Position numbers and translations under genes: made by a program
The notes under the pieces: model-generated
What the model saw: the letters and a program-made list of their open reading frames with translations, nothing else
The model's database searches: none
Told to the model about the DNA's origin: nothing
Shown here: one piece after another, positions 1 to 64,000 of the stretch
How positions within the stretch are numbered: the stretch's first letter is position 1
How the letters are laid out: each line of letters starts with the position of its first letter
DNA from: Actinoplanes sp.
GTDB taxonomy: Bacteria > Actinomycetota > Actinomycetes > Mycobacteriales > Micromonosporaceae
DNA: 64,000 bases
Direction: 5' to 3'
Assembly: GCA_032160305.1 (NCBI GenBank)
Contig: JAVHVY010000376.1
Location: 6,143 to 70,142 of the forward strand

Positions 1-172
1 CGCCGAAGATCGTGCCCTCGGCCACCCCGGCGGCCTCGGCGATCCTGCGGGTGCTCACGTCCAGCCCGTGCTCGTGCAGTAACGGGATGGTCGCCGCGAT
101 CAGGGCGGCCCGGCGGTCCTCGGGCGCCATTGCCGCCACCCGCCGTCGTCGCTCGCCCTGCGTGGAAGTCAC
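1..172 (-). CDS. TetR/AcrR family transcriptional regulator, N-terminal part (runs off the window start)
   Basis: Manual translation: MTSTQGERRRRVAAMAPEDRRAALIAATIPLLHEHGLDVSTRRIAEAAGVAEGTIFG, a TetR HTH signature. Start is GTG 172 or ATG 130. Contains a TTA codon at 80-82. Confidence 0.85.
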   Translation of the reverse strand, partial: MTSTQGERRRRVAAMAPEDRRAALIAATIPLLHEHGLDVSTRRIAEAAGVAEGTIFG

Positions 173-184
173 CCGTCGACTCTA

Positions 185-204
185 CTGAGCGAGCACTCAC
201 TCAG
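185..204. promoter_or_regulatory. Imperfect palindrome just upstream of tetR, candidate autoregulatory operator
   Basis: CTGAGCGAGC/ACTCACTCAG, 8 of 10 arm positions complementary. Autoregulation via such sites is typical of TetR genes (inference here). Confidence 0.45.
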
Positions 205-375
205 CCACTGAGATTTGTCACGGATCCGCCGTCCAGTCATCGGATGTCAAGAATGCCTGACTACCGATCCTGGCCATCACCCGGGATGCGTACGGTCCGC
301 CCGACCATGCCGCCCACGCTAGCCCGATTGCTTGCGTCCTTTCGGGAAGGTCCCCTACCATCGATGTACGTCACT

Positions 376-389
376 TTGAATCGATTCAA
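376..389. promoter_or_regulatory. Perfect 14-bp palindrome, LacI-type operator candidate upstream of the rhamnosidase
   Basis: TTGAATCGATTCAA with a central CG, matching the LacI-family TGAA-N-CG-N-TTCA layout; 63 bp before ATG 453. Confidence 0.6.
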
Positions 390-452
390 GTGCCATCTAT
401 TCACATGCCACCCGCCGCCGCAGCGCCGCTCTTCACCACCGAGGAGAACCGC

Positions 453-3400
453 ATGGCACGCACCAGCTCCCTTGGCCGCGCCCTGACAACCGCCGCTCTC
501 ACCCTCGCCGCCTCCATCCCCCTGCACGCTCTGACCGTTTCAGACGCGGCCGCCGCCCTGGTCACCACCCCGGTCAGCCTCAGCGGCGCGCACTGGATCT
601 GGTATCCGGAAGGCAGTCCCGCCACCGCCGCGCCGGTCGCCACCCGCTACCTGCGCCGCACCTTCACCGCCCCGGCCGGCCCGTACACCGACGCGCAACT
701 GGTCGTCACCGGCGATGACACCGTCGACGTCTGGCTCAACGGCAGCTACCTGACCGGTTCGACCCGCGCCGCCGACTCGTGGAAGCAGGCCGCCTACGTC
801 GACCTGGCCGGCGAGCTGCGCTCCGGCAGCAACACCCTCGTGCTCGCCGCGCGCAACAGCAGCGGCCCGGCCGGCGTCCTCGGCAACGTCCGCATCGCCG
901 CCGCCGGCGGCACCGTCGACCTGGTCACCGACGCCGGCTGGCAGGCCGCGCAGACCGTCAACGAGGACTTCGCCGGCAGTTGGGCGACCGCCGCCGACCT
1001 CGGCGCCTACGGCATCGGCCCGTGGAACTCCAACGTGGCCGGCCCGGACGCCGCCGCCGACTCCCCGGTCACGCTCGCCGGCCTGAGCACCGAACACCAG
1101 GTCAACCCGATCGGCATCGACGCGGCCAAGCCGCGCTTCGGCTGGCGGCTGGTCGCCGGCTCCGCCGGAGCGACCCAGGGCCGCTACCAGATCCAGGTGG
1201 GCACGGCCGCCGGCTCCGGCGCCGTCTGGGACAGCGGCCAGGTCAGTTCGAGCAGATCGACCGACATCGCGTACGCGGGACCCGCGCTCGGCAGCAACCG
1301 CGGCTACCACTGGCGGACCCGGGTCTGGGACGCGCAGGGACGGCCCAGCCCGTGGAGCGCCGACGCCACCTTCGACACCGGCCTGACCAGCGGCTGGACC
1401 GCCGGCTTCATCGGCTCGCCGAGCACGGCGAACGTGACCGGCGCCAGCTGGATCTGGTATCCCGAGGGCGACCCGACCACCAGCGCCCCGGCCGCCACCC
1501 GCTACTTCCGGAAGACCTTCACGCTCGGCTCGGTGCCGCGTTCGACGCTGGTAGTGACCGGCGACGACACCGCCGACGTCTGGGTCAACGGTGTCTCGGT
1601 GAGCACGTCGCCGCGGGTGAGCGATTCCTGGAAACGGGCGGCCACCGTCGACGTGACAGCGCGGCTGCACACCGGCGGCAACACCATCGCGATTGCCGCC
1701 ACCAACAGCACCGCCGGGCCGGCCGGCCTGATCGCCAAGCTGACCAGCGGCACGACCACGATCACCACCGACGCGTCGTGGAAGGCGGCGCAGTCCGGGC
1801 CGTCCGGCTGGGAGCAGCCGGCCTTCAACGACTCCGGCTGGGCCGCCGGGAAGGCGCTGGCCGTCTACGGGGCCGGCCCGTGGGGATCGCAGGTCGTGGC
1901 GCCGAACCCCGCGCCGTACCTGAGGAAGGGTTTCGACGTCGGTAAGCCGGTCGCTCGCGCCCGGCTCTTCGCCACCGCGCTCGGGCTGCACGACACCTAT
2001 CTGAACGGCACGCGGGTCGGCGACGAGCGGCTCTCGCCGGGCTGGACCGACTACTCGAAGCGGCTGCAGTATCGCGGTTACGACGTCACCGGCGCGATCC
2101 GGCCGGGCGCCAACGCGCTGGGTGCGGTGCTCGGCAACGGCTGGTACTCCGGCAGCATCGGCTTCGCCGGTAGCCAGCACTGGGGCACCTCGCCCTGGTA
2201 CTCGGCGCAGCTCGTCATCGAATACACCGACGGCACGTCCACAGTGGTCAACAGCGACGCGAGCTGGAAGACCGCCACCGGCGCGATCCTCGCCGACGAC
2301 CTCTACGCCGGCGAGGACCAGGACGCCCGGCTCGCCCCGGCCGGCTGGAACGCGCCCGGCTTCGACGACTCCAGCTGGTCGGCCGTCACCGTCAGGACCG
2401 GTGCGCTGCCGGCGATCGTCGCCCAGGTCGACCCGGGCGTCACCGTTCAGCAGCAGATCCGGCCGATCTCGATCACCCAGCCGAAACCCGGTGTGTGGGT
2501 GGCCGACCTCGGGCAGAACTACGCCGGCTGGGACCGGCTGCGGGTCCGCGGGGCGGCCGGGACGAGAGTGACCCTGCGGCACGCCGAGATCCTGAACGCG
2601 GACGGCACGGTCTACACCGCGAACCTGCGCGCCGCCGCGGCCACGGACACGTTCACGCTGGCCGGCACGGGCGCCGACGAAGTCTTCGAGCCCCGTTTCA
2701 CCGTCCACGGCTACCGCTACGTCGAGCTGACCGGTTTCCCGGGCACGCCGACCGCGGACAACCTCACCGGGCTCGCCGCCTGGACGGCCGGGGGGGCGAC
2801 CGGCACCTTCAGCACCTCCGACCCGCTGGTCAACCAGATCCAGCACAACATCCTCTGGGGCGCCCGCTCCAATATGCTCTCCATCCCGACCGACTGCCCG
2901 CAACGCGACGAGCGGTACGGCTGGACCGGTGACATCGCCGCCTTCTCGGCGACGTCCACGTTCAACTTCGACGCCCAGGGACTGCTGGACAAGTTCGCCG
3001 ACGACCTGACCGACGCCCAGCACTCCGACGGCGCGTTCACCGACGTGGCGCCGGACGTGCTCGGCCGCGCGGGCAAAGCCGGCTGGGGCGACGCGGGCGT
3101 GATCGTGCCCTACAACGTGTGGCAGCGCTACGGCGATCTGCAGGTCATCGACCAGCACTTCGCGGCGATGACCCGCTGGATCGACTACCTGCGCTCCACC
3201 GCCGGCAGCGACCTGATCCGCAACCAGGACACCTACGGCGACTGGCTCAACGTCGACGACGGCACCGCCAACGACCTGACCAGCACGGCGTTCTTCGGCT
3301 GGTCGGCCCGGTTGGTCTCCCGGATGGCCGCCGCGACCGGGCGCACCGCTGAGGCGTCGTCGTACGGGACGCTGGCCGACCAGATCGCGGCGGCGTTCAC

Positions 3401-4106
3401 CGCGAGATTCGTGGCCGCTGACGGGACCGTGGGCAGCAACAGCCAGACCGGGTATGTGCTGGCGCTCGCCTTCGGGCTGGTCCCTTCCGCCCGGCAGCAG
3501 GCGGTGGCCGACAAACTGGCCGCGAAGGTGGCGTCGCGCAACGGGCACCTGTCGGTCGGCTTCATGGGCGTGGAGAACCTGCTGCCCGCACTGGCCGAAC
3601 ACGGGCACCTGGACACGGCGTACCAGATCCTGCGGCAGCCTGACTACCCCGGCTGGGGCTACATGAGCTCCCGCGGGGCGACGACGATCTGGGAACGCTG
3701 GGACGGCATCCGCCCCGACGGGAGCCAGCAGGACCTGAGCATGAACTCCTTCAACCACTACGGCCTGGGCTCGGTCGGGGACTGGCTCTACCGTACGGTC
3801 GGCGGGGTGGCCCCCGCCTCACCCGGCTACCAGAAGATCCTGATCGCACCGAAACCCGGCGGTGGCCTGACCACGGCGACCTCCGACCTGACCACGGACT
3901 ACGGCCAGACCCGCAGCTCCTGGTCCACGTCCGGCACGACATTGACGCTGCAGGTGATCGTCCCGCCGAACGCGACCGCGACCGTCCGGATCCCGTCGAC
4001 CTCGGCGGTCGCCGCACCGGACCAGGCAGTGCCGCTGGGCTCGGCGAACGGCGTCGCGTCGTACGCCGTGGCGTCCGGGAGCTACACCTTCACCACGACG
4101 GCATGA
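453..4106 (+). CDS. Secreted alpha-L-rhamnosidase, GH78, with two CBM67-like modules
   Basis: RBS GAGGAG 441-446 and a signal-like N-terminus. GH78 motifs DCPQRDERYGWTGD, GATTIWERW and SFNHYGLGSV. Two WIWYPEG...GDD...GPW modules. Confidence 0.95.
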   Translation: MARTSSLGRALTTAALTLAASIPLHALTVSDAAAALVTTPVSLSGAHWIWYPEGSPATAAPVATRYLRRTFTAPAGPYTDAQLVVTGDDTVDVWLNGSYLTGSTRAADSWKQAAYVDLAGELRSGSNTLVLAARNSSGPAGVLGNVRIAAAGGTVDLVTDAGWQAAQTVNEDFAGSWATAADLGAYGIGPWNSNVAGPDAAADSPVTLAGLSTEHQVNPIGIDAAKPRFGWRLVAGSAGATQGRYQIQVGTAAGSGAVWDSGQVSSSRSTDIAYAGPALGSNRGYHWRTRVWDAQGRPSPWSADATFDTGLTSGWTAGFIGSPSTANVTGASWIWYPEGDPTTSAPAATRYFRKTFTLGSVPRSTLVVTGDDTADVWVNGVSVSTSPRVSDSWKRAATVDVTARLHTGGNTIAIAATNSTAGPAGLIAKLTSGTTTITTDASWKAAQSGPSGWEQPAFNDSGWAAGKALAVYGAGPWGSQVVAPNPAPYLRKGFDVGKPVARARLFATALGLHDTYLNGTRVGDERLSPGWTDYSKRLQYRGYDVTGAIRPGANALGAVLGNGWYSGSIGFAGSQHWGTSPWYSAQLVIEYTDGTSTVVNSDASWKTATGAILADDLYAGEDQDARLAPAGWNAPGFDDSSWSAVTVRTGALPAIVAQVDPGVTVQQQIRPISITQPKPGVWVADLGQNYAGWDRLRVRGAAGTRVTLRHAEILNADGTVYTANLRAAAATDTFTLAGTGADEVFEPRFTVHGYRYVELTGFPGTPTADNLTGLAAWTAGGATGTFSTSDPLVNQIQHNILWGARSNMLSIPTDCPQRDERYGWTGDIAAFSATSTFNFDAQGLLDKFADDLTDAQHSDGAFTDVAPDVLGRAGKAGWGDAGVIVPYNVWQRYGDLQVIDQHFAAMTRWIDYLRSTAGSDLIRNQDTYGDWLNVDDGTANDLTSTAFFGWSARLVSRMAAATGRTAEASSYGTLADQIAAAFTARFVAADGTVGSNSQTGYVLALAFGLVPSARQQAVADKLAAKVASRNGHLSVGFMGVENLLPALAEHGHLDTAYQILRQPDYPGWGYMSSRGATTIWERWDGIRPDGSQQDLSMNSFNHYGLGSVGDWLYRTVGGVAPASPGYQKILIAPKPGGGLTTATSDLTTDYGQTRSSWSTSGTTLTLQVIVPPNATATVRIPSTSAVAAPDQAVPLGSANGVASYAVASGSYTFTTTA

Positions 4107-4109
4107 CCA

Positions 4110-4147
4110 GGGGGAAAGGCGGGAGCGCTCGCTCCCGCCTTTCCCCC
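4110..4147. terminator. Strong hairpin between convergent genes
   Basis: Perfect 17-bp inverted repeat GGGGGAAAGGCGGGAGC / GCTCCCGCCTTTCCCCC with a 4-nt loop, 3 bp after the GH78 stop. Confidence 0.8.
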
Positions 4148-4195
4148 GAATCCACGTCTGTTCTGGTCGAGGAGATCGGGTAAGGGCGGACCGGC

Positions 4196-5242
4196 TCAGG
4201 CGGACGCGGCGTAGCTGGTTGCCTCGGTCGCCTTGAGGCTCGCCCAGACCTCGCGGCCGGGTTCGAGTTCGAGCTGGACTGCTGCTGCCGGGGTCACGTC
4301 GGCGGCCACCCGGACCGGGCCGGTCAGCTCGATGCGCAGGGCGTCGCCGTGCCGGGCGACCGAGGCCACCGTCGCCCGCCAGGTGTTGCGGGGGCTGCCG
4401 GTGGGCCGGGCCGCGTAGAGCGCCACCGCGGACGGTGGGAAGGCCACGAACACGTCGCCGTTCTGGGCGGTCGCCGTGGTCAGCGCGAAATCGCCGGGCA
4501 GGGTGACCGTGCTGCCGGCCGAGACTCCACGGTAGAGGTTCAGGCCGACCAGGCGGGCGACGTAGTCCGTCTGCGGGCGGGTGGTGATCTGGGTGGCGTC
4601 GCCGGTCTGGACGACCCGGCCGTCCTCGACGATGATCAGGCGGTCGGCGAGCATCATCGCGTCCAACGGGTCGTGGGTGACGATGATCGTGGCGCCGGGG
4701 AAGCCGGCCAGGTGCCCGCGGAGCCGGGCCCGGGTTTCGAGGCGGGTGCGGGCGTCCAGGGCGGCCAACGGCTCGTCGAGCAGCAGCAGGTGCGGGTCGG
4801 TGGCGAGTGCGCGGGCGAGGGCGACGCGCTGGGCCTGACCGCCGGAGAGTTCCCGGGGGCGTTTGCGCTGGTGCTCGGCCAGGCCGACCCGGTCCAGCCA
4901 GGCGGCGGCGGTGGCTCGGGCGGTGGCGCGGGGCACGTGCCGGGAGCGGGGGCCGAACGCGACGTTCTCCAGGGCCGACAGGTGCGGGAACAACAGGTAG
5001 TCCTGGAAGACCACCCCGATCCGGCGGCGTTCGGGCTCGACGAACGGCTCGTCGAGGCGGTGCCCGTTCAGCCGGAGGTAGCCGTCGTCGAGGGCGATCA
5101 GCCCGGCGAGGGCGCGCAGGGCGGTCGACTTGCCGGCGCCGTTCGGGCCGAGCAGCGCGACCACTTCGCCGGGGGCGGCGGTGAGGGCGAGGTCGAGGGT
5201 GAAGCCGGGCCGGCGTACGACCAGGTGCGCGTCGAGGCTCAT
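4196..5242 (-). CDS. modC: Molybdate ABC transporter ATP-binding protein with C-terminal TOBE domain
   Basis: Walker A GPNGAGKS, signature LSGGQ, Walker B LLLLDE. ATG at 5242 overlaps the modB stop (ATGA). Confidence 0.9.
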   Translation of the reverse strand: MSLDAHLVVRRPGFTLDLALTAAPGEVVALLGPNGAGKSTALRALAGLIALDDGYLRLNGHRLDEPFVEPERRRIGVVFQDYLLFPHLSALENVAFGPRSRHVPRATARATAAAWLDRVGLAEHQRKRPRELSGGQAQRVALARALATDPHLLLLDEPLAALDARTRLETRARLRGHLAGFPGATIIVTHDPLDAMMLADRLIIVEDGRVVQTGDATQITTRPQTDYVARLVGLNLYRGVSAGSTVTLPGDFALTTATAQNGDVFVAFPPSAVALYAARPTGSPRNTWRATVASVARHGDALRIELTGPVRVAADVTPAAAVQLELEPGREVWASLKATEATSYAASA

Positions 5243-6018
5243 GGTGAGATCCACTTGTCCCGCAGCCCGGCCAGGACGGCGACGGAGACGACCAGCAGCA
5301 GCAGGCTGAGCACGATGGCCGCGTCCACGTCCTGTTCCAGGGCCAGGTACACGGCCAGCGGCATGGTCTGGGTCCGGCCGGGGAAGTTGCCGGCGAAGGT
5401 GATGGTCGCCCCGAACTCGCCCAGGGCCCGCGCCCAGCAGAGCACCGCCCCGGCGGCCACACCGGGCGCGATCATCGGCAGGGTGACCCGCCGGAAGGTG
5501 GTCCACCGGGAGGCGCCCAGCGTCGCCGCGGCCTCCTCGAACCGGGCGTCCGCCCCGCGCAGTGCTCCTTCGACGCTGATCACCAGGAACGGCATGGCCA
5601 CGAACGCCTCGGCCACCACGACGCCGGCTGTGCTGAACGGCAGGGTGATGCCGAACGTCGAGTCGAGCCAGGCGCCGAGCAGCCCGCGCCGGCCGAGCAC
5701 GAGCAGCAGAGCCACGCCACCGACCACGGGCGGCAGCACCAGCGGCACGGTGACCAGCGCCCGGACCAGCCGGCGACCCGGAAACGTGGTCCGGGCCAGC
5801 AGCCACGCCAGCGGCACCCCGAGCACCAGGCAGACCGCTGTCGCCAGGGTCGCGGTCAGCAGCGACAGCCGCAGGGCGGTCAGGATGCCGGGCTCCGTCA
5901 ACCGTCGGGGCAGCGTCGACCAGGGCGCCCGGACGAGCAACCCGACGAGCGGCAGGACGAGGAACGCCAGCCCGATCAGGGCGGGCACCGCCAGCGCCAG
6001 CGGTGCCCGTACCGTCAT
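5239..6018 (-). CDS. modB: Molybdate ABC transporter permease
   Basis: PLVLPPVVGG, EAA motif FEEAAATLGAS, ARALGEFGATITFAG; lies between modA and modC. Confidence 0.92.
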   Translation of the reverse strand: MTVRAPLALAVPALIGLAFLVLPLVGLLVRAPWSTLPRRLTEPGILTALRLSLLTATLATAVCLVLGVPLAWLLARTTFPGRRLVRALVTVPLVLPPVVGGVALLLVLGRRGLLGAWLDSTFGITLPFSTAGVVVAEAFVAMPFLVISVEGALRGADARFEEAAATLGASRWTTFRRVTLPMIAPGVAAGAVLCWARALGEFGATITFAGNFPGRTQTMPLAVYLALEQDVDAAIVLSLLLLVVSVAVLAGLRDKWISP

Positions 6019-6026
6019 CCGCTTGC

Positions 6027-6824
6027 TCAGGGCTGTCGGAATCCCGCGTCGGTCAGCACCGTCAGTGCCGGGGCCGACTGCACGTAGGCCACGAAGGCGG
6101 CTGCTCCGGCCGCGTTCGGGGCGTTCTTCAGAGCGACGATCGGGTAGTCGTTGATCGCCTGGGCAGACTCGGGGAACTCGACGCCGTCCACGTCGCCGGC
6201 GGACGCCCCGGCGTCGGTGCGGTAGACCAGGGCCGCGTCCACCTCACCCAGCTTGACCTTAGACAGAGCGGCCTTGACGTCCTGCTCCAGGGTCACCGGG
6301 GTGATCTTGACGTTTGCCGCGGCCAGAGCTTTCTTGGCCGCGGCGCCACAGGGCACCTGCTCGGCGCAGAGAGCCACCTTGAGGTCGGGCCTCGCCAGCG
6401 CGGCCAGCGACGAGATGCCCTTCGGGTTGCCCTTCGGTACCGCGATCACCAGCTGGTTCCTGACGAAGGTGGTCGGGACGCCGGCACCGTCGCCGGCGTC
6501 CGTGACCGTCCGCATAGTCGCCGGGCTGGCGGCGGCGAAGACGTCCGCGGGCGCCCCGGAGGTGATCTGCTGGGCGAGCGCCGAGCTTCCCCCGTACGAG
6601 AAGGTCACGTGTGTTGCGGGGTGTGCCGCCTCGAAGTCCTTGCCGATCCGGGTGAATGACTCGGTCAGCGACGCCGCGGCGAGCACCGTGATCGGTCCGC
6701 TCACCGCGGCCGCCGCGCTGGAACCGCCGGACGGCGTCGATGTCGTGTCGCTTGCGCCGCCACACGCGGCGGTGCTCGCCAGCACCGCGGTCAGCGCGAC
6801 CGCGGCAGGCATCCTTGCCCTCAT
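6027..6824 (-). CDS. modA: Molybdate ABC transporter substrate-binding lipoprotein
   Basis: Lipobox TAC; motifs AAASL, SYGGSSALAQQI, VPCG, DAALVYRTDA. Confidence 0.93.
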   Translation of the reverse strand: MRARMPAAVALTAVLASTAACGGASDTTSTPSGGSSAAAAVSGPITVLAAASLTESFTRIGKDFEAAHPATHVTFSYGGSSALAQQITSGAPADVFAAASPATMRTVTDAGDGAGVPTTFVRNQLVIAVPKGNPKGISSLAALARPDLKVALCAEQVPCGAAAKKALAAANVKITPVTLEQDVKAALSKVKLGEVDAALVYRTDAGASAGDVDGVEFPESAQAINDYPIVALKNAPNAAGAAAFVAYVQSAPALTVLTDAGFRQP

Positions 6825-7219
6825 TTACCGTCCCCTCGCTCCACGACCACGTTCGTCGATTTGATCACGGCGACCGCCGTCGACCCGACCTCCAGGCCCA
6901 GGTCGTCGACGGCCTCCCGGCTCATCAGCGACACCACCCGGAACGGGCCGGCCTGGATGTCCACCTGCGCCATCACCGCGTCGCGGGTGACAGCGGTGAC
7001 GATGCCGCGCATCCGATTGCGTGCGGAGGACAGGCGGGCGCCGGCCGCCGGCTCGTCGGCCAGGGACCGGGCGAAGCCGGCCAGTTCGGCGCCGGCGATG
7101 CTGCGATGTCCGTTCTCGTCGCGCACCGCCGGGAGGCGGCCTGCGTCCACCCAGCGGCGCACGGTATCCGTGCTGACCCCGAGCAACTCGGCCGCCGCGC
7201 CGATCCGATATGCCGTCAC
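6821..7219 (-). CDS. MerR/excisionase-type HTH-TOBE molybdate-binding regulator
   Basis: YRIGAAAELLGVSTDTVRRW HTH followed by a TOBE/Mop domain (SARN...VIKSTNV). GTG 7219 has RBS GGTGGAG; stop overlaps modA start. Confidence 0.85.
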   Translation of the reverse strand: MTAYRIGAAAELLGVSTDTVRRWVDAGRLPAVRDENGHRSIAGAELAGFARSLADEPAAGARLSSARNRMRGIVTAVTRDAVMAQVDIQAGPFRVVSLMSREAVDDLGLEVGSTAVAVIKSTNVVVERGDGK

Positions 7220-7429
7220 AATCTCCACCCTAGTGCCGCACATGCCAGGGCGAACAGGGTGACCAGCTCGCAGATGCCGAACCGTTGCGTCATCGGTCGC
7301 AGCATGTGCATGGCGAATGGGGCGGCCCGCGGAGGTGACGGCTGAGCCGCGCGGACCGGATCTTGGGACCTTCGAGCAATGTTCGCGACTTCATGGTGAC
7401 TTGGCCCGGAGACCGGGTACACACACAGG

Positions 7430-8458
7430 ATGACTGTCAGCGGCGACCGGCTCGGGTTGGCGGACCCGCGGCGGGAGTTCAGCACCCGGGGCATGCCGCC
7501 GGGGCCCCGCCGGCCACGTAGGCCCGCGCCCGTGCCGCCCCCGACCGGCGTCGCCGACCTGCCCCGATTCCTGCGAGCCTGGGCGGTGCGCGCCGACGCC
7601 GACGACCTGGCCTCGGCGTACGCGGGGTGTGACGTGGCCGTGGCCACGGCGACCGGCTGGGACTCGCCGGCGGCGCTGGCCGCCGCGTACTCCCTGCGCT
7701 CGTCCGTGGGCCGCCGGCTCGGCGAACTGCCCGCGGCCGGCCGGGACGCACGGACGGCGACCGACCTGCTGCGCGCCGCCGGCGCCGACCCGGGCGCCGA
7801 TGTGGTCAAGCTGGCGGTGGCCCGGCGGGTCGCCGTGCTGGTCGACCGCGGCGAGCTCGAGGACGCCGACGACCTGCTCGTGGACGCCGGCCTGGACAGC
7901 GGCGATGCGCGGCTCGCGGTGCGCTATGTGCGGGGGCGACTGCACGCCGCCGCCGGGCGACCGGGGGAGGCGCTGACCGACCTGTTCCACTGCGGACAGC
8001 AGCTCGCCACCCGCAACGCCGACCGGCCCACGGTGCTGCCGTGGCGGTCCGCGGCCGCGTCGGCGCTGGCGACGACCGGGGCCACGGAGTCGGCGGCCCG
8101 GCTGGTCGGCGACGAGGTGGCGATGGCCCGGCGGGCGGGCACGGCGTCGGCGCTGGGCCGGGCGTTGCGGGTGCAGGGACGTCTCCTGCCGGGGCCGGAC
8201 GGCATCGCGGTACTCGAGGAGTCGCTGCGGGTGCTGGAGGGAGCGCCGCAGCGCTTCGAACTGGCCGGGGCGCTGGTCGACTGTGGGTTGCAGCTCACCG
8301 CGGCCAGGCGCCGCCCGCAGGCCCGTCGCCTGCTGCGCGACGGCCTGGAACTGGCCCAGCGCTGCGGCTCGCCGGCGCTGGCGCAGACGGCCCGGTCCGC
8401 CTACGTGGCCGCCGGTGGGAAGGTCCGGCCGCCGGTCCCGCCGCCCCGCACCGGTTAG
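7430..8458 (+). CDS. LAL-like (large ATP-binding LuxR) regulator fragment: helical/TPR region only
   Basis: Resembles LAL C-terminal halves (LPWRSAAA, ALGRALRV, ARRLLRDGLELAQRCG) but has no Walker A and stops before a LuxR HTH. Confidence 0.6.
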   Translation: MTVSGDRLGLADPRREFSTRGMPPGPRRPRRPAPVPPPTGVADLPRFLRAWAVRADADDLASAYAGCDVAVATATGWDSPAALAAAYSLRSSVGRRLGELPAAGRDARTATDLLRAAGADPGADVVKLAVARRVAVLVDRGELEDADDLLVDAGLDSGDARLAVRYVRGRLHAAAGRPGEALTDLFHCGQQLATRNADRPTVLPWRSAAASALATTGATESAARLVGDEVAMARRAGTASALGRALRVQGRLLPGPDGIAVLEESLRVLEGAPQRFELAGALVDCGLQLTAARRRPQARRLLRDGLELAQRCGSPALAQTARSAYVAAGGKVRPPVPPPRTG

Positions 8459-9693
8459 CCGACCGGCAGCCGCCACGGCCGTACGACCAGGGCCAGCACC
8501 AGGTTGGCCGCGACCATGCCGCCGGCCACCACCAGGGCCATGGCGACCGCGCTCGCGCCGAGTACGCCGACCACCGGGGCGGCGATCGCGCCGACGCCGA
8601 ACTGGACCGCGCCGAGCAGGGCCGCCGCGGTGCCGGCCGCCTCGCCGTGCCGGGACAGCGCGAGCGCCGGGGCGTTCGGCAACGCGAGCCCGGTGGCGGC
8701 GAGCACCACCCAGAGCGGGATCAGCACGCCGATCAGGCCGCCGAAGCCGGTCGAGGCGTTCAGCAGCAGGGTCAGTCCGGCCACGGCGCCGACCGCCAGC
8801 GCGGTCGTCAGGACCCGGGCCGGCGACCATCGGCGCAGCAGCCGCACGTTGAACTGGGTGGCGGTGATCAGGCCGACCGCGCCGGCGCCGAAGACGAAGC
8901 CGAACTGCCGCTGGCTCATGCCGTACTGCTCCTGGAAGACGAACGAGGAGCCGGAGACGTAGGCGAACAGGGCAGCCATCGCGAGGCCGGCGACGCAGAT
9001 CAGCCCCAGGTACGCCCGGTCGGTGAACAGCCGTCTGTAGTCGCGCAGGGTGCCGGCCACGCCGCCGTTGCGCCGCCGGTCGGCGGGCAGCGTCTCGGGC
9101 AGGAACAGCGTGGTCACCGTCAGGATCGCGATGCCGAACAGAGCGAGCACGACGAAGACGCCGCGCCAGGAGGTCCAGCTCAGGACGATGCCGCCGAGGG
9201 TCGGCGCGAGGATCGGGGCTGCGCCCATCACCAGCATCAGCCGGGAGAACAGCTTGGCGGCGGGCAGGCCGACGAACAGGTCCCGCACGATCGCCATCGC
9301 GACCACCGCGGCGGCCGCCGCGCCCAGGCCCTGCAGCACCCGCAGCGTGCCGAGGACGGCCAGGTTCGGCGCGATCACGCAGAGTACGGAGGCGAGGATA
9401 TGCACGCCGACGCCGATCAGCAGCGGCGTGCGCCGGCCGACCGCGTCGGAGACCGGTCCGACCAGCAACTGGCCCAGGGCCAGCCCGGCCAGGGTGCCGG
9501 TGAGGGTGAGCTGCACGGCGGCGGCGGTGGTCCGCAGGTCGCCGGTGATCGTCGGGAGCGACGGCAGGTACATGTCGATCGTCAGCGGGCCCAGCGCGAT
9601 CAGGAAGCCGAGCACCAGCACGAGGCTCAGCCGCTGGCGGGGCGACATCAGCTCGCCGGGGGATTTCTCGACGCGTTCGGCAACGATGGTCAT
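8455..9693 (-). CDS. Bcr/CflA family multidrug efflux MFS transporter
   Basis: LGPLTIDMYLPSLP, GPVSDAVGRR, RVLQGLG, AIVRD, APILAPTLGG; about 12 hydrophobic segments. Confidence 0.92.
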   Translation of the reverse strand: MTIVAERVEKSPGELMSPRQRLSLVLVLGFLIALGPLTIDMYLPSLPTITGDLRTTAAAVQLTLTGTLAGLALGQLLVGPVSDAVGRRTPLLIGVGVHILASVLCVIAPNLAVLGTLRVLQGLGAAAAAVVAMAIVRDLFVGLPAAKLFSRLMLVMGAAPILAPTLGGIVLSWTSWRGVFVVLALFGIAILTVTTLFLPETLPADRRRNGGVAGTLRDYRRLFTDRAYLGLICVAGLAMAALFAYVSGSSFVFQEQYGMSQRQFGFVFGAGAVGLITATQFNVRLLRRWSPARVLTTALAVGAVAGLTLLLNASTGFGGLIGVLIPLWVVLAATGLALPNAPALALSRHGEAAGTAAALLGAVQFGVGAIAAPVVGVLGASAVAMALVVAGGMVAANLVLALVVRPWRLPVG

Positions 9694-9821
9694 ACCCCGG
9701 ACAAGTGCGCGTCAGCTGCGGGGATTCCCGCGTCGCGCAATGTCGTGCGCCGCGTCACAGCGTACGACAATGGTTTGTTGCAGCCTGGTAAAAGCCCGAC
9801 GCGTCAAGCTGAATGGTGAAA

Positions 9822-11354
9822 TCAGGCTCGCTTCCACCGCTGGTTCACGCTGCCTTTGCAGTCGTAGATGATCAGCTGGGCGCCGTTCGAGGTGTTTCCG
9901 GCCCGGATGTCCACGCACCGGCCGGACACCGGGTTGACCAGCTCACCTGCCGCGTCGAGGACGAACTGCTGGTTGTCCGCCGCGTTGCAGGTGTTGAGCT
10001 GCAGCACCGCGCTGTTGGACGTGGAGGCCTGGGAGACCTCGACGCACAGGTTGTACTTCGTCTGCAGCGCGCCGTTGCTGAACGCCCACTTCTGCGGGTC
10101 GGTGCCGTTGCAGGTGTACATCTGCAGGTCCTGACCGGGGGTGTACTTCCCCGCCGGCACGTCGACGCACTTGCCGTTCAAGGCGCTCACCAGTTGGTTC
10201 CCGCCGGCGGTGGTCAGCGTCAGCCCGTACGCGCTGAGGATCGGGTTGACCGGCTGGAACCAGGTGTTGCCGCCGACCGTGCAGTCGCCGGTGCTGCCCG
10301 ACGCGACACCCTGGGCCTGGTTGCCCGAGAGGAACGAGCCGCCCGAGTCACCCGGCTCGGCGCAGGCCGACGTGCGGCTCAGACCGGTGACCGTGCCCTG
10401 GGAGTACCTGATCGTCTCGTCCCGGCTCTGCAGCGTGCCGCAGCGCCAGCCGGTGGTCTGCCCGGAACGGCAGACCGAGCTGCCGATCGCCGCGTCCGTA
10501 GAGCCGGAGACCAGCACCATTGCCCTGTCGTAGTTGTTCACCCAGGGCTGCGACGTCCAGGTGTTGTCGCCGTCGGCGGTGCGGATGAACGAGTAGTCCT
10601 TGCCCGGGAACACCGAGCCGGCGAAGACGCCCTGGTCGACGCCCGTGTAGCCGGTTGTCTTGTCGCCCTTGCTGCCGCAGTGCCCGGCGCTGACGAAACC
10701 GCCGGCCACGGCGAAGCCGACCGAGCAGTAGTCGGATCCGTTGATCACGTACTGGTCGCCGCCGCGGATGTCGTCGATCGTCTTCGGCTGCTCGGCGTCG
10801 GTCTCGACCTTGACCGTGCCGGCGCCGCTGTCCTTGGCGAACTTCGTCGCGGCGGCCACATCGCCCGGGCTCGCGACGACGACCACGCTGTTGGTCTCGA
10901 CGTCGACGTACCAGCCGTGGATCCCGGCGCCGGCCCTGCCCGCGTTGCGGTCCAACGTGGCGCGGGCCCGGTCCAGCTCGGCCTGGCCGCGCTGCACGAT
11001 CCTCGCGTCCGCACCGCCGGCCCGCACCTCGTCGGCCTGGGCCGGGTCGGTGACGGCCACGGTCAGCTTGTCGGCGCCGTCCGGGATCCAGGCCCCGCCG
11101 TACGCGCTGCCCAGTTCCTTCTTCAGCCTGCGCTGGACCACCGGCGCGCCGGCCTCGGTGGTCAGCCGGGTGGCGATCTCCTCGTCGGTCAGGTTCAGGT
11201 CGCGGCGCATCGCGTCGACCATGCCCGGCGCCAGGTCGAAGCCGGCGCTCGGCGGGGGTGTCGGATCCTCGTCCGCGAAACTGACGAACGGGGTCGATGC
11301 GACCGCGGTGACCGCGACCGCGCCGACGACGATCCATTTCGTACGGAGAGCCAT
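9822..11354 (-). CDS. Secreted S1 serine protease (alpha-lytic/streptogrisin C-like) with prodomain and ricin B lectin domain, paralog 1
   Basis: Signal peptide, pro-region, catalytic triad SAGHC / DYSFI / GDSGG, C-terminal QxW repeats. Confidence 0.92.
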   Translation of the reverse strand: MALRTKWIVVGAVAVTAVASTPFVSFADEDPTPPPSAGFDLAPGMVDAMRRDLNLTDEEIATRLTTEAGAPVVQRRLKKELGSAYGGAWIPDGADKLTVAVTDPAQADEVRAGGADARIVQRGQAELDRARATLDRNAGRAGAGIHGWYVDVETNSVVVVASPGDVAAATKFAKDSGAGTVKVETDAEQPKTIDDIRGGDQYVINGSDYCSVGFAVAGGFVSAGHCGSKGDKTTGYTGVDQGVFAGSVFPGKDYSFIRTADGDNTWTSQPWVNNYDRAMVLVSGSTDAAIGSSVCRSGQTTGWRCGTLQSRDETIRYSQGTVTGLSRTSACAEPGDSGGSFLSGNQAQGVASGSTGDCTVGGNTWFQPVNPILSAYGLTLTTAGGNQLVSALNGKCVDVPAGKYTPGQDLQMYTCNGTDPQKWAFSNGALQTKYNLCVEVSQASTSNSAVLQLNTCNAADNQQFVLDAAGELVNPVSGRCVDIRAGNTSNGAQLIIYDCKGSVNQRWKRA

Positions 11355-11506
11355 GCTGAGGTCCTTTCGGACACACCGGTGACGCGCCCACCGGCCGCGA
11401 GCGCGTCACTCTGGTGATTTCACTGTCGGGAGACAGATATCGGAGTCTTGCGATCTGTTCCGGCAGTGTCAACCGAACGATCAGCCACGAATCGGCCGCG
11501 AAGGGA

Positions 11507-13057
11507 TCAGCCGCGCCGCCATTTCTGGATCGCCGCGCCCGTGCAGTCCCAGGTTTGCAGCACCGCGCCGTCGTTGCCGTTCCAGTCCTTGATGTCCAGA
11601 CACTTGTTGGCCTGCGGGTTTATCAAGTCACTGGCGGCGGACAGCACCCATTGCTGGGCGGCGTTGCCGCTGCAGCCGACGATCTGAACGGCGGCGCCTC
11701 TGGCAGTCGAGGCCCCCGCCACGTCCATGCATTTGTTGTTCGACGTGACTAGTTGACCGCCGGTCGCCGTCCACTTCTGAGCGTTGGTGCCGTTGCAGCC
11801 CCACATTTGCAGCCGTACGCCGTCGGAGAAATTGGCGTTCGGCACGTCTACGCACTTGTTGTTCCAATTGCTCAGGATCGCGTTGCCGCCCCCGCCGCCA
11901 CCGCTCGTGGTCAGCGACAGGCCGTACGTGCCGAGGATCTCGTTCACCGGCTGGAACCACATCGTGCCCCCGGAGCTGCAGTTGCCGGTGCCGCCGGAGG
12001 TGACGCCCTGGGCCTGGTTGCCGGAGATCCACGAGCCGCCGGAGTCGCCCGGCTCGGCGCACGCGTTACTGCGCGACAGGCCGGAGACGGCGCCCTGCGA
12101 GTAGACGACGGTCTCGTTGCGGCCCAGGATCGTGCCGCAGCGCCACCCGGTGGTACGCCCGGATCGGCAGACCGAGCTGCCGATCGCGGCGTCCGTCGAG
12201 CCGGCCACCAGCACGTTGCCGCCCGAGTAGTTGTTGACCCACGGCTGCGGCGTCCATGAGCCGTTGGTGCGGATCCAGGAGAAGTCGTTGCCGGGGAACT
12301 GCGACGCGGCGAAGGTGCCCTGGGCGACGTTGTTGTAGCCGAGGGTGGGACTGCCCGCGCCACCGCAGTGGCCGGCGCTGACGAATCCGCCGGCGACCGC
12401 GAAGCCGATCGAGCAGAGCGTGTTGCCGTTGATCACGTACTGGTCGCCGCCGCGGATGTCGTACATCGGCCGGGGCTGTTCGGCACTGCTCCGCACGGTG
12501 ACGGCCCCGGCGCCGCTGTCGCGGGCGAACGTCGCCGCCGCCGCGGTGCCGCCGGGCTTGGCCAGGACCACCACGCTGTTGGTCTCGACGTCGACGTACC
12601 AGCCGCGTACGCCCGCGTCTCTCGCCGTGCTCGCGTGCCGGTCCATCGCCGAGCGGGCCGCGTCGAGCTCGGCCTGGCCACGCTTGACGACCTTGACGTC
12701 GGCGCCCTCGGCGTGGACCCGGGCGCCCTGTTTGGCGTCGGTGACCGCGACGGTCAGCCGGCTCCCGCCGGCGGGAATCCAGGCGCCGGCGTAGGCCTTG
12801 CCGAGCTGGCGCAGGAGCCGTCGCTGGACGACCGGGGCGGCGGCCTCGGCGGCGAGCCGGGCGGCGATCTGGTCGTCGGTGAGTTTCAGGTCGCGGCGCA
12901 GCGCGGCCAGCATGCCGGGCGCCATGTCGAAGCGGGAGTTGCCGGCCGCGGTGGGTGCGGCCGGCGCCGGACCGTTGGCGTAGCTGAACTGAGCTGTGAG
13001 GCAGACGGTGGTGGCGGCCACCGCGCCGACCACCAGCCAGCGCGCAGGACGGGGCAT
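11507..13057 (-). CDS. Secreted S1 serine protease with prodomain and ricin B lectin domain, paralog 2
   Basis: ATG 13057 (MPRPARWLVV), triad SAGHC / DFSWI / GDSGG, Gly linker, ricin repeats. Confidence 0.93.
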   Translation of the reverse strand: MPRPARWLVVGAVAATTVCLTAQFSYANGPAPAAPTAAGNSRFDMAPGMLAALRRDLKLTDDQIAARLAAEAAAPVVQRRLLRQLGKAYAGAWIPAGGSRLTVAVTDAKQGARVHAEGADVKVVKRGQAELDAARSAMDRHASTARDAGVRGWYVDVETNSVVVLAKPGGTAAAATFARDSGAGAVTVRSSAEQPRPMYDIRGGDQYVINGNTLCSIGFAVAGGFVSAGHCGGAGSPTLGYNNVAQGTFAASQFPGNDFSWIRTNGSWTPQPWVNNYSGGNVLVAGSTDAAIGSSVCRSGRTTGWRCGTILGRNETVVYSQGAVSGLSRSNACAEPGDSGGSWISGNQAQGVTSGGTGNCSSGGTMWFQPVNEILGTYGLSLTTSGGGGGGNAILSNWNNKCVDVPNANFSDGVRLQMWGCNGTNAQKWTATGGQLVTSNNKCMDVAGASTARGAAVQIVGCSGNAAQQWVLSAASDLINPQANKCLDIKDWNGNDGAVLQTWDCTGAAIQKWRRG

Positions 13058-13140
13058 GTCGTTCCTTCCGCGCACGCTCGCGCGGGGCGTCCGGGACGGG
13101 GACGGGACGCGCCGGGCGTGCTGACTTGGGGGAGTCAGGG

Positions 13141-13158
13141 AAGGAGAGCGCTCTCCTT
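13141..13158. promoter_or_regulatory. Perfect 18-bp palindrome, LacI-type operator candidate upstream of the protease pair
   Basis: AAGGAGAGCGCTCTCCTT; shares the GAGCGCTC core with the CelR/CebR box TGGGAGCGCTCCCA. Confidence 0.6.
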
Positions 13159-13406
13159 ATCGAAGTCTGTCGATACTCGTTAACACTGTCAAGAAATCGC
13201 ACCGATTTGTTTCTGCCGTGTGCGCAGGGTGACTTCCCTGCCGCGTGCTAGATTGGGCCCGTTGCCGCTCTCGTACCAAATATTTGCCAGCGCCTGGTGG
13301 GTATCTGAACCCACCGGGCGTTTGTCGTCTCTGGTGGCCCAGACTCGCGGGCGGTGACCGGGATCCGCGCGGTGCGGATCTCCGCGGTTTTTTGAGAGGG
13401 TTCGAC

Positions 13407-13610
13407 ATGGCTGTCGGCACAGTGAAGTGGTTCAACGCGGACAAGGGCTTCGGCTTCATCACCCAGGACGGCGGTGCGCCGGACGTGTTCGCCCACTTCT
13501 CGGCCATCGCCGCGGACGGGTACCGCAGTCTCGAGGAGAACCAGCGCGTCGAGTTCGACGTCGAGCAGGGTCAGAAGGGCCCGCAGGCCAAGAACATCCG
13601 GCTGATCTGA
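13407..13610 (+). CDS. cspA: Cold-shock protein, 67 aa
   Basis: [18 protein letters not shown]...DVFAHFSAI (RNP1/RNP2 motifs); RBS GAGAGGG. Confidence 0.95.
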
Positions 13611-13627
13611 CGTAGTACCAAGCGTGC

Positions 13628-13656
13628 GGGGGTCGTGGCCGATGGTCACGGCCCCC
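13628..13656 (+). terminator. Hairpin downstream of csp
   Basis: GGGGGTCGTGGCC-GAT-GGTCACGGCCCCC, 13-bp stem with two G-U pairs; no U tract. Confidence 0.5.
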
Positions 13657-13680
13657 GACCGTGTCCGCCCCCCGACAGAG

Positions 13681-14424
13681 ATGAGCGGTGTGAAGACGCA
13701 ATCCGGAGCTCCCTACGCGGCAACCACGCACAGCCCGCTGCAGCGGCGCCTGCTGCGCAACGCCTCCTTCCCGCCCCGCCAGGCCCAGCAGGACTCGCTG
13801 CGGCTGCGGGCGGTGCCGCTGGTGCCCGAGATCGATCTCTTCCTCGCCGAGGACCCGGTGCTGCTCTGGGCCCGCCTCGAAGCCGACGCCCACGGCAGCC
13901 TGACCGCCCCGTTCTGGGCCACGGCCTGGACCGGCGGCCAGGCGCTCGCCCGCTACGTGCTGGACAATCCGGAACTCCTCGCCGGCCGCAAGGTTCTCGA
14001 CGTGGCCTCCGGCTCCGGGCTGGTCGCCATCGCCGCCGCCCTGGCCGGCGCGGCCGAGGTCATCGCCAACGACATCGACGAGTACGCCATCGAGGCGCTG
14101 CGCGCGAACGCGAACGCCAACGGCACCCGGATCCACCCCGACGCCCGCGACCTGACCGACGGCGACGGCGGCGACGCCGAGGTGATCCTGGTCGGCGACT
14201 GCCTCTACAGCGCCGAACTGGCCGCCCGGGTGCTGCCGTTCGTGGCCCGCGCCCAGTCCCGCGGCGCGACCGTGCTGCTCGGCGACCCCGGCCGCGGCTT
14301 CACGCCTTCCCACCTGCTCGAAACACTGGCGACCTATCATTTGCCTGCGATGGGTATCGCGGAGGACGGCCAGCACGAACGGGCAAGCGTGTTGACCCCG
14401 GTGAGCACGGTCGCGGTCGGGTAG
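13681..14424 (+). CDS. Class I SAM-dependent methyltransferase (lysine methyltransferase / Methyltransf_16-like)
   Basis: PFWATAWTGGQALARY, SAM motif VLDVASGSGLVAIAA, ILVGDCLY, LGDPGR. Start uncertain. Confidence 0.8.
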   Translation: MSGVKTQSGAPYAATTHSPLQRRLLRNASFPPRQAQQDSLRLRAVPLVPEIDLFLAEDPVLLWARLEADAHGSLTAPFWATAWTGGQALARYVLDNPELLAGRKVLDVASGSGLVAIAAALAGAAEVIANDIDEYAIEALRANANANGTRIHPDARDLTDGDGGDAEVILVGDCLYSAELAARVLPFVARAQSRGATVLLGDPGRGFTPSHLLETLATYHLPAMGIAEDGQHERASVLTPVSTVAVG

Positions 14425-14514
14425 CGGCCCGGCTGGTCGCCGTTGCCCGGCCGACGTGTCAGGCTGAGGCGCGGGCCCTCGGCGGGCGACGATCGATGGG
14501 CGGCGGTAGTGGGG

Positions 14515-15681
14515 ATGATCAAGGTTGTCGGACTGGTCCTGCATCCGCGACGCGACTGCGGGTCGGCGATCGACGCCATCGTCGCCTGGGCCGATTCCCG
14601 CGAGGTGACCGTCCTCGGCCTGCACGACGAGATCACCCGGATCGACTGCGACGCCGTCGCCGTCTCGGCCGAGGAGATGGTCGAGCGCGCCGGGCTGCTG
14701 GTCAGCCTGGGCGGCGACGGCACCATGCTGCGCACGATGCGGCTGGTCGAGGGCCGCAAGACGCCGGTGCTCGGCGTCAACATCGGCCGGCTCGGCTTCC
14801 TCGCCGAGGTCAACCTGCCCGACCTGGCGCAGGCGCTGTCCTCGATCGATCAGCACCAATTCATCACCGAGTCGCGTACGGCGGTGCGCACGGTGCTGCC
14901 CGACGGCCAGGACGTGTCGGCGTTCAACGACATCGCCCTGGTCCGGGTGCCCGGCGACGGGCTGGCCAACGTCGGCATCACCGTCGAGGGCAGCAAGTTC
15001 GTCAACTACGCCGCCGACGCGGTGATCGTCGCCACGCCGACCGGCTCGACCGCGTACAGCTTCTCGGCCGGCGGACCGATCGTCTCGCCGAACGTCGAGG
15101 GACTGCTGGTCAGCGCAGCCGCCGCGCACTCCTCGTTCAACCGGTCGCTGATGCTCTCGATGGACGAGCGACTGGAGCTGGACGTACTGCCGACCAGCGG
15201 CCGGCTCGCCGTCGAGGTGGACGGCATCATCCAGGGCTACGTCACCGGCGGCGACCGGCTGGTGATCACCCCGATCCCGACCGCCGCCCTGGTGATCCGG
15301 CTCGGCGCCACCTCGTTCTACGAGCGGGCCCGGCGCAAGCTGCGGGTCGAGGGCAGCGCCCAGATCCCGTCCGGCGACGCCGCCGACGCGACCGTCGTGG
15401 ACAGCTTCGAGCAGCAGCGCTACGAGATCCTGCTCGGCGGCGAGGTGGCCGGGGTGCTGCACTACCGGCGGCACGGCCTCGGCGTCGATCTGATGCACAC
15501 CGAGATCGACCAGTCGTTCGAGGGCCGCGGGCTGGCCAGCCGGCTGGCCGCCGCCGCACTCGACGACGCCCGCCGGCGGGCCTCACCGGTGACGGTGACC
15601 TGCCCGTTCGTCAGCGGTTACATCGAGCGCCACCCGGAATTCCAGGATCTGGTGGCCGGAGAACGGAGGACTTCCGGATGA
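14515..15681 (+). CDS. NAD(+) kinase fused to a C-terminal YjdJ-like GNAT domain
   Basis: LGGDGT, GVNIGRLGFL, FND, ATPTGSTAYSFSAGGP; C-terminal HTEID...EGRGLASRL...TCPFV. Confidence 0.88.
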   Translation: MIKVVGLVLHPRRDCGSAIDAIVAWADSREVTVLGLHDEITRIDCDAVAVSAEEMVERAGLLVSLGGDGTMLRTMRLVEGRKTPVLGVNIGRLGFLAEVNLPDLAQALSSIDQHQFITESRTAVRTVLPDGQDVSAFNDIALVRVPGDGLANVGITVEGSKFVNYAADAVIVATPTGSTAYSFSAGGPIVSPNVEGLLVSAAAAHSSFNRSLMLSMDERLELDVLPTSGRLAVEVDGIIQGYVTGGDRLVITPIPTAALVIRLGATSFYERARRKLRVEGSAQIPSGDAADATVVDSFEQQRYEILLGGEVAGVLHYRRHGLGVDLMHTEIDQSFEGRGLASRLAAAALDDARRRASPVTVTCPFVSGYIERHPEFQDLVAGERRTSG

Positions 15682-15971
15682 GCGACAGCGTCTGCGCCCA
15701 CCTCGACCAGGTCGAGGACGTCACCCCGTCCGGCGACGGCTGCGTCGAGTGTCTCGAAACCGGCGACCGCTGGGTGCACCTGCGGCTCTGCATGACCTGC
15801 GGGCACGTCGGGTGCTGCGACTCCTCGCCCAACAGGCACGCCACCGCGCACTACCACGCCGAGGACCACCTGCTGGTCACCTCGTACGAGCCGGGCGAGG
15901 ACTGGTGGTGGTGCTACGCCGACGACGTGGCCTTCGAGGTCGCGCACGCCAAGACCTACTCCCATAGCTGA
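15678..15971 (+). CDS. UBP-type zinc finger protein, 97 aa
   Basis: CAHL...CVEC...HLRLCMTCGHVGCCDSSPNRHATAH...WWWCY; ATGA overlap with the NAD kinase stop. Confidence 0.88.
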   Translation: MSDSVCAHLDQVEDVTPSGDGCVECLETGDRWVHLRLCMTCGHVGCCDSSPNRHATAHYHAEDHLLVTSYEPGEDWWWCYADDVAFEVAHAKTYSHS

Positions 15972-15994
15972 ACCTGCAAAGCTGAGGACTCTTC

Positions 15995-17653
15995 ATGGGC
16001 CAGCCCGCGATCCTGACCGTCGACGACGATGCTTCCGTCTCCCGCGCCATCGCCCGTGACCTGCGCCGCCGGTACGGCGCCGACTACCGCGTCATCCGCG
16101 CCTCCGCCGCCGCCGAGGCCCTGGAAGCGCTACGCGAGATCAAGCTGCGCGGCGGCCGGGTCGCCGTGCTGCTCGCCGACTACCGGATGCCGCAGATGAA
16201 CGGCATCGAATTCCTCGAACAGGCGATGGATCTGTTCCCGCACGCCCGTCGCGCGCTGCTCACCGCCTACGCGGACACCGACGCGGCGATCTCGGCGATC
16301 AACATCGTCGACGTCGACCACTACCTGCTCAAACCCTGGGACCCGCCGGAGGAGAAGCTCTACCCGGTGATCGACGCCCTGCTGGACGCCTGGCAGGCCA
16401 CCGGCGACCGGGAGCTCGAGAACATCCGGGTGGTCGGGCACCGATGGAGCGAGCCGTCGTACCAGATCCGCGACTTCCTCGCCCGCAACCTGGTGCCGTA
16501 CCGCTGGTACGCGGCCGACGACCCGGAGGGCCGCCGGCTGCTCGACGCCGCCGGAGTCGGTCCCGAGTCGATCCCGCTGGTGGTGACCGCCGACGGCCGG
16601 GCGATGTCGCAGCCGACCAATTCCGAGGTCGCCGAGGCGGCCGGGCTGTCGGTCGCCCCGGAACGCGACTTCTACGATCTGATCATCGTCGGCGGCGGCC
16701 CGGCCGGCCTCGGCGCCGCCGTCTACGGCGCCTCCGAAGGGCTCAAGACCCTGATGGTCGAACGCCAGGCCGTCGGCGGCCAGGCCGGGCAGAGCTCCCG
16801 GATCGAGAACTACCTGGGCTTCCCGGACGGCATCTCCGGCGCCCAGCTCACCGACCGGGCCCGCCGGCAGGCCGGCAAGTTCTCCGCGGAGGTGCTGAAC
16901 ACCCGCGAGGTGACCGGGCTGCGTACGGACGGCTCGGCCCGGACGCTGACCTTCGACGACGGCGGCGAGGTCTCCGCGCACTCGATCCTGCTGGCCACCG
17001 GGGTCGCGTACCGGCCGCTGGTGGCGGACGGGATCGCCGCGCTGACCGGCTCGGGCGTGTACTACGGCTCGGCCTCCACCGAGGGCCCGTCCTGCGCGGG
17101 CAGCGACGTCTACATCATCGGCGGGGCCAACTCGGCCGGCCAGGCGGCACTGTTCTTCTCCCGCTACGCCCGCAGCGTCACCCTGCTGGTGCGCGGCGGG
17201 TCGCTTGAGGCGTCGATGTCGTACTACCTGATCCAGCAGCTCAACCAGATCGACAACGTGCACATCCGGACCCGGTGCGAGGTGCTCAGCGCGCAGGGCG
17301 ACGGTCACCTGCAGGCGATCACCATCTGCGACGGCAAGAACGGCATGGAGACGACCGTCGAGTGCGGATACCTGTTCGTCTTCATCGGCGCCGAGCCGCG
17401 CACGGACTGGCTGGGCCGCACCGTGGCGCGCGACGAGAAGGGCTTCGTCTACACCGGGCCGGATCTGCTGACAAACGGAACCCGTCCGGCGGGATGGGAT
17501 CGAGACCGCGATCCGTTCTACTTGGAGTGCAGTGTTCCCGGCATCTTTGCCGCCGGCGACGTCCGGGCCAACTCGGTGAAACGGGTGGCCTCGGCGGTCG
17601 GCGAGGGCGCGATGGCCGTCACGCTGGTCCATCGTTATCTGGAGGCGCAATGA
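15995..17653 (+). CDS. Response-regulator receiver fused to a thioredoxin-reductase-like FAD oxidoreductase lacking CxxC
   Basis: REC: VDDD, ADYRMP, LLTAY, LLKPW. Flavoprotein: GGGPAG, GGANSAGQAA, GIFAAGDVR. CxxC position reads YYGSASTEG. Confidence 0.93.
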   Translation: MGQPAILTVDDDASVSRAIARDLRRRYGADYRVIRASAAAEALEALREIKLRGGRVAVLLADYRMPQMNGIEFLEQAMDLFPHARRALLTAYADTDAAISAINIVDVDHYLLKPWDPPEEKLYPVIDALLDAWQATGDRELENIRVVGHRWSEPSYQIRDFLARNLVPYRWYAADDPEGRRLLDAAGVGPESIPLVVTADGRAMSQPTNSEVAEAAGLSVAPERDFYDLIIVGGGPAGLGAAVYGASEGLKTLMVERQAVGGQAGQSSRIENYLGFPDGISGAQLTDRARRQAGKFSAEVLNTREVTGLRTDGSARTLTFDDGGEVSAHSILLATGVAYRPLVADGIAALTGSGVYYGSASTEGPSCAGSDVYIIGGANSAGQAALFFSRYARSVTLLVRGGSLEASMSYYLIQQLNQIDNVHIRTRCEVLSAQGDGHLQAITICDGKNGMETTVECGYLFVFIGAEPRTDWLGRTVARDEKGFVYTGPDLLTNGTRPAGWDRDRDPFYLECSVPGIFAAGDVRANSVKRVASAVGEGAMAVTLVHRYLEAQ

Positions 17654-17724
17654 GCGAGCGTGTCGAGCCATTCACCTGGCACAGGGTGATCGCGGCAAGC
17701 GAAGAGAGTCGGGATCATGAGTGA
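17650..17724 (+). other. Intercistronic 24-codon mini-ORF, possible MIRU-like insert
   Basis: ATG 17650 overlaps the upstream TGA (ATGA); MSERVEPFTWHRVIAASEESRDHE ends inside the start of the kinase gene. Confidence 0.45.
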
Positions 17725-19192
17725 GCCCCAGGCTGTGGAAGCCATCTCGCTCCAGCCCTGCGACCCCGGCAAGCTGACCCGCACCGAGCTGCGCAGCCTG
17801 TTCCTGTTCGAAAAGCTGACGGATGAACAGCTCGACTGGATCGCCGCGCACGGCTGCACCCTGCACGCCCCGGCCGGCAGTCTGGTGCTCCGCGAGGGTG
17901 ACCCGGCCGAGCAGTTCTTCATCCTGCTCAGCGGTACGATCGCGCTGAGCCGGCGGATCGGCCAGGACGACGTCCAGACCAGCCGGACCGAGCAGTGCGG
18001 CGTCTACATGGGCGCGACGCAGGCGTACATCCGCGACGAGGGTGTCGAGCGTAAGTACATGGCCACCATGCGCGCGCTGGACGATGCGGATTTCTTCGTG
18101 CTCACCGCGGCCGACTTCGGCTGGATGATGCGCGAGTGGTGCCCGATGGCGATCCACCTGCTCGAAGGCCTTGCCCTCGGGATGCGCAACACCCAGGCCG
18201 CGATCAGCGAACGGCAGCGGCTGGTCGCCCTCGGCGCGCTCTCGGCCGGGCTGATGCACGAGCTGAACAATCCTGCCGCCGCCGCGTCCCGAGCCACCGG
18301 TGCGCTGCGCCAGCGGGTCGCCGGGATGCGCCACAAGCTCGGCATGCTGGCCGCCGGCAAGGTGCCCGCCGACCGCCTCGACGCCCTGGTCGAGTTGCAG
18401 GAAGAGGTCATCGAGAAGGCGGCGAAAGCGCCGGTGCTGACCGCCATGCAGGCCGCCGACCGCGAGGACGAGCTCGGCGACTGGATGGAGCAGAACAAGG
18501 TCACCGGGGGCTGGGACCTGGCGCCGGTCTTCGCCCAGGGCGGCATCGACGTCGACTGCCTGGGGGAGATCCGGGCCAAGGTGGCCTCGCCGGGCCTGCT
18601 CGACCAGGCGATCCACTGGATCGGCTACGCGCTGGAGACCGAGCAGCTGATGAGCGACATCGAGGACGCGACCGGCCGGGTGTCCTCGCTGGTCTCGGCG
18701 GCGAAGCAGTATTCGCAGCTGGACCGGGCCGCGCACCAGTGGATCGACGTGCACACCGGCCTGGACAGCACGCTGGTCATGCTGACCCACAAGATCGGCA
18801 AAGGCGTCAAGGTGGTCAAGGACTACGACCGCGGCCTGCCCGAGATCCCGGCGCATCCGGCCGAGCTCAACCAGGTCTGGACCAACCTGATCGACAACGC
18901 GGTGCAGGCGATGAACGGTGTCGGGACACTGACCATCACCACCTACAAGCAGGACGACTTCGTCTGCGTGTCGGTCGGCGACACCGGCCCGGGTGTGCCC
19001 GAGGAGCTGCGCCAACGGGTCTTCGAGCCGTTCTTCACGACCAAGCCGGTGGGTGAGGGTACGGGCCTGGGGCTGGACATCTCGTACCGGATCGTGGTCG
19101 GCGGGCACGGCGGGGACATCGTGCTGAACTCCCAGCCCGGCGACACCACCTTCACGGTCAGCCTGCCGATCACGGAGCCGTCCTCGCGTTGA
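17717..19192 (+). CDS. Cytoplasmic sensor histidine kinase with N-terminal cNMP-binding-like domain
   Basis: H box MHELNNP, N box VWTNLIDNA, G1 DTGPG, F/G2 FFTTKPVGEGTGLGL. N-terminal LFLFEKL...VLREGDPAEQFFILLSG. No transmembrane segment. Confidence 0.92.
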   Translation: MSEPQAVEAISLQPCDPGKLTRTELRSLFLFEKLTDEQLDWIAAHGCTLHAPAGSLVLREGDPAEQFFILLSGTIALSRRIGQDDVQTSRTEQCGVYMGATQAYIRDEGVERKYMATMRALDDADFFVLTAADFGWMMREWCPMAIHLLEGLALGMRNTQAAISERQRLVALGALSAGLMHELNNPAAAASRATGALRQRVAGMRHKLGMLAAGKVPADRLDALVELQEEVIEKAAKAPVLTAMQAADREDELGDWMEQNKVTGGWDLAPVFAQGGIDVDCLGEIRAKVASPGLLDQAIHWIGYALETEQLMSDIEDATGRVSSLVSAAKQYSQLDRAAHQWIDVHTGLDSTLVMLTHKIGKGVKVVKDYDRGLPEIPAHPAELNQVWTNLIDNAVQAMNGVGTLTITTYKQDDFVCVSVGDTGPGVPEELRQRVFEPFFTTKPVGEGTGLGLDISYRIVVGGHGGDIVLNSQPGDTTFTVSLPITEPSSR

Positions 19193-19247
19193 GTCGTTGA
19201 GGTGCGGCCGGGGCCGAGGCCGAAGACCTGAGCCGCGCGGGAAGTGA

Positions 19248-19295
19248 CTGACGGCGCTGACGCGACCCCGGTGTGGGGTGCGGCAGCGCCGTCAG
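19248..19295. terminator. Hairpin between convergent genes
   Basis: 12-bp perfect arms CTGACGGCGCTG / CAGCGCCGTCAG with further inner pairing. Confidence 0.5.
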
Positions 19296-19333
19296 GCGTG
19301 GACCTGTTCGGGCGTACCGGAAAAGGTTTTGAT

Positions 19334-19840
19334 CTAGAGCAGGCCGCGGACGTAGGCGGCCTGGCCGGCGTGCTGGGTGTCGTCGTTGAGAACGCTGATC
19401 AGGCGCACGCCGAGGGTTACCGGCGGGTCCCAACGTTCGTCGACGACCCGGTCCAGGTCGGCGGCCGACAGGCTGTCGATGACACTCAGCGTGCGGCCGT
19501 GCACGGCGGTGTAGTAGTCCACCAGGACGTGCCAGCTCTGCGGGGCCACCGCCGCGACCTGCGCCGGGGTGTGCCCGTAGCCGATGTCGCCGGGTTCGGA
19601 CTTGAGGCCGAATGGCGGTCCCCAGTCGGCGTCGACATAGACCTGGTCGCCGTCGATCAGGTCCGCCACGTGGTGGTCCTGGACCCGGCTCAGGTGCCAG
19701 ACCAGCCAGCCGACCGGGTTGGCCCAGCCGGCCGGCGCCCAGCGCAACTGCTCCGGGGTCAGGTCCTTGACCGCGGCGCGGACCAGGCCTGGCAGCCGGC
19801 CGAAGGCGTCGTTGAGCACGTCGTTATGGTTCACGGTCAT
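19334..19840 (-). CDS. DinB family / mycothiol-transferase-like protein
   Basis: NPVGWLVWHLSRVQDHH, DERWDPPVTLGVRL, DDTQHAGQAAY; ATGA overlap with the upstream gene. Confidence 0.85.
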   Translation of the reverse strand: MTVNHNDVLNDAFGRLPGLVRAAVKDLTPEQLRWAPAGWANPVGWLVWHLSRVQDHHVADLIDGDQVYVDADWGPPFGLKSEPGDIGYGHTPAQVAAVAPQSWHVLVDYYTAVHGRTLSVIDSLSAADLDRVVDERWDPPVTLGVRLISVLNDDTQHAGQAAYVRGLL

Positions 19841-20619
19841 CCGCTCCCTTGCGAACTGATGACGGCGCCGCCGGCGGCGCCGCCCGAGCCGACCGAGCCG
19901 CCGCCGAAGCCGACCGAGCCGCCGCCGCCCGGGTTGGTGCCCGGGTTGGCGCCCTGCGCCGGCTGCCCGGTGGTCGGGGTGGCGCCGGTCGGCGCGGTCG
20001 TGGTGGTGCCGGCAGGGGAGGTCGTGGTGGCGGCCGTCGACGGGGTCGGTGCCGCGGGCGCGTTGTTCGCGCCGCTGGGCGGGCCGGCGGTCGGCGTGTT
20101 CGCCGGGGCCGGCTGCGGCGTTGCCCTGGGCGACTTCCCGACGTTGCCCAGCGTCGTGCCGGAGGTGTTGCCGCTCGCCCCGACCGCGGCGGCGATCGGC
20201 TCGCCCAGGGCTTTTTCGGCCAGCCAGATCCCGGCCATCGCCAACACGAAGACGGCGCCGGCGGCGGCGGCGACGTGGCCCCAGCGGATCTGCTGGCTAC
20301 GGGCCTGCTCGGGCAGGGTGTGTGACGGCAGGTCGTCCTCGGACGTCGCCGCGGCGACCGCCGGGGTGCCCACCGCGGCCGGCGCCTTGATGAAGGTCGG
20401 CGCCAGGGTCTGCAGCTTGTGTGCGCCGTGTTTCAGCGACCGCTCGTAGATCTCGGTGCCGACCGAACCGACGACGCTGGCCACGGCCGCGCCGATCAGG
20501 GTGCCGGCGACGCCGAGGAACGATCCGACGACCGCCGCGCAGACCGCGGCGAGGGCGCCGGCCAGGATTTTCGGGACGTTGATGTCGGAGAGGATCTTCT
20601 CCGGTGCGTGCTCGCTCAT
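19837..20619 (-). CDS. Hypothetical membrane protein with Pro/Thr/Gly-rich tail
   Basis: Hydrophobic LAGALAAVCAAVVGSFLGVAGTLIGAAVASVV, a second TM-like segment and a low-complexity C-terminus. Confidence 0.7.
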   Translation of the reverse strand: MSEHAPEKILSDINVPKILAGALAAVCAAVVGSFLGVAGTLIGAAVASVVGSVGTEIYERSLKHGAHKLQTLAPTFIKAPAAVGTPAVAAATSEDDLPSHTLPEQARSQQIRWGHVAAAAGAVFVLAMAGIWLAEKALGEPIAAAVGASGNTSGTTLGNVGKSPRATPQPAPANTPTAGPPSGANNAPAAPTPSTAATTTSPAGTTTTAPTGATPTTGQPAQGANPGTNPGGGGSVGFGGGSVGSGGAAGGAVISSQGSG

Positions 20620-20669
20620 GTCCTCCTCGCTGGAACGTCGATGTACTTCACGTCGTGCTCTACCGCATT

Positions 20670-20693
20670 GTTCCCGGGCTCGACGGGTTGAAC
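20670..20693 (-). promoter_or_regulatory. Possible SigB/SigF-family promoter for the membrane protein-dinB operon
   Basis: Minus strand GTTC-N14-GGGAAC, an imperfect match to the GTTT-N-GGGTA type consensus. Confidence 0.3.
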
Positions 20694-20741
20694 CAGCCTC
20701 TTTCGGCCGGCATGTCCCGGATCGGGCGGATGATCACGCCC

Positions 20742-22523
20742 TCACTGTGGGTGGATCAGGTGGCGGGTGAGCCAGTCGACAGCCTCGCGCAGATACTCCG
20801 CTCGCGACCAGCGGTGCAGCAGCTCGTGGCCCTCGTCGGGGAAGAGCAGGTACCGGTGCTCGGCGCCGCGGGCCAGCAGCGCCGCGACCACCTGCTCGGC
20901 CTCGATCACCGGGACGTTGCTGTCGTTCTCGCCGTGCACGACCAGTAGCGGCGCGCGCAGCCGGTCGATCCGGGTGATCGGCGACAACTCGCGCAGCAGC
21001 TCCGCGTCCAGCACCGGGTCGCCGTACTTGGAGACCGCGGCGGCCGCGATCCACGGCTCGGTGTGTTCGTAGAAGGTGGCGAAGTTGGCTATCCCGCAGA
21101 CGTCGATGCCGACCGCGAACAGCTCCGGGAAGGTGGTCAGGGCCGCCAGGGTGAGGTAACCGCCGTACGAGCGGCCCATCACGCCGACCCGGGCCGGATC
21201 GGCCACCCCGGTCGTGACCAGGTGGCGTACGCAGGAGCGGACGTCTTCGATGCCGTCGACGCGCAGCTTGCCGTTGTCCGCGTTCACGAAGGTGCGGCCG
21301 AATCCCGCCGAGCCGCGCACGTTCGGGGCGAAGACCGCGATGCCCCGGTCCACCAGCGACTGGAAGAGCGGGCCGTGCCCGGGACGTTCCTGTGCCTCGG
21401 GGCCGCCGTGGAACCAGACGACCGCCGGGTGCGGGCCGGGCGTGGCCGGGCGGAAGAGCCAGCCGGTCAGCTGCAGGCCGTCGTGGGCGCTGAAGCGCTC
21501 CAGGGTCGGCCGGACCGCGTTCGGGGCGGCCGGCTCGACCGAGACCGGGTGCAGGCCGGCGGCGTCGTACGTCCAGGTGCCGTGCGGCTGTCCGGGGCCC
21601 TCGGCGGTGAAGATGAGCGTGCTGCCGTCGGTGCTCCAGGCGATGCCGCTGACCACGCTGCCGGGCAGCGGCGTGACCGGCTCGCTGCCGCCGTGCACCA
21701 GGTCGAGGACGGTGAGCTCGGAGAGGCCGCCGCGGACGTTCCACAGCACGGCGACCCGGCGGCCGTCGGCGGTGAGCGCGAAGGACTCGACCTCGGCCGT
21801 CTCCGACGCGGCCAGCACCTCGGCGGCACCGTCCCGCACCCGGATCAGGACCGGATATTCACCGGCGTCGCTGCGGGCGTAGACGGAGCCGTCCGGGCCG
21901 AAGACCGCCGCTTCGCCGCTGGTGACCCACTCGTCGATGCCGGTGACGAGGTCGCGGACGACCACGTAGCGGCTGCCGCGCGGGCCGTGCCGCAGCAGGG
22001 CCCGGCGGCGGTCGACGCTGACGTCGAAGAGCGACAGCAACTCGCCCGCGGCGATCACCGTGCGTTCGGCGGTGACCGGGTCGATGACCAGGGTGGTGTG
22101 CAGATTCTCGGTGACGGCGAGCAGGGAGCGGCCGGGCAGCCAGCGGATGTTGTCGGCGGTGTCGGTGCCCATCCCGGCCACCTGGTGCAGTTCGGAGCCG
22201 TCCGGCCGGACCAGCCAGACCTCGTGCCGGGGCGCGCCGCCCGGGGCGAGCAGGCAGGCCAGCCAGCCGCCGCCGGTGGACCACTGGACCTGTGCGACGG
22301 GGTGCTCGCCGGTGTCGACCAGGAAGGCCAGCTCGCTGCCGACGGGCTGCACCCACACCGTGGGGGTGCCGCTGCGGTCCGAGACGTACGCCGCGTGCCG
22401 GCCGTCCGGCGACAACGCCGGCGACCAACTTCCGGACACTTCCGAAGGGAGGTCTCCCGAGCGCAGATTCGTCCAGCCAACGGGCAGAACGGTGACGTCG
22501 ACACGGTTGAGCTGACCGGTCAT
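20742..22523 (-). CDS. S9 family (prolyl oligopeptidase/acylaminoacyl) peptidase, cytoplasmic
   Basis: Beta-propeller N-terminus; HGGPE, NVRGSAGFG, nucleophile GRSYGG, HGENDSNVP, DEGH; no signal peptide. Confidence 0.92.
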   Translation of the reverse strand: MTGQLNRVDVTVLPVGWTNLRSGDLPSEVSGSWSPALSPDGRHAAYVSDRSGTPTVWVQPVGSELAFLVDTGEHPVAQVQWSTGGGWLACLLAPGGAPRHEVWLVRPDGSELHQVAGMGTDTADNIRWLPGRSLLAVTENLHTTLVIDPVTAERTVIAAGELLSLFDVSVDRRRALLRHGPRGSRYVVVRDLVTGIDEWVTSGEAAVFGPDGSVYARSDAGEYPVLIRVRDGAAEVLAASETAEVESFALTADGRRVAVLWNVRGGLSELTVLDLVHGGSEPVTPLPGSVVSGIAWSTDGSTLIFTAEGPGQPHGTWTYDAAGLHPVSVEPAAPNAVRPTLERFSAHDGLQLTGWLFRPATPGPHPAVVWFHGGPEAQERPGHGPLFQSLVDRGIAVFAPNVRGSAGFGRTFVNADNGKLRVDGIEDVRSCVRHLVTTGVADPARVGVMGRSYGGYLTLAALTTFPELFAVGIDVCGIANFATFYEHTEPWIAAAAVSKYGDPVLDAELLRELSPITRIDRLRAPLLVVHGENDSNVPVIEAEQVVAALLARGAEHRYLLFPDEGHELLHRWSRAEYLREAVDWLTRHLIHPQ

Positions 22524-22541
22524 ATCCGGATCCCTTCCCTT

Positions 22542-24314
22542 CTATATCTCCTTGTCCTGCAGCCACATTTCCAGCAGGGCCAGCTGCCAGAGCTGGTTCG
22601 CGCCGAGGGTGGTCCTGGGAGTATTCGGGTCGGTGAACAGGGCGTCAACGTACTCGGGCCGGAACAGCCCGCGGGCCCGTGCCGCCGGTGCGGTCAGCGC
22701 TTCCCGGACCATCTCCAGCATCGGTCCTTCGAGGTGCCGAATCCCGGGAACCGGGAAGTAACCCTTGGTCCGGTCGATCACCTCGTCGGGCACCACGCCG
22801 CGGGCGGCGTCCTTGAGCACGCCCTTGCCGCCCTGGGCCAGTTTCAGCTCCGGCGGGCAGGCCGCGGCCAGTTCGACCAGCTCGTGGTCGAGGAACGGCA
22901 CCCGCGCTTCCAGCCCCCAGGCCATGGTCATGTTGTCGACCCGTTTGACCGGGTCGTCGACGAGCATCACCTGCGAATCGAGCCGCAGGGCCGCGTCGAC
23001 CGCGGTGGTCGCGCCGGGCCGGGCGAAACTGGCCGCGACGAACTCGCGGCTGACGTCCGCGTCGATCAACCACTGCGGCGCGAGCTGGGCGGCCAGCTCC
23101 CGGTGCGGGCGATCGAAGAACTCATTGGCGTACGCGTCGACCGCCCCGCCCCGGGCCACGCCCGCCAGGGGCGGATACCAGCTGTACCCGGCCAGGATCT
23201 CATCGGCGCCCTGGCCGGACTGCACGACCGTGACCTGCTTCGCGACGTCCTCGCTGAGCAGGTTGAAGGCGATGCAGTCGTGGCTGACCATCGGCTCGCT
23301 CATCGCGGCGACCGTGCGGGCCACCGCGGGCAGGAACCGGTCCTTGCCGATCCGGATCTGGTGGTGTTCGGTGTCGAACTGCTTGGCGATCAGGTCCGAG
23401 TACGCGAACTCGTCGCCGCTCTCCCCGGCCGCGGCTTCGAAGCCGATGCTGAAGGTGCTCAGCCCGCGCTGCCCGTGCTCGGCCAGCAGCGCCACGATGT
23501 AGCTGGAGTCCAGTCCGCCGCTGAGCAGTACCCCGACCGGCACGTCGGCCACCATCCGGCGCTCGACCGCCGTACGCAGCTTCTCGTGCACCGCCTCGGC
23601 CCACTCGGCGCGGCTCATGGTCAGCGTCCGGGAGAACGACGCCGCCCAGTAGCCGCGCTCGGTGCTGCTTCCGTCCGCCTGGATGATCCGGACCGTGGCC
23701 GGCGGCAGCTTGCGCACCCCCTCGATGATCGTCCGTGGCGCCGGCACGACGGAGTGGAACGTCATGTACTGCTGCAGCGCGATCCTGTCCAGCGAGGTGT
23801 CCACGTCTCCCGCCGCCAGCAGCGCGGGCAGCGTCGAGGCGAAACGCAGCCGGCCCGGCCGCTCGGCCAGATACAGCGGCTTGATGCCGAGCCGGTCGCG
23901 GGCCAGCATCGTGGTCCCGCTGGCGTGCTCGGTGATCGCGAAGGCGAACATCCCGAGGAAGTGCCGCACACAGTCGGCGCCCCACCGGTGGTACGCCTTC
24001 AGGATCACCTCGGTGTCGGAGGTGGAGAAGAACGTGTAGCCGTGCCCGCGCAGCTCCTCGCGCAGCTGCTGATAGTTGTAGATGCAGCCGTTGAAGACCA
24101 GGGTCAGGCCGAGCTGCTCGTCGGTCATCGGCTGGGCGCCGGCGTCGGAGAGGTCGATGATCTTCAGCCGGCGGTGCCCGAAGGCCGCCCGGCCCCGCTG
24201 CCAGAGCCCTTCGCCGTCCGGACCGCGGGTGGCCAGGCACGGCAACATCCGGCGGACCGCTTCAGGGTCTGCCGGGCTGCCGTCGAACCTCAGTTCGCCG
24301 CCGATTCCACACAT
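22542..24314 (-). CDS. Asparagine synthase-like glutamine amidotransferase, N-acetylglutaminylglutamine amidotransferase type
   Basis: Ntn Cys (MCGIGGE), GHRRLKIIDL, FNGCIYNY, PP-loop SGGLDSS, GQGADE, LVDDPVKRVDNMTMAWGLEARVPFLD. Confidence 0.93.
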   Translation of the reverse strand: MCGIGGELRFDGSPADPEAVRRMLPCLATRGPDGEGLWQRGRAAFGHRRLKIIDLSDAGAQPMTDEQLGLTLVFNGCIYNYQQLREELRGHGYTFFSTSDTEVILKAYHRWGADCVRHFLGMFAFAITEHASGTTMLARDRLGIKPLYLAERPGRLRFASTLPALLAAGDVDTSLDRIALQQYMTFHSVVPAPRTIIEGVRKLPPATVRIIQADGSSTERGYWAASFSRTLTMSRAEWAEAVHEKLRTAVERRMVADVPVGVLLSGGLDSSYIVALLAEHGQRGLSTFSIGFEAAAGESGDEFAYSDLIAKQFDTEHHQIRIGKDRFLPAVARTVAAMSEPMVSHDCIAFNLLSEDVAKQVTVVQSGQGADEILAGYSWYPPLAGVARGGAVDAYANEFFDRPHRELAAQLAPQWLIDADVSREFVAASFARPGATTAVDAALRLDSQVMLVDDPVKRVDNMTMAWGLEARVPFLDHELVELAAACPPELKLAQGGKGVLKDAARGVVPDEVIDRTKGYFPVPGIRHLEGPMLEMVREALTAPAARARGLFRPEYVDALFTDPNTPRTTLGANQLWQLALLEMWLQDKEI

Positions 24315-24407
24315 CGTCCGACCTCCTTGGGGGCAGTCGGAAGCGCACCCAAGAAGGACCAGGCTCTGCGTCCGATATTTCGGTTCTGTATCTGAGTTGT
24401 GAACGTC

Positions 24408-27008
24408 TTAGCTCAGCAGCCAGGTGTCCTTCGAGCCGCCGCCGCGGGAGGAATTGACGATCATGCTCCCGGCCGGGGCGACCCGGGTCAGGGCGGCGGG
24501 CGCCACCACGGACTGCTTGCCGGTGAAGACGAAGGCGCGCAGGTCGACGTGTCGGGGCGCCAGCTGGTGGCCGTCGAAGACCGGGAGGGTCGACAGGTCG
24601 ACCACCTCCTGGGCGACCCAGCGATGCGGCGCGGCCTGGATCTGGCGCCGGAGCGCCTGCAGGTCCTCGCGCGAGGCGTACGGCCCGATCACGATCCGGT
24701 CGCCGCCGTAGCCGTCGACCGGTTTGCAGACCAGCTCCTCGAGCCGGCTGAGCACCTCGGAACGCTGCTCGCGGATCCCGCACAGGTAGGTCGGCACGTC
24801 CGCCAGCAGCGGCTTCTCACCCAGGTAGTACTCGATCAGCTGGTGGACGAAGGCGTACACGGCCTTGTCGTCGCCGATGCCGTTGCCCAGCGCGTTGGCC
24901 AGCACGATCGTGTCCGCGTGCAGGGCCGCGACCAGGCTCGGCCCGAGCGGCATCCCGTCGGCGCCGGGGGAGTGCACCAGGCTGTCCTCGCCCATCCGTA
25001 GGTAGATCACGTCCACCTTGTGCTTGCGGCCGTTCTCCAGCCGGACGACGATCGCGTCGTCGACCAGCAGATCGGTGCTGCGGACCAGCGGGACGCCCAT
25101 CTCCTCGGCGAGCATCCGGTGCTCGAACCAGGCCGAATCGTCCGGGCCCTGGCTGAGCACGACCACCTTCGGCTCGTCGTCGGCGGCCGGTCCGGCCGCC
25201 TCGAGCAGGGCCTGCCTGAGCAGCGCCGGGGTGTCTTCGATGCTGAGCAGGCCGGCCGGGCGGGGCAGCTCGGGCAGCACCGCCTCGGCGAGCCGGCGGT
25301 TCTGCATCGCGTAGCCGATGCCGGACGGCACCCGCAGGTTGTCCTCCAGCACGCACCAGTTGCCGGCTCCGTCGCGAACCAGGTCGACGCCGGCCACCTG
25401 GGTCCGGACCCCGCTGCGCCGGACCAGCGCGCCGCTGGGCCGCAACTCGGGCGAGCCGTCGATGACCCACTCGGGCACGACGCCGTCGGCGACGACGACG
25501 CGCTCGTTGTAGACGTCGTTGACGAAGGCGTCGAGCGCCTTCACCCGCTGGATCAGCCCGGATTCGAGCTGCTCGCGGTCGCGGGCCGGGACGATCCGGG
25601 GTACCAGGTCGAAGGGGAACAGCCGGACGGCCGCCTCCCCGGCCACGCTGAAGGTGATCCCGCGGGCGCGCTGTTCGTCGGCCTTGGCGTCCTCGCGGCG
25701 GCGCAGGCCCGCCGGTCCCAGAGCATTCAGGACATTCACGATCCCCGCGTACGCCGGGTTCACCTCGCCGTCCGGGAAGGCCTCGTCGCCGGCCGCCGCA
25801 TAGGGGGTGAGCCTGCCGGGGATCGTCTGCCCGTGCGGGCCGATGCCGGTCGCCCCGCCCCGGGTGTCGGCGACCACCAGGTCGACGATGTCCGAGATGC
25901 GGCCCCGGCGCTGCATCTCGCGGCGCTGCCGGGCGGCTGAGCTGCCCCGGCTGAGCTGCTGCACGGACAGGTCGAAGACCTGCTCCCAGTCGCCCAGTTC
26001 TTCGAGCTGCGGGCGCAGATCGCCGACCAGCCGTTCGACGGCGACCGCGGCCGGGATCGGCACGGGCGAGCGGGGCAGGTCGAGCAGGTCGCCCTCCAGG
26101 CCGGAACGGGCGGCGCGCCACATCGCCGCCCGGTGCAGCGGCGGCCGGGTCGCCCCGATCGGCTTGCCGGCCCGGTAATCCTGGCGGGCCCGCAGCACCA
26201 GGCCGCGGAACAGCCCGGCCAGCAGCACGACCGTGTCCGCGTCCGGGCTGGAGTCGGTGACCCGCAGCTCGACCGTGGGCAGGTGCGCGGAGGGGCGCAC
26301 GTCGAAGTAGATCATCTTCGGGTCGGTGATGGTGCCCGAGGCGATCAGGTCGGCGACCAGGGCGTCGTGGTCGGCGGCCGAGGTCACCTCGCCGCTGTCC
26401 CCGGCCGTGGGCCAGCGCATCCAGATCAGCGACCGGGTGCTGGCGTAGCCGGAGTCCTCACCCATCCAGTACGGCGAGCTGGCCGACAGGGCGAGCAGCA
26501 CCGGCAGCGCGGGCATCACCCGCTGGGCCACCGCGACGGCCTCGTCGGGGTCGGGGATGCCGACGTGCACCTGGGCGCCGCAGATCAACTGCTCGCGGAC
26601 CAGCAGCTGGTAGTCGTCCAGCATCCGGCGGTAGCGGGAGGTCGGGGTGACCGGCAGTGAGTCGAGGTCGACCAGTGGGACGGTGCCTGCGGCGACCAGC
26701 CCGAGCCCGAGCGATTCGGCGACACCGATGGCCCGCCGGCGCAGCTCGACGATCCCGTCCCGCAGGCCGTCCAGCGTCGCCGCGACCGGGGTGTTCGTCT
26801 CGACCACCGACCGGTGCAGCTCCGCCGAGTAATTGGCCTGGTCCAGCTGGTCGAGGATCTCGGGGGCGCGGGGTACGAGCTCCCGGGTGCGGAGGTCGAC
26901 GACGTGCAGTTCTTCCTCGACGCCGAGGGTCAGATCGGTGCTGAGATCGCTGCCTGCCTCCTCCGTTCCATCGCCCTCTGTGATCCTGAGTGACTCCGTC
27001 ATTACCAA
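24408..27008 (-). CDS. YbdK/GCS2 carboxylate-amine ligase fused to a circularly permuted type 2 ATP-grasp domain
   Basis: N-terminal LGVEEELHVVD, QLICGAQVHVG, DVRPSAHLPTVELR. C-terminal VLEDNLRVPSGIGY, NALGNG, KPVDGYGG, HVDLRAF, VNSSRGGGSKDTW. Confidence 0.92.
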   Translation of the reverse strand: MVMTESLRITEGDGTEEAGSDLSTDLTLGVEEELHVVDLRTRELVPRAPEILDQLDQANYSAELHRSVVETNTPVAATLDGLRDGIVELRRRAIGVAESLGLGLVAAGTVPLVDLDSLPVTPTSRYRRMLDDYQLLVREQLICGAQVHVGIPDPDEAVAVAQRVMPALPVLLALSASSPYWMGEDSGYASTRSLIWMRWPTAGDSGEVTSAADHDALVADLIASGTITDPKMIYFDVRPSAHLPTVELRVTDSSPDADTVVLLAGLFRGLVLRARQDYRAGKPIGATRPPLHRAAMWRAARSGLEGDLLDLPRSPVPIPAAVAVERLVGDLRPQLEELGDWEQVFDLSVQQLSRGSSAARQRREMQRRGRISDIVDLVVADTRGGATGIGPHGQTIPGRLTPYAAAGDEAFPDGEVNPAYAGIVNVLNALGPAGLRRREDAKADEQRARGITFSVAGEAAVRLFPFDLVPRIVPARDREQLESGLIQRVKALDAFVNDVYNERVVVADGVVPEWVIDGSPELRPSGALVRRSGVRTQVAGVDLVRDGAGNWCVLEDNLRVPSGIGYAMQNRRLAEAVLPELPRPAGLLSIEDTPALLRQALLEAAGPAADDEPKVVVLSQGPDDSAWFEHRMLAEEMGVPLVRSTDLLVDDAIVVRLENGRKHKVDVIYLRMGEDSLVHSPGADGMPLGPSLVAALHADTIVLANALGNGIGDDKAVYAFVHQLIEYYLGEKPLLADVPTYLCGIREQRSEVLSRLEELVCKPVDGYGGDRIVIGPYASREDLQALRRQIQAAPHRWVAQEVVDLSTLPVFDGHQLAPRHVDLRAFVFTGKQSVVAPAALTRVAPAGSMIVNSSRGGGSKDTWLLS

Positions 27009-27484
27009 GACCGCCTATGTCGTCGTCCAGTTGCCCGGAGCCTTGTCGGCTCGTGTGCCGAAACTGTCACGCGCCCATCTCGGCAATCGACCAAGCATGT
27101 CGATCGTGACACACGTTCCGATGAACATCAGTGCATGACGATTTCCGTCCGGAGCGCAACATTACGGATCGTGGTGGCCCGCTGCGCCGAAAGTGATGAA
27201 CCCTCCCAGTGTGCTCCGCCACGGCGTCGGCCGAACGGCCAGTCGGCGGGTGCCGCGACGCATCTATGCACGAACGGGCCAGCGAAAGGTGACGAAAAAG
27301 CCCGTAGACTGCAATTCGCCGGGTGCCGGACAGCGGTTCGGACGGGCGCCCCGCGACGGAGGGGTGGCGCGTGCCGAGCGTCGATCCGATGGTCCGGCCC
27401 GGCGAGGTCGTTCTCGTGGGGCCATCCGCGAGAAGATCGCATACTTCCGGTCGCTCGATCCGGTCGGTGCGGGAGAATAGCCCG

Positions 27485-27880
27485 GTGGCCAGACCCCGGA
27501 GCACGAACGCCTGCCCGTGCGGGCTCGGCCAGCCGTACGACGAGTGCTGCGGGCCGGCGCACCGCGGCCAGCCCCCGGTCAGCGCCGAGGCCCTGATGCG
27601 TTCCCGCTATGCCGCCTTCGCCCTCGACGACACGGCGTACGTGCTCAGCTCGTGGCATCCGGACACCCGGCCGGCGTCCGTCGAGTCCGATCCCGACCTG
27701 CGCTGGGTCGGTCTCGACCTGCTCGTCACCAGCGGCGGCGGGATGTTTGACACCGAGGGCGTCGTCGAGTTCGTGGCGCACTTCCGCGACGGCGGCCGGG
27801 CGGGCGAGATGCGCGAGGTGAGCCGCTTCGTGCGGCACGCCGGCCGTTGGGTCTACTGGGGCCCGCTGATCAGCGGTTAG
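27485..27880 (+). CDS. YchJ / SEC-C motif protein
   Basis: CPCG...[35 protein letters not shown]...WVY; GTG 27485 with RBS GGGAG. Confidence 0.88.
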
Positions 27881-27939
27881 CGCCCGGGTGTGCTGCAGTG
27901 GTCACCGGATCATCGTCGAACGTCAGGCAGGAGCGGTCA

Positions 27940-28797
27940 ATGTCGACCAGTCACCAGCGGCCGATCGAGGACGGCATCGTCCGCGACTTCAAGGTCAATC
28001 TCTCCTACGGCGGCTATCTGCACCTGGACGAGATCCTGTCGGCGCAGCACCCGGTCAGCGTGCCCGCGCACCACGACGAGCTGCTCTTCATCCTCCAGCA
28101 CCAGACCTCCGAACTGTGGCTCAAGCTCGTCCTGCACGAACTGCGCGCGGTGCAGCGCCAGCTCGCCGCCGACGAACTGCGGCCGGCGTTGAAGGGCCTG
28201 GCCCGGGTCAAACACATCCAGCGCACCCTGACCGAGCAGTGGTCGGTGCTGGCCACCCTGACCCCGAGCGAGTACGCCGAGTTCCGCAGCTTCCTCGGCA
28301 CGTCGTCGGGCTTCCAGTCGTACCAGTACCGGGCGGTCGAGTTCATGCTCGGCAACAAGGACGAACGGATGCTCTCGATCTTCGACGACGATCCGCGGGC
28401 CGGCGCGCTGCTGAGCGAGGCTCTGGAAGCGCCGAGCGTCTACGACGAGTTCCTGCGCTACCTCGCCCGGCACGGCCATCCGGTGCCCGTGGAGCTGCTG
28501 CAGCGCGACGTGCGGCTGCCGTATCAGTACAACGCCGACCTGGTTCCCGTCTTCCGGCACATCTACGAGAACGCGGAGCAGCACTGGGCGGCGTACGAGG
28601 CGTGTGAGGAACTGGTCGACCTGGAGGAGAACTTCCAGTTGTGGCGGTTCCGGCACCTCAAGACCGTGGAGCGGACCATCGGCGTACGGCGGGGGACCGG
28701 CGGATCGAGCGGCGTCGCCTTCCTGCGCGCGGCCCTGGACCTGACCTTCTTCCCCGAGCTGTACGCCGTCCGCACCGAGATCGGAGTGCCCCGTTGA
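27940..28797 (+). CDS. kynA: Tryptophan 2,3-dioxygenase
   Basis: [47 protein letters not shown]...GTGGSSG. Confidence 0.95.
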
Positions 28798-30023
28798 CCG
28801 ACGACCTGCTCGACCGGGCCCGGGCCCTGGACGCGGCCGACCCGCTCGCCGGGTACCGGGAGCAGTTCATCACCCCGCCCGACTTCGACGTGATCTCCTA
28901 CCTGGACGGTAATTCCCTCGGCCGCCCGCTGGAGGCGACCGCCCGGCTGCTCGACGACTTCGTCCGCCGCCAGTGGGCGGGCCGGCTGATCCGCGGCTGG
29001 ACGGACGGCTGGATGCAGTGGCCGCTGCGGCTCGGCGACCGGCTCGGCGAGGTGGCGCTGGGCGCCGCCCCGGGCCAGGTCGTGGTGGCCGACTCGACCA
29101 CGGTGCTGCTCTACAAGATGGCCCGGGCGGCCGTCGACGCGCGGCCCGGCCGGCGCAGGATCGTGCTCGACACCGACAACTTCCCGACCGACCGCTATAT
29201 CATCGAGGCGATCGCGGCCGAGCGCGGGCTGAGCCTGGTCTGGATCGAGACCGACCCGGCCGCCGGGATCCGGCCCGGCCAGGTCGCCGACGCGGTCGGC
29301 GAGGACACCGCGCTGGTGCTCTTCAGCCAGGTGGCGTACCGGTCGGGGTGGCTGGCGGACGCGCCGGAGATCACCCGGATCGCGCACGCCGCCGGGGCGC
29401 TGATGCTGTGGGACCTGAGCCATTCGGTCGGCTCGGTGCCGCTGGCGCTGGACGACTGGGGCGTCGACATCGCGGTGGGCTGCACGTACAAATACCTCAA
29501 CGGCGGCCCCGGCGCGCCGGCCTTCGCCTATCTGCGCGCCGCGCTGCAGTCCGAGGTGCGTCAGCCGATCTGGGGCTGGATGGGGCACCGGGCCTCGTTC
29601 GAGATGGGCCCGGGCCACGAGCCGGCGCCGGGGGTCCGGGCGCTACTCAGCGGCACCCCGCCGATCCTCGCGATGGTCCCGCTGGAGGCCAACCTGGACA
29701 TGCTCGCGGCCGCCGGGATCGGCGCGGTCCGGGCCAAATCCGAGAAGCTGACCGGGTACGCCCTGGAGCTGGCCGACCGCTGGCTGGCGCCACTCGGCGT
29801 GCAGGTGGCCGGCCCCCGCGAGCCGTACCGCCGGGGCGGGCACATCACGCTGCGCCGCCCCGGCTTCGAGCAGCTCCTCGAACCGTTGTGGCAGCGGGGC
29901 GTGTTCCCCGACTACCGCCGTCCGGACGGGCTGCGGATCGGGCCGGCCCCGCTGAGCACCAGTTTCACCGAGCTGCACCGCGGCCTCGCCACCCTGCGCG
30001 ACCTGCTGGCGGAGCATCGGTGA
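28794..30023 (+). CDS. kynU: Kynureninase (PLP-dependent)
   Basis: [36 protein letters not shown]; TTG start overlaps the kynA stop. Confidence 0.93.
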
Positions 30024-31009
30024 TCGTCGCCGACAGCCTGTGGTGGGGTGGCCGGCTGCACACCGGCGTGGCCCTGGCCGGCCGCCGGATCGTGCCGGTG
30101 GCCGAGATCCCGCCCGATACGCCGGTCCGGCGGCTGCCCGGGACGGTGCTGCCCGGGCTGGTCGACGCCCACGTGCACTCCGCGCTGGTCGCGCTGGGCA
30201 CGCTGCGGGCCGCCGGGATCGCGGCGGTCTGGGATCTGGGCGGGGCGCCGGCCCGGGTGCGCGCCCTGAGCAAGCGCCCGGACCTGCCCCGGATGCGCTA
30301 CGCGGGTCCGTTCCTGATCGCGCCCGGCGGCTATCCGAGCGACCGCTCCTGGGCCCCGGCCGGGAGCTGCCGGGAGATCCACTCGGCCGCGGACGCCGCC
30401 GACGCCGTCGGGGAGGCGCACGCGGCCGGCGCGACGCTCATCAAGGCGACCGCCCACGCGGGCGGCCCGCTGCTGCCGGCGCGGACCCTGGCCGCCCTGG
30501 TCGGGGCGGCGCACGCGGGTGGGCTGCCGGTAGTCGTGCACGCTGAAGGGCCCGGCACCGTCGCGGCCGCCTACGAGGCGGGCGCCGACCTGCTGGCGCA
30601 CACCCCGTGGACCGAGGTGGCCGACGCGGCCCTGGTCCGGGACTGTGCCGCGCGGATGACCTGGATCAGCACCCTCGACATCCACGGGTGGGGGTCGCCG
30701 ACCCCGGCCCGGGCCACCGCGATCGGCAACCTGCGGTGTTTCCGGGAGCATGGCGGAGCGGTCCGTTACGGCACCGACCTGGGTAACGGCCCGTTGCCGC
30801 CGGGCGTCAACGCCCGGGAGATCCGGGCGCTGCTGGAGGCGGGCCTGAGCCCGGCGGAGATCATCGCGGCGATGACCGAGGACGATCAGGACGAGCTGGG
30901 CTGGATTCCGGGTGGGCTGGGCGACGATCCGGCGACCTTCGCCGACGAGCTGGCCACCGCCCGGGTGCTCGGGCCGCCGGTCGGCCCCGGGTGTGAGCTC
31001 AAAAGCTGA
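30020..31009 (+). CDS. Metal-dependent amidohydrolase (TIM barrel)
   Basis: PGLVDAHVH, IKAT, VVVHAEG, LAHTP, YGTDLGN give a full metal-ligand set; GTGA overlap with the kynU stop. Confidence 0.85.
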   Translation: MIVADSLWWGGRLHTGVALAGRRIVPVAEIPPDTPVRRLPGTVLPGLVDAHVHSALVALGTLRAAGIAAVWDLGGAPARVRALSKRPDLPRMRYAGPFLIAPGGYPSDRSWAPAGSCREIHSAADAADAVGEAHAAGATLIKATAHAGGPLLPARTLAALVGAAHAGGLPVVVHAEGPGTVAAAYEAGADLLAHTPWTEVADAALVRDCAARMTWISTLDIHGWGSPTPARATAIGNLRCFREHGGAVRYGTDLGNGPLPPGVNAREIRALLEAGLSPAEIIAAMTEDDQDELGWIPGGLGDDPATFADELATARVLGPPVGPGCELKS

Positions 31010-32012
31010 CGGTCTCCCCGGTCGTCGCGCTGACCCGGGCCGCGTCCAGCACGTCCATCGTCCGGACCGCGTCCCACGGGTCGACGGGGACGGGCCCCGC
31101 GCCGCTGATCGCCGCCGCGAAGGCCGGGTAGAACGTGTCCCACCGGCCGCGCTCGCTGCGTACCGGGGCGAGCGTCGCGCCCCGGTAGAGCCGGCCCCAG
31201 GCGTGCTCGGGCTCGGCGCCCCAGCGCTCGCCCAGGTCCGCCGGCGACCGGCCCGCCTTCAGGGCCGCCTCCTGACCGTCCAACCCGTCCACGATGAACG
31301 AGCCGGTGGTGCCGGTCACCCGCAGCCGCGGGCCCGGCGCGGCCTGCCGCCAGCTGCCGGTCAGGTGCGACTCCACGCCGTTCAGGTGGTGCAACGCCAC
31401 GAAGAACTCGTCCTCGAGCTCAGTGCCGCCGTGCAACTCCGCGTAGAGCCGGTCGGCCGGGCCGAAGAGCAGCATGGCCTGGTCCACCAGGTGCGAGCCG
31501 AAGTCGAGCAGGGTCCCGCCGCCGGAGCCGGGCATCTGCCGGGCCGGGTCCCAGCGTTCGAGCCGGGACTCGAACCGCCGGACCTCGCCCAGCGTGCCCG
31601 CGCCGATCAGCCGGCGGACGGTGAGCAGGTCCGAATCCCAGCGGCGGTTCTGGTAGACGGTCAACAGCACGCCCGCCTCGCCGGCCAGCGTGACGACCTC
31701 CCGGGCCGCCTCAGCGTCCAGGGCGAACGGCTTGTCCACGACCACCGCCAGGCCCAGCGCGATCGCCTCGCGGGCCAGCTCGGCATGCGTCGCCGCCGGA
31801 GTCGTCACGGTGACACCCTGCACGCCCGCGGCGGCCAGCTCGGCCAGCGAGTCGAACGCGGCCACCCCGGGATGATCTTTCTTCAGAACGGCCCGGCGCT
31901 CCGCCGACCGGGTCACCACCCCGACGAATTCCACGTCGGGTGCCGACGCGATCAACGGGGCGTGAAAGATCCGCCCGCCCGAGCCGTAACCGACCACTCC
32001 CCAGCGCACCAT
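30999..32012 (-). CDS. Gfo/Idh/MocA family oxidoreductase
   Basis: GVVGYGSGG, VVVDKPF, YQNRRWD, LLDFGSHLVD. Confidence 0.9.
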   Translation of the reverse strand: MVRWGVVGYGSGGRIFHAPLIASAPDVEFVGVVTRSAERRAVLKKDHPGVAAFDSLAELAAAGVQGVTVTTPAATHAELAREAIALGLAVVVDKPFALDAEAAREVVTLAGEAGVLLTVYQNRRWDSDLLTVRRLIGAGTLGEVRRFESRLERWDPARQMPGSGGGTLLDFGSHLVDQAMLLFGPADRLYAELHGGTELEDEFFVALHHLNGVESHLTGSWRQAAPGPRLRVTGTTGSFIVDGLDGQEAALKAGRSPADLGERWGAEPEHAWGRLYRGATLAPVRSERGRWDTFYPAFAAAISGAGPVPVDPWDAVRTMDVLDAARVSATTGETVSF

Positions 32013-32124
32013 GGTCGAGAGTCTACGACTGGGCCATTGGACGAGAACGCGCTCCGCGAGCTACGGTCGGCCTCCGTCAGCCCCGGGCCACCGCCATGAC
32101 CCCGAGTCACCAGGTGGTCGGCCC

Positions 32125-33255
32125 ATGCACACCCGTCGCGCCCTTCTCGGCGCCGCTTTCGCCACCGTCGCGGCCGTCCCGCTGGCCGCCCTCGTCCGCG
32201 CGAACGCCGCCACCGCCCTGTCCCTGCGGGTCACCAACAACACCGGCGCGTTCGGCGACAACGAGATCTTCCTCTACCTCGTCGGCACCAATCTGGATAC
32301 CGGGCGGCAGGGCCACGTCAGCGCCGACGGCGTCTTCCGCGAGGCGTCCCCCGCCGACAACAACCAGTCCGACGGCTTCGCCGACCTGTCGATCCCGTTG
32401 ACCGGCAACCCGATCTCGCTGCCGCACATGTCGGGCCGGGTCTACTTCTCGCTCGGCGCCAAGCTGAAGTTCAAGGTCGTCGGCGCCAACGCGCTGCAGC
32501 ACCCGGCCGGCTGGGTCGCCACCGATCCCAGCTTCGGCGTGCTCTACGACGTCGTCGAGTTCACGTTCAACGGCGCCGGGATGTTCTGCAACACCACCAG
32601 CGTCGACATGTTCAGCGTCCCCGCGGACATCACGCTGACCGGGACCAGGACGCAGACGACCGGGGCGCTCAAGCCGGGTGCCCGGGCGGCCATCTTCGCG
32701 GCCATCAAGCAGATTCCGGGGTTCGCGCCGCTGATCGTGGCCGACCGCCGGGTGATCGCGCCCGGTCACGGGCTGGAAGCGGGCCTGTTCGCGGCCGATT
32801 TCTACGACTCCTACGTCGACCAGGTGCTGGCACGCTACGCCGGGACGGACCTGCGGATCGTCGCCAATGCCCGCACTTTCACCGGCCGCGTCGCCGGGGG
32901 CACGTTCACCTTCGACAACGGCGCCGCCCCGATGGCCCGGCCGAGCACCCGCGACATCCTCTTCTGCGACGGTGCGCTGGCCGCGCCGAACGACGGGATC
33001 ACCGGGCCGGTCGCGGCGGTGCTGGGTGCGGCGTACAACCGGTCGACGCTGCTGACCAGCGCCGACCAGCCGGCCACCGACCCGGCCGGCTTCTACCCGG
33101 ACGCCGTCACCAACCACTACAGCCGCGTGCTGCACGACAACTACCAGGACGGAAAGGTCTACGGGTTCGCCTTCGACGACGTGGCCGACTTCGCCTCGTT
33201 CATCCAGGACAGCGCGCCGACCTCGGTCACGCTGAACCTGTCGCCCTTCGCCTGA
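32125..33255 (+). CDS. Tat-secreted beta-1,3-glucanase, GH64
   Basis: Twin-arginine signal MHTRRALL; MSGRVYFS, VEFTFN, NTTSVDMF, TNHYSR, YGFAFDDV. Confidence 0.9.
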   Translation: MHTRRALLGAAFATVAAVPLAALVRANAATALSLRVTNNTGAFGDNEIFLYLVGTNLDTGRQGHVSADGVFREASPADNNQSDGFADLSIPLTGNPISLPHMSGRVYFSLGAKLKFKVVGANALQHPAGWVATDPSFGVLYDVVEFTFNGAGMFCNTTSVDMFSVPADITLTGTRTQTTGALKPGARAAIFAAIKQIPGFAPLIVADRRVIAPGHGLEAGLFAADFYDSYVDQVLARYAGTDLRIVANARTFTGRVAGGTFTFDNGAAPMARPSTRDILFCDGALAAPNDGITGPVAAVLGAAYNRSTLLTSADQPATDPAGFYPDAVTNHYSRVLHDNYQDGKVYGFAFDDVADFASFIQDSAPTSVTLNLSPFA

Positions 33256-33283
33256 GCGGCCCCACCCCGGCCGGCCGGTGGGC

Positions 33284-33445
33284 ATGGGCAAGGAGAACGT
33301 CGAGGAGTTCGGCGCCGCCGCGGCGGGGGAACCGGCGCTGACCGCGTTCCTGGCCGACGCGGTGAGCGAGCTGGCCCACGTGCAGGCTGCTCAGATCTCG
33401 GCCGCCACGGGCGATCTGGCCGAGCTGACCTCGGACGATGGCTGA
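33284..33445 (+). CDS. Small acidic hypothetical ORF, 53 aa, possibly a remnant
   Basis: MGKENVEEFGAAAAGEPALTAFLADAVSELAHVQAAQISAATGDLAELTSDDG; mostly G/C third positions; no recognised family. Confidence 0.3.
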   Translation: MGKENVEEFGAAAAGEPALTAFLADAVSELAHVQAAQISAATGDLAELTSDDG

Positions 33446-33559
33446 CGAGCTCCTGGTCCGGGCCGGTGATCTCTGAGCCGCTTTCGGCGAGTGGGCCGGG
33501 CGAGAGACCGATCACTTCGGCTGTTACCGGGTGGCCGCAGGAGGCAGTCTGAGAGCGAG

Positions 33560-34807
33560 ATGAGTTCCCGCAAATTCGCCGCGCTGCGCAACCCCGACTG
33601 CCGTCCGTACCTGTTCGGGGCCGGGCTCGCGATGATGGCCGACAACGTTGAGCACGTCATCACCTACTGGGTGCTGTGGCAGAAGTTCCATTCGCCCGCG
33701 CTGGCCGGCTTCCAGGTGATCAGCCACTGGGTGCCGTTCCTGCTGTTCTCGGTGTACTTCGGGTCGCTGGCCGACCGGTTCGACTGCCGCCGGGTGATCC
33801 AGGTCGCGCAGGGCCTCTTCATGCTCGTCTCGGCCGCCTGGGGTGTGCTCTTCCTGGCCGGCTCGCTGCGCGTCTGGGAGGCCTGCCTGCTGTTGGTGCT
33901 GCACGGGCTGGCCGGGTCGCTGTGGGGTCCCGGCGAGCAACTGATGCTGCACGACTTCGTCGGCGACGAGAACCTGCCCAGCGCGGTCCGGCTGAACGCC
34001 ACCTTCAAGAGCCTGGGCATCCTGTTCGGGCCGGTGGTCGGCTCGGTGCTGCTGCTCGGGCTGGGCCCGACCGCCGGGATCTTCGCCAACATCGCGATCT
34101 ACCTGCCGCTGACGCTCTTCCTGTTCCGGACGACGTTCACCGGGCACACCCGCAACGGCGACGTGCGCGGGGAGCGGCTCACCGTGGTCGACGCGGTGCG
34201 GGTGCTCCGGCAGGTCGGCGCCAACCACACCCTGGTCAGCATGATCATCCTGGGCGGGCTGGGCTCGTTCTTCATCGGGGCGTCGATGCAGTCGTCGATG
34301 CCGATCTTCGCCGCGGATCTGGGCTCGGCCGGCGCGGGCACGGCGTACGGGGTACTGCTGTTCGCCAACGGCGCGGGCGGGGTGCTCGGCGGCATCCTGC
34401 TGGAGGCGACCGGCTGGGTGAAACCGAACGTGTTCGCGGCCGTGGTCAGCACCGGGATCTACGGCCTGACCACGGTGTTCTTCGCCGCCACGACGAGTTA
34501 CCCGTTGGCACTGCTGGCGCTGGTCATCGGCGGCGTGGCCAACCTGGCGTCGATGTCGATCGGCCAGACCGTGGTCCAGCTGCTCGCGCCGCCGGCCGAC
34601 CGGGGCCGGGTGATCGGCGTCTACGGCATGTCCGCCAGCGGGCTGCGCTTCGGCAGCGGGATCACGGTCGGCCTGTTCGGGGCGGTGGTCGGCATCCACT
34701 GGTCGCTCGGCCTCAGCGCCGCCGCGCTGTGCGTGGGCACCGTGCTGGCCGGCGTCTACGCGCGGGGCGGTCGCCGGTCCCGCTCAGCCGTGGACAGCCG
34801 CGGCTAG
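33560..34807 (+). CDS. MFS transporter
   Basis: About 12 TM segments; motif A GSLADRFDCRR; NLPSAVRLN; RGRVIGVY. Confidence 0.88.
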   Translation: MSSRKFAALRNPDCRPYLFGAGLAMMADNVEHVITYWVLWQKFHSPALAGFQVISHWVPFLLFSVYFGSLADRFDCRRVIQVAQGLFMLVSAAWGVLFLAGSLRVWEACLLLVLHGLAGSLWGPGEQLMLHDFVGDENLPSAVRLNATFKSLGILFGPVVGSVLLLGLGPTAGIFANIAIYLPLTLFLFRTTFTGHTRNGDVRGERLTVVDAVRVLRQVGANHTLVSMIILGGLGSFFIGASMQSSMPIFAADLGSAGAGTAYGVLLFANGAGGVLGGILLEATGWVKPNVFAAVVSTGIYGLTTVFFAATTSYPLALLALVIGGVANLASMSIGQTVVQLLAPPADRGRVIGVYGMSASGLRFGSGITVGLFGAVVGIHWSLGLSAAALCVGTVLAGVYARGGRRSRSAVDSRG

Positions 34808-34925
34808 CCCGACCCGGTCCTTACCCCCTCGGCCTTCGCCGGGTACATCGCCAGGTCGGCGCGGCGCGGCCTCGCGGGTGCAGACCAGTTGCCCGGGTTG
34901 AGCGTTGCCTTCAGCCGCTGAGCCT

Positions 34926-36416
34926 TCAGCCGCCGACCGGGACCATCGCGCCGAGCAGCCGGTCCAGCGGGATGCTGGCGAAGCCGACCCGAACGTCGCT
35001 CGCCCCGTACGGCAGCCAGAAGCGGCCGTCGTGCACCATCCCGCCGCACGAGTAGACGACGTTGGGGACGTAGCCTTCGCGTTCGGTCTCGTCGGGGTCC
35101 AGCAGCCCCTGCGGCAGGTCGGCGAGCACCCGCTCCGGGTCGTCCAGGTCGAGCAGCATCGCGCCGATCGCGTAGCGGCGCATCGGGCCGACGCCGTGGG
35201 TCAGCACCAACCAGCCCGCCTCGGTCTCCACCGGCGAGCCGCAGTTGCCGACCTGGATCAGATCCCAGCCCCGGTGTGGCTTGAGCAGCGGGATGGCCTC
35301 CTGCCACTGCATCTGCTCATCGCGTACGGACAGTCCGAGCGTCTCGCCGTCCGAGCGGCACAGGGCCAGGTCCCGCCCGCCGACGGCCCGGGGGAACAGT
35401 GCCATGCCCTTGTTGCGGGCGGCCGGCCCGCGCATCGCGGTGACCTCGAAATGGCGCAGGTCCCGGCTGTGCAGCATCCGGCCGCCGATCTGCCGCCCGT
35501 CGTACGCGGTATAGGTCGCGTGGTAGGCAATTCGCCCGTCCGGCTCCTGAACCTGCACGAACCGGGCGTCCTCCATGCCGTTGCTCTCGGCCGGGGTGGC
35601 CGGCCAGAGCACCCGCTGGTGCAGCGCAACGGCCACCGGGAAGACGGCCGCGTAGTCGCTCGCCACGATTCGCCGGATCACTTCCAGCGTCTGCGGCGAG
35701 GTGGTCCGGGCCAGCAGCTCGCCGGGCAGGTGCGCGAGGACGTCCTCGAACTCCTCGTCGTCGTAGCGCTCGGGTAGCGCGTTCATGATGAAGGCCGAGA
35801 CCTCGTTGTCCAGATTCTCCTCGTGCAGGCCGGCCAGTAGCAGGTCGCGCCGGTGTCGGGCGCCGGTCCGCTGGCCGATCATCAGCGGCCCGCTACGGTC
35901 TTCGAGCCGGATGGTGTCACCGGGCCCGAGGATCGCCGAGCAGAAGCCGACCGAGGAGATGTGCCCTTCGCCGATCTGCCGCAGGCTGATCGCCACCCGC
36001 AGTTGGCTCTGCGAGAGGTCGTTCTGGTCGGGGTGCGGCACCATCGACGGGTTGCACAGCGCCGCCGCCTCGACCGCGAACTCGTGACTGAAGTACGCCC
36101 CGATCAGCGCCCGCCCGTTCGGCGTCAGCTCCACCTCGTGTGGGACGCGGTGGTGAACCAGGTCGTAATGATGCTGGAAGGTGCCGCAGATGTCGTGGTG
36201 GCGTCCGGCGAAGCGGGCCAGGACGTCCTCGAGCAGCCGGACGGTCTCGTCCTCCTCGAGGTGCAGGATCCGCTCGATCAGGCGGGACGCCCTGTTCTGC
36301 ACCAGCTGGGCGTCCTCGCCGGGGACGAAGAGTTTGATGACCACGCGGGTGTCGTCCGGTTCCATGACGAGGTCGTGGCGGACGGCGACGGCTGAAGTAT
36401 TCATAACTGCGGTCAC
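34926..36416 (-). CDS. GH130-like glycosidase/phosphorylase with long N-terminal extension
   Basis: EAAALCNPS, GEGHISS, GMEDARF, TYTAYDG, RNKGMALFPR, GNCGSP, THGVGPMRRY, GYVPNVVYSCG. Start is 36416 or 36404. Confidence 0.82.
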   Translation of the reverse strand: MTAVMNTSAVAVRHDLVMEPDDTRVVIKLFVPGEDAQLVQNRASRLIERILHLEEDETVRLLEDVLARFAGRHHDICGTFQHHYDLVHHRVPHEVELTPNGRALIGAYFSHEFAVEAAALCNPSMVPHPDQNDLSQSQLRVAISLRQIGEGHISSVGFCSAILGPGDTIRLEDRSGPLMIGQRTGARHRRDLLLAGLHEENLDNEVSAFIMNALPERYDDEEFEDVLAHLPGELLARTTSPQTLEVIRRIVASDYAAVFPVAVALHQRVLWPATPAESNGMEDARFVQVQEPDGRIAYHATYTAYDGRQIGGRMLHSRDLRHFEVTAMRGPAARNKGMALFPRAVGGRDLALCRSDGETLGLSVRDEQMQWQEAIPLLKPHRGWDLIQVGNCGSPVETEAGWLVLTHGVGPMRRYAIGAMLLDLDDPERVLADLPQGLLDPDETEREGYVPNVVYSCGGMVHDGRFWLPYGASDVRVGFASIPLDRLLGAMVPVGG

Positions 36417-36417
36417 G

Positions 36418-37497
36418 CTAGCCGCCTGACGGTCGGGTCGCGCCGCGGGACGCCAGTTGCCGTGCGTGCTGCAAAGTGGCGAGAAGCGCGAGAGTGGATT
36501 CGGCACCTTGGTTCACATTAGGCCCATCTGGAGTGAGCCCGTCATATCCTCCACCGGTTTGCGGGTCGAACATGACCACCGACGTATCGTTGTCGCCCAG
36601 GAACCAGGCGATCGCCTGGAGCAACGGCGCGTCCCACCGATCGTCACCGGTCACGGCGGCCGCAGTGGCACAGGCGTCCGCGGTGGCGGCGGTCTCGATC
36701 GCCTGCTGGTCGTGCCGGTGCTTGGGGATCCCGGGCCGCCAGCCGCCGACCGGCACGGTCGACAGGTGGCCCCGGTGCTCCTGCATCCGGCAGAGCCAGG
36801 ACAGCATCCGCAGCCCGTCGGCGAGCAGCGGCTCGTCGCCGAGCAGGTCGCCGGCCGCGATCAGCACCTCGGCCAGCGCCGGGTTGGCGTAGGTCAGCTC
36901 GCGCTCCGGCCACACCCACTCCGGGTCCGAACCGGGCATCCCGATCACGGTCGCCGCGTCGGCCAGCAGGTCGGCGGCCGTCGACGAGTGCGGGTCGGCG
37001 CGCAGCACCTCCGCCGCGCCCAGCCCGGCAAAGGCCATCGCCCGCGACCACGTCGAGCGTTGCCGGGCGGCGATCCCGAACGCCTCGCGAGCCTCGGCCC
37101 GGATCCACGGCACGCTGCTGCGGCTGGCGGCCGTGCCCAACCCCCAGACCGCGCGGCCCCACCAGTCTCCCGTCGACGGCTCGTCGGTCCAGCGTCGGTC
37201 GTGGCCCATCCGGTTGCGGCACCGCCCGTCCGGGGCGAGCGCGTGGGTCAGGAAGGCCAGATACCGTTCGGCCAGGCCGGCGACCACGGCGGTGGGCTGG
37301 CGCTCCCGGCTCACGACCAGCAGTCCGCGGGCCACGTCGTCGACGCAGTAGCCGTGCTCCCGGCGCGCGATCGCGTTACGGGCGTGCTCGAACAGGCCGG
37401 TGTCGTCGGAGAGCCGGGCGAGGTGCGCCCAGTTCGGCTCGGGCGCGTCGGCGAGGGTGAGCGGCGGCGGTACGAGCCGCAGGGTCTGCACAGTCAC
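36418..37497 (-). CDS. Glycosyltransferase-associated six-hairpin-like domain protein
   Basis: HLARLSDDTGLFEHA, GYCVDDVARGL, DQQAIE, WFLGDN, GGGYDGL...NQGAESTLA. Fold assignment is from family knowledge. Confidence 0.75.
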   Translation of the reverse strand: MTVQTLRLVPPPLTLADAPEPNWAHLARLSDDTGLFEHARNAIARREHGYCVDDVARGLLVVSRERQPTAVVAGLAERYLAFLTHALAPDGRCRNRMGHDRRWTDEPSTGDWWGRAVWGLGTAASRSSVPWIRAEAREAFGIAARQRSTWSRAMAFAGLGAAEVLRADPHSSTAADLLADAATVIGMPGSDPEWVWPERELTYANPALAEVLIAAGDLLGDEPLLADGLRMLSWLCRMQEHRGHLSTVPVGGWRPGIPKHRHDQQAIETAATADACATAAAVTGDDRWDAPLLQAIAWFLGDNDTSVVMFDPQTGGGYDGLTPDGPNVNQGAESTLALLATLQHARQLASRGATRPSGG

Positions 37498-37616
37498 GCG
37501 GTGCCTGCCTTAGGCGCGCGCTCGCGGCCTTCGCTGCGCTCGGTGCACTCGCTCACGCCCGTGCCGGCCTTAGGCGTGCGCTCGCGGCCCTCGCTGCGCT
37601 CGGTGCACTCGCTCAT
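37494..37616 (-). repeat. Two tandem 60-bp units forming a 40-aa mini-ORF coupled to both neighbours (MIRU-like)
   Basis: Units 37501-37560 and 37561-37620. MSECTERSEGRERTPKAGTG-VSECTERSEGRERAPKAGTA. ATG overlaps the upstream TGA; TGA overlaps the downstream GTG. Confidence 0.75.
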
Positions 37617-38761
37617 GCCGGCAGCTTCGCGGCGTTCGGGATCTGGCTGCGGTCGGCCAGCAGCCGGGTCGCGAGCGCCGCGTAGCGGGCGGCGACGGCG
37701 GGCCAGCGCAGGGTCGGGCCGCCGGTCAGCCCGCTCAGCCCGGCCACGTGTGGCTGAGTGATCAGATGCCCGATCGCCGCGGCCATCGCCTCCGGGTTCT
37801 GGTGCGGGACGAGCAGCCCCGGACCGTCGGCGAGCAACTCGACGGCGTGCGGGAACTCCGTCGCGACCACCGGTACGTCCGCGCCGACCGCCTCGATCAG
37901 CACCCCCGAGGTGACCTGCTCGGTCGAGTCGTACGGCAGCAGCACCACGTCGGCCGAGCGGATCAGCCGGCTCAGGGTGGCCTGGTCGTGATAGACGTCG
38001 TCCCAGGTCACCGAGTCGGCCACGCCCAGTTCGGCGGCCAGCGCCTGCAGCGACCCGCGGTAGACGTCGCCGTCTTTGGCGAGCACGTTCGGGTGGGTCC
38101 GGCCGGCCACGGTATAGGTCGGGGCCGGGTGCCGGTCCTGCAGCAGGGCCAGCGCGCGCAGTGCCCATTCGATGCCCTTACCCGGGCCGAGCAGGCCCCA
38201 GGTGAGCAGATGCGGGCGCTCGCGATGGTCGCGCGGGGCGCTGGAGTGGCTGGCCGCGCCGTGCGGGATCACCGTCACCTTGCGCGGGTCGACGTGGTAT
38301 CCGGCGGTCAACCGGTGCCGGGCGGTGTCGGTCATCGTCACCACGGCGTCGGCCCGCGCGGCCATCTTCTCCAGGACCGCACGCTGCAACGGGTCCGGGT
38401 TGCTCAGCACGGTGTGCAGCACGACGATCGAGGGCACCTTGAGCCCGCGCAGCAGCGGCAGCACCTCCGCGCCGGCGTCGCCGGGGTAGATGCCGTACTC
38501 GTGCTGGAGGATCGCCACGTCGAAGCGGTTCAGGGCGTTGGTCGCGGCGACCCAACCGCCCAGTGCGCCGGTGCGCCAGGTGTGCACCACCTGGGGCGCC
38601 TGGCGGTCCAGTGGCAGTCCGCCCGCCTTGTCGTCGGCCAGCAGGCGGACCACACCGCTGCCGCCCAGCGTGTTCAGGTGGGTCGCGAGTGCCGCATTGA
38701 ACGTCGCCAAACCGCATTGGGTCGGTGGATAGGTGCTGAGAAAGCCGTACGTCGCGGGCAT
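37613..38761 (-). CDS. GT4 family glycosyltransferase
   Basis: STYPPTQCGLATF, LQHEYGI, WGLLGPGKGIE, QVTSGVLIEA; ATG 38761. Confidence 0.9.
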   Translation of the reverse strand: MPATYGFLSTYPPTQCGLATFNAALATHLNTLGGSGVVRLLADDKAGGLPLDRQAPQVVHTWRTGALGGWVAATNALNRFDVAILQHEYGIYPGDAGAEVLPLLRGLKVPSIVVLHTVLSNPDPLQRAVLEKMAARADAVVTMTDTARHRLTAGYHVDPRKVTVIPHGAASHSSAPRDHRERPHLLTWGLLGPGKGIEWALRALALLQDRHPAPTYTVAGRTHPNVLAKDGDVYRGSLQALAAELGVADSVTWDDVYHDQATLSRLIRSADVVLLPYDSTEQVTSGVLIEAVGADVPVVATEFPHAVELLADGPGLLVPHQNPEAMAAAIGHLITQPHVAGLSGLTGGPTLRWPAVAARYAALATRLLADRSQIPNAAKLPA

Positions 38762-38918
38762 GACCAGCCCTTTCTTGTCAGCGGCTGCCCCCGACGCAGG
38801 TTCTGGTCGGCGCTGGTGGGCACGCCGGCGCCGCCGCGCGGGCGACTCGCCGGCCAATCGGAGAAATGATTCCGATCAGCGCGTATTGCACCTAGCGACG
38901 TTAACAAGAACCGTTTGT

Positions 38919-39920
38919 TCAGCTGACGATTTTGCGGTAAATCCGCAGGTAGTCGTCGACCATGCGGTCCGCGCCGAAGCGTTCCCGGGCCCGTTCGCGG
39001 CACGACGCCCGGTCGATGCCGCCGATCGCCGCGACGGCCGCGACGGCCTCGTCGACCGTCTCCACCAGCCGGCCGGTCACCCCGTCGTCGACCACCTCCG
39101 GCATCGAACCCTTGCGGTAGGCGACCACCGGGGTCCCGCAGGCCATCGCCTCCACCACCGAGAGCCCGAACGGCTCGGCGAAGCCGATCGGGTGCAGCAG
39201 CGCCGCCGCCGAGCCCAGGATCCGGCCCCGGTCCGCCGGCCCGACCGAGCCGAGGTAGACCACCCGGTCCCCGTCGATGCGCGGCTCCACCAGCTCCCGG
39301 AAGTAGTTCTGGTCCTGCACGATGCCGCAGACGATCAGTCGGCGGCCGGCCCGGCGGGCGATCTCGATCGCGTCGTGGGTGCCCTTGTCCGGGTGGATCC
39401 GGCCGAACGCGACCAGGTCGGCGCTACCGGCCGGGTCGAAGGGCAGTTCGTCGAGGTCGATGCCGTGATACACGGTGCCGAGATAGTCGAGGTCCGGCGA
39501 GCGGTCGCTGTCGGAGATCGAGACGAAGGAGGACCGGCTGCGCGCGTACGCGGGCAGGATCCTGGGTCCGGAAAAGCCGTGGATCGTGGTCAGCATCGGG
39601 GCGCCGCAGAAGCCGGAGAAGGCCAGCGGCAGCCAGTCGAGGTGGTTGTGCACGAGGTCGAACTCGCCGGAGCGGCCGAGCGCGTGCGCGACGTGGATGG
39701 CCTCCCAGACCCGCCCGTCGATCGACGGATCCGTCTCGTAGCCGGTCGCCACGACGCCGTCGAGGGTGGCCTTCGTGACCGAGTCGAGGGTGGCGAAGAG
39801 GGTCACCTCGACGCCGCGTGCGGTCAGACCCTCGGCGAGCAGGCTGGTGATCAGCTCCCACGGCCCGTAGTGGACCGGTGGCGTACGCCAGGCGATCGGC
39901 CCCAGCAACGCCACCTTCAC
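38919..39920 (-). CDS. GT4 family glycosyltransferase
   Basis: PPVHYGPWE, FGRIHPDKG, EPFGLSVVEAMACGTPV. Confidence 0.92.
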   Translation of the reverse strand: MKVALLGPIAWRTPPVHYGPWELITSLLAEGLTARGVEVTLFATLDSVTKATLDGVVATGYETDPSIDGRVWEAIHVAHALGRSGEFDLVHNHLDWLPLAFSGFCGAPMLTTIHGFSGPRILPAYARSRSSFVSISDSDRSPDLDYLGTVYHGIDLDELPFDPAGSADLVAFGRIHPDKGTHDAIEIARRAGRRLIVCGIVQDQNYFRELVEPRIDGDRVVYLGSVGPADRGRILGSAAALLHPIGFAEPFGLSVVEAMACGTPVVAYRKGSMPEVVDDGVTGRLVETVDEAVAAVAAIGGIDRASCRERARERFGADRMVDDYLRIYRKIVS

Positions 39921-40002
39921 GACAAAAGCTCCATTTCGACGATAACCACGTGTTCAGTATGCCGTGCCCGTCTACCCGCCGATCCCGTGCTAGAGAAGAC
40001 CC

Positions 40003-41703
40003 ATGGCAGGCGAGTGGTGGAAGACGGCGGTCGTCTATCAGATCTATCCGCGCAGTTTCGCCGACGCGGACGGTGACGGGATGGGCGATCTGCGGGGCGT
40101 CATCGCTCACCTGGACTACCTGGCCGGCCTCGGCGTGGACGTGCTCTGGCTGTCGCCGGTCTACCCGTCCCCGCAGGACGACAACGGCTACGACATCAGC
40201 GACTACCAGGACATCGATCCGCTGTTCGGCTCGCTGGAGATCTTCGACGAACTGCTCGCCGGGGTGCACGAGCGCGGCCTGAAGCTGGTGATGGACCTGG
40301 TCGTCAACCACACCTCGGACGAGCACCCGTGGTTCGCCGAGAGCCGGTCGTCGGTGGACAACCCGAAACGGGACTGGTACTGGTGGCGGCCGCCGCGTGC
40401 GGGCATGGCCGGCGGGACGCCCGGGGCGGAACCGACCAACTGGGGCTCCTTCTTCGGCGGCCCGGTCTGGGAGTTCGACGCGGCGACCGGCGCTTACTAC
40501 CTGCACCTGTTCTCAGCCAAGCAACCCGACCTGAACTGGGAGAATCCGCAGGTCCGCGAGGCCGTCTACGCGATGATGCGCTGGTGGCTCGACCGGGGCG
40601 TGGACGGCTTCCGGATGGACGTCATCAACATGATCTCCAAGGACACCGCGCTGCCCGACGGCAACCTGCCCACCGGCGGGGCGTACGCGGACGGTTCGGC
40701 GTCCTTCATCGACGGCCCGCGGATCCACGAATTCCTGCACGAGATGTACGACCAGGTCTTCCACGGCCGCGAGGCGCTGCTGACCGTGGGCGAGATGCCG
40801 GGCGTGACGGTCGAGGAGGCGATCCGCTACACCGACCCGACCCGTCAGGAAGTCGACATGGTCTTCCAGTTCGACCACGTCTGGGCGGACCGCGGCCCCG
40901 ACCCGTGGCAGCTGATCCCGCTGCGGCTCACCACCTTGAAGGCGATCTTCGGGCGCTGGCAGGCCGGCCTGGCCGAGCGGGGCTGGAACAGTCTCTACTG
41001 GAACAACCACGACCAGCCGCGGGTGGTCTCCCGCTACGGCGACGACGCTGACTTCCGGGTCGAGTCGGCCAAGATGCTCGGCACCGTGCTGCACCTGCAC
41101 CGCGGGACGCCGTACGTCTACCAGGGCGAAGAGCTCGCGATGACCAACTATCCGTTCCGGACGATCGCCGACTTCCGCGACATCGAGGCCCTCGGGCAGT
41201 ACGCGGACGCCGTCGGCAAACTCGGCCGCTCCCCGGAAGAGGTGCTGACCGTCCTGCGCGCCCGCGGCCGGGACAACGCCCGCACACCGATGCAGTGGGA
41301 CGACTCGCCGCAGGCCGGCTTCACCACCGGAACGCCGTGGCTGGCGGTCAACCCGAACCACACCACGGTCAACGCCGCCGCCGCGGTGGCCGACCCGGAT
41401 TCGGTCTACCACCACTACCGCAAGCTCGCCGAGCTGCGGCACAGCGAGCCGGCCGTGGTGGCGGGCGACTTCACCATGCTGCTTCCGCACGACGAACGGC
41501 TCTACGCCTTCACCCGGCGGCTCGGCACGACTGAGCTGCTGGTGATCGGCAACTTCAGCGCCGACACGGTCGCCGCCGGGATCGACGACGCCGCGGCGTG
41601 GGCAGCCGCCGAACTGGTGCTGACCAACACCGCGACGCCGGGCGACGATCTCATCTTGGGGCCATGGCAGGTAGTGGTGTACCGCCGCGCGGTCACCCGG
41701 TGA
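40003..41703 (+). CDS. GH13 alpha-glucosidase / oligo-1,6-glucosidase
   Basis: YQIYPRSF, DNGYDISDY, DLVVNHTSDEH, QPDLN, GFRMDV, VGEM, NNHDQPR, RDNARTPMQW. Confidence 0.95.
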   Translation: MAGEWWKTAVVYQIYPRSFADADGDGMGDLRGVIAHLDYLAGLGVDVLWLSPVYPSPQDDNGYDISDYQDIDPLFGSLEIFDELLAGVHERGLKLVMDLVVNHTSDEHPWFAESRSSVDNPKRDWYWWRPPRAGMAGGTPGAEPTNWGSFFGGPVWEFDAATGAYYLHLFSAKQPDLNWENPQVREAVYAMMRWWLDRGVDGFRMDVINMISKDTALPDGNLPTGGAYADGSASFIDGPRIHEFLHEMYDQVFHGREALLTVGEMPGVTVEEAIRYTDPTRQEVDMVFQFDHVWADRGPDPWQLIPLRLTTLKAIFGRWQAGLAERGWNSLYWNNHDQPRVVSRYGDDADFRVESAKMLGTVLHLHRGTPYVYQGEELAMTNYPFRTIADFRDIEALGQYADAVGKLGRSPEEVLTVLRARGRDNARTPMQWDDSPQAGFTTGTPWLAVNPNHTTVNAAAAVADPDSVYHHYRKLAELRHSEPAVVAGDFTMLLPHDERLYAFTRRLGTTELLVIGNFSADTVAAGIDDAAAWAAAELVLTNTATPGDDLILGPWQVVVYRRAVTR

Positions 41704-41732
41704 AACGGCTCAGCCGGTGAAACGGCTCAGCC
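41699..41732. repeat. 17-bp direct tandem duplication at convergent gene ends
   Basis: GGTGAAACGGCTCAGCC x2. Confidence 0.8.
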
Positions 41733-41873
41733 GGTGATCGTGTTCCACGAGTAGGCGAGCAGCGCGAAGGCCGCGCCGAGCAGCGCCAGCGAGACCCCGC
41801 GGGTGCCGATCGGTAGCGCGGCGAGCACGAGCAGGATCACGGCGACGAGGTAGAAAAGGGCAGGCAATGACAT
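41727..41873 (-). CDS. Small hydrophobic membrane protein, 48 aa
   Basis: MSLPALFYLVAVILLVLAALPIGTRGVSLALLGAAFALLAYSWNTITG; RBS GAGGAG 5 nt upstream; two TM-like segments. Confidence 0.7.
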   Translation of the reverse strand: MSLPALFYLVAVILLVLAALPIGTRGVSLALLGAAFALLAYSWNTITG

Positions 41874-41908
41874 CGGAACTCCTCGATAGGTTGGGTGGCA
41901 GAGCGGCA

Positions 41909-41935
41909 ATACCCCGCTGTCGAGGATTTTCAAAC
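41909..41935 (-). promoter_or_regulatory. SigF/SigB-family promoter candidate for the 48-aa gene
   Basis: Minus strand GTTT-N17-GGGTAT, matching the actinobacterial group 3 stress sigma consensus. Confidence 0.55.
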
Positions 41936-42051
41936 CACGGTGCGCGTCGGCGCCTTGACCCGCGCAGTGTCGGGGGCCACTCGGGAGCCGGGTGGGTGCA
42001 AGTGGGGAGCGGGTGCTCAGGCGGGCGTACGGGCACCCGATCCCAGGTTGC

Positions 42052-43290
42052 GTGCACACCTTCGCGACCTCAACCGTTGCCCGCCGGCGTCTGCGGGCCG
42101 GGCTGGCCGTGGCCGTCCTCGCTGCCGGCCTGGGCTGGGCCCCGCACGCCGCCCAGGGTGACGAGGTCACCCCGCCGGTAGCCACCGAGTCAGCGGAGCC
42201 CACGGCACCGCCCGAGCCGGTCCCGCCCACGGCACCGCCCGAGCCGGTCCCGCCCACAGCACCGCCCGAGCCGGTCCCGCCCACAGCACCGGCAACGCCG
42301 GTCCCGCCGACCGCGACTGTCCCGCCCCCGCCGAGGGTTACGCCCCCGGTGTCGGTGACGCCGGTCGCAGTGCGGATCATGCCGCTCGGGGACTCGATCA
42401 CCGCGGGTGTTGGCAGCAGCGCCGGCAGCGGCTACCGGCAGGTGCTGCGGGGCGAGCTGGCGGCGAACGGGTTGCGCGTGGACTTCGTCGGCTCCCAGCG
42501 GCGCGGGCCGGGGCCGGACGCCGACAACGAGGGGCATCCGGGCTGGCGTACGGACCAGCTCATCGACGGCCTGCGACCGTGGCTGGCCGCGGCCCGGCCC
42601 GACGTGGTGCTGCTCGACATCGGCACCAACGACCTGCTCCGCAACGTCCACCCGGACTCCGCGCCGGGTCGCACCGCCAACTTGATCGACCGGATCACCC
42701 GCCAGCTGCCGAAGGCGCGGGTAATCGTCGCGAAACTGCTGGTCGTCGGGCGGGACGCGGCCCGGTTCCGGCGTTTCAACGCGGCCCTCGCCGCCGTGGT
42801 GGCGGCGCGCGGGCCCCGGGTGACGATGGCCGACATGTCCCGGGTGCCCGCCGCCGAGACGGGTGACGGCGTGCACCCGACCGACCTCGGCTACCGGCAG
42901 ATGGCCTACCAGTGGTACCAGGCGCTGCGCCCGGTGCTGGCCGGCCGCGCCGGGCGGTGGATGCCGGCGCCCGACCCGTTCCCGATGCCGGCGGTGCGGC
43001 TCTCCCGTCCGGTCGCCGTCCGGCGGGGCGCCGCGGTCGTCCTCACGGGACGCTTGACCGCGCGGCTGACCAGCGGCGATCTCGGTCGGGTGCCGGTGCG
43101 GTTGACGTACCGCCGGGCCGGTACCGACCGCTGGGTGTCGATGGGCGCGCGAAGCACCGATGCCGCGGGCGCGGTGATCTTCAGCCGCCGCCAGCAGCCT
43201 TCGGGTTACTACCAGGCGACCGTCGTGAGTGGTCGCGCCGCCGGCCGGCGCAGCCCGGTGATCCGCGCCCCGGCCGGCGCAGCCCGGTGA
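42052..43290 (+). CDS. Secreted SGNH/GDSL hydrolase with Pro-rich linker
   Basis: Signal-like N-terminus; block I MPLGDSIT, GHPGW, DIGTND, DGVHP. Confidence 0.85.
   Translation: MHTFATSTVARRRLRAGLAVAVLAAGLGWAPHAAQGDEVTPPVATESAEPTAPPEPVPPTAPPEPVPPTAPPEPVPPTAPATPVPPTATVPPPPRVTPPVSVTPVAVRIMPLGDSITAGVGSSAGSGYRQVLRGELAANGLRVDFVGSQRRGPGPDADNEGHPGWRTDQLIDGLRPWLAAARPDVVLLDIGTNDLLRNVHPDSAPGRTANLIDRITRQLPKARVIVAKLLVVGRDAARFRRFNAALAAVVAARGPRVTMADMSRVPAAETGDGVHPTDLGYRQMAYQWYQALRPVLAGRAGRWMPAPDPFPMPAVRLSRPVAVRRGAAVVLTGRLTARLTSGDLGRVPVRLTYRRAGTDRWVSMGARSTDAAGAVIFSRRQQPSGYYQATVVSGRAAGRRSPVIRAPAGAAR
42199..42306 (+). repeat. 27-bp coding tandem repeat x4 (PTAPPEPVP)
   Basis: CCCACGGCACCGCCCGAGCCGGTCCCG units; the fourth is diverged. 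Confidence 0.9.
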
Positions 43291-43336
43291 TCCGCGCCGC
43301 CGGCCGGCGCAGCCCGGTGATCCGGGCCGCCGGCCG
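43234..43336 (+). repeat. 30-bp tandem repeat x3.5 across the SGNH stop; one unit is 29 bp
   Basis: CGCGCCGCCGGCCGGCGCAGCCCGGTGATC at 43234, 43264 (1-nt deletion), 43293 and partial at 43323. Confidence 0.85.
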
Positions 43337-43437
43337 CTGACCCGCGGTCAGCTCGCCGCGGGCCGAATCCAGACCTGACAGAGCCCTTCGGAGCAGGAAC
43401 GATTCCGAACCTGCCGCCTCAAGGCAGACATCTGCGG

Positions 43438-45777
43438 TCAGTCGTGGCCGGGCGGTTTCTGCCCGGCCAGCCAGCCGGCCACCTGTGCACGGGAGGTGAA
43501 ACCGAGCTTGCTGAGAATGTTCTCCACGTGACCCTCGGCGGTGCGCTGCGCGACGACCAGCCGGGCGGCGATCTCCCGGTTGCTGAGGCCCTGTGCCATC
43601 AGCGCCGCCACCTCGCGTTCCCGCTTCGTCAGGCCGGTGCCCGCGGCCGCCTCGGGCCGTGGCTCGGGCATCGTGACCCGGGGCCGGCGTTCCAGCGCCA
43701 CCGCCACCGCGTCGGCCGTGGACAGCTCGAAACCCCGCCGCCGCGCCGCCTCGAAGGCCTCGGTGCCGAGCCGGGCCCGCACCGCGGCCTCCGTCTCGCC
43801 CCTAAAGTCGTACAGGGTCCGGAACGTTCCCGGCGAGGTGTGCATCGCCTGCCACATCCGGTCGGAAGCGCCGAGCAGGATCGCCGAACGGTGATCGCGG
43901 CGCTCGCTGCCGGCCGTCCACGCCAGCGCCTCGACCGCCAGCCCGACGGTGAACTGCTCGTCCTGCAGAACCTTCCGGATGACCAGGCTCTCCTTGGCCG
44001 CGGCGGCCGCACCCGCGGTGTCGCCGTCGCGCCAGTGCAGCACGCTCAACGCCCACAACGCGAACGACCGCCACCACACCTCGCCGCTGGCCGCGCCCAG
44101 ATCCCGGCCGGCGATCAGGTCCGGATACCCGTCCGGGGGGTGCCCGGCGAGGCCCCGGGACAGGCCGAGCACGATCAGCGTCCACATCTCGCCGCTGGCC
44201 GCGTCGATCTCCCGGAAGCCGGCCAGCGCCCGCTCGAACAGCGGCAGCGCCCAGGTGTACTCGCCGGCGAACATCGCCTGGCAGCCCTCGATCAGCGTCA
44301 GCCAGGCCCGCTCCGGCGACGGCGGCAGGCCCTCGGCCAGCTCGTAGGCGTCCGCCAGCAGCGCGGTGGCCCGGTCCGGGGCGCCCTGTATCGTGGCGAT
44401 CCAGGACGCCACCCGCAACGCCTTGACCCGGGTCCAGTCCCGGGGCGCCGGCATCGCCAGAGCCCGGTCCAGCCAATGCCGCCCCTCGGAGAAGAAGCCA
44501 CGGACGAACCAGTGGTTCTGCAGGTCGGCGGCGAACCGCAGGGCGCGTTCGGCGGGCCCGGCGGTCACCGCCCACTCCAGTGCCACCCGCAGATTGGCCT
44601 GCTCGTGCCGCAGTCGCAGCGTCAGCGTCGTCTGTTTGGACGAGACCCAGTTGCGGTCCGAACGGGCGGCCAGGCCGGCGAACCAGTCGCAGTGCCGCCG
44701 GGCCACCGCATCGTGTTCCCCGGCGGAGAGCAGCCGGGCCGCGCCGTACTCCCGGGTGACCTCGAGCATTTTGTAGCGGGCGTTGACCTCACCGGACCGG
44801 GTGAGGATCGACTTGTCGACCAGCGAGGCGATCAGGTCGAGGATCCGCTCCGCCGGCAGCGCCTCGTCCGCGCACACCACCTCGGCCGCGTCCAGTTCCA
44901 GGCCGCCGGAGAAGACCGAGACCCGCGACCACAGCGTACGTTCGGCCTCGGAACACAGCTCCCAGCTCCACTCGATCAGGGCGCGCAGGGTCTGCTGGCG
45001 GGCCGGAGCGTTGCGGGCGCCGGCGGTCAGCAGCCGGTACCGGTCGGTCAGCCGGTCCAGGATCTGGTCGAGGGAGAGCACCCGCAGCCGGGCCACGGCC
45101 AACTCGATCGCCAGCGGCATCCCCTCCACCGCCTGGCACAGCTTGCCGATCGTGACGCAGTTCTCCGGGGTCACCGCGAAGTCGGGCAGCACGGCGGCGG
45201 CGCGTTCGACGAGCAGGCTGGCGGCCTCGTAACGGGACAGGTCGGCCATCGTCCAGGCGGTGTCGCCGCCGGGCACCGAGAGCGGCTGGACGGTCAGGTT
45301 GGCCTCGCCGCCGAGCCGCAACGCCTGCCGGCTCGTGGCGAGAATGCGCAGCTCGGGACACGTACGCAACAGGGTCCCGGCCAGATCGGCGCAGGCGCCG
45401 ACGAGGTGTTCGCAGTTGTCCAGGATGAGCAGCGCCTGCTGGTCGGCCAGGAACGCGGCCAGGCCCGGCGCGCCGGGACTGATGGCCACCTCGCGCACCC
45501 CGACCGCCTCGGCGACGGTGACCGCGACCAGGTCGGGATCGCGCAACTCGGCCAGCTCGACGAACCACACCCCGTCCGGAAAGCTGCGCCGCACCTCGGC
45601 GCCGACCCGCTGCGCCAGCCGCGTCTTGCCCACGCCGCCGGCCCCGGTCAGCGTGACGAGCCGGCTGCCGGCGAGCATCCGCCGGACGACCGCCACCTCC
45701 TGGCGGCGGCCGACGAAGCTGGTCACCTCGGCGGGCAGATTTCCGAGATATCCACGTGAGGTCGTGGCGATGCTCAT
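43438..45777 (-). CDS. STAND/NB-ARC ATPase-TPR-LuxR transcriptional regulator
   Basis: SFVGR, Walker A GAGGVGKT, LILDNCEHL, ILATSR, EGMPLAIELA; C-terminal LTKREREVAALMAQGLSNREIA...TAEGHVENILSKLG. Confidence 0.92.
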   Translation of the reverse strand: MSIATTSRGYLGNLPAEVTSFVGRRQEVAVVRRMLAGSRLVTLTGAGGVGKTRLAQRVGAEVRRSFPDGVWFVELAELRDPDLVAVTVAEAVGVREVAISPGAPGLAAFLADQQALLILDNCEHLVGACADLAGTLLRTCPELRILATSRQALRLGGEANLTVQPLSVPGGDTAWTMADLSRYEAASLLVERAAAVLPDFAVTPENCVTIGKLCQAVEGMPLAIELAVARLRVLSLDQILDRLTDRYRLLTAGARNAPARQQTLRALIEWSWELCSEAERTLWSRVSVFSGGLELDAAEVVCADEALPAERILDLIASLVDKSILTRSGEVNARYKMLEVTREYGAARLLSAGEHDAVARRHCDWFAGLAARSDRNWVSSKQTTLTLRLRHEQANLRVALEWAVTAGPAERALRFAADLQNHWFVRGFFSEGRHWLDRALAMPAPRDWTRVKALRVASWIATIQGAPDRATALLADAYELAEGLPPSPERAWLTLIEGCQAMFAGEYTWALPLFERALAGFREIDAASGEMWTLIVLGLSRGLAGHPPDGYPDLIAGRDLGAASGEVWWRSFALWALSVLHWRDGDTAGAAAAAKESLVIRKVLQDEQFTVGLAVEALAWTAGSERRDHRSAILLGASDRMWQAMHTSPGTFRTLYDFRGETEAAVRARLGTEAFEAARRRGFELSTADAVAVALERRPRVTMPEPRPEAAAGTGLTKREREVAALMAQGLSNREIAARLVVAQRTAEGHVENILSKLGFTSRAQVAGWLAGQKPPGHD

Positions 45778-46053
45778 AAAGGCACGGTAGTGGGTGCGGC
45801 CGGTGATCGCGGAGAGCCAGATTGTCGAGCCTGGACGGTATCTGGACGAACCAGACATCAACCGGGATCATGGTACGCGCATCGCCCCGAAGCCTGAGTC
45901 GATCTCACGTATGTCGGCGGTGGCCCGGGCAGTTCCCCTGCGGGATAACAGGACACGCGTAGTGATTCAGGTATTTTCCCCGTGTTCGTAGCGTGAGGAT
46001 TCGGACCAGGATGGGGAGATGTTCGCGGACGTTCGAGTCGAGAGGGGTGCCGC

Positions 46054-46707
46054 ATGGGCCGCCACACCGCCGAGTGGCCGGAACCCGATCCGTCCGGTCT
46101 GGAGGTTCGGGCCGTCAGCCCTGGCACGCGGCCTCCACTGCACGCCGATCTGTTCGCACCCTCGGCCGGCGCCGCCGCCGAGCGGGTCGAGGCTCAGCGC
46201 GCCGCCGAGGCCTTCGACCAACTGGTGCAGCCGCATTGGGCCGCACTGCTGGCGTACGTTCAGCGACTCACCGACGGTGACGATGCGCTGGCGGAGTCCA
46301 TCGTCAAGGAAACGATGTACCGGGTCGCCCAGGATCCCTCGCGGTGTCCGCAGCGGTCCTCGGCCATCGGGCCCTGGCTGGTGCTGACCGCCTGCAACGT
46401 GTTGCGCGACGGGCAGCGCCACGCCCCGGCCGGGCATGACGATCGGCCCGACATGTCGCGCCTCGCGGCGGCGGGTTCCATCGGCGCGGTCGTGCCCGGC
46501 ACCACCGTCGCGGGGGCGCTCGAGGGGCTTTCCGAGGCGCACCGGGAGCTGCTGGTCGAGCTCTTCTACGACGATGTGAGCCTCGAGAAGGCCGCGCACG
46601 ACCGTGGTATTTCGGTCGAGACCATGAAATCCGGGCTGTACTTCGCGATGCGCTCGCTGCGAGCTGTACTCGATCAGCAACTGGCCGACCGGCACGGCCC
46701 GCAGTAA
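46054..46707 (+). CDS. Divergent ECF sigma factor
   Basis: Region 2-like FDQLVQPH...AESIVKET...PWLVLTACN; region 4-like LSEAHRELLVELFY...ETMKSGLYFAMRSLR. Confidence 0.75.
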   Translation: MGRHTAEWPEPDPSGLEVRAVSPGTRPPLHADLFAPSAGAAAERVEAQRAAEAFDQLVQPHWAALLAYVQRLTDGDDALAESIVKETMYRVAQDPSRCPQRSSAIGPWLVLTACNVLRDGQRHAPAGHDDRPDMSRLAAAGSIGAVVPGTTVAGALEGLSEAHRELLVELFYDDVSLEKAAHDRGISVETMKSGLYFAMRSLRAVLDQQLADRHGPQ

Positions 46708-46724
46708 CACGGGTCCGCGGTGGG

Positions 46725-48173
46725 TCAGCGCGGCGGGCGCCGGCCCGAGTACACGGTCACCGTCGTGCTCGCCGTACGCCCGGAAAGATGCACTGCCCGG
46801 ATGGTCAGCACTCGCGTGCCCGGTCCGAGGTCCAGGGTGGTGGTGCGGTCGGAACGCGGCGCCGAGACGACCAGCCGGCCGTCGACGTAGACATCGAAGC
46901 GGTTCATCAGCCCACTCGGTGTGCTGGTGGTCCAGAGTGGACGGATGGTGCCCCTGGTGTAGAAATAGCCGCGGCCCGATCGGACCGCGCCGGTCAGCCT
47001 GGACAGCCGCAGGCGGGCCGGCCCGGCCGCCGCGATCGCCCGGATCGCCGGCAACTGGGCGTAGAGGGTGTCGCCGGGGCATTCGGTACGGCCCGTGTCG
47101 CGGTGCCCGGCGATCCGGTTCAGGACCGGGGTCGCCCCTTCGGCGTAGCGGTCACTGCCGGTGGAGACCAGGGTGGTCCGCCCACTCGCGAGGTTGCCGT
47201 ACATGCCGATCTTGTACGCGGCCACCTGGGCGATCACGTTCTTGACCGTCGCGCTGACCGCGGTGTTGCGGTAGTCGCCGATGACCGCGATGGCGGCGCT
47301 GTGCATGTTGAAGCCGAGCGTGTGCGCGCCCAGTACGGGCCGGGTCACCCCGCCCCGGCGGCCCTCGAAGAGCTTGCCGCACTTGTCGACCAGGAAGTTG
47401 TAGCCGATGTCGTTCCAGCCCTTGCTGCGCACGTGGTATGCCTCGATGCCGCGGACGATGCGGGGCGAGTCGGCGCAGTTGTAGTCGCCGGGATCCGCGG
47501 TGTGGTGCACGAAGAGCACCTGGACGTCGGTGGTGTACGCGGGCGGCTCCACGACGATCGACTCGTTCGCGCCCCAACCGGTCCGGCTGACCAGGTTGGG
47601 CGCCGGGCGCGGCTGATAGCCGACCTGGCCGCGCCCGGTGCTCCGGATCGCCGCCGGCCGGCGGTAGGCGGCCGGTACCAGCAGCGGCTCGCCGGAATCG
47701 GGGTTGATCAGGTCGAGTCGCAGGCCGGCCGGGATCGGCGTTGCGCCGACGATCCGGGTCTGGACGCCGTCGGAGTCGCCGACCCAGATCGGGTCGGTGC
47801 TGCCACGGCCCGGACTGAGCCCGTCGGCGGCGGTGGGTTCGTCCACCGCGAGAGCGCGCCAGGCGCTCCAGCGGTGACCGGCCAGCGCGTGGGTGCGCAC
47901 CTCGACGCTGACTCCGAGCGCGGCGCGCGGGTCGCTCCAGGTCGCACCGAGCAGGGCGAACGGCTTGGTGGCGTGGCCGGCCTGCCCGGGGCCGATCGCG
48001 GTCAGCGCCACGGTGCGAAAGCCGGTGCCACCCAGCTCGATCGTCTGCAGCGCCGGCCCGGCCGGTCCGGCGATCGGCGCCTGGCCGGGCTGGGTCGCCA
48101 CCACCGCGGTGGCCGCCGCACCGGTCAGCGCCGCGGCGGCGACTATTCGGGTGCTCGTCTGAACCAGGTTCAT
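46725..48173 (-). CDS. Secreted N-acetylmuramoyl-L-alanine amidase (PGRP-like Amidase_2)
   Basis: ATG 48173 with signal; FVHHTA, GWNDIGYNF, GAHTLGFN, GHRD...TECPG (His/His/Cys Zn set). Confidence 0.88.
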   Translation of the reverse strand: MNLVQTSTRIVAAAALTGAAATAVVATQPGQAPIAGPAGPALQTIELGGTGFRTVALTAIGPGQAGHATKPFALLGATWSDPRAALGVSVEVRTHALAGHRWSAWRALAVDEPTAADGLSPGRGSTDPIWVGDSDGVQTRIVGATPIPAGLRLDLINPDSGEPLLVPAAYRRPAAIRSTGRGQVGYQPRPAPNLVSRTGWGANESIVVEPPAYTTDVQVLFVHHTADPGDYNCADSPRIVRGIEAYHVRSKGWNDIGYNFLVDKCGKLFEGRRGGVTRPVLGAHTLGFNMHSAAIAVIGDYRNTAVSATVKNVIAQVAAYKIGMYGNLASGRTTLVSTGSDRYAEGATPVLNRIAGHRDTGRTECPGDTLYAQLPAIRAIAAAGPARLRLSRLTGAVRSGRGYFYTRGTIRPLWTTSTPSGLMNRFDVYVDGRLVVSAPRSDRTTTLDLGPGTRVLTIRAVHLSGRTASTTVTVYSGRRPPR

Positions 48174-48266
48174 GCGTCCCCCCGGAAGAAAGAATTGATC
48201 ACGGCCGAATAGGCCGAATCCAGGATGAAACGAATTCACCACCCACGTGCCCAATTGCCCCAGCAG

Positions 48267-48280
48267 GTGACATCCGTCAC
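48267..48280. promoter_or_regulatory. CRP/GlxR-like site in the amidase / GGDEF-EAL divergent region
   Basis: GTGA-CATCCG-TCAC (GTGA-N6-TCAC). Confidence 0.35.
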
Positions 48281-48741
48281 TTGAGGTGAATGCGGCGGCA
48301 CGGAAGTCTCGACGAGCGGTTACGGCAAATTGGCTGAAAGGCTGTCGTAATGGGTCGCTCGATCGGGGATCTTGGGAAAGTCGGATCACGCCGTGTGAGC
48401 CGATGAGCGAGCGACGATCCGGCGGGCAGCATGGTCGCCCCGGGGCCTTGCGGCCCAGGGCCCGCCGGGGAGCCAGAGGCGAATCCACGCGCTCTCGTCG
48501 TAGGTCCCCACGCCGGGGTTGCGCGGCGTCCGGCGGTGTCCGGCCGCCCCGCAACCCCGGTCGGGCCGGCCGGAGCTGTTCATGCCGGCCCGGGCGGCCG
48601 TCGACGGGCACCGGTGGATCGTCACTCGCGCCGACCCCTCCTGGCCTGCCCGGGGTGCTGACCTCGTGGTCCGTGCGACGCGCTCGACCGGGCACCTCGC
48701 CAATCCGTAATGTCGGCGACAGTCCTGCCGAAAGGGGGTTC

Positions 48742-51009
48742 GTGACCTCCGCGCGCGGATCTTGGCCAGCCTGGCTCTATGTCGGGCTGGGCGCGAGTGT
48801 CGCCACCGCGTTCGGCTTCGGGCCGCAGACGCTGCAGACTCCGGCCAGCCTGGCAATCCTGGTCGGCGGGCTGTGGGCGCTGACCTACGGGCCCCGGCGC
48901 AATGCGGCGGGCGTACGGGGCCCGTGGAACCTGCTGCTCCTGGGCGCGGCGCTGTTCATCGTCGCCGTGATCATCCGGGCGGTCGTACCAGGCGCCAACG
49001 CGAGTCCGCCCGGCCCGATGGTGCTGCTGCCGGACGCCGTGGTCGTCCCCGGGTACCTGGCGACGGGTGTCGCCTTCGCCGGGATGCTGCGCCGGCGGCG
49101 GGCCGCCGAGGACGACCCCGCACGGGCCGACGCGCTGCTGGCGGGCCTCGCCGTGGCGTTCATGACCTGGACCTACCTGATCGTGCCGTCGATGGATCAG
49201 GTTGACCTGACCGTGCCGCGGACAGCGAACGCGTTCTTTCCGATCATCGACGTGGTGCTGGTCGTGCTGGTCTCCCAGCTGGCCCTGGCCGGCGGTACCC
49301 GGCAGCCGGCGTTGTGGTTGCTCATCGTGTCGTCGTCATTACTCTTGGTCGCGGACTTTCTCTTCACCCTGCGCGACGGTGGGCTGCTGTCGGTACCGGT
49401 GCACGTCACGGACACCATTTTCATGTTCACCTTCATGTTGCTCGGCGCCTCCGCGCTGCACCCGTCCATGCGGACGCTCACCGAGCCGCAGAATGTCGAG
49501 GTCACCGACCTGGGCCGGGCCCGGCTCATGGCGATCGCCGTGATGGTCGTCGGCCCCGTGGTCATCACGACGGTGAAGCCCGCGGAGTCGCCGTTGATCG
49601 GCGGGGTGCGCGCCGCGCTGTGCGTCCTGCTGATCCTCGGCATCTTCGGCCGGGTGGTCCGCTCCAACAACTCGCGGGCCCGGGCCGAACGGGTGACCCG
49701 GCGCCGTGCCACCCACGACCAGCTCACCGACCTGCCCAACCGGGAACTGCTCGCCGAGACGATCACCGCCTGGGGGGACGCGGCGGCCGGCGCGAGCCAG
49801 GAGATCAGCCTGCTCTTCATCGACCTGGACCGCTTCAAGATGGTCAACGACCACTGGGGCCACCGGGTCGGCGACGAGCTGTTGTGCCAGGTGGCGGGCC
49901 GGTTGAGTGCCCAGGTCCGGGCCGAGGATCTGGTCTGCCGGATCGGCGGCGACGAGTTCGTCATCGCGCTGGCCAGCCCGTCGCACTCGCGGCTGGCCGA
50001 GTCGCTGGCCGACCGGGTGCTGGCGGAATTCGTCCGCCCGTTCGTGCTGTCGGTCGGCAGCGTGATCGTTTCCGCGTCGATCGGGGTGGCCAAGACGGTC
50101 GGCGGTGCCGAGGCGTTGGAACTGGTCCGGGACGCGGACACGGCCATGTACAAGGCCAAGGGCTCTGGGCGCAACGCGTACGCGTTGTTCGACACCTCGC
50201 TGCGCGACGAGGTCCGGGACCGGATGAACCTGGAACAGGCCCTGCGCGGGGCCCTGCGCAACGGCGAGCTGTCGGTGCAGTTCCAGCCCCTCGTCGACCT
50301 GGCCACCGACGAGCTGGACGGCTTCGAGGCGCTGATGCGCTGGAACCACCCGCAGCTCGGTTCCGTCTCCCCGGTGGACTTCATCCCGGTCGCCGAGGAG
50401 ACCGGCCTGATCGTGGAGAGCGGCACCTGGCTGCTCCGCGAGTCGGCCGCCCAGCTGGCCCGATGGATCGCCGAACGCCCGTTCGCCGCCCGCCAGCTGC
50501 ACGTCTCGGTCAACGTCTCGGTACGCCAGCTGCGCGACCAGGCCCTGATCGGGATCGTCCGCGACGTGCTCGCCGAGACCGGCCTCAAGCCGTCGAGCCT
50601 GTGGCTGGAGATCACCGAGTCGGGCGTGATGGAGGACATCGAGACGGCCCTGACGACGCTCAACGCGCTGCGGGCTCTCGGCGTCGTGATGTGCATCGAC
50701 GACTTCGGCACCGGCTACTCCTCGCTGAGCTACCTCAACCGGCTGCCGGTCGGCATCGTCAAGATCGACCGGTCGTTCATCTCGGGGGTCGGCGACAACG
50801 GGGTGAACGAGCCGATCGTGCGGGCGGTGCTGGCGATGACCCGGACGATGGGCCTGCGTGTGGTCGCCGAGGGCGTGGAGACCGAGGCGCAGCGGGACTG
50901 GCTCCGCGCGCAGCATTGTGAGCTGGCCCAGGGCTGGTTCTACGGCAAGGCCCAGCCGCCCGCGGCGCTCGGCGAATGGGTCCACCGCCCGGCCTACGCC
51001 GGCGGCTGA
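48742..51009 (+). CDS. Membrane-bound diguanylate cyclase/phosphodiesterase (GGDEF-EAL)
   Basis: GTG 48742 with RBS AAAGGGGG; multi-TM N-terminus; DLDRFK, RAED I-site then RIGGDEF, FEALMRW, DDFGTGYSSL, KIDRSF, EGVET. TTA codon at 49339. Confidence 0.93.
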   Translation: MTSARGSWPAWLYVGLGASVATAFGFGPQTLQTPASLAILVGGLWALTYGPRRNAAGVRGPWNLLLLGAALFIVAVIIRAVVPGANASPPGPMVLLPDAVVVPGYLATGVAFAGMLRRRRAAEDDPARADALLAGLAVAFMTWTYLIVPSMDQVDLTVPRTANAFFPIIDVVLVVLVSQLALAGGTRQPALWLLIVSSSLLLVADFLFTLRDGGLLSVPVHVTDTIFMFTFMLLGASALHPSMRTLTEPQNVEVTDLGRARLMAIAVMVVGPVVITTVKPAESPLIGGVRAALCVLLILGIFGRVVRSNNSRARAERVTRRRATHDQLTDLPNRELLAETITAWGDAAAGASQEISLLFIDLDRFKMVNDHWGHRVGDELLCQVAGRLSAQVRAEDLVCRIGGDEFVIALASPSHSRLAESLADRVLAEFVRPFVLSVGSVIVSASIGVAKTVGGAEALELVRDADTAMYKAKGSGRNAYALFDTSLRDEVRDRMNLEQALRGALRNGELSVQFQPLVDLATDELDGFEALMRWNHPQLGSVSPVDFIPVAEETGLIVESGTWLLRESAAQLARWIAERPFAARQLHVSVNVSVRQLRDQALIGIVRDVLAETGLKPSSLWLEITESGVMEDIETALTTLNALRALGVVMCIDDFGTGYSSLSYLNRLPVGIVKIDRSFISGVGDNGVNEPIVRAVLAMTRTMGLRVVAEGVETEAQRDWLRAQHCELAQGWFYGKAQPPAALGEWVHRPAYAGG

Positions 51010-51118
51010 CCCGGTCGAGGGCGGCGAACTGCGCAACGTCAAGCCCGGTTGAGGGCAACACGCCGGAGCCGCCCGGACCGGTGGGTCACGGGCGGCTCCT
51101 GGCTCACAAAGTTCCAGG

Positions 51119-51277
51119 TCAGGCCTTGGTGTCGGCCTCCAGGTGTTCCTTCTCCGCTTCGGCGGGCTCGTGCAGCGGGCTGTCCGGGCCGTCCGACGAC
51201 TTCAGTTGCTGCTCCTTGCGGCGCTGACGAGCAGCCTCGGCCAGCACCTCCGGCGTCGGGACAAGGGACTTGGTCAT
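51119..51277 (-). CDS. Small charged hypothetical protein, 52 aa
   Basis: MTKSLVPTPEVLAEAARQRRKEQQLKSSDGPDSPLHEPAEAEKEHLEADTKA; RBS GGAGG 4 nt upstream. Confidence 0.5.
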   Translation of the reverse strand: MTKSLVPTPEVLAEAARQRRKEQQLKSSDGPDSPLHEPAEAEKEHLEADTKA

Positions 51278-51908
51278 GGGACCTCCCACGGGCCAGGGCC
51301 CGGCGCCGCTGCCGCCACAGTGCGTCGGGCCGTTCCGATCGATAGTCCGAGAGTACGGCGGCCGAACGATTCGGCACGCCGATACGGCTGCATGAGCCCT
51401 GCAGATGCGCCGCGAGCACCACGGATGAGTGTTGTCGTCATGACAGAGTGCGAGGAACTTTCCGAACGCCGGCCGGGCGCCCTGGTCGGGACCGCCGGGC
51501 CGCGCACCGTCGAGCCAGGCCGGGAGCCGGGCCTCAGCCGGGTCCCTCCGGAGCGTGCGCCGGCCCCGGCCACGCTGGCTATACAGTCCGGCGTCGATGG
51601 ACGCTACGCCCGGGAACGGATCGACCATCAGGCCGCCGCTGGGCTGCTGACCTGGACCTGATCCGGGTTCTCCGGCCGCCGGCCACGACGACGGTGCCAG
51701 CCGACGAACCGGTCCGGATTATGGCGGTACGGCGGGACAATCCACTCACGGACCCGGCCCGATCACCCCGGTACCGGCACCCGTGCGAGGATCCCGTACG
51801 CCGCCCGGTCCGGATGCCGGGCGGCCGCCGTCGCCCCTGAACGAGCACTCGGGTCACGATCTGACCCGCCACCGCGACCCGGGCGCGGCGCATCGCTACC
51901 GTTGTCGG

Positions 51909-52448
51909 GTGTCTGAGATCCCGTGGTGGGGGCTGCCCCTCGTCGCCGCCGTGTTCGCCCTGGTCGGCGCTGGTGTGACGGTGCTGGTCATCGCGCGCAA
52001 CAACTACGTCCGCGGCCGGGTACGCAAGACCCGCCGGTGGTATTCCGAGCGTAAGGACGCCTACATCACCCTGCTCGCGGTCTTCGAACGTGACATCTAC
52101 CGGCTCCGCGCCGGATACGCCGCCGGGACGCCGAAACCGGACGCGCTGGCCTATCTCGACGAGGTCGGCCCGGCCCTGATGCAGGTGCGGCTGCTCGCCT
52201 CGGGCCCGGTCCGCAGCGCCGCCCTGTCGGTGCACAAGGTGCTCGAACAGCTGCACGGCCCCGGACCGGAGCCGGGGCCGGACACGACAGCGCCGTTCCT
52301 CGAACTGCTCGGCCACGCGCCGCTGCTGATGCAGGAGTTCGAAGTGGCGATCCGCGACGAGCTGGAGATCGCGCCGACCCCGCCGCCGGCCCCGCTGATC
52401 GGCGCCACCCCGGGTCAGCGGCGCTCCCTCGCCCGCAACAAGGACTGA
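51909..52448 (+). CDS. Hypothetical protein with N-terminal membrane anchor
   Basis: GTG 51909; IPWWGLPLVAAVFALVGAGVTVLVIA then a helical soluble part; strong G/C third-position bias. Confidence 0.65.
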   Translation: MSEIPWWGLPLVAAVFALVGAGVTVLVIARNNYVRGRVRKTRRWYSERKDAYITLLAVFERDIYRLRAGYAAGTPKPDALAYLDEVGPALMQVRLLASGPVRSAALSVHKVLEQLHGPGPEPGPDTTAPFLELLGHAPLLMQEFEVAIRDELEIAPTPPPAPLIGATPGQRRSLARNKD

Positions 52449-52511
52449 CCGGATCGTTGCGGCACCGCCGCGGTCCGTGCCTGGTCCGGCACCCGCCGGC
52501 GGTCCCGAATG

Positions 52512-53159
52512 TCAACCGGGCGGCAGCGGTTGCGGCTGGACCGGGCGGAGGACCTGATCGGAGACGGTTCGCGCATCCGGACCCCCGCACGCGTGCCGGG
52601 CCGCCTGCTCCGCGGTATTCAGGTCGAAGTCCCCGGCGACGTCGCCGACCGGAACGACGCGCAGGATGTCCTGGTGGGCGCGCAGGTAGTCGCGGGCGCC
52701 GTGATCACCGGCCGCCGACTCGGCGACGCCGGCCCAGTGCTCGCGGCCGAGCAGCACCGGATGGCCGCGGCGGGCGTCATAGCCACCCGTCGCCAGGGCC
52801 GCCGGGGTGGCGTCGGCGGTGATCCGGCGTACGGCGGCCGGGGTGACGCCGGGCATGTCGACCAGCAGGACCACCGCGGCCCCGGCCGGGCTCGGCCGCA
52901 ACGCCGCCAGGCCGGCCCGCAACGACGAGGCCATTCCGGTGGACCACTGTGGATTGTCGACGAAGTCCAGCTCCGGCGCGGCGGCCCGGACCTGGTCGGC
53001 TCCGGCGCCGATCACCACCACGGTACGGGCGCAGCCCGCCTCGGTCAGCGTCCGGGCCGCGTGCCGCACGAGCAACTCGCCGCGCCACTCGACGAGGGCC
53101 TTCGGCCGTCCGAAACGGCGGCCGGCGCCTGCGGCGAGAACCAGCCCGGCGATCTCCAT
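52512..53159 (-). CDS. Nucleotidyltransferase, MocA/MobA-like
   Basis: LVLAAGAGRRFGRPKAL, NPQWSTGMASSL, LVDMP, GHPVLLG, GDHGAR. Confidence 0.85.
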   Translation of the reverse strand: MEIAGLVLAAGAGRRFGRPKALVEWRGELLVRHAARTLTEAGCARTVVVIGAGADQVRAAAPELDFVDNPQWSTGMASSLRAGLAALRPSPAGAAVVLLVDMPGVTPAAVRRITADATPAALATGGYDARRGHPVLLGREHWAGVAESAAGDHGARDYLRAHQDILRVVPVGDVAGDFDLNTAEQAARHACGGPDARTVSDQVLRPVQPQPLPPG

Positions 53160-53239
53160 AGGCACAGCGTATCGGCGGGGTGTGCCGCCTGACGGGAACC
53201 CGACTGAGCGGCCTGGTGCGAGCACCCTACGCTGCACGG

Positions 53240-54574
53240 ATGCACGTAGCGATCGTCGGCGCCGGGCCTACCGGCCTGTTCAGTGCCATTGCTCTGGCCG
53301 GCCGGGGACATCGGGTGACCGTGGTGGACCGCGATCGGGGCCCGGCCGTGGACGGGTCGTGGGCGCGCAGGGGCGTCATGCAGTTCCACCATCCGCACGG
53401 GCTGCGCCAGCAGGTCATCACCTGTCTGGAGGCGGAGCTGCCCCCGGTGAAGGACGCGCTGCTGGCCGCGGGCGCGGTGGTGACCGTGCTGCCGGCCGAG
53501 GGCCCGCGCCCGGAACGGTTGCTGGGGATGCAGTGCCGCCGGTCCACTTTCGAGCGGGTGCTGCGTGCGGTGGCCGTCGGCACGCCCGGCGTCACGCTGC
53601 TGAGCGGCCACGCCGACGACGTGCTGCCGGCCGGTGGCCGTGCGGCCGGCCTGCTGGTCGACGGCCGGGAGCTGGCGGCCGATCTGGTGCTGAACGCCTC
53701 CGGACGCGGCGGCCGGATCGGCGACGGGCTGCGCGGGCCGCAGGAGGGCGCCGACTGCGGGATCGCCTACGTCTCCCGGCACTACGAGCTGCTGCCCGGC
53801 GCCGAAATCGGGCCGGTGAACCGCCCGATCGGCCTGATGCTGCGGTTCCCCGGCTATCTGGCCGGCGTGTTCCTGCAGGACAACCGGACGGTGTGCCTGC
53901 TGATCGCCCGGCTGAGCACCGACCGCGCCCTGGCCGGCCTGCGGCACGAGGCGGCCTTCGACGCGGCCGTCCGGGCCGTCCCGGGCATCGACACCTGGGT
54001 CAGCCCGCAGCGGTGCCGGCCCATCACCGGTGTGCTGCCCGGCGGCCACCTGCGCAACTCGTACCGGGGACAGCTGCGCGACGGCCGGGTCGTGCTGCCC
54101 GGCCTGATCCACGTCGGGGACGCGGTCTGCACCACCAACCCGACCGCGGGCCGGGGAATGGCCACCTCGCTGATGCAGGCCTGCGAACTGCTCAGGCTGC
54201 TCGACAGCGGCGACGACCTCGAAACGGTCACGTTCGGCTTCGACGCCTGGTGCCACGAGCAGATCCGCCCCTGGTACGCCGACCACCTGGCCTGGGACGC
54301 CGACGAGGTGCGCCAGTGGTCGGGCCAGGACGTCGATCTGAGCCGTCCGCTGACCTCGGGCCACATCGTCGCCGCGGGGCAGGCCGACCCGTCGCTGATG
54401 CGGCCGATCGGCGCCTACCTGGGGATGACCGCGCTGCCCCAGACCCTGCTGGCGATCGAACCGCGGGCCCACGAGCTCTACGCCGGGGGCTGGCGGCCGC
54501 CGCTGCCGGTCGGGCCGAGCCGCGACGAACTCGTCACCCTGATCACCCCGATCGCGGCTGCCGCCGCCCGCTGA
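53240..54574 (+). CDS. FAD-dependent oxidoreductase/monooxygenase
   Basis: IVGAGPTG, VDRD, RGVMQFHHPH, DLVLNASGR, VGDAVCTTNPTAGRGM. Confidence 0.85.
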   Translation: MHVAIVGAGPTGLFSAIALAGRGHRVTVVDRDRGPAVDGSWARRGVMQFHHPHGLRQQVITCLEAELPPVKDALLAAGAVVTVLPAEGPRPERLLGMQCRRSTFERVLRAVAVGTPGVTLLSGHADDVLPAGGRAAGLLVDGRELAADLVLNASGRGGRIGDGLRGPQEGADCGIAYVSRHYELLPGAEIGPVNRPIGLMLRFPGYLAGVFLQDNRTVCLLIARLSTDRALAGLRHEAAFDAAVRAVPGIDTWVSPQRCRPITGVLPGGHLRNSYRGQLRDGRVVLPGLIHVGDAVCTTNPTAGRGMATSLMQACELLRLLDSGDDLETVTFGFDAWCHEQIRPWYADHLAWDADEVRQWSGQDVDLSRPLTSGHIVAAGQADPSLMRPIGAYLGMTALPQTLLAIEPRAHELYAGGWRPPLPVGPSRDELVTLITPIAAAAAR

Positions 54575-55973
54575 GCCCGCGCAACGCGGCCAGCCCGAGC
54601 GCGCTGCGCGGCTGGTAGGCGACCCGCCACAAGCCACCGTGCGCGGCCCCGAACGCCTCGTCCTGCCAGGCCAGGTCGGCGGCCGGCCGCGGTCGGCGCA
54701 GCTGGTGCACGAGCAGGGCGGCCATGAGTTTGTTCGAGGTGGTCGGGGCGAAAACCTCCACCCCGAAGAGATGCGCCCCCGCGTACGCCGCGGCCAGCAG
54801 CCGGTTGTTCGTCACCGACCGGGTGTTCGTCGGCGGGGCGACGGCGAAACTGGTCGTCACCCCGTCCTGCCGGGAGATCGTGGCCCGCCAGCGCTGGATC
54901 CGCTTCGCCAGGGCGTAGTTCGGTCCCTGCTGGGCGATGAGGCTGTCGGCGATGCCCGGATCCGCGTCGCCGGGATAGTTCGGCCGCAGCAGCCGCCCGC
55001 CGGAGAGCCGCCCGGTCAGCCGGGCCCGCCGGCTGCGGTCCCGGAACCGTTCGCCGGCCTGGGTGACCGCGGAGTGCGGGACGGCGTACACGTCAGTCGG
55101 CGTGGCCAGGAAGGCCAGCGCGGTGTCCGGACGCTGCTGGCGGACGTGCACGGTCAGCGCGTCGACCGCCGCCGACAGTCGGGCGTAGACCGCTCCGGGA
55201 GCGTAGACGTAGTTGCCGAGGACCAGCCGGCCGTCGATGCCGGCCAGCCACTCGGCGACCGCCGGCAGGTCGGTGAGCAGGTCGGCGCCGTTCTCCGGAA
55301 TGATCAGCCGGCCGGCGGCGCCCTCGGCGGTGCGCCGGATCCGGGCCTGCAGCTCGGGCCGGGGCAGGTCGACGCCGACCACCGTGCCGCCCCAGCCGAG
55401 CACCGCGGGCAGCGGGCCCATCTCCGCGGCCGCCCCGAGCACCACCACGCTCAGATCGGCCAGGTCGAGCCAGTCCGGGTTGGCGGCGACCTCGCGGACC
55501 ATCTCGACGCAGGACTGCTCGATGGTCCCGGCGGCGGCCCAGACGTCCAGCTGCCGCTGGAGCCCGGCGCCGCGGAGCAGCTCACCCGCGTACGGAAGGA
55601 TCAGCTCGGTCTCGGGTTTCTCCGGGCCCGTCACCGTGACCGTCCGCAGTGGCCGGTGGGCCGGGACTCTCAGCGCCTCGGCCAGCGTGAGCTCCGCGCC
55701 GTCCTGCTCGGCCCGCATCCGGTTCTGCACGGCGGCCAGCCCCGCCCGGGCGATCGCGTAACCCGCGCCCGGTGCCAGCCCGGCCTCGACCAGTGCCCGG
55801 AAGTGCCGCGAATAACCGCGCCGCCAGTTCTGTTCCCGCCGGGCCGCTTCGGCCGCGGCCGGGTCGACGGCCTGCATCGCCTCGGCCACCACCGCCCGGC
55901 CCAGGGCCGAACTACTGCGCTCGCCGGTCGCCGTCCGGGGGAAAACCACATCGGTCACCGGCACAGTCTCCAC
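54543..55973 (-). CDS. Hypothetical protein with a Rossmann-like motif
   Basis: Coherent 476-aa frame; VVVLGAAAEMGP...VVGVD, FLATPTD, QQGPNYALAKR, HGGLWR; family not recognised. Confidence 0.75.
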   Translation of the reverse strand: METVPVTDVVFPRTATGERSSSALGRAVVAEAMQAVDPAAAEAARREQNWRRGYSRHFRALVEAGLAPGAGYAIARAGLAAVQNRMRAEQDGAELTLAEALRVPAHRPLRTVTVTGPEKPETELILPYAGELLRGAGLQRQLDVWAAAGTIEQSCVEMVREVAANPDWLDLADLSVVVLGAAAEMGPLPAVLGWGGTVVGVDLPRPELQARIRRTAEGAAGRLIIPENGADLLTDLPAVAEWLAGIDGRLVLGNYVYAPGAVYARLSAAVDALTVHVRQQRPDTALAFLATPTDVYAVPHSAVTQAGERFRDRSRRARLTGRLSGGRLLRPNYPGDADPGIADSLIAQQGPNYALAKRIQRWRATISRQDGVTTSFAVAPPTNTRSVTNNRLLAAAYAGAHLFGVEVFAPTTSNKLMAALLVHQLRRPRPAADLAWQDEAFGAAHGGLWRVAYQPRSALGLAALRGLSGRRQPRSG

Positions 55974-56021
55974 CTTCGGCCGCCGCCATGGGCAGGAGGC
56001 AGGGTTGGACCGGCTGGCAGG

Positions 56022-56061
56022 AGAAGGCCGAGGATCCGTGGCGGCGGATCCCCGGCCTTCT
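56022..56061. terminator. Hairpin downstream of the FMN reductase
   Basis: AGAAGGCCG-A-GGATCCG / CGGATCC-C-CGGCCTTCT, 16 bp with one mismatch and a 6-nt loop. Confidence 0.55.
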
Positions 56062-56164
56062 ATCTCGCCACGCTAGCGCCTGGGCATGGTGGCCCGATCG
56101 TGGACGATGCCAGGGAGGTTGCAACCGCCACGCATTCGCCAGCGCCGTTGGAGCGGGCAGGCCG

Positions 56165-56644
56165 TCACCAGGCTCGCGCGGTGACGTATTTCTCCGCAAC
56201 GGCCGCCGATTCACCCAACTCGGCCTCGGTCACCGTCAGCTCGTCGCCCACCTCGGCGCCCACCTCGGCCAGCAGTTGCCGCAGCAGGGCGCCGGCGGCG
56301 GCGGCCTGCGGCGCGATCCCGGCGGTGACGACCGGGACGGCCCGCTTACCGGCCAGAGCGGCGGCCGGGAGCTGGTCGAGGAGCACTTTCAGGACGCCGG
56401 TGTAGCTGCCCTTGTAGGTGGGTGTCGCGACGACGAGCACCTCGGCCGCCCGGATCAGAGCGAGGGCGCCGGCGGTGTCCGGGTCGCCGGGGGTGAGCAG
56501 CCCGGCCCCGAGCGCCCCGGCGTCGACCACCGCGGGCTCGGCGGCGCCTTGGGCGTGTGCGATCGCCGTTGCGACCGCGGTGGCCAGGACGAGGGTCCGG
56601 GAACCGGGACGGGGATTTCCGGAGACGACGACGATCGTGGACAT
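56165..56644 (-). CDS. NAD(P)H-dependent FMN reductase, SsuE-like
   Basis: VVSGNPRPGSRT, ATPTYKGSYTGVLKVLLD; ATG 56644. Confidence 0.88.
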   Translation of the reverse strand: MSTIVVVSGNPRPGSRTLVLATAVATAIAHAQGAAEPAVVDAGALGAGLLTPGDPDTAGALALIRAAEVLVVATPTYKGSYTGVLKVLLDQLPAAALAGKRAVPVVTAGIAPQAAAAGALLRQLLAEVGAEVGDELTVTEAELGESAAVAEKYVTARAW

Positions 56645-56720
56645 CGGGTGGTCCCCCTGGGCTGTGGTCCAGAATCTGGGAGGCATGCTGTCGAGACCAC
56701 CGTGCGTTGCCGTTCACCGT

Positions 56721-56774
56721 CCTGTCAACGGGCGTCCCATATCCTAGTAAGCCTATGGGAAACCTGTTGACAGG
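56721..56774. promoter_or_regulatory. Nested inverted repeats in the FMN reductase / cupin divergon, Rrf2 (CymR)-like box
   Basis: CCTGTCAAC...GTTGACAGG flank CCCATA-N12-TATGGG; AT-rich core ATATCCTAGTAAGCCTATGGGAAA. Confidence 0.45.
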
Positions 56775-56804
56775 TTCGGGTGTGGCGGACGACAGTGGGG
56801 CACT

Positions 56805-57227
56805 GTGAGCGACGACTTCCACCGTAGACTGCACCACGTCGCGCCGCTCGGTCTCAGTGGTGAGACCGCGCAGACGGCCGGCATGACGCGGATCGAGGCG
56901 ATCAGCGGGCGGACCGTCGGCAGCCGGGCGCTGTGGATGGGTGAGACGCATGTCGCCGCCGCCACCGCCAGCGGCAACCACCACCACGGCGAGTCGGAGA
57001 CGGCGATCTACGTCGTGCGCGGCAAGCCGGTCTTCGTTTTCCTCGACGAACAGACCGGCGCGGAGACGCGTCTCGAGACGAAGCCCGGCGACTACGTCTT
57101 CGTGCCGCCGTGGGTGCCGCACCGCGAGGAGAATCCGGACCCGGCGAACGTGGCGGTCGTGGTGATCGCCCGTACGACGCAGGAGGCCATAGTGGTCAAC
57201 CTGCCCTCTCTCGAACGCGCTGACTGA
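56805..57227 (+). CDS. Cupin domain protein (RmlC-like)
   Basis: Motif 1 SGNHHHGESETAIYVVRG, motif 2 PGDYVFVPPWVPHRE. Confidence 0.8.
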   Translation: MSDDFHRRLHHVAPLGLSGETAQTAGMTRIEAISGRTVGSRALWMGETHVAAATASGNHHHGESETAIYVVRGKPVFVFLDEQTGAETRLETKPGDYVFVPPWVPHREENPDPANVAVVVIARTTQEAIVVNLPSLERAD

Positions 57228-57328
57228 ACCATTTCGGTGGACGCCATCCCCCCTTCGCCGAGGGGATCGCGCCGTTTCAGTCGCCGCCGAGATCCGGCCG
57301 GCGACTCGTTCTGCCCTCGGGAGGAACA

Positions 57329-57838
57329 GTGTCCGTGCTCGCCACCCATCCCACCTCGTCCCGGCGTGCCCGGATCGGCCGCCCCCGGCTCGCCCGGCTG
57401 CGCACGATCCCGGGGACCGTCACCGTGACCATCAGCGTCGACGCCGTCGGCACTCCCGAGGGCGAACGTGTCCTGGCCGTCCTGCGTGATCTGGTCGCCG
57501 CCGCCGGCTCGGTCGTGCTCGTCCCGCCGCCGGACGGCACCGGCGCCGGGCTGCGCCTGGATCCGCGTTCCCGGATCGCCACCCGCGACGGCAAACCGCT
57601 CGATCTGAGTCGTCTCGAGTTCGACCTGCTGCTGTTCTTCGCCCGGCATCCGAACGAGGTCTTCACCCGCAGTCAGTTGCTGCTGCAGGTGTGGGGCCAC
57701 AAGCACACCACCAAACGCACGGTCGACGTGCACGTCAGCCGGCTGCGCACGAAGGTCGGCGAACCCGAAGTGATCACCACGGTCTACGGCGTCGGCTACC
57801 GGTTGGCCGACGAGGTGCCGGTGGCGCTCGGCGATTAG
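57329..57838 (+). CDS. OmpR-type winged-helix DNA-binding protein without a receiver domain
   Basis: LSRLEFDLLLFF...FTRSQLL...VW...RTVDVHVSRLRTK...TVYGVGY; RBS GGAGG. Confidence 0.8.
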   Translation: MSVLATHPTSSRRARIGRPRLARLRTIPGTVTVTISVDAVGTPEGERVLAVLRDLVAAAGSVVLVPPPDGTGAGLRLDPRSRIATRDGKPLDLSRLEFDLLLFFARHPNEVFTRSQLLLQVWGHKHTTKRTVDVHVSRLRTKVGEPEVITTVYGVGYRLADEVPVALGD

Positions 57839-58018
57839 GCCATCCGTATCCCGACTGGGTGATAGCGCCGTGGCTCCGACTCTGGCCTGATCCGGACCAG
57901 GGTGTGCGCCGAGCCGCTCGGCGTCTACGGCGTATCGGGCTTCTGACCCATCTTTTTACCCATGGTGTGAAGGTGGTCACTCGCGAGTGGCCGCCGTACG
58001 CATGAGTAGGACACATAT

Positions 58019-59266
58019 GTGACAGTCGATCCCCCCGCGGGGGACATTGATGAGATTCGCCTCGCCATCCGCAAGGAGTGCCGCATGCCCGCCGAAACGC
58101 CGATCGATTCGAAACGAAAGGTCGAGCGCGGAGAGTTGACCCCCGGCTGTCCCGCGCACGCCGGCCCGGACGACGTCTGGAAGGTGCAGGACTTCGGCAC
58201 CGCCCGGGCGATGCTGCGCCACACCGAGACCCGGCAGGCCGGATTCGGCATCGAGCGGATGGACCGGAGGAGCGGCAAAATGCGGATGCCGGTGCTCTTT
58301 CGCGATGGTGCGGAGCACCGCGAGCACCGCCGGCAGACCGCCAAGTACTTCACCCCGAAGAAGGTCGACACCTCGTACCGGGAGCTGATGGGGCGGCTTG
58401 CCGATGAGCAGTGCGATCTGCTGCGCCGCCGGGGCGAGGCGGATCTGTCCCAGTTGTCGTTCCGGCTGGCCGTGGCCGTCGCCGCCGAGGTCATCGGCCT
58501 CACCGAGAGCGTCCCCGGCATGGCGAAGAGGCTGGAGCGGTTCTTCGAGGAGCCCGACGGCACGCCCGGCCGGCGTAACCCGAAAGCGGCGTACAAGCAA
58601 TGGCGGTCGCACCTGAACATGGCGCTGTTCTACTGGCGTGACGTGCGCCCGGCCGTGGCCGCGCGCAAGGCCAAGAGCCGCGACGACCTGATCTCGCACC
58701 TGCTCGGCGAGGACTGTACCAAGCCCGAGATCCTCGGCGAGTGCATGACGTTCGCCGCCGCCGGCATGATCACCACCCGCGAGTTCATCACGGTCGCGGC
58801 CTGGCACCTCTTCAGCGACGACGCCCTGCGGCTGGCCTACGTGGAAGGCACCGAGAAGCAGCGCGTCGCGATCCTGCACGAGATCCTGCGACTCGAACCG
58901 GTCATCGGCAACCTGTTCCGCCGCACCACAGCCGAGATCCAGGTCGGCGACGTGACGATCCCGGCCGGCGCCCACGTCGACATCAGCGTCGCGGCGACCA
59001 ACCTGGACTCGGCCGCGGTCGGCGCCGACCCCGGCGCGGTGTGCCCGGCCCGGCTCGTCGCCGACGGCGTCGGCGACGCCGGCCTGTCCTTCGGCGACGG
59101 CCCGCACCGCTGCCCGGGCGCCTACATCGCCATCCAGGAGACCGACATCTTCCTGACCAAGCTGTTCGCCCTGCCCGGCCTGACCCTGGTCCAGGAGCCG
59201 ACCACCCGGATCCGGCCGGAGATCGCCAGTTACGAACTGGTCGGCATGCGCCTTAGGGTGAACTGA
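58019..59266 (+). CDS. Cytochrome P450
   Basis: I-helix AAGMITT, EILR (ExxR), heme motif FGDGPHRCPG. Start may be ATG 58085. Confidence 0.92.
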   Translation: MTVDPPAGDIDEIRLAIRKECRMPAETPIDSKRKVERGELTPGCPAHAGPDDVWKVQDFGTARAMLRHTETRQAGFGIERMDRRSGKMRMPVLFRDGAEHREHRRQTAKYFTPKKVDTSYRELMGRLADEQCDLLRRRGEADLSQLSFRLAVAVAAEVIGLTESVPGMAKRLERFFEEPDGTPGRRNPKAAYKQWRSHLNMALFYWRDVRPAVAARKAKSRDDLISHLLGEDCTKPEILGECMTFAAAGMITTREFITVAAWHLFSDDALRLAYVEGTEKQRVAILHEILRLEPVIGNLFRRTTAEIQVGDVTIPAGAHVDISVAATNLDSAAVGADPGAVCPARLVADGVGDAGLSFGDGPHRCPGAYIAIQETDIFLTKLFALPGLTLVQEPTTRIRPEIASYELVGMRLRVN

Positions 59267-59275
59267 CCCGTTCGC

Positions 59276-59403
59276 CGAGGACCGGGACGGCGAAGCCGAT
59301 CTCCTTGGTGACGGCTAAGCGGGGACTAACTGCCGGTTCATCGAGGACCGGGAAGGCGAAGCCGATCTCCCTGGTGACGGCGAAGCGGGGACTAACTGCC
59401 GGT
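59276..59403. repeat. Tandem duplication, two 62-bp units with 66-bp period
   Basis: CGAGGACCGGGA(C/A)GGCGAAGCCGATCTCC(T/C)TGGTGACGGC(T/G)AAGCGGGGACTAACTGCCGGT at 59276 and 59342; 3 substitutions. Confidence 0.85.
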
Positions 59404-61182
59404 CTGGCCGGATTCGTACCGGAGGGTTTCAGCGACGTTGTCGGCTTCCACGTGTCCCGGTCCGGACACCGGCGGCGCGGCCGGGCGCTCATTGCGGCGC
59501 GGCCGCGCGGTCCTGGCTCGCCGCGCCGGTTCGGTGAGCTCCTTCGGAGCGACCGTCGGCTGGGTGGCCCTCCGCGGCCGCCGGCCGCGGACCGCCCGCG
59601 CCGTCGCCTCCGGCTGTCCGTCGTCTACGGACGGCCTTCGCCCGGGCGAGATCCCGCCCGTCGCCGCCGTCCGCTCCCGGTGATCACCCAGATCCGATCT
59701 GGACGGGGTACGGTCTGCCCTGGTCGTAGTCGGTCCCGGCTCGAATACGACGACCAGTTCGCCCTCGATGGTGACGAAGTCTGAGGCCGGCTCCGCCTCA
59801 GCGGCTCTGGAGCGCGCTGATCCAGGCCCGTTCCGGGCGGCTCCGCTGTGCCGTGATCCGGGCTCGTTCCCGGCGGCTCCGGTACCTCTGGCTCCGGGCT
59901 TAGGGGCGGTCGCCGCCTGCATGGGGACGTCGCGGGACTGGCCCTCGTCGGCCCCGGCTGCCGTCGGCTCGTCGGCCCTGGCTGCCGTCGGCTCGTCGGC
60001 CCCGGCCGTCGGCCTGTCGGCCCTGGCTGCCGTCGCCCTTACGACCGGCTCCGGCTTGCTTTCGGCGGTGGCCGGACCGTCCGGCGGGCGCGCTTGTCCT
60101 CGCCTGGGGTCGTCGCTCAGATCCTGGAGCACCACCCCGGCGGTGGTCAGGCGTTCGGCCACCCCGATGTCGATCCGTTCTTCCCGGCGGACGGCTGCCG
60201 ACAGCCCCAGGTACAGCAGGGCGCCGAGCAGGACTGCCAGCACACAGCCGGCCGGCAGTACGACCAGGTCCGTGCGGGCGGCGTCCGGCAGCAGCGCCCG
60301 CGTCGCGGTCGTCGTGCCCAGCACCCACTCCCGCTGACCCGAGTGGAAGGTCTGGGTGCGCCGCACGTCTCCGGTGCGGTTCTCGGATACCCGGGCGACC
60401 TGGGTCAGCAACCCGCTCGCCGAACGGGTCAGCAACGTCGCGTCCAGCAGGCCGCCGGACTCCGCGGACAGGCTCGCGGTGAGCAGGTCGGTGCCACGGA
60501 CACTCAGTGACAGATAACCGGCCGGCGTGCGGTCGCCAGTCTCGTAGACCGGCGCGAGCACGTCGAAGGACACCTGTTGCCGTGGTGGGGGCAGCGCCGC
60601 GTCGCCCGGCAGCAGGTACGGGTCCGAGAGCGCGATGCCGCCGGCAGTGCGGGCCAGCCGGGCGCCCTCGACCTCGGCCGGGGTGGCTGCCTGGTCGGCC
60701 CCGATGGCGGTGGCGGGCCCGCCGTTCAGGCCGCGGGCGAAGACGGTGAACAGGTGTTGCCGGGCGCCCTTGACCGGGTCGATCGTCAGCCCGGGCACGC
60801 CGCGGGAACGCCAGGTCGCGGCGACGGCGCCGAGCTGGTCGGGGGAGGCGGGGACGAGGAACCGCACGGCGACGGCCGCGGGCAGGTGCTGGGCCACGAT
60901 CGCCGAGGTGATCCCGGTGAAACCGGCCGCGGTGGGCGTCGGCAGGGCGTTCAGGCCGGCGGCGCTCGCGCGTACGGTATCGGTGTAGGCCGAAAGCTGA
61001 CCGCTCACCGTGCTCTGCAGGGCCGCGCTGGTGTCGGTCATCCGGATTTCGGCACTGCGTTGCAGGGCGTTGTGCAGGTGGGCGGCGAGGCCCAGCGACA
61101 CAGCCATCCCGCCCAGAACCATGACGAGGGCGAAGAAAACGGACCACCCGCGTGATAAGCCGCCGGTGCTTTTCCTCGCCAT
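59392..61182 (-). CDS. CHASE-like membrane sensor lacking an output domain, low-complexity tail
   Basis: Two TM segments flank a CHASE-like region (ALSDPYLL, VLAPVY, GYLSLSV); no H box or GGDEF after TM2; 24-bp repeats (ADEPTAAR) in the tail. Confidence 0.7.
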   Translation of the reverse strand: MARKSTGGLSRGWSVFFALVMVLGGMAVSLGLAAHLHNALQRSAEIRMTDTSAALQSTVSGQLSAYTDTVRASAAGLNALPTPTAAGFTGITSAIVAQHLPAAVAVRFLVPASPDQLGAVAATWRSRGVPGLTIDPVKGARQHLFTVFARGLNGGPATAIGADQAATPAEVEGARLARTAGGIALSDPYLLPGDAALPPPRQQVSFDVLAPVYETGDRTPAGYLSLSVRGTDLLTASLSAESGGLLDATLLTRSASGLLTQVARVSENRTGDVRRTQTFHSGQREWVLGTTTATRALLPDAARTDLVVLPAGCVLAVLLGALLYLGLSAAVRREERIDIGVAERLTTAGVVLQDLSDDPRRGQARPPDGPATAESKPEPVVRATAARADRPTAGADEPTAARADEPTAAGADEGQSRDVPMQAATAPKPGARGTGAAGNEPGSRHSGAARNGPGSARSRAAEAEPASDFVTIEGELVVVFEPGPTTTRADRTPSRSDLGDHRERTAATGGISPGRRPSVDDGQPEATARAVRGRRPRRATQPTVAPKELTEPARRARTARPRRNERPAAPPVSGPGHVEADNVAETLRYESGQTGS

Positions 61183-61192
61183 CCACCCGAAT

Positions 61193-62152
61193 TTAGCTGG
61201 ACTTTCGGCTATTTGTCGGAGAATCCTCCTCGGCCACCCGCTCCTCGCCGCGGCGGCGCAGCATTTTCAGGCCCGGCAGCCCCGCGATGGCCAGATGCAG
61301 ATCCTGGGTCACCCCGAGCAGTTGGTGCAGATCGGGGCCGACCTGGTCGAGCTTGCCGAGCAGCGGCATCACGTCGTCGATCAGGTGCTCGCGCAGCCGG
61401 GGCAGCTCGTCGACCATCCGGATCGCCGCGGTGACCTCGTCCGGCGACAGCTCGTCGACGAAGCGGCCGGCCAGCGGCGCCGCCTTCTGCAGCATCGGCA
61501 GATACCCGTCGAGCAGCCGGGACAGCTCCGCGGTCGCCGCCGCGGCCTGCTCGACCGCGGCGGTGGCCGTCCCGGTGGCCGCCGAGGCGTCCCCGAGCAC
61601 CACCCCGGCCGTCGCAGTGGCCCGCTCCGCCTTCTCCAGCACCGCCGAGGCCCCTGCCGTCACGGCCTCGGCCACCGCCACCAGCCGCGACGCCTCGGCG
61701 GTGACGCCGCCGGCCTCGCCGACCAGGTCGGCGGCTCCGGCGGTGACGGTGCCGGCACGGACCACCAGGCCGGCTGCTGCACCGGTGATAGCCGCGGCCT
61801 CGTCGACGATCCGGGATGCGCCGGTGGTCAGGGCTGAGGCTTCCTCGATCGTCAGGGCGGCCGCCGCGGCGGTGGCCTGTGCCGACCGGACCGTCTCCCG
61901 GGCCTGGGCCACGATCACGGTGACCTCGTTGATCAGGCCTTCCGCGCTGTCGGCGATCACTGTGATCCGGGTGACGAGCAGTTCCGCCTGACCGAGCAGG
62001 CTCATCGCCCGCACCGGCACGGTCGAGACGGCCGCGGCGGCCTCGATCACCTGGCCGACGGCAGAGCGGGTCACGTCGACCAACGCGGACGGGGACAGCG
62101 CGATCGACGCGGCCCGGGAGAGCAACGCGGACGGTGACGGAAGAAGGGCCAT
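61193..62152 (-). CDS. Ala-rich helical hypothetical protein
   Basis: Repetitive Ala/Thr helices; C-terminal DELPRLREHL...LDQVGPDLHQLL...GLPGLKMLRRRG. Confidence 0.75.
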   Translation of the reverse strand: MALLPSPSALLSRAASIALSPSALVDVTRSAVGQVIEAAAAVSTVPVRAMSLLGQAELLVTRITVIADSAEGLINEVTVIVAQARETVRSAQATAAAAALTIEEASALTTGASRIVDEAAAITGAAAGLVVRAGTVTAGAADLVGEAGGVTAEASRLVAVAEAVTAGASAVLEKAERATATAGVVLGDASAATGTATAAVEQAAAATAELSRLLDGYLPMLQKAAPLAGRFVDELSPDEVTAAIRMVDELPRLREHLIDDVMPLLGKLDQVGPDLHQLLGVTQDLHLAIAGLPGLKMLRRRGEERVAEEDSPTNSRKSS

Positions 62153-62277
62153 CTCTCCATTGTGCGCCGGTTACTGTCCGTGATGACGACCGAGCCCTGG
62201 GTCGAAAGTTCAGGCTAATTTTCCATAGATCCTTTGTCGGGGCGGCGCAGGGGCCTCCGGCGCGGCAGTATGCAACG

Positions 62278-63204
62278 GTGGCACGTACCGGAAGGTGGAT
62301 CCTGGCCGTGGCGGCAGTGGGGATTCTGGGTGGCGCGGGTCTGGTGGCGGTGGGCATGACCGGCGCCGACGGCGGGCACATTCCCTTCCTCCCCCAGGCC
62401 GTCAGCGACAACCTGGCGCCGTCCGCCGGCCCGACGGCGACGGCGCCGGCCGGCCCGAGCCCCCGGGAACTGGCCGACCGGAAGCGCGCAGCCCAGGTGC
62501 AGGCCCTCGACGCCGCGCTGGAGAAGTACGCGGCGACCGCCCCGGAGTTCTCGGTCGCCGTGCTCGACAGGAAGACCGGCCGGCGCTATTCGTTCCGCGG
62601 CGGCGAGACGTACGAAACCGCCAGCGTGTTCAAGGTCCAGGTGCTCGCCTGCCTGCTGCTCACCGCGCAGGATCAGGGCCGCGACCTGACCTCCACGGAG
62701 CTCAGCCTGGCCAAGCGAATGATCACGCAAAGTGATAACGACGCCACTACAGCCCTGTTCTCCCGGCTCGGTCGCGCGCCGGCGATCACCCGGTGCAACA
62801 AGCGCATCGGGCTGACCTCGACCCGGGTCAGCCCCTCGTGGGGCCTGACCCGCACGACGGCCGACGACCAGGTCACGCTGCTCGCCGAGCTGGCCGACAC
62901 GAAGGGCCCGCTGGACGCGGAATCGCGCGATCTCGCCGACGATCTGATGAGTTCGGTGGACGACGACCAGGACTGGGGTGTCCCGGTCGTCGCCCGGGCC
63001 GGCGAGCACACCACGGTGAAGAACGGCTGGCTGCCCCGGTCGCCCGAGGGCAACCGCTGGATCATCAACACGGTCGGCCGGGTCACCGGCCGCGACACGG
63101 ACGTCTTGATCGCCGTCCTGTCGCACAACCACGCGAGCATGTCCGGCGGCATCGGCGTGGTCGAGAAACTGGCCAAGCAGACCCGGCAGTATCTCAGGTA
63201 CTGA
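62278..63204 (+). CDS. Membrane-anchored/secreted serine hydrolase, class A beta-lactamase-like fold
   Basis: SxxK (ASVFK), SDN, KNG in place of KTG; GTG 62278 followed by a hydrophobic anchor. Confidence 0.82.
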   Translation: MARTGRWILAVAAVGILGGAGLVAVGMTGADGGHIPFLPQAVSDNLAPSAGPTATAPAGPSPRELADRKRAAQVQALDAALEKYAATAPEFSVAVLDRKTGRRYSFRGGETYETASVFKVQVLACLLLTAQDQGRDLTSTELSLAKRMITQSDNDATTALFSRLGRAPAITRCNKRIGLTSTRVSPSWGLTRTTADDQVTLLAELADTKGPLDAESRDLADDLMSSVDDDQDWGVPVVARAGEHTTVKNGWLPRSPEGNRWIINTVGRVTGRDTDVLIAVLSHNHASMSGGIGVVEKLAKQTRQYLRY

Positions 63205-63250
63205 CAGAGATCGTGCCGCGGCCGTGTCCACCGGCCCGGCGCAGCGAATA

Positions 63251-63841
63251 CTAGGCGGTCTCGGGCTCGTCACGGGTTTCCAGGCGGGCCGTCCGGCGTC
63301 TGTTCCACCAGCTGACCGCCTGGCCGACCAGCACGACCAGGGCGATCGCGGCGACCACGCCCTCCCAGGGCTCGGCGAAGATCGAGCCGCCGGCCACCCC
63401 GATCCCGGCGTAGACGACCGCCCAGAGCGTGCAGGCCGGGGCGTTGGCGATCACAAAGGTGCGCCAGCTCAGCCCGAGGAAAGCGGCGGCGAGCAGCACC
63501 GGCACCCGGCCGCCGGGCAGTAGTCGGGAGACGAGCAGCACCGGGATCTGACTCCTGTGCAGGCGTTCCTTGACCGCGGCCAGGTGCTCCTCGTCGCGCA
63601 GCCAGCGCAGCCGCCGGGCCAGCGGCTCCCCGCCGGCCCGGCAGGCCGCATACATGACCAGGTCGCCGAGGTAGGCACCGGCCGCACCGGCGGCGATCAC
63701 CAGGAGGATGGTCAGCGGGTTGGTGCTCAGTGCCAGAGCCGCCGCGCCGCTGACCGCCGCGCCGGTCGGCACGATCGGGATGATCGCCCCGAACGCCACG
63801 ACCAGTAGCAGCCAGCCGATCGTCTGCAGTTCGGCGGTCAC
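63251..63841 (-). CDS. DedA/VTT family membrane protein
   Basis: GAYLGDLVMY, LLVSRLLPGGR, AAFLGLSWRTF; GTGA overlap with the upstream gene. Confidence 0.85.
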   Translation of the reverse strand: MTAELQTIGWLLLVVAFGAIIPIVPTGAAVSGAAALALSTNPLTILLVIAAGAAGAYLGDLVMYAACRAGGEPLARRLRWLRDEEHLAAVKERLHRSQIPVLLVSRLLPGGRVPVLLAAAFLGLSWRTFVIANAPACTLWAVVYAGIGVAGGSIFAEPWEGVVAAIALVVLVGQAVSWWNRRRTARLETRDEPETA

Positions 63842-64000
63842 GCGCCGGGCCCGATCGCCAGCGACTCACCGTGGGCCAGCACCCGGACCCGCGAGTCGGG
63901 TGCGGTGCGCTCGGCGATCCGCGCGAACTCGTTGCCGGGGCCGGAGAACAGGTGTTTCCGTACGCCGGACAGACCGACCGGCCAGAACGTGCCGTAATGC
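63838..64000 (-). CDS. MBL-fold metallohydrolase, C-terminal part (starts beyond the window)
   Basis: Manual translation HYGTFWPVGLSGVRKHLFSGPGNEFARIAERTAPDSRVRVLAHGESLAIGPGA*; HYGTF is typical of this fold. Confidence 0.7.
   Translation of the reverse strand, partial: HYGTFWPVGLSGVRKHLFSGPGNEFARIAERTAPDSRVRVLAHGESLAIGPGA

Follow-up and report, generated by a model that had tools for sequence, protein, structure and literature searches.

Can a repetitive element settle between two overlapping genes of a bacterial operon and leave the path of the ribosome unbroken? The question is raised by a locus in the window, i.e., the whole stretch of 64,000 nucleotides that was analyzed (contig C181, positions 6143-70142), which belongs to a 6.06-Mb Actinoplanes genome assembled from a soil metagenome in 505 contigs. 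On the minus strand, at 37494-37616, two tandem repeat units of 60 and 59 nt, measured between RTGA boundaries, lie between a glycosyltransferase gene and a gene for a conserved protein (Table 1). A preliminary description had likened the pair to the MIRUs of mycobacteria. Most probably, the two units make up an array of a dispersed and non-autonomous family of MIRU type, found in the Micromonosporaceae, and this array occupies a former 4-nt RTGA overlap of stop and start codons.

That near-identical tandem units stand between the two genes is evident from the sequence itself and from the output of Tandem Repeats Finder (37494-37619; score 210, period 60, 91% matches, 2.1 copies). The window contains exactly two instances of a 25-nt core, versus zero expected from 100 shuffles. 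Along the minus strand the order is CTGCCGGC ATGA GCGAGTGCACCGAGCGCAGCGAGGGCCGCGAGCGCACGCCTAAGGCCGGCACGGGC GTGA GCGAGTGCACCGAGCGCAGCGAAGGCCGCGAGCGCGCGCCTAAGGCAGGCACCGC GTGA CTGTGCAG. Both units had been taken for exact multiples of three, which is true of unit 1 but not of unit 2, with its 59 nt between RTGA boundaries. Because the length of unit 1 is 3n, it is joined in frame to unit 2, and because the total of 119 nt is 3n+2, the final TGA of the array is in frame. Translation from 37616 to 37494 yields MSECTERSEGRERTPKAGTGVSECTERSEGRERAPKAGTA and a stop, and thus bears out the claimed ORF of 40 sense codons with its ATG on the upstream stop and its TGA on the downstream GTG. Against R1, a sequence-only covariance model of the family, unit 1 gave a match at C181:43695-43758 (E=9.7e-14) and unit 2 a match with E=3.8e-11; the closest copy of unit 2 at any other locus (C391:5613) is 93.7% identical. 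Comparison of the locus with a plasmid collection (blastn, distant mode) gave no match, and an Rfam scan of it returned only mir-8515 at chance level (23.6 bits versus a gathering score of 100).

The upstream product matches the Pfam families Glyco_trans_1_4, Glycos_transf_1 and Glyco_transf_4, and all of its NCBIfam GT4 matches fall under their curated cut-offs. Neither Pfam nor NCBIfam gave a match for the downstream 359-aa protein. Its orthologs are 60-83% identical across the Micromonosporaceae (the best, at up to 83%, being from Actinoplanes species), and its start is backed by orthologs that open M-S-V-S-L-R-L-V-P-P-P at the matching place. A GH130-like gene comes after it.

Table 1. Positions in the window of the repeat units, their parts and the flanking genes.
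Feature	Position	Strand	Description	Basis
Repeat unit 1	37557-37616	-	60 nt, from ATGA (37616-37613) up to the base before the next GTGA	Alignment
Repeat unit 2	37498-37556	-	59 nt (3n+2), from GTGA (37556-37553) up to the base before GTGA (37497-37494)	
Mini-ORF, 40 codons plus stop	37494-37616	-	ATG overlaps upstream TGA; TGA overlaps downstream GTG	Translation
Shine-Dalgarno-like tail TAAGGCAGG	37504-37512	-	6 nt upstream of the GTG of the downstream gene	Sequence
Counterpart of this tail in unit 1, TAAGG	37568-37572	-		
Predicted imperfect hairpin, unit 1	37576-37616	-	Positions 1-9, ATGAGCGAG, pair with 33-41, CGAGCGCAC	RNAalifold and pair counts
Predicted hairpin, unit 2	37516-37556	-	GTGAGCGAG pairs with CGAGCGCGC	RNAalifold and pair counts
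Upstream gene, GT4-family glycosyltransferase, 414 aa	37613-38857	-	TGA stop (37615-37613) inside first ATGA	ORF list
Downstream gene, conserved 359-aa protein	36418-37497	-	GTG start (37497-37495) inside last GTGA	ORF list

A dispersed family with filled and empty sites

The units of the window are far from unique. An iterated nhmmer search of the genome produced 82 matches, 76 of which (E <= 0.01) were grouped into 54 loci, and the R1 model recovered 78 units. The family thus amounts to 76-78 units at about 54 loci in 6.06 Mb, with units in many relatives as well, in agreement with the non-autonomous interspersed family that had been proposed. The units share the layout (A/G)TGA(C/G)CGA..GCACCG..GCG.AGC.AGGGCC.G.AG.GCA(T/C)G, followed by a variable tail (often AAGGAGG or AAGGTGG with GC.C.GC) and the next (A/G)TGA. 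Copies from different loci are up to 97% identical, and 30 of 51 short units have a partner at another locus with 90% identity or more. A search of the literature on Actinoplanes, Micromonospora and other actinomycetes brought up, in the papers covered, no mention of a MIRU-like repeat and no printed instance of the core sequence, and the family is apparently previously undescribed.

With respect to the genes, the orientation of the units is strictly one-way. At 48 of the 54 loci, RTGA is present at both ends and a long same-strand ORF of high third-position GC begins at the last RTG; clean boundaries are absent from the other six. About 30 loci have a long ORF that ends at the first TGA. About 18 have no such upstream gene, and there the element lies at a start codon and not at a coupled junction; a native Shine-Dalgarno (SD) sequence precedes the first RTG in 11 of these. 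Given these loci without an upstream partner, what the sites have in common is a start codon followed by A, whether or not two genes are coupled there. The genome as a whole has 546 cases in which long ORFs overlap directly by RTGA, together with 120 relay chains, of which 33 belong to the repeat family.

Insertion at coupled junctions, as the preliminary description had it, is documented by empty orthologous sites. No family unit was found at the junction of the window in any of 80 related loci from Actinoplanes, Paractinoplanes and other Micromonosporaceae. Of the 34 junctions that were read directly, most are bare GTGA or ATGA overlaps (...GCGTGAGC... or ...GCATGAGC...), and ...GTGCCCGCGTGAGCGTCTCCCTGCGGCTG... 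is an example of such a direct overlap. The operon's next junction provides a filled and an empty site for comparison. In Actinoplanes sp. NPDC005259 (locus L008) it is empty, with a simple ATGA (GGCATGACCGCAATC), while in Actinoplanes sp. NPDC026623 (L065) the sequence at the same place reads GGCATGA, two units of 59 nt and CCGCGATC; the difference is exactly 2x59 nt after the ATGA (ATGA + 118 nt + ATGA). At this next junction, a single 89-nt unit is present in each of two further loci (L013 and L040) and an empty GTGA in the window; different RTGA-bounded inserts occupy the junction of the window in three other species (L017, L027 and L028). The inserts at these operon junctions are independent gains at RTGA start sites. 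The 12 nt that precede the first and the last RTGA are marginally more alike within than between loci (p 0.03-0.1); this flank-tail similarity being marginal only, no duplication beyond RTGA is claimed.

Copy number, for which variation had been suggested, does vary between loci of the genome (arrays of 1-4 units) and between species (zero, one or two units at the next junction, and arrays of up to five units in relatives); within the population, no variation was seen at the locus of the window. Two units were present there in all of three metagenome runs, one of which contained a variant with a 9-nt deletion, and no copy-number polymorphism was seen in four soil metagenomes, a weak test given that the contigs break in the repeat.

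Units recognized by R1 occur in 16 of 18 congeneric genomes, at 0-46 per genome versus 75 in the source genome by the same search, and are patchily distributed over 13 of 59 genera of the Micromonosporaceae. The large sister genus that carries the family is presumably Micromonospora. Among 401 genomes of the order from outside the Micromonosporaceae only two convincing R1 matches were obtained, both in one family (f2). The remaining weak matches elsewhere in the order were rejected, some since they lie inside a conserved protein-coding gene (ELRKGQEVMLNEAL) and others as unconvincing on inspection.

Frame rule, Shine-Dalgarno tail and predicted hairpin

The lengths of the units obey a simple rule. 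Among 67 units, 38 measure 59 nt, 11 measure 89 nt, six 60 nt and four 57 nt, with few others, and 54 of the 67 have a length of 3n+2. Each 3n+2 unit forms a cistron complete in itself, of 20 codons (59 nt) or 30 codons (89 nt), whose RTG overlaps the preceding TGA and whose TGA overlaps the next RTG. A gap-free chain of mini-ORFs leads from the first RTG to the exact downstream start at 41 of the 48 loci with clean boundaries and is broken at seven. Four distinct indel patterns were observed, each of which restores 59 nt. One of these patterns is a compensated frameshift that separates two peptide subfamilies, MTDCTERSEGQEG.. and the abundant MTDCTAAKQGPGGH.., and therefore it is the length and the nucleotide sequence that are conserved, and not the peptide.

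An SD-like tetramer is located 4-16 nt before the last RTG at 45 of the 48 loci, versus 21% of random RTGA sites. The tail also follows the length class: it was found in 70 of 73 3n+2 units versus 14 of 63 3n units (Fisher 2.5e-20, without phylogenetic correction), a figure to be read, like the other length, SD and covariation statistics given here, in the light of units that are kin by descent and hence not independent events.

The same dichotomy extends across genera. In a survey of sixty loci from seven relatives representing six genera, the congeners and one further genus (g19) carry chiefly 59-nt units with an SD, and the relay is intact at 18 of 20 congener loci and at five of ten g19 loci. 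Three other genera (g17, g57 and g14) have chiefly 57-nt units (3n). The 57-nt units of other genera rarely include an SD (4 of 51), are open without exception (51 of 51), and their first ATG is in frame with the downstream ATG. In the 59-nt and the 57-nt design alike, the path of a ribosome stays open all the way from the stop of the upstream gene into the downstream one, which would be difficult to account for in units that are never translated. Taken together, the 3n+2 lengths, the compensating indels, the connection of the SD with the length class and the 41 of 48 unbroken chains strongly imply, at the level of sequence, a ribosome relay through the mini-ORFs.

The units are further predicted to form a hairpin around the start codon. 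According to RNAalifold, positions 1-9 of the family pair with positions 33-41 in a helix that encloses the RTG, with the arms RTGANCGAS (5') and SNNGNGCAY (internal). The predicted helix is supported by covariation. On 49 units, 95.9% of the cells are paired, whereas sliding of the partners gives under 45%, and 36 double changes were observed versus 10.2±2.5 in shuffles. Tallies over 127 distinct units from eight genomes show the exchange of pairs directly: C-G 58, A-U 36 and G-C 28 at pair 9-33; A-U 98, G-C 19 and G-U 6 at pair 1-41, which involves the R of RTG; and C-G 58, G-C 35 and U-A 7 at pair 5-37. The 89-nt units have the same predicted outer helix, with the additional 30 nt in the loop. 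In unit 1 of the window, the arm at positions 1-9 includes the stop/start overlap and pair 1-41 is an A.C mismatch; in unit 2 the predicted pairs are G1-C41, T2-G40, G3-C39, G5-C37, C6-G36 and G9-C33.

These features can be combined in a model in which the canonical unit would serve as a translation-transparent cassette. It opens with RTGA, such that the upstream gene would still stop and an RTG start would overlap that stop; it continues with a short open frame of 20 codons (59 nt) or 30 codons (89 nt), the peptide of which is not conserved; and it closes with an SD-like tail followed by another RTGA, which overlaps the next start, while the predicted hairpin would enclose the 5' start codon. 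A ribosome terminating on the upstream gene would melt the hairpin and reinitiate at the overlapping RTG, read the mini-ORF, terminate at the next TGA and, aided by the SD, reinitiate at the next RTG. Translational coupling would thereby outlast the insertion. With the 57-nt type, the ribosome would instead read straight into the downstream protein. Translation of the mini-ORFs and action of the hairpin in RNA are suppositions of the model.

Alternative explanations and significance

A regulatory function offers the most serious alternative, one that we consider possible though rather improbable. The units would then be exapted modules kept for the benefit of the operon, with array length tuning expression: the hairpin, for example, might stabilize or process the mRNA, and a strong SD (AAGGAGG) might set downstream translation independently of the upstream gene. 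Conservation of the hairpin with compensatory changes would fit such a role, as would an SD that, in 45 of 48 loci, precedes the start of the downstream gene by 6-9 nt, and the presence of about 18 loci at the 5' end of a gene lacking a coupled upstream gene, where a portable ribosome-binding site would matter. There is also a precedent in M. tuberculosis, whose MIRU-containing senX3-regX3 spacer drives regX3 expression by itself (PMC4213456). The patchy occupancy, however, is more in keeping with an element that spreads than with a regulator that is conserved, congeners having 0-46 copies versus 75 units here and most orthologous sites being empty; moreover, the flanking genes are functionally unrelated, and the 57-nt variant is abundant despite its loss of the SD.

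The hairpin could work in single-stranded DNA during mobilization rather than in mRNA, and the family might be moved in this form by a transposase of the Y1 (HUH) type, much as REP/RAYT or IS200/IS605-derived elements are, with RTGA as the tetranucleotide target. Such targeting would be enough to set the orientation with respect to genes, and the units do show a single subterminal hairpin beside an invariant tetranucleotide, strict orientation and no duplication beyond the 4-7 nt of RTGA(CCG). The source genome, which has the highest copy number, also contains two intact Y1_Tnp genes and three fragments. Nevertheless, this route appears unlikely: copy number does not go with Y1_Tnp presence in 12 congeners, three genomes with 23-32 units (G001, G003 and G009) have no Y1 gene while a fourth (G012) has no units despite a Y1 gene, and nothing resembling the family was found in the 1.5 kb around the Y1 genes. 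Random targeting of RTGA followed by survival would predict many copies at RTGA sites in spacers away from starts, a pattern that was not seen. Assignment to the REP/RAYT or IS200/IS605-derived elements was rejected, neither Y1 co-occurrence nor shared ends nor another sequence relation having been found. Nor do the units show the terminal inverted repeats, or the target-site duplication of a DDE transposase, that mark MITEs: the consensus 5' end RTGACCGAC pairs with internal positions 33-41 and not with the 3' end, and the orientation is strictly one-way.

It is most improbable that the mini-ORFs encode a functional micropeptide of about 20 aa (MTDCTERSEG...) and the family is one of small genes. 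The frame is indeed open in 71 of 72 59-nt units and in all 51 57-nt units, the ERSEG motif recurs and third-position GC in the mini-ORF frame is high; a compensated +1/-1 indel, though, has created the second abundant subfamily with another peptide (..CTAAKQGPGGH..) and unchanged nucleotide sequence and length, the 89-nt units insert ten unconserved codons, and a peptide gene would hardly be expected in so many tandem or near-identical copies per genome. An origin by a single local tandem duplication, or as an artefact of assembly, merits next to no credence, for although replication slippage can make short repeats and the genome is fragmented into 505 contigs, it is refuted by related units at over 50 loci elsewhere in the genome and in the genomes of named Actinoplanes isolates, and by independent soil-metagenome contigs that cover both units of the window exactly (X1, 37250-37610; X4, 37331-37610).

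As a MIRU-type family, these repeats bear on wider matters. MIRUs serve worldwide as typing markers in tuberculosis, and how they move and whether their mini-ORFs are of any importance have been standing questions since 1997. The family constitutes a second, independent system in actinomycetes that are non-pathogenic, cultivable and rich in genomes. Its assets are clean filled and empty sites, a range of zero to about 80 copies per genome, two frame designs and a covarying hairpin, and it lets one test whether selection shapes repeats to keep translational coupling; phylogenetic profiling could seek a mobilizing function. On the practical side, gene callers will miss or mis-start genes beside units, the 57-nt type may give proteins repeat-encoded N-terminal extensions, and the arrays are candidate VNTR markers for the Micromonosporaceae.

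Comparison with known systems

The REP/BIME elements with their RAYT (Y1) transposases, and the IS200/IS605-derived hairpin elements, resemble the family in their short GC-rich imperfect hairpins beside a conserved tetranucleotide, in their many copies and in having no mobility genes of their own. REPs, however, are found in sequence that is not translated, mostly beyond a stop codon and often as inverted pairs, and have no frame constraint. By contrast, the Actinoplanes units are co-oriented with the genes, closed in frame, furnished with an SD and overlapped with stop and start codons, and no link with Y1 was found for them.

Rickettsia palindromic elements (RPEs) insert within protein-coding genes, whose products come to include them. 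Together with other translation-compatible selfish repeats, they are comparable in being shaped by translation and in having a frame-keeping length. The 57-nt (3n) variant would work like an RPE, leading in frame into the downstream gene, whereas the 59-nt type, lying between genes, forms a mini-cistron of its own.

Another counterpart is the native 4-nt overlap of genes, ATGA or GTGA, with coupling by termination and reinitiation (Huber et al. 2019; PMC6728339). The element rebuilds the same signal at each of its ends. It differs in interposing one to four additional mini-cistrons, and therefore coupling would need serial reinitiation.

The closest counterparts are the MIRUs of Mycobacterium. 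As defined by Supply et al. (1997), in the summary given by Delihas (2011; PMC3184786), these are units of 40-100 bp, with 40-50 copies per genome, in operon spacers; their ORFs overlap the adjacent genes, and tetranucleotide direct repeats, filled and empty sites and GC-rich inverted repeats complete the definition. In each testable feature of that summary, the architecture claimed at the outset agrees with it. The Actinoplanes family is similar in unit size, in its tens of copies, in co-directional placement and orientation, in small ORFs that overlap the flanking stop and start codons, in tetranucleotide repeats at filled sites with empty orthologs, in GC-rich internal inverted repeats, in tandem arrays and in length classes set apart by an internal segment. 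A unit of M. avium MIRU292 (PMC7977185) is likewise bounded by ATGA, 53 nt in length (3n+2) and open, with GGAGGAG before the next ATG.

The two systems differ in host, MIRUs being mycobacterial and the present family belonging to the Micromonosporaceae, and in unit length, which is 53, 62 or 77 nt in MIRUs versus 59, 89 or 57 nt here. The MIRU core pattern was detected in a single genus of another family (g13), in 17 of the 401 genomes and with as many as 32 copies, but never in the Micromonosporaceae; conversely, the R1 model gave no significant non-coding match in the family of g13. Likeness in sequence is limited to the word GAGCGNAGCGA(T)G, which stands in the same frame in both (p about 0.02). 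The longest word in common is 13 nt, a length equalled in 20 of 1000 shuffles. The HMM of the family gave no match on MIRU292, the best global alignment score between the two was equalled by 57 of 500 shuffles and is not significant, and the MIRU HMM scored at most 4.9 bits on Actinoplanes units. Sequence homology to mycobacterial MIRUs would thus be at best suggested.

A bolder reading, which we offer tentatively and regard as doubtful, would unite the two. MIRU-type repeats would then form an old, order-wide class of translation-transparent elements homing to RTGA start codons, the Micromonosporaceae family would share ancestry with the mycobacterial MIRUs, the start-codon hairpin would take part in a start-specific insertion mechanism, and lineages would switch between two frame solutions. 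Shared ancestry is proposed since GAGCGNAGCGA in the same frame, RTGA bounds and 3n+2 units are common to both groups. If this were true, a 3n+2 unit with an SD would represent a relay cistron, and a 3n unit without one an in-frame read-through into the downstream protein. Relative to what is described for MIRUs, the details added by the Micromonosporaceae family are the dichotomy of 3n+2 units with an SD versus 3n units without, the compensated indels and the covarying start-codon hairpin.

The junction of the glycosyltransferase and 359-aa genes

In three other Actinoplanes genomes, the stop/start overlap between the glycosyltransferase (GT4) gene and the 359-aa gene carries RTGA-bounded inserts that differ from the MIRU-like family of the window. 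These inserts suggest that further repeat families of MIRU-like kind exist, and that this junction is an insertion hot spot. At the window locus itself, a soil-metagenome contig (run X2) harbors a first unit shortened by a 9-nt deletion at position 37581, where a GCGCTCGCT-like 9-nt sub-repeat recurs within the unit; the deletion would preserve the frame. The 359-aa protein (36418-37497), encoded between the GT4 and GH130-like genes, gave no match in Pfam or NCBIfam. It is conserved throughout the Micromonosporaceae (60-83% identity), and is also found in one Actinopolymorpha genome.

Relay ORFs, tandem repeats and transposase genes in the same genome

Relay mini-ORFs of 25-27 codons, overlapping the upstream stop and the downstream start, were observed between long ORFs at three places in the genome of the window (G000), and may represent a second repeat family, rarer than that of the window. 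Two additional tandem repeats, likewise located between long ORFs, form 40-codon relay ORFs running from GTGA to GTGA, and are unrelated in sequence to the window family. The other tandem repeats listed for the window also lack kinship with this family. The genome encodes two intact Y1 transposases (IS200/IS605-type or RAYT-like), together with three gene fragments; a link between these genes and the repeat family was sought, but none was detectable.

Inserts, relay ORFs, tandem repeats and transposase genes (L, loci from other genomes; C, contigs of G000)
Feature	Location	Strand	Details
RTGA-bounded insert, GT4/359-aa junction	L017:2925-3000		sequence GTGAGCGAGCGCAGGATGCC...GGCGGAGTGTCGGTATGA
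RTGA-bounded insert, GT4/359-aa junction	L027:2915-2995		hairpin GGGTTCGGC...GCCCGAACCC
RTGA-bounded insert, GT4/359-aa junction	L028:2910-3000		
Relay mini-ORF	G000:C272:21614	+	end ...GCGAAGCGGAGTGTCGGCATGA, similar to L017 and L028 inserts
Relay mini-ORF	G000:C465:13411	-	
Relay mini-ORF	G000:C255:37730	+	
Tandem repeat, 40-codon relay ORF	G000:C73:2919	+	period 60 nt
Tandem repeat, 40-codon relay ORF	G000:C18:10477	-	
Tandem repeat	window 42198-42308		27 nt x4.1, 94%
Tandem repeat	window 43234-43365		30 nt x3.5, 95%
Tandem repeat	window 59261-59403		66 nt x2.2, 90%
Tandem repeat	window 59944-60035		24 nt x4.0
Intact Y1 transposase gene	G000:C260:11964-12317		
Intact Y1 transposase gene	G000:C471:424-789		

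Related or similar units in other genera and families

Units of 57 nt, without the Shine-Dalgarno-like tail, occur in other genera of the Micromonosporaceae (loci L125-L144, L158 and L161-L163; genomes G125, G075, G093 and G031), in arrays of up to five units with which the downstream ATG is in frame. If translation starts at the first ATG, the downstream protein would be extended N-terminally by 19 aa (MSERTERSEGREGMPGQHG) per unit.

Two genomes assigned to another family of the same order contain a full-length unit (L093, G539:C330:1561-1623; E=1.1e-12) and a related partial unit (L094, G392:C89), respectively, which could reflect either horizontal spread or bin contamination; the G539 assembly comprises 402 contigs, with 2.8% contamination.

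A mycobacterial MIRU array, composed of three 51-nt units (a multiple of three), was observed in a Mycobacterium-like genome (G435; L118:1480-1660). Its boundaries are GTGC rather than RTGA, and a TGA is present within its reading frame. In length class and boundaries, this array resembles those arrays of the Micromonosporaceae repeat family whose units are a multiple of three in length.
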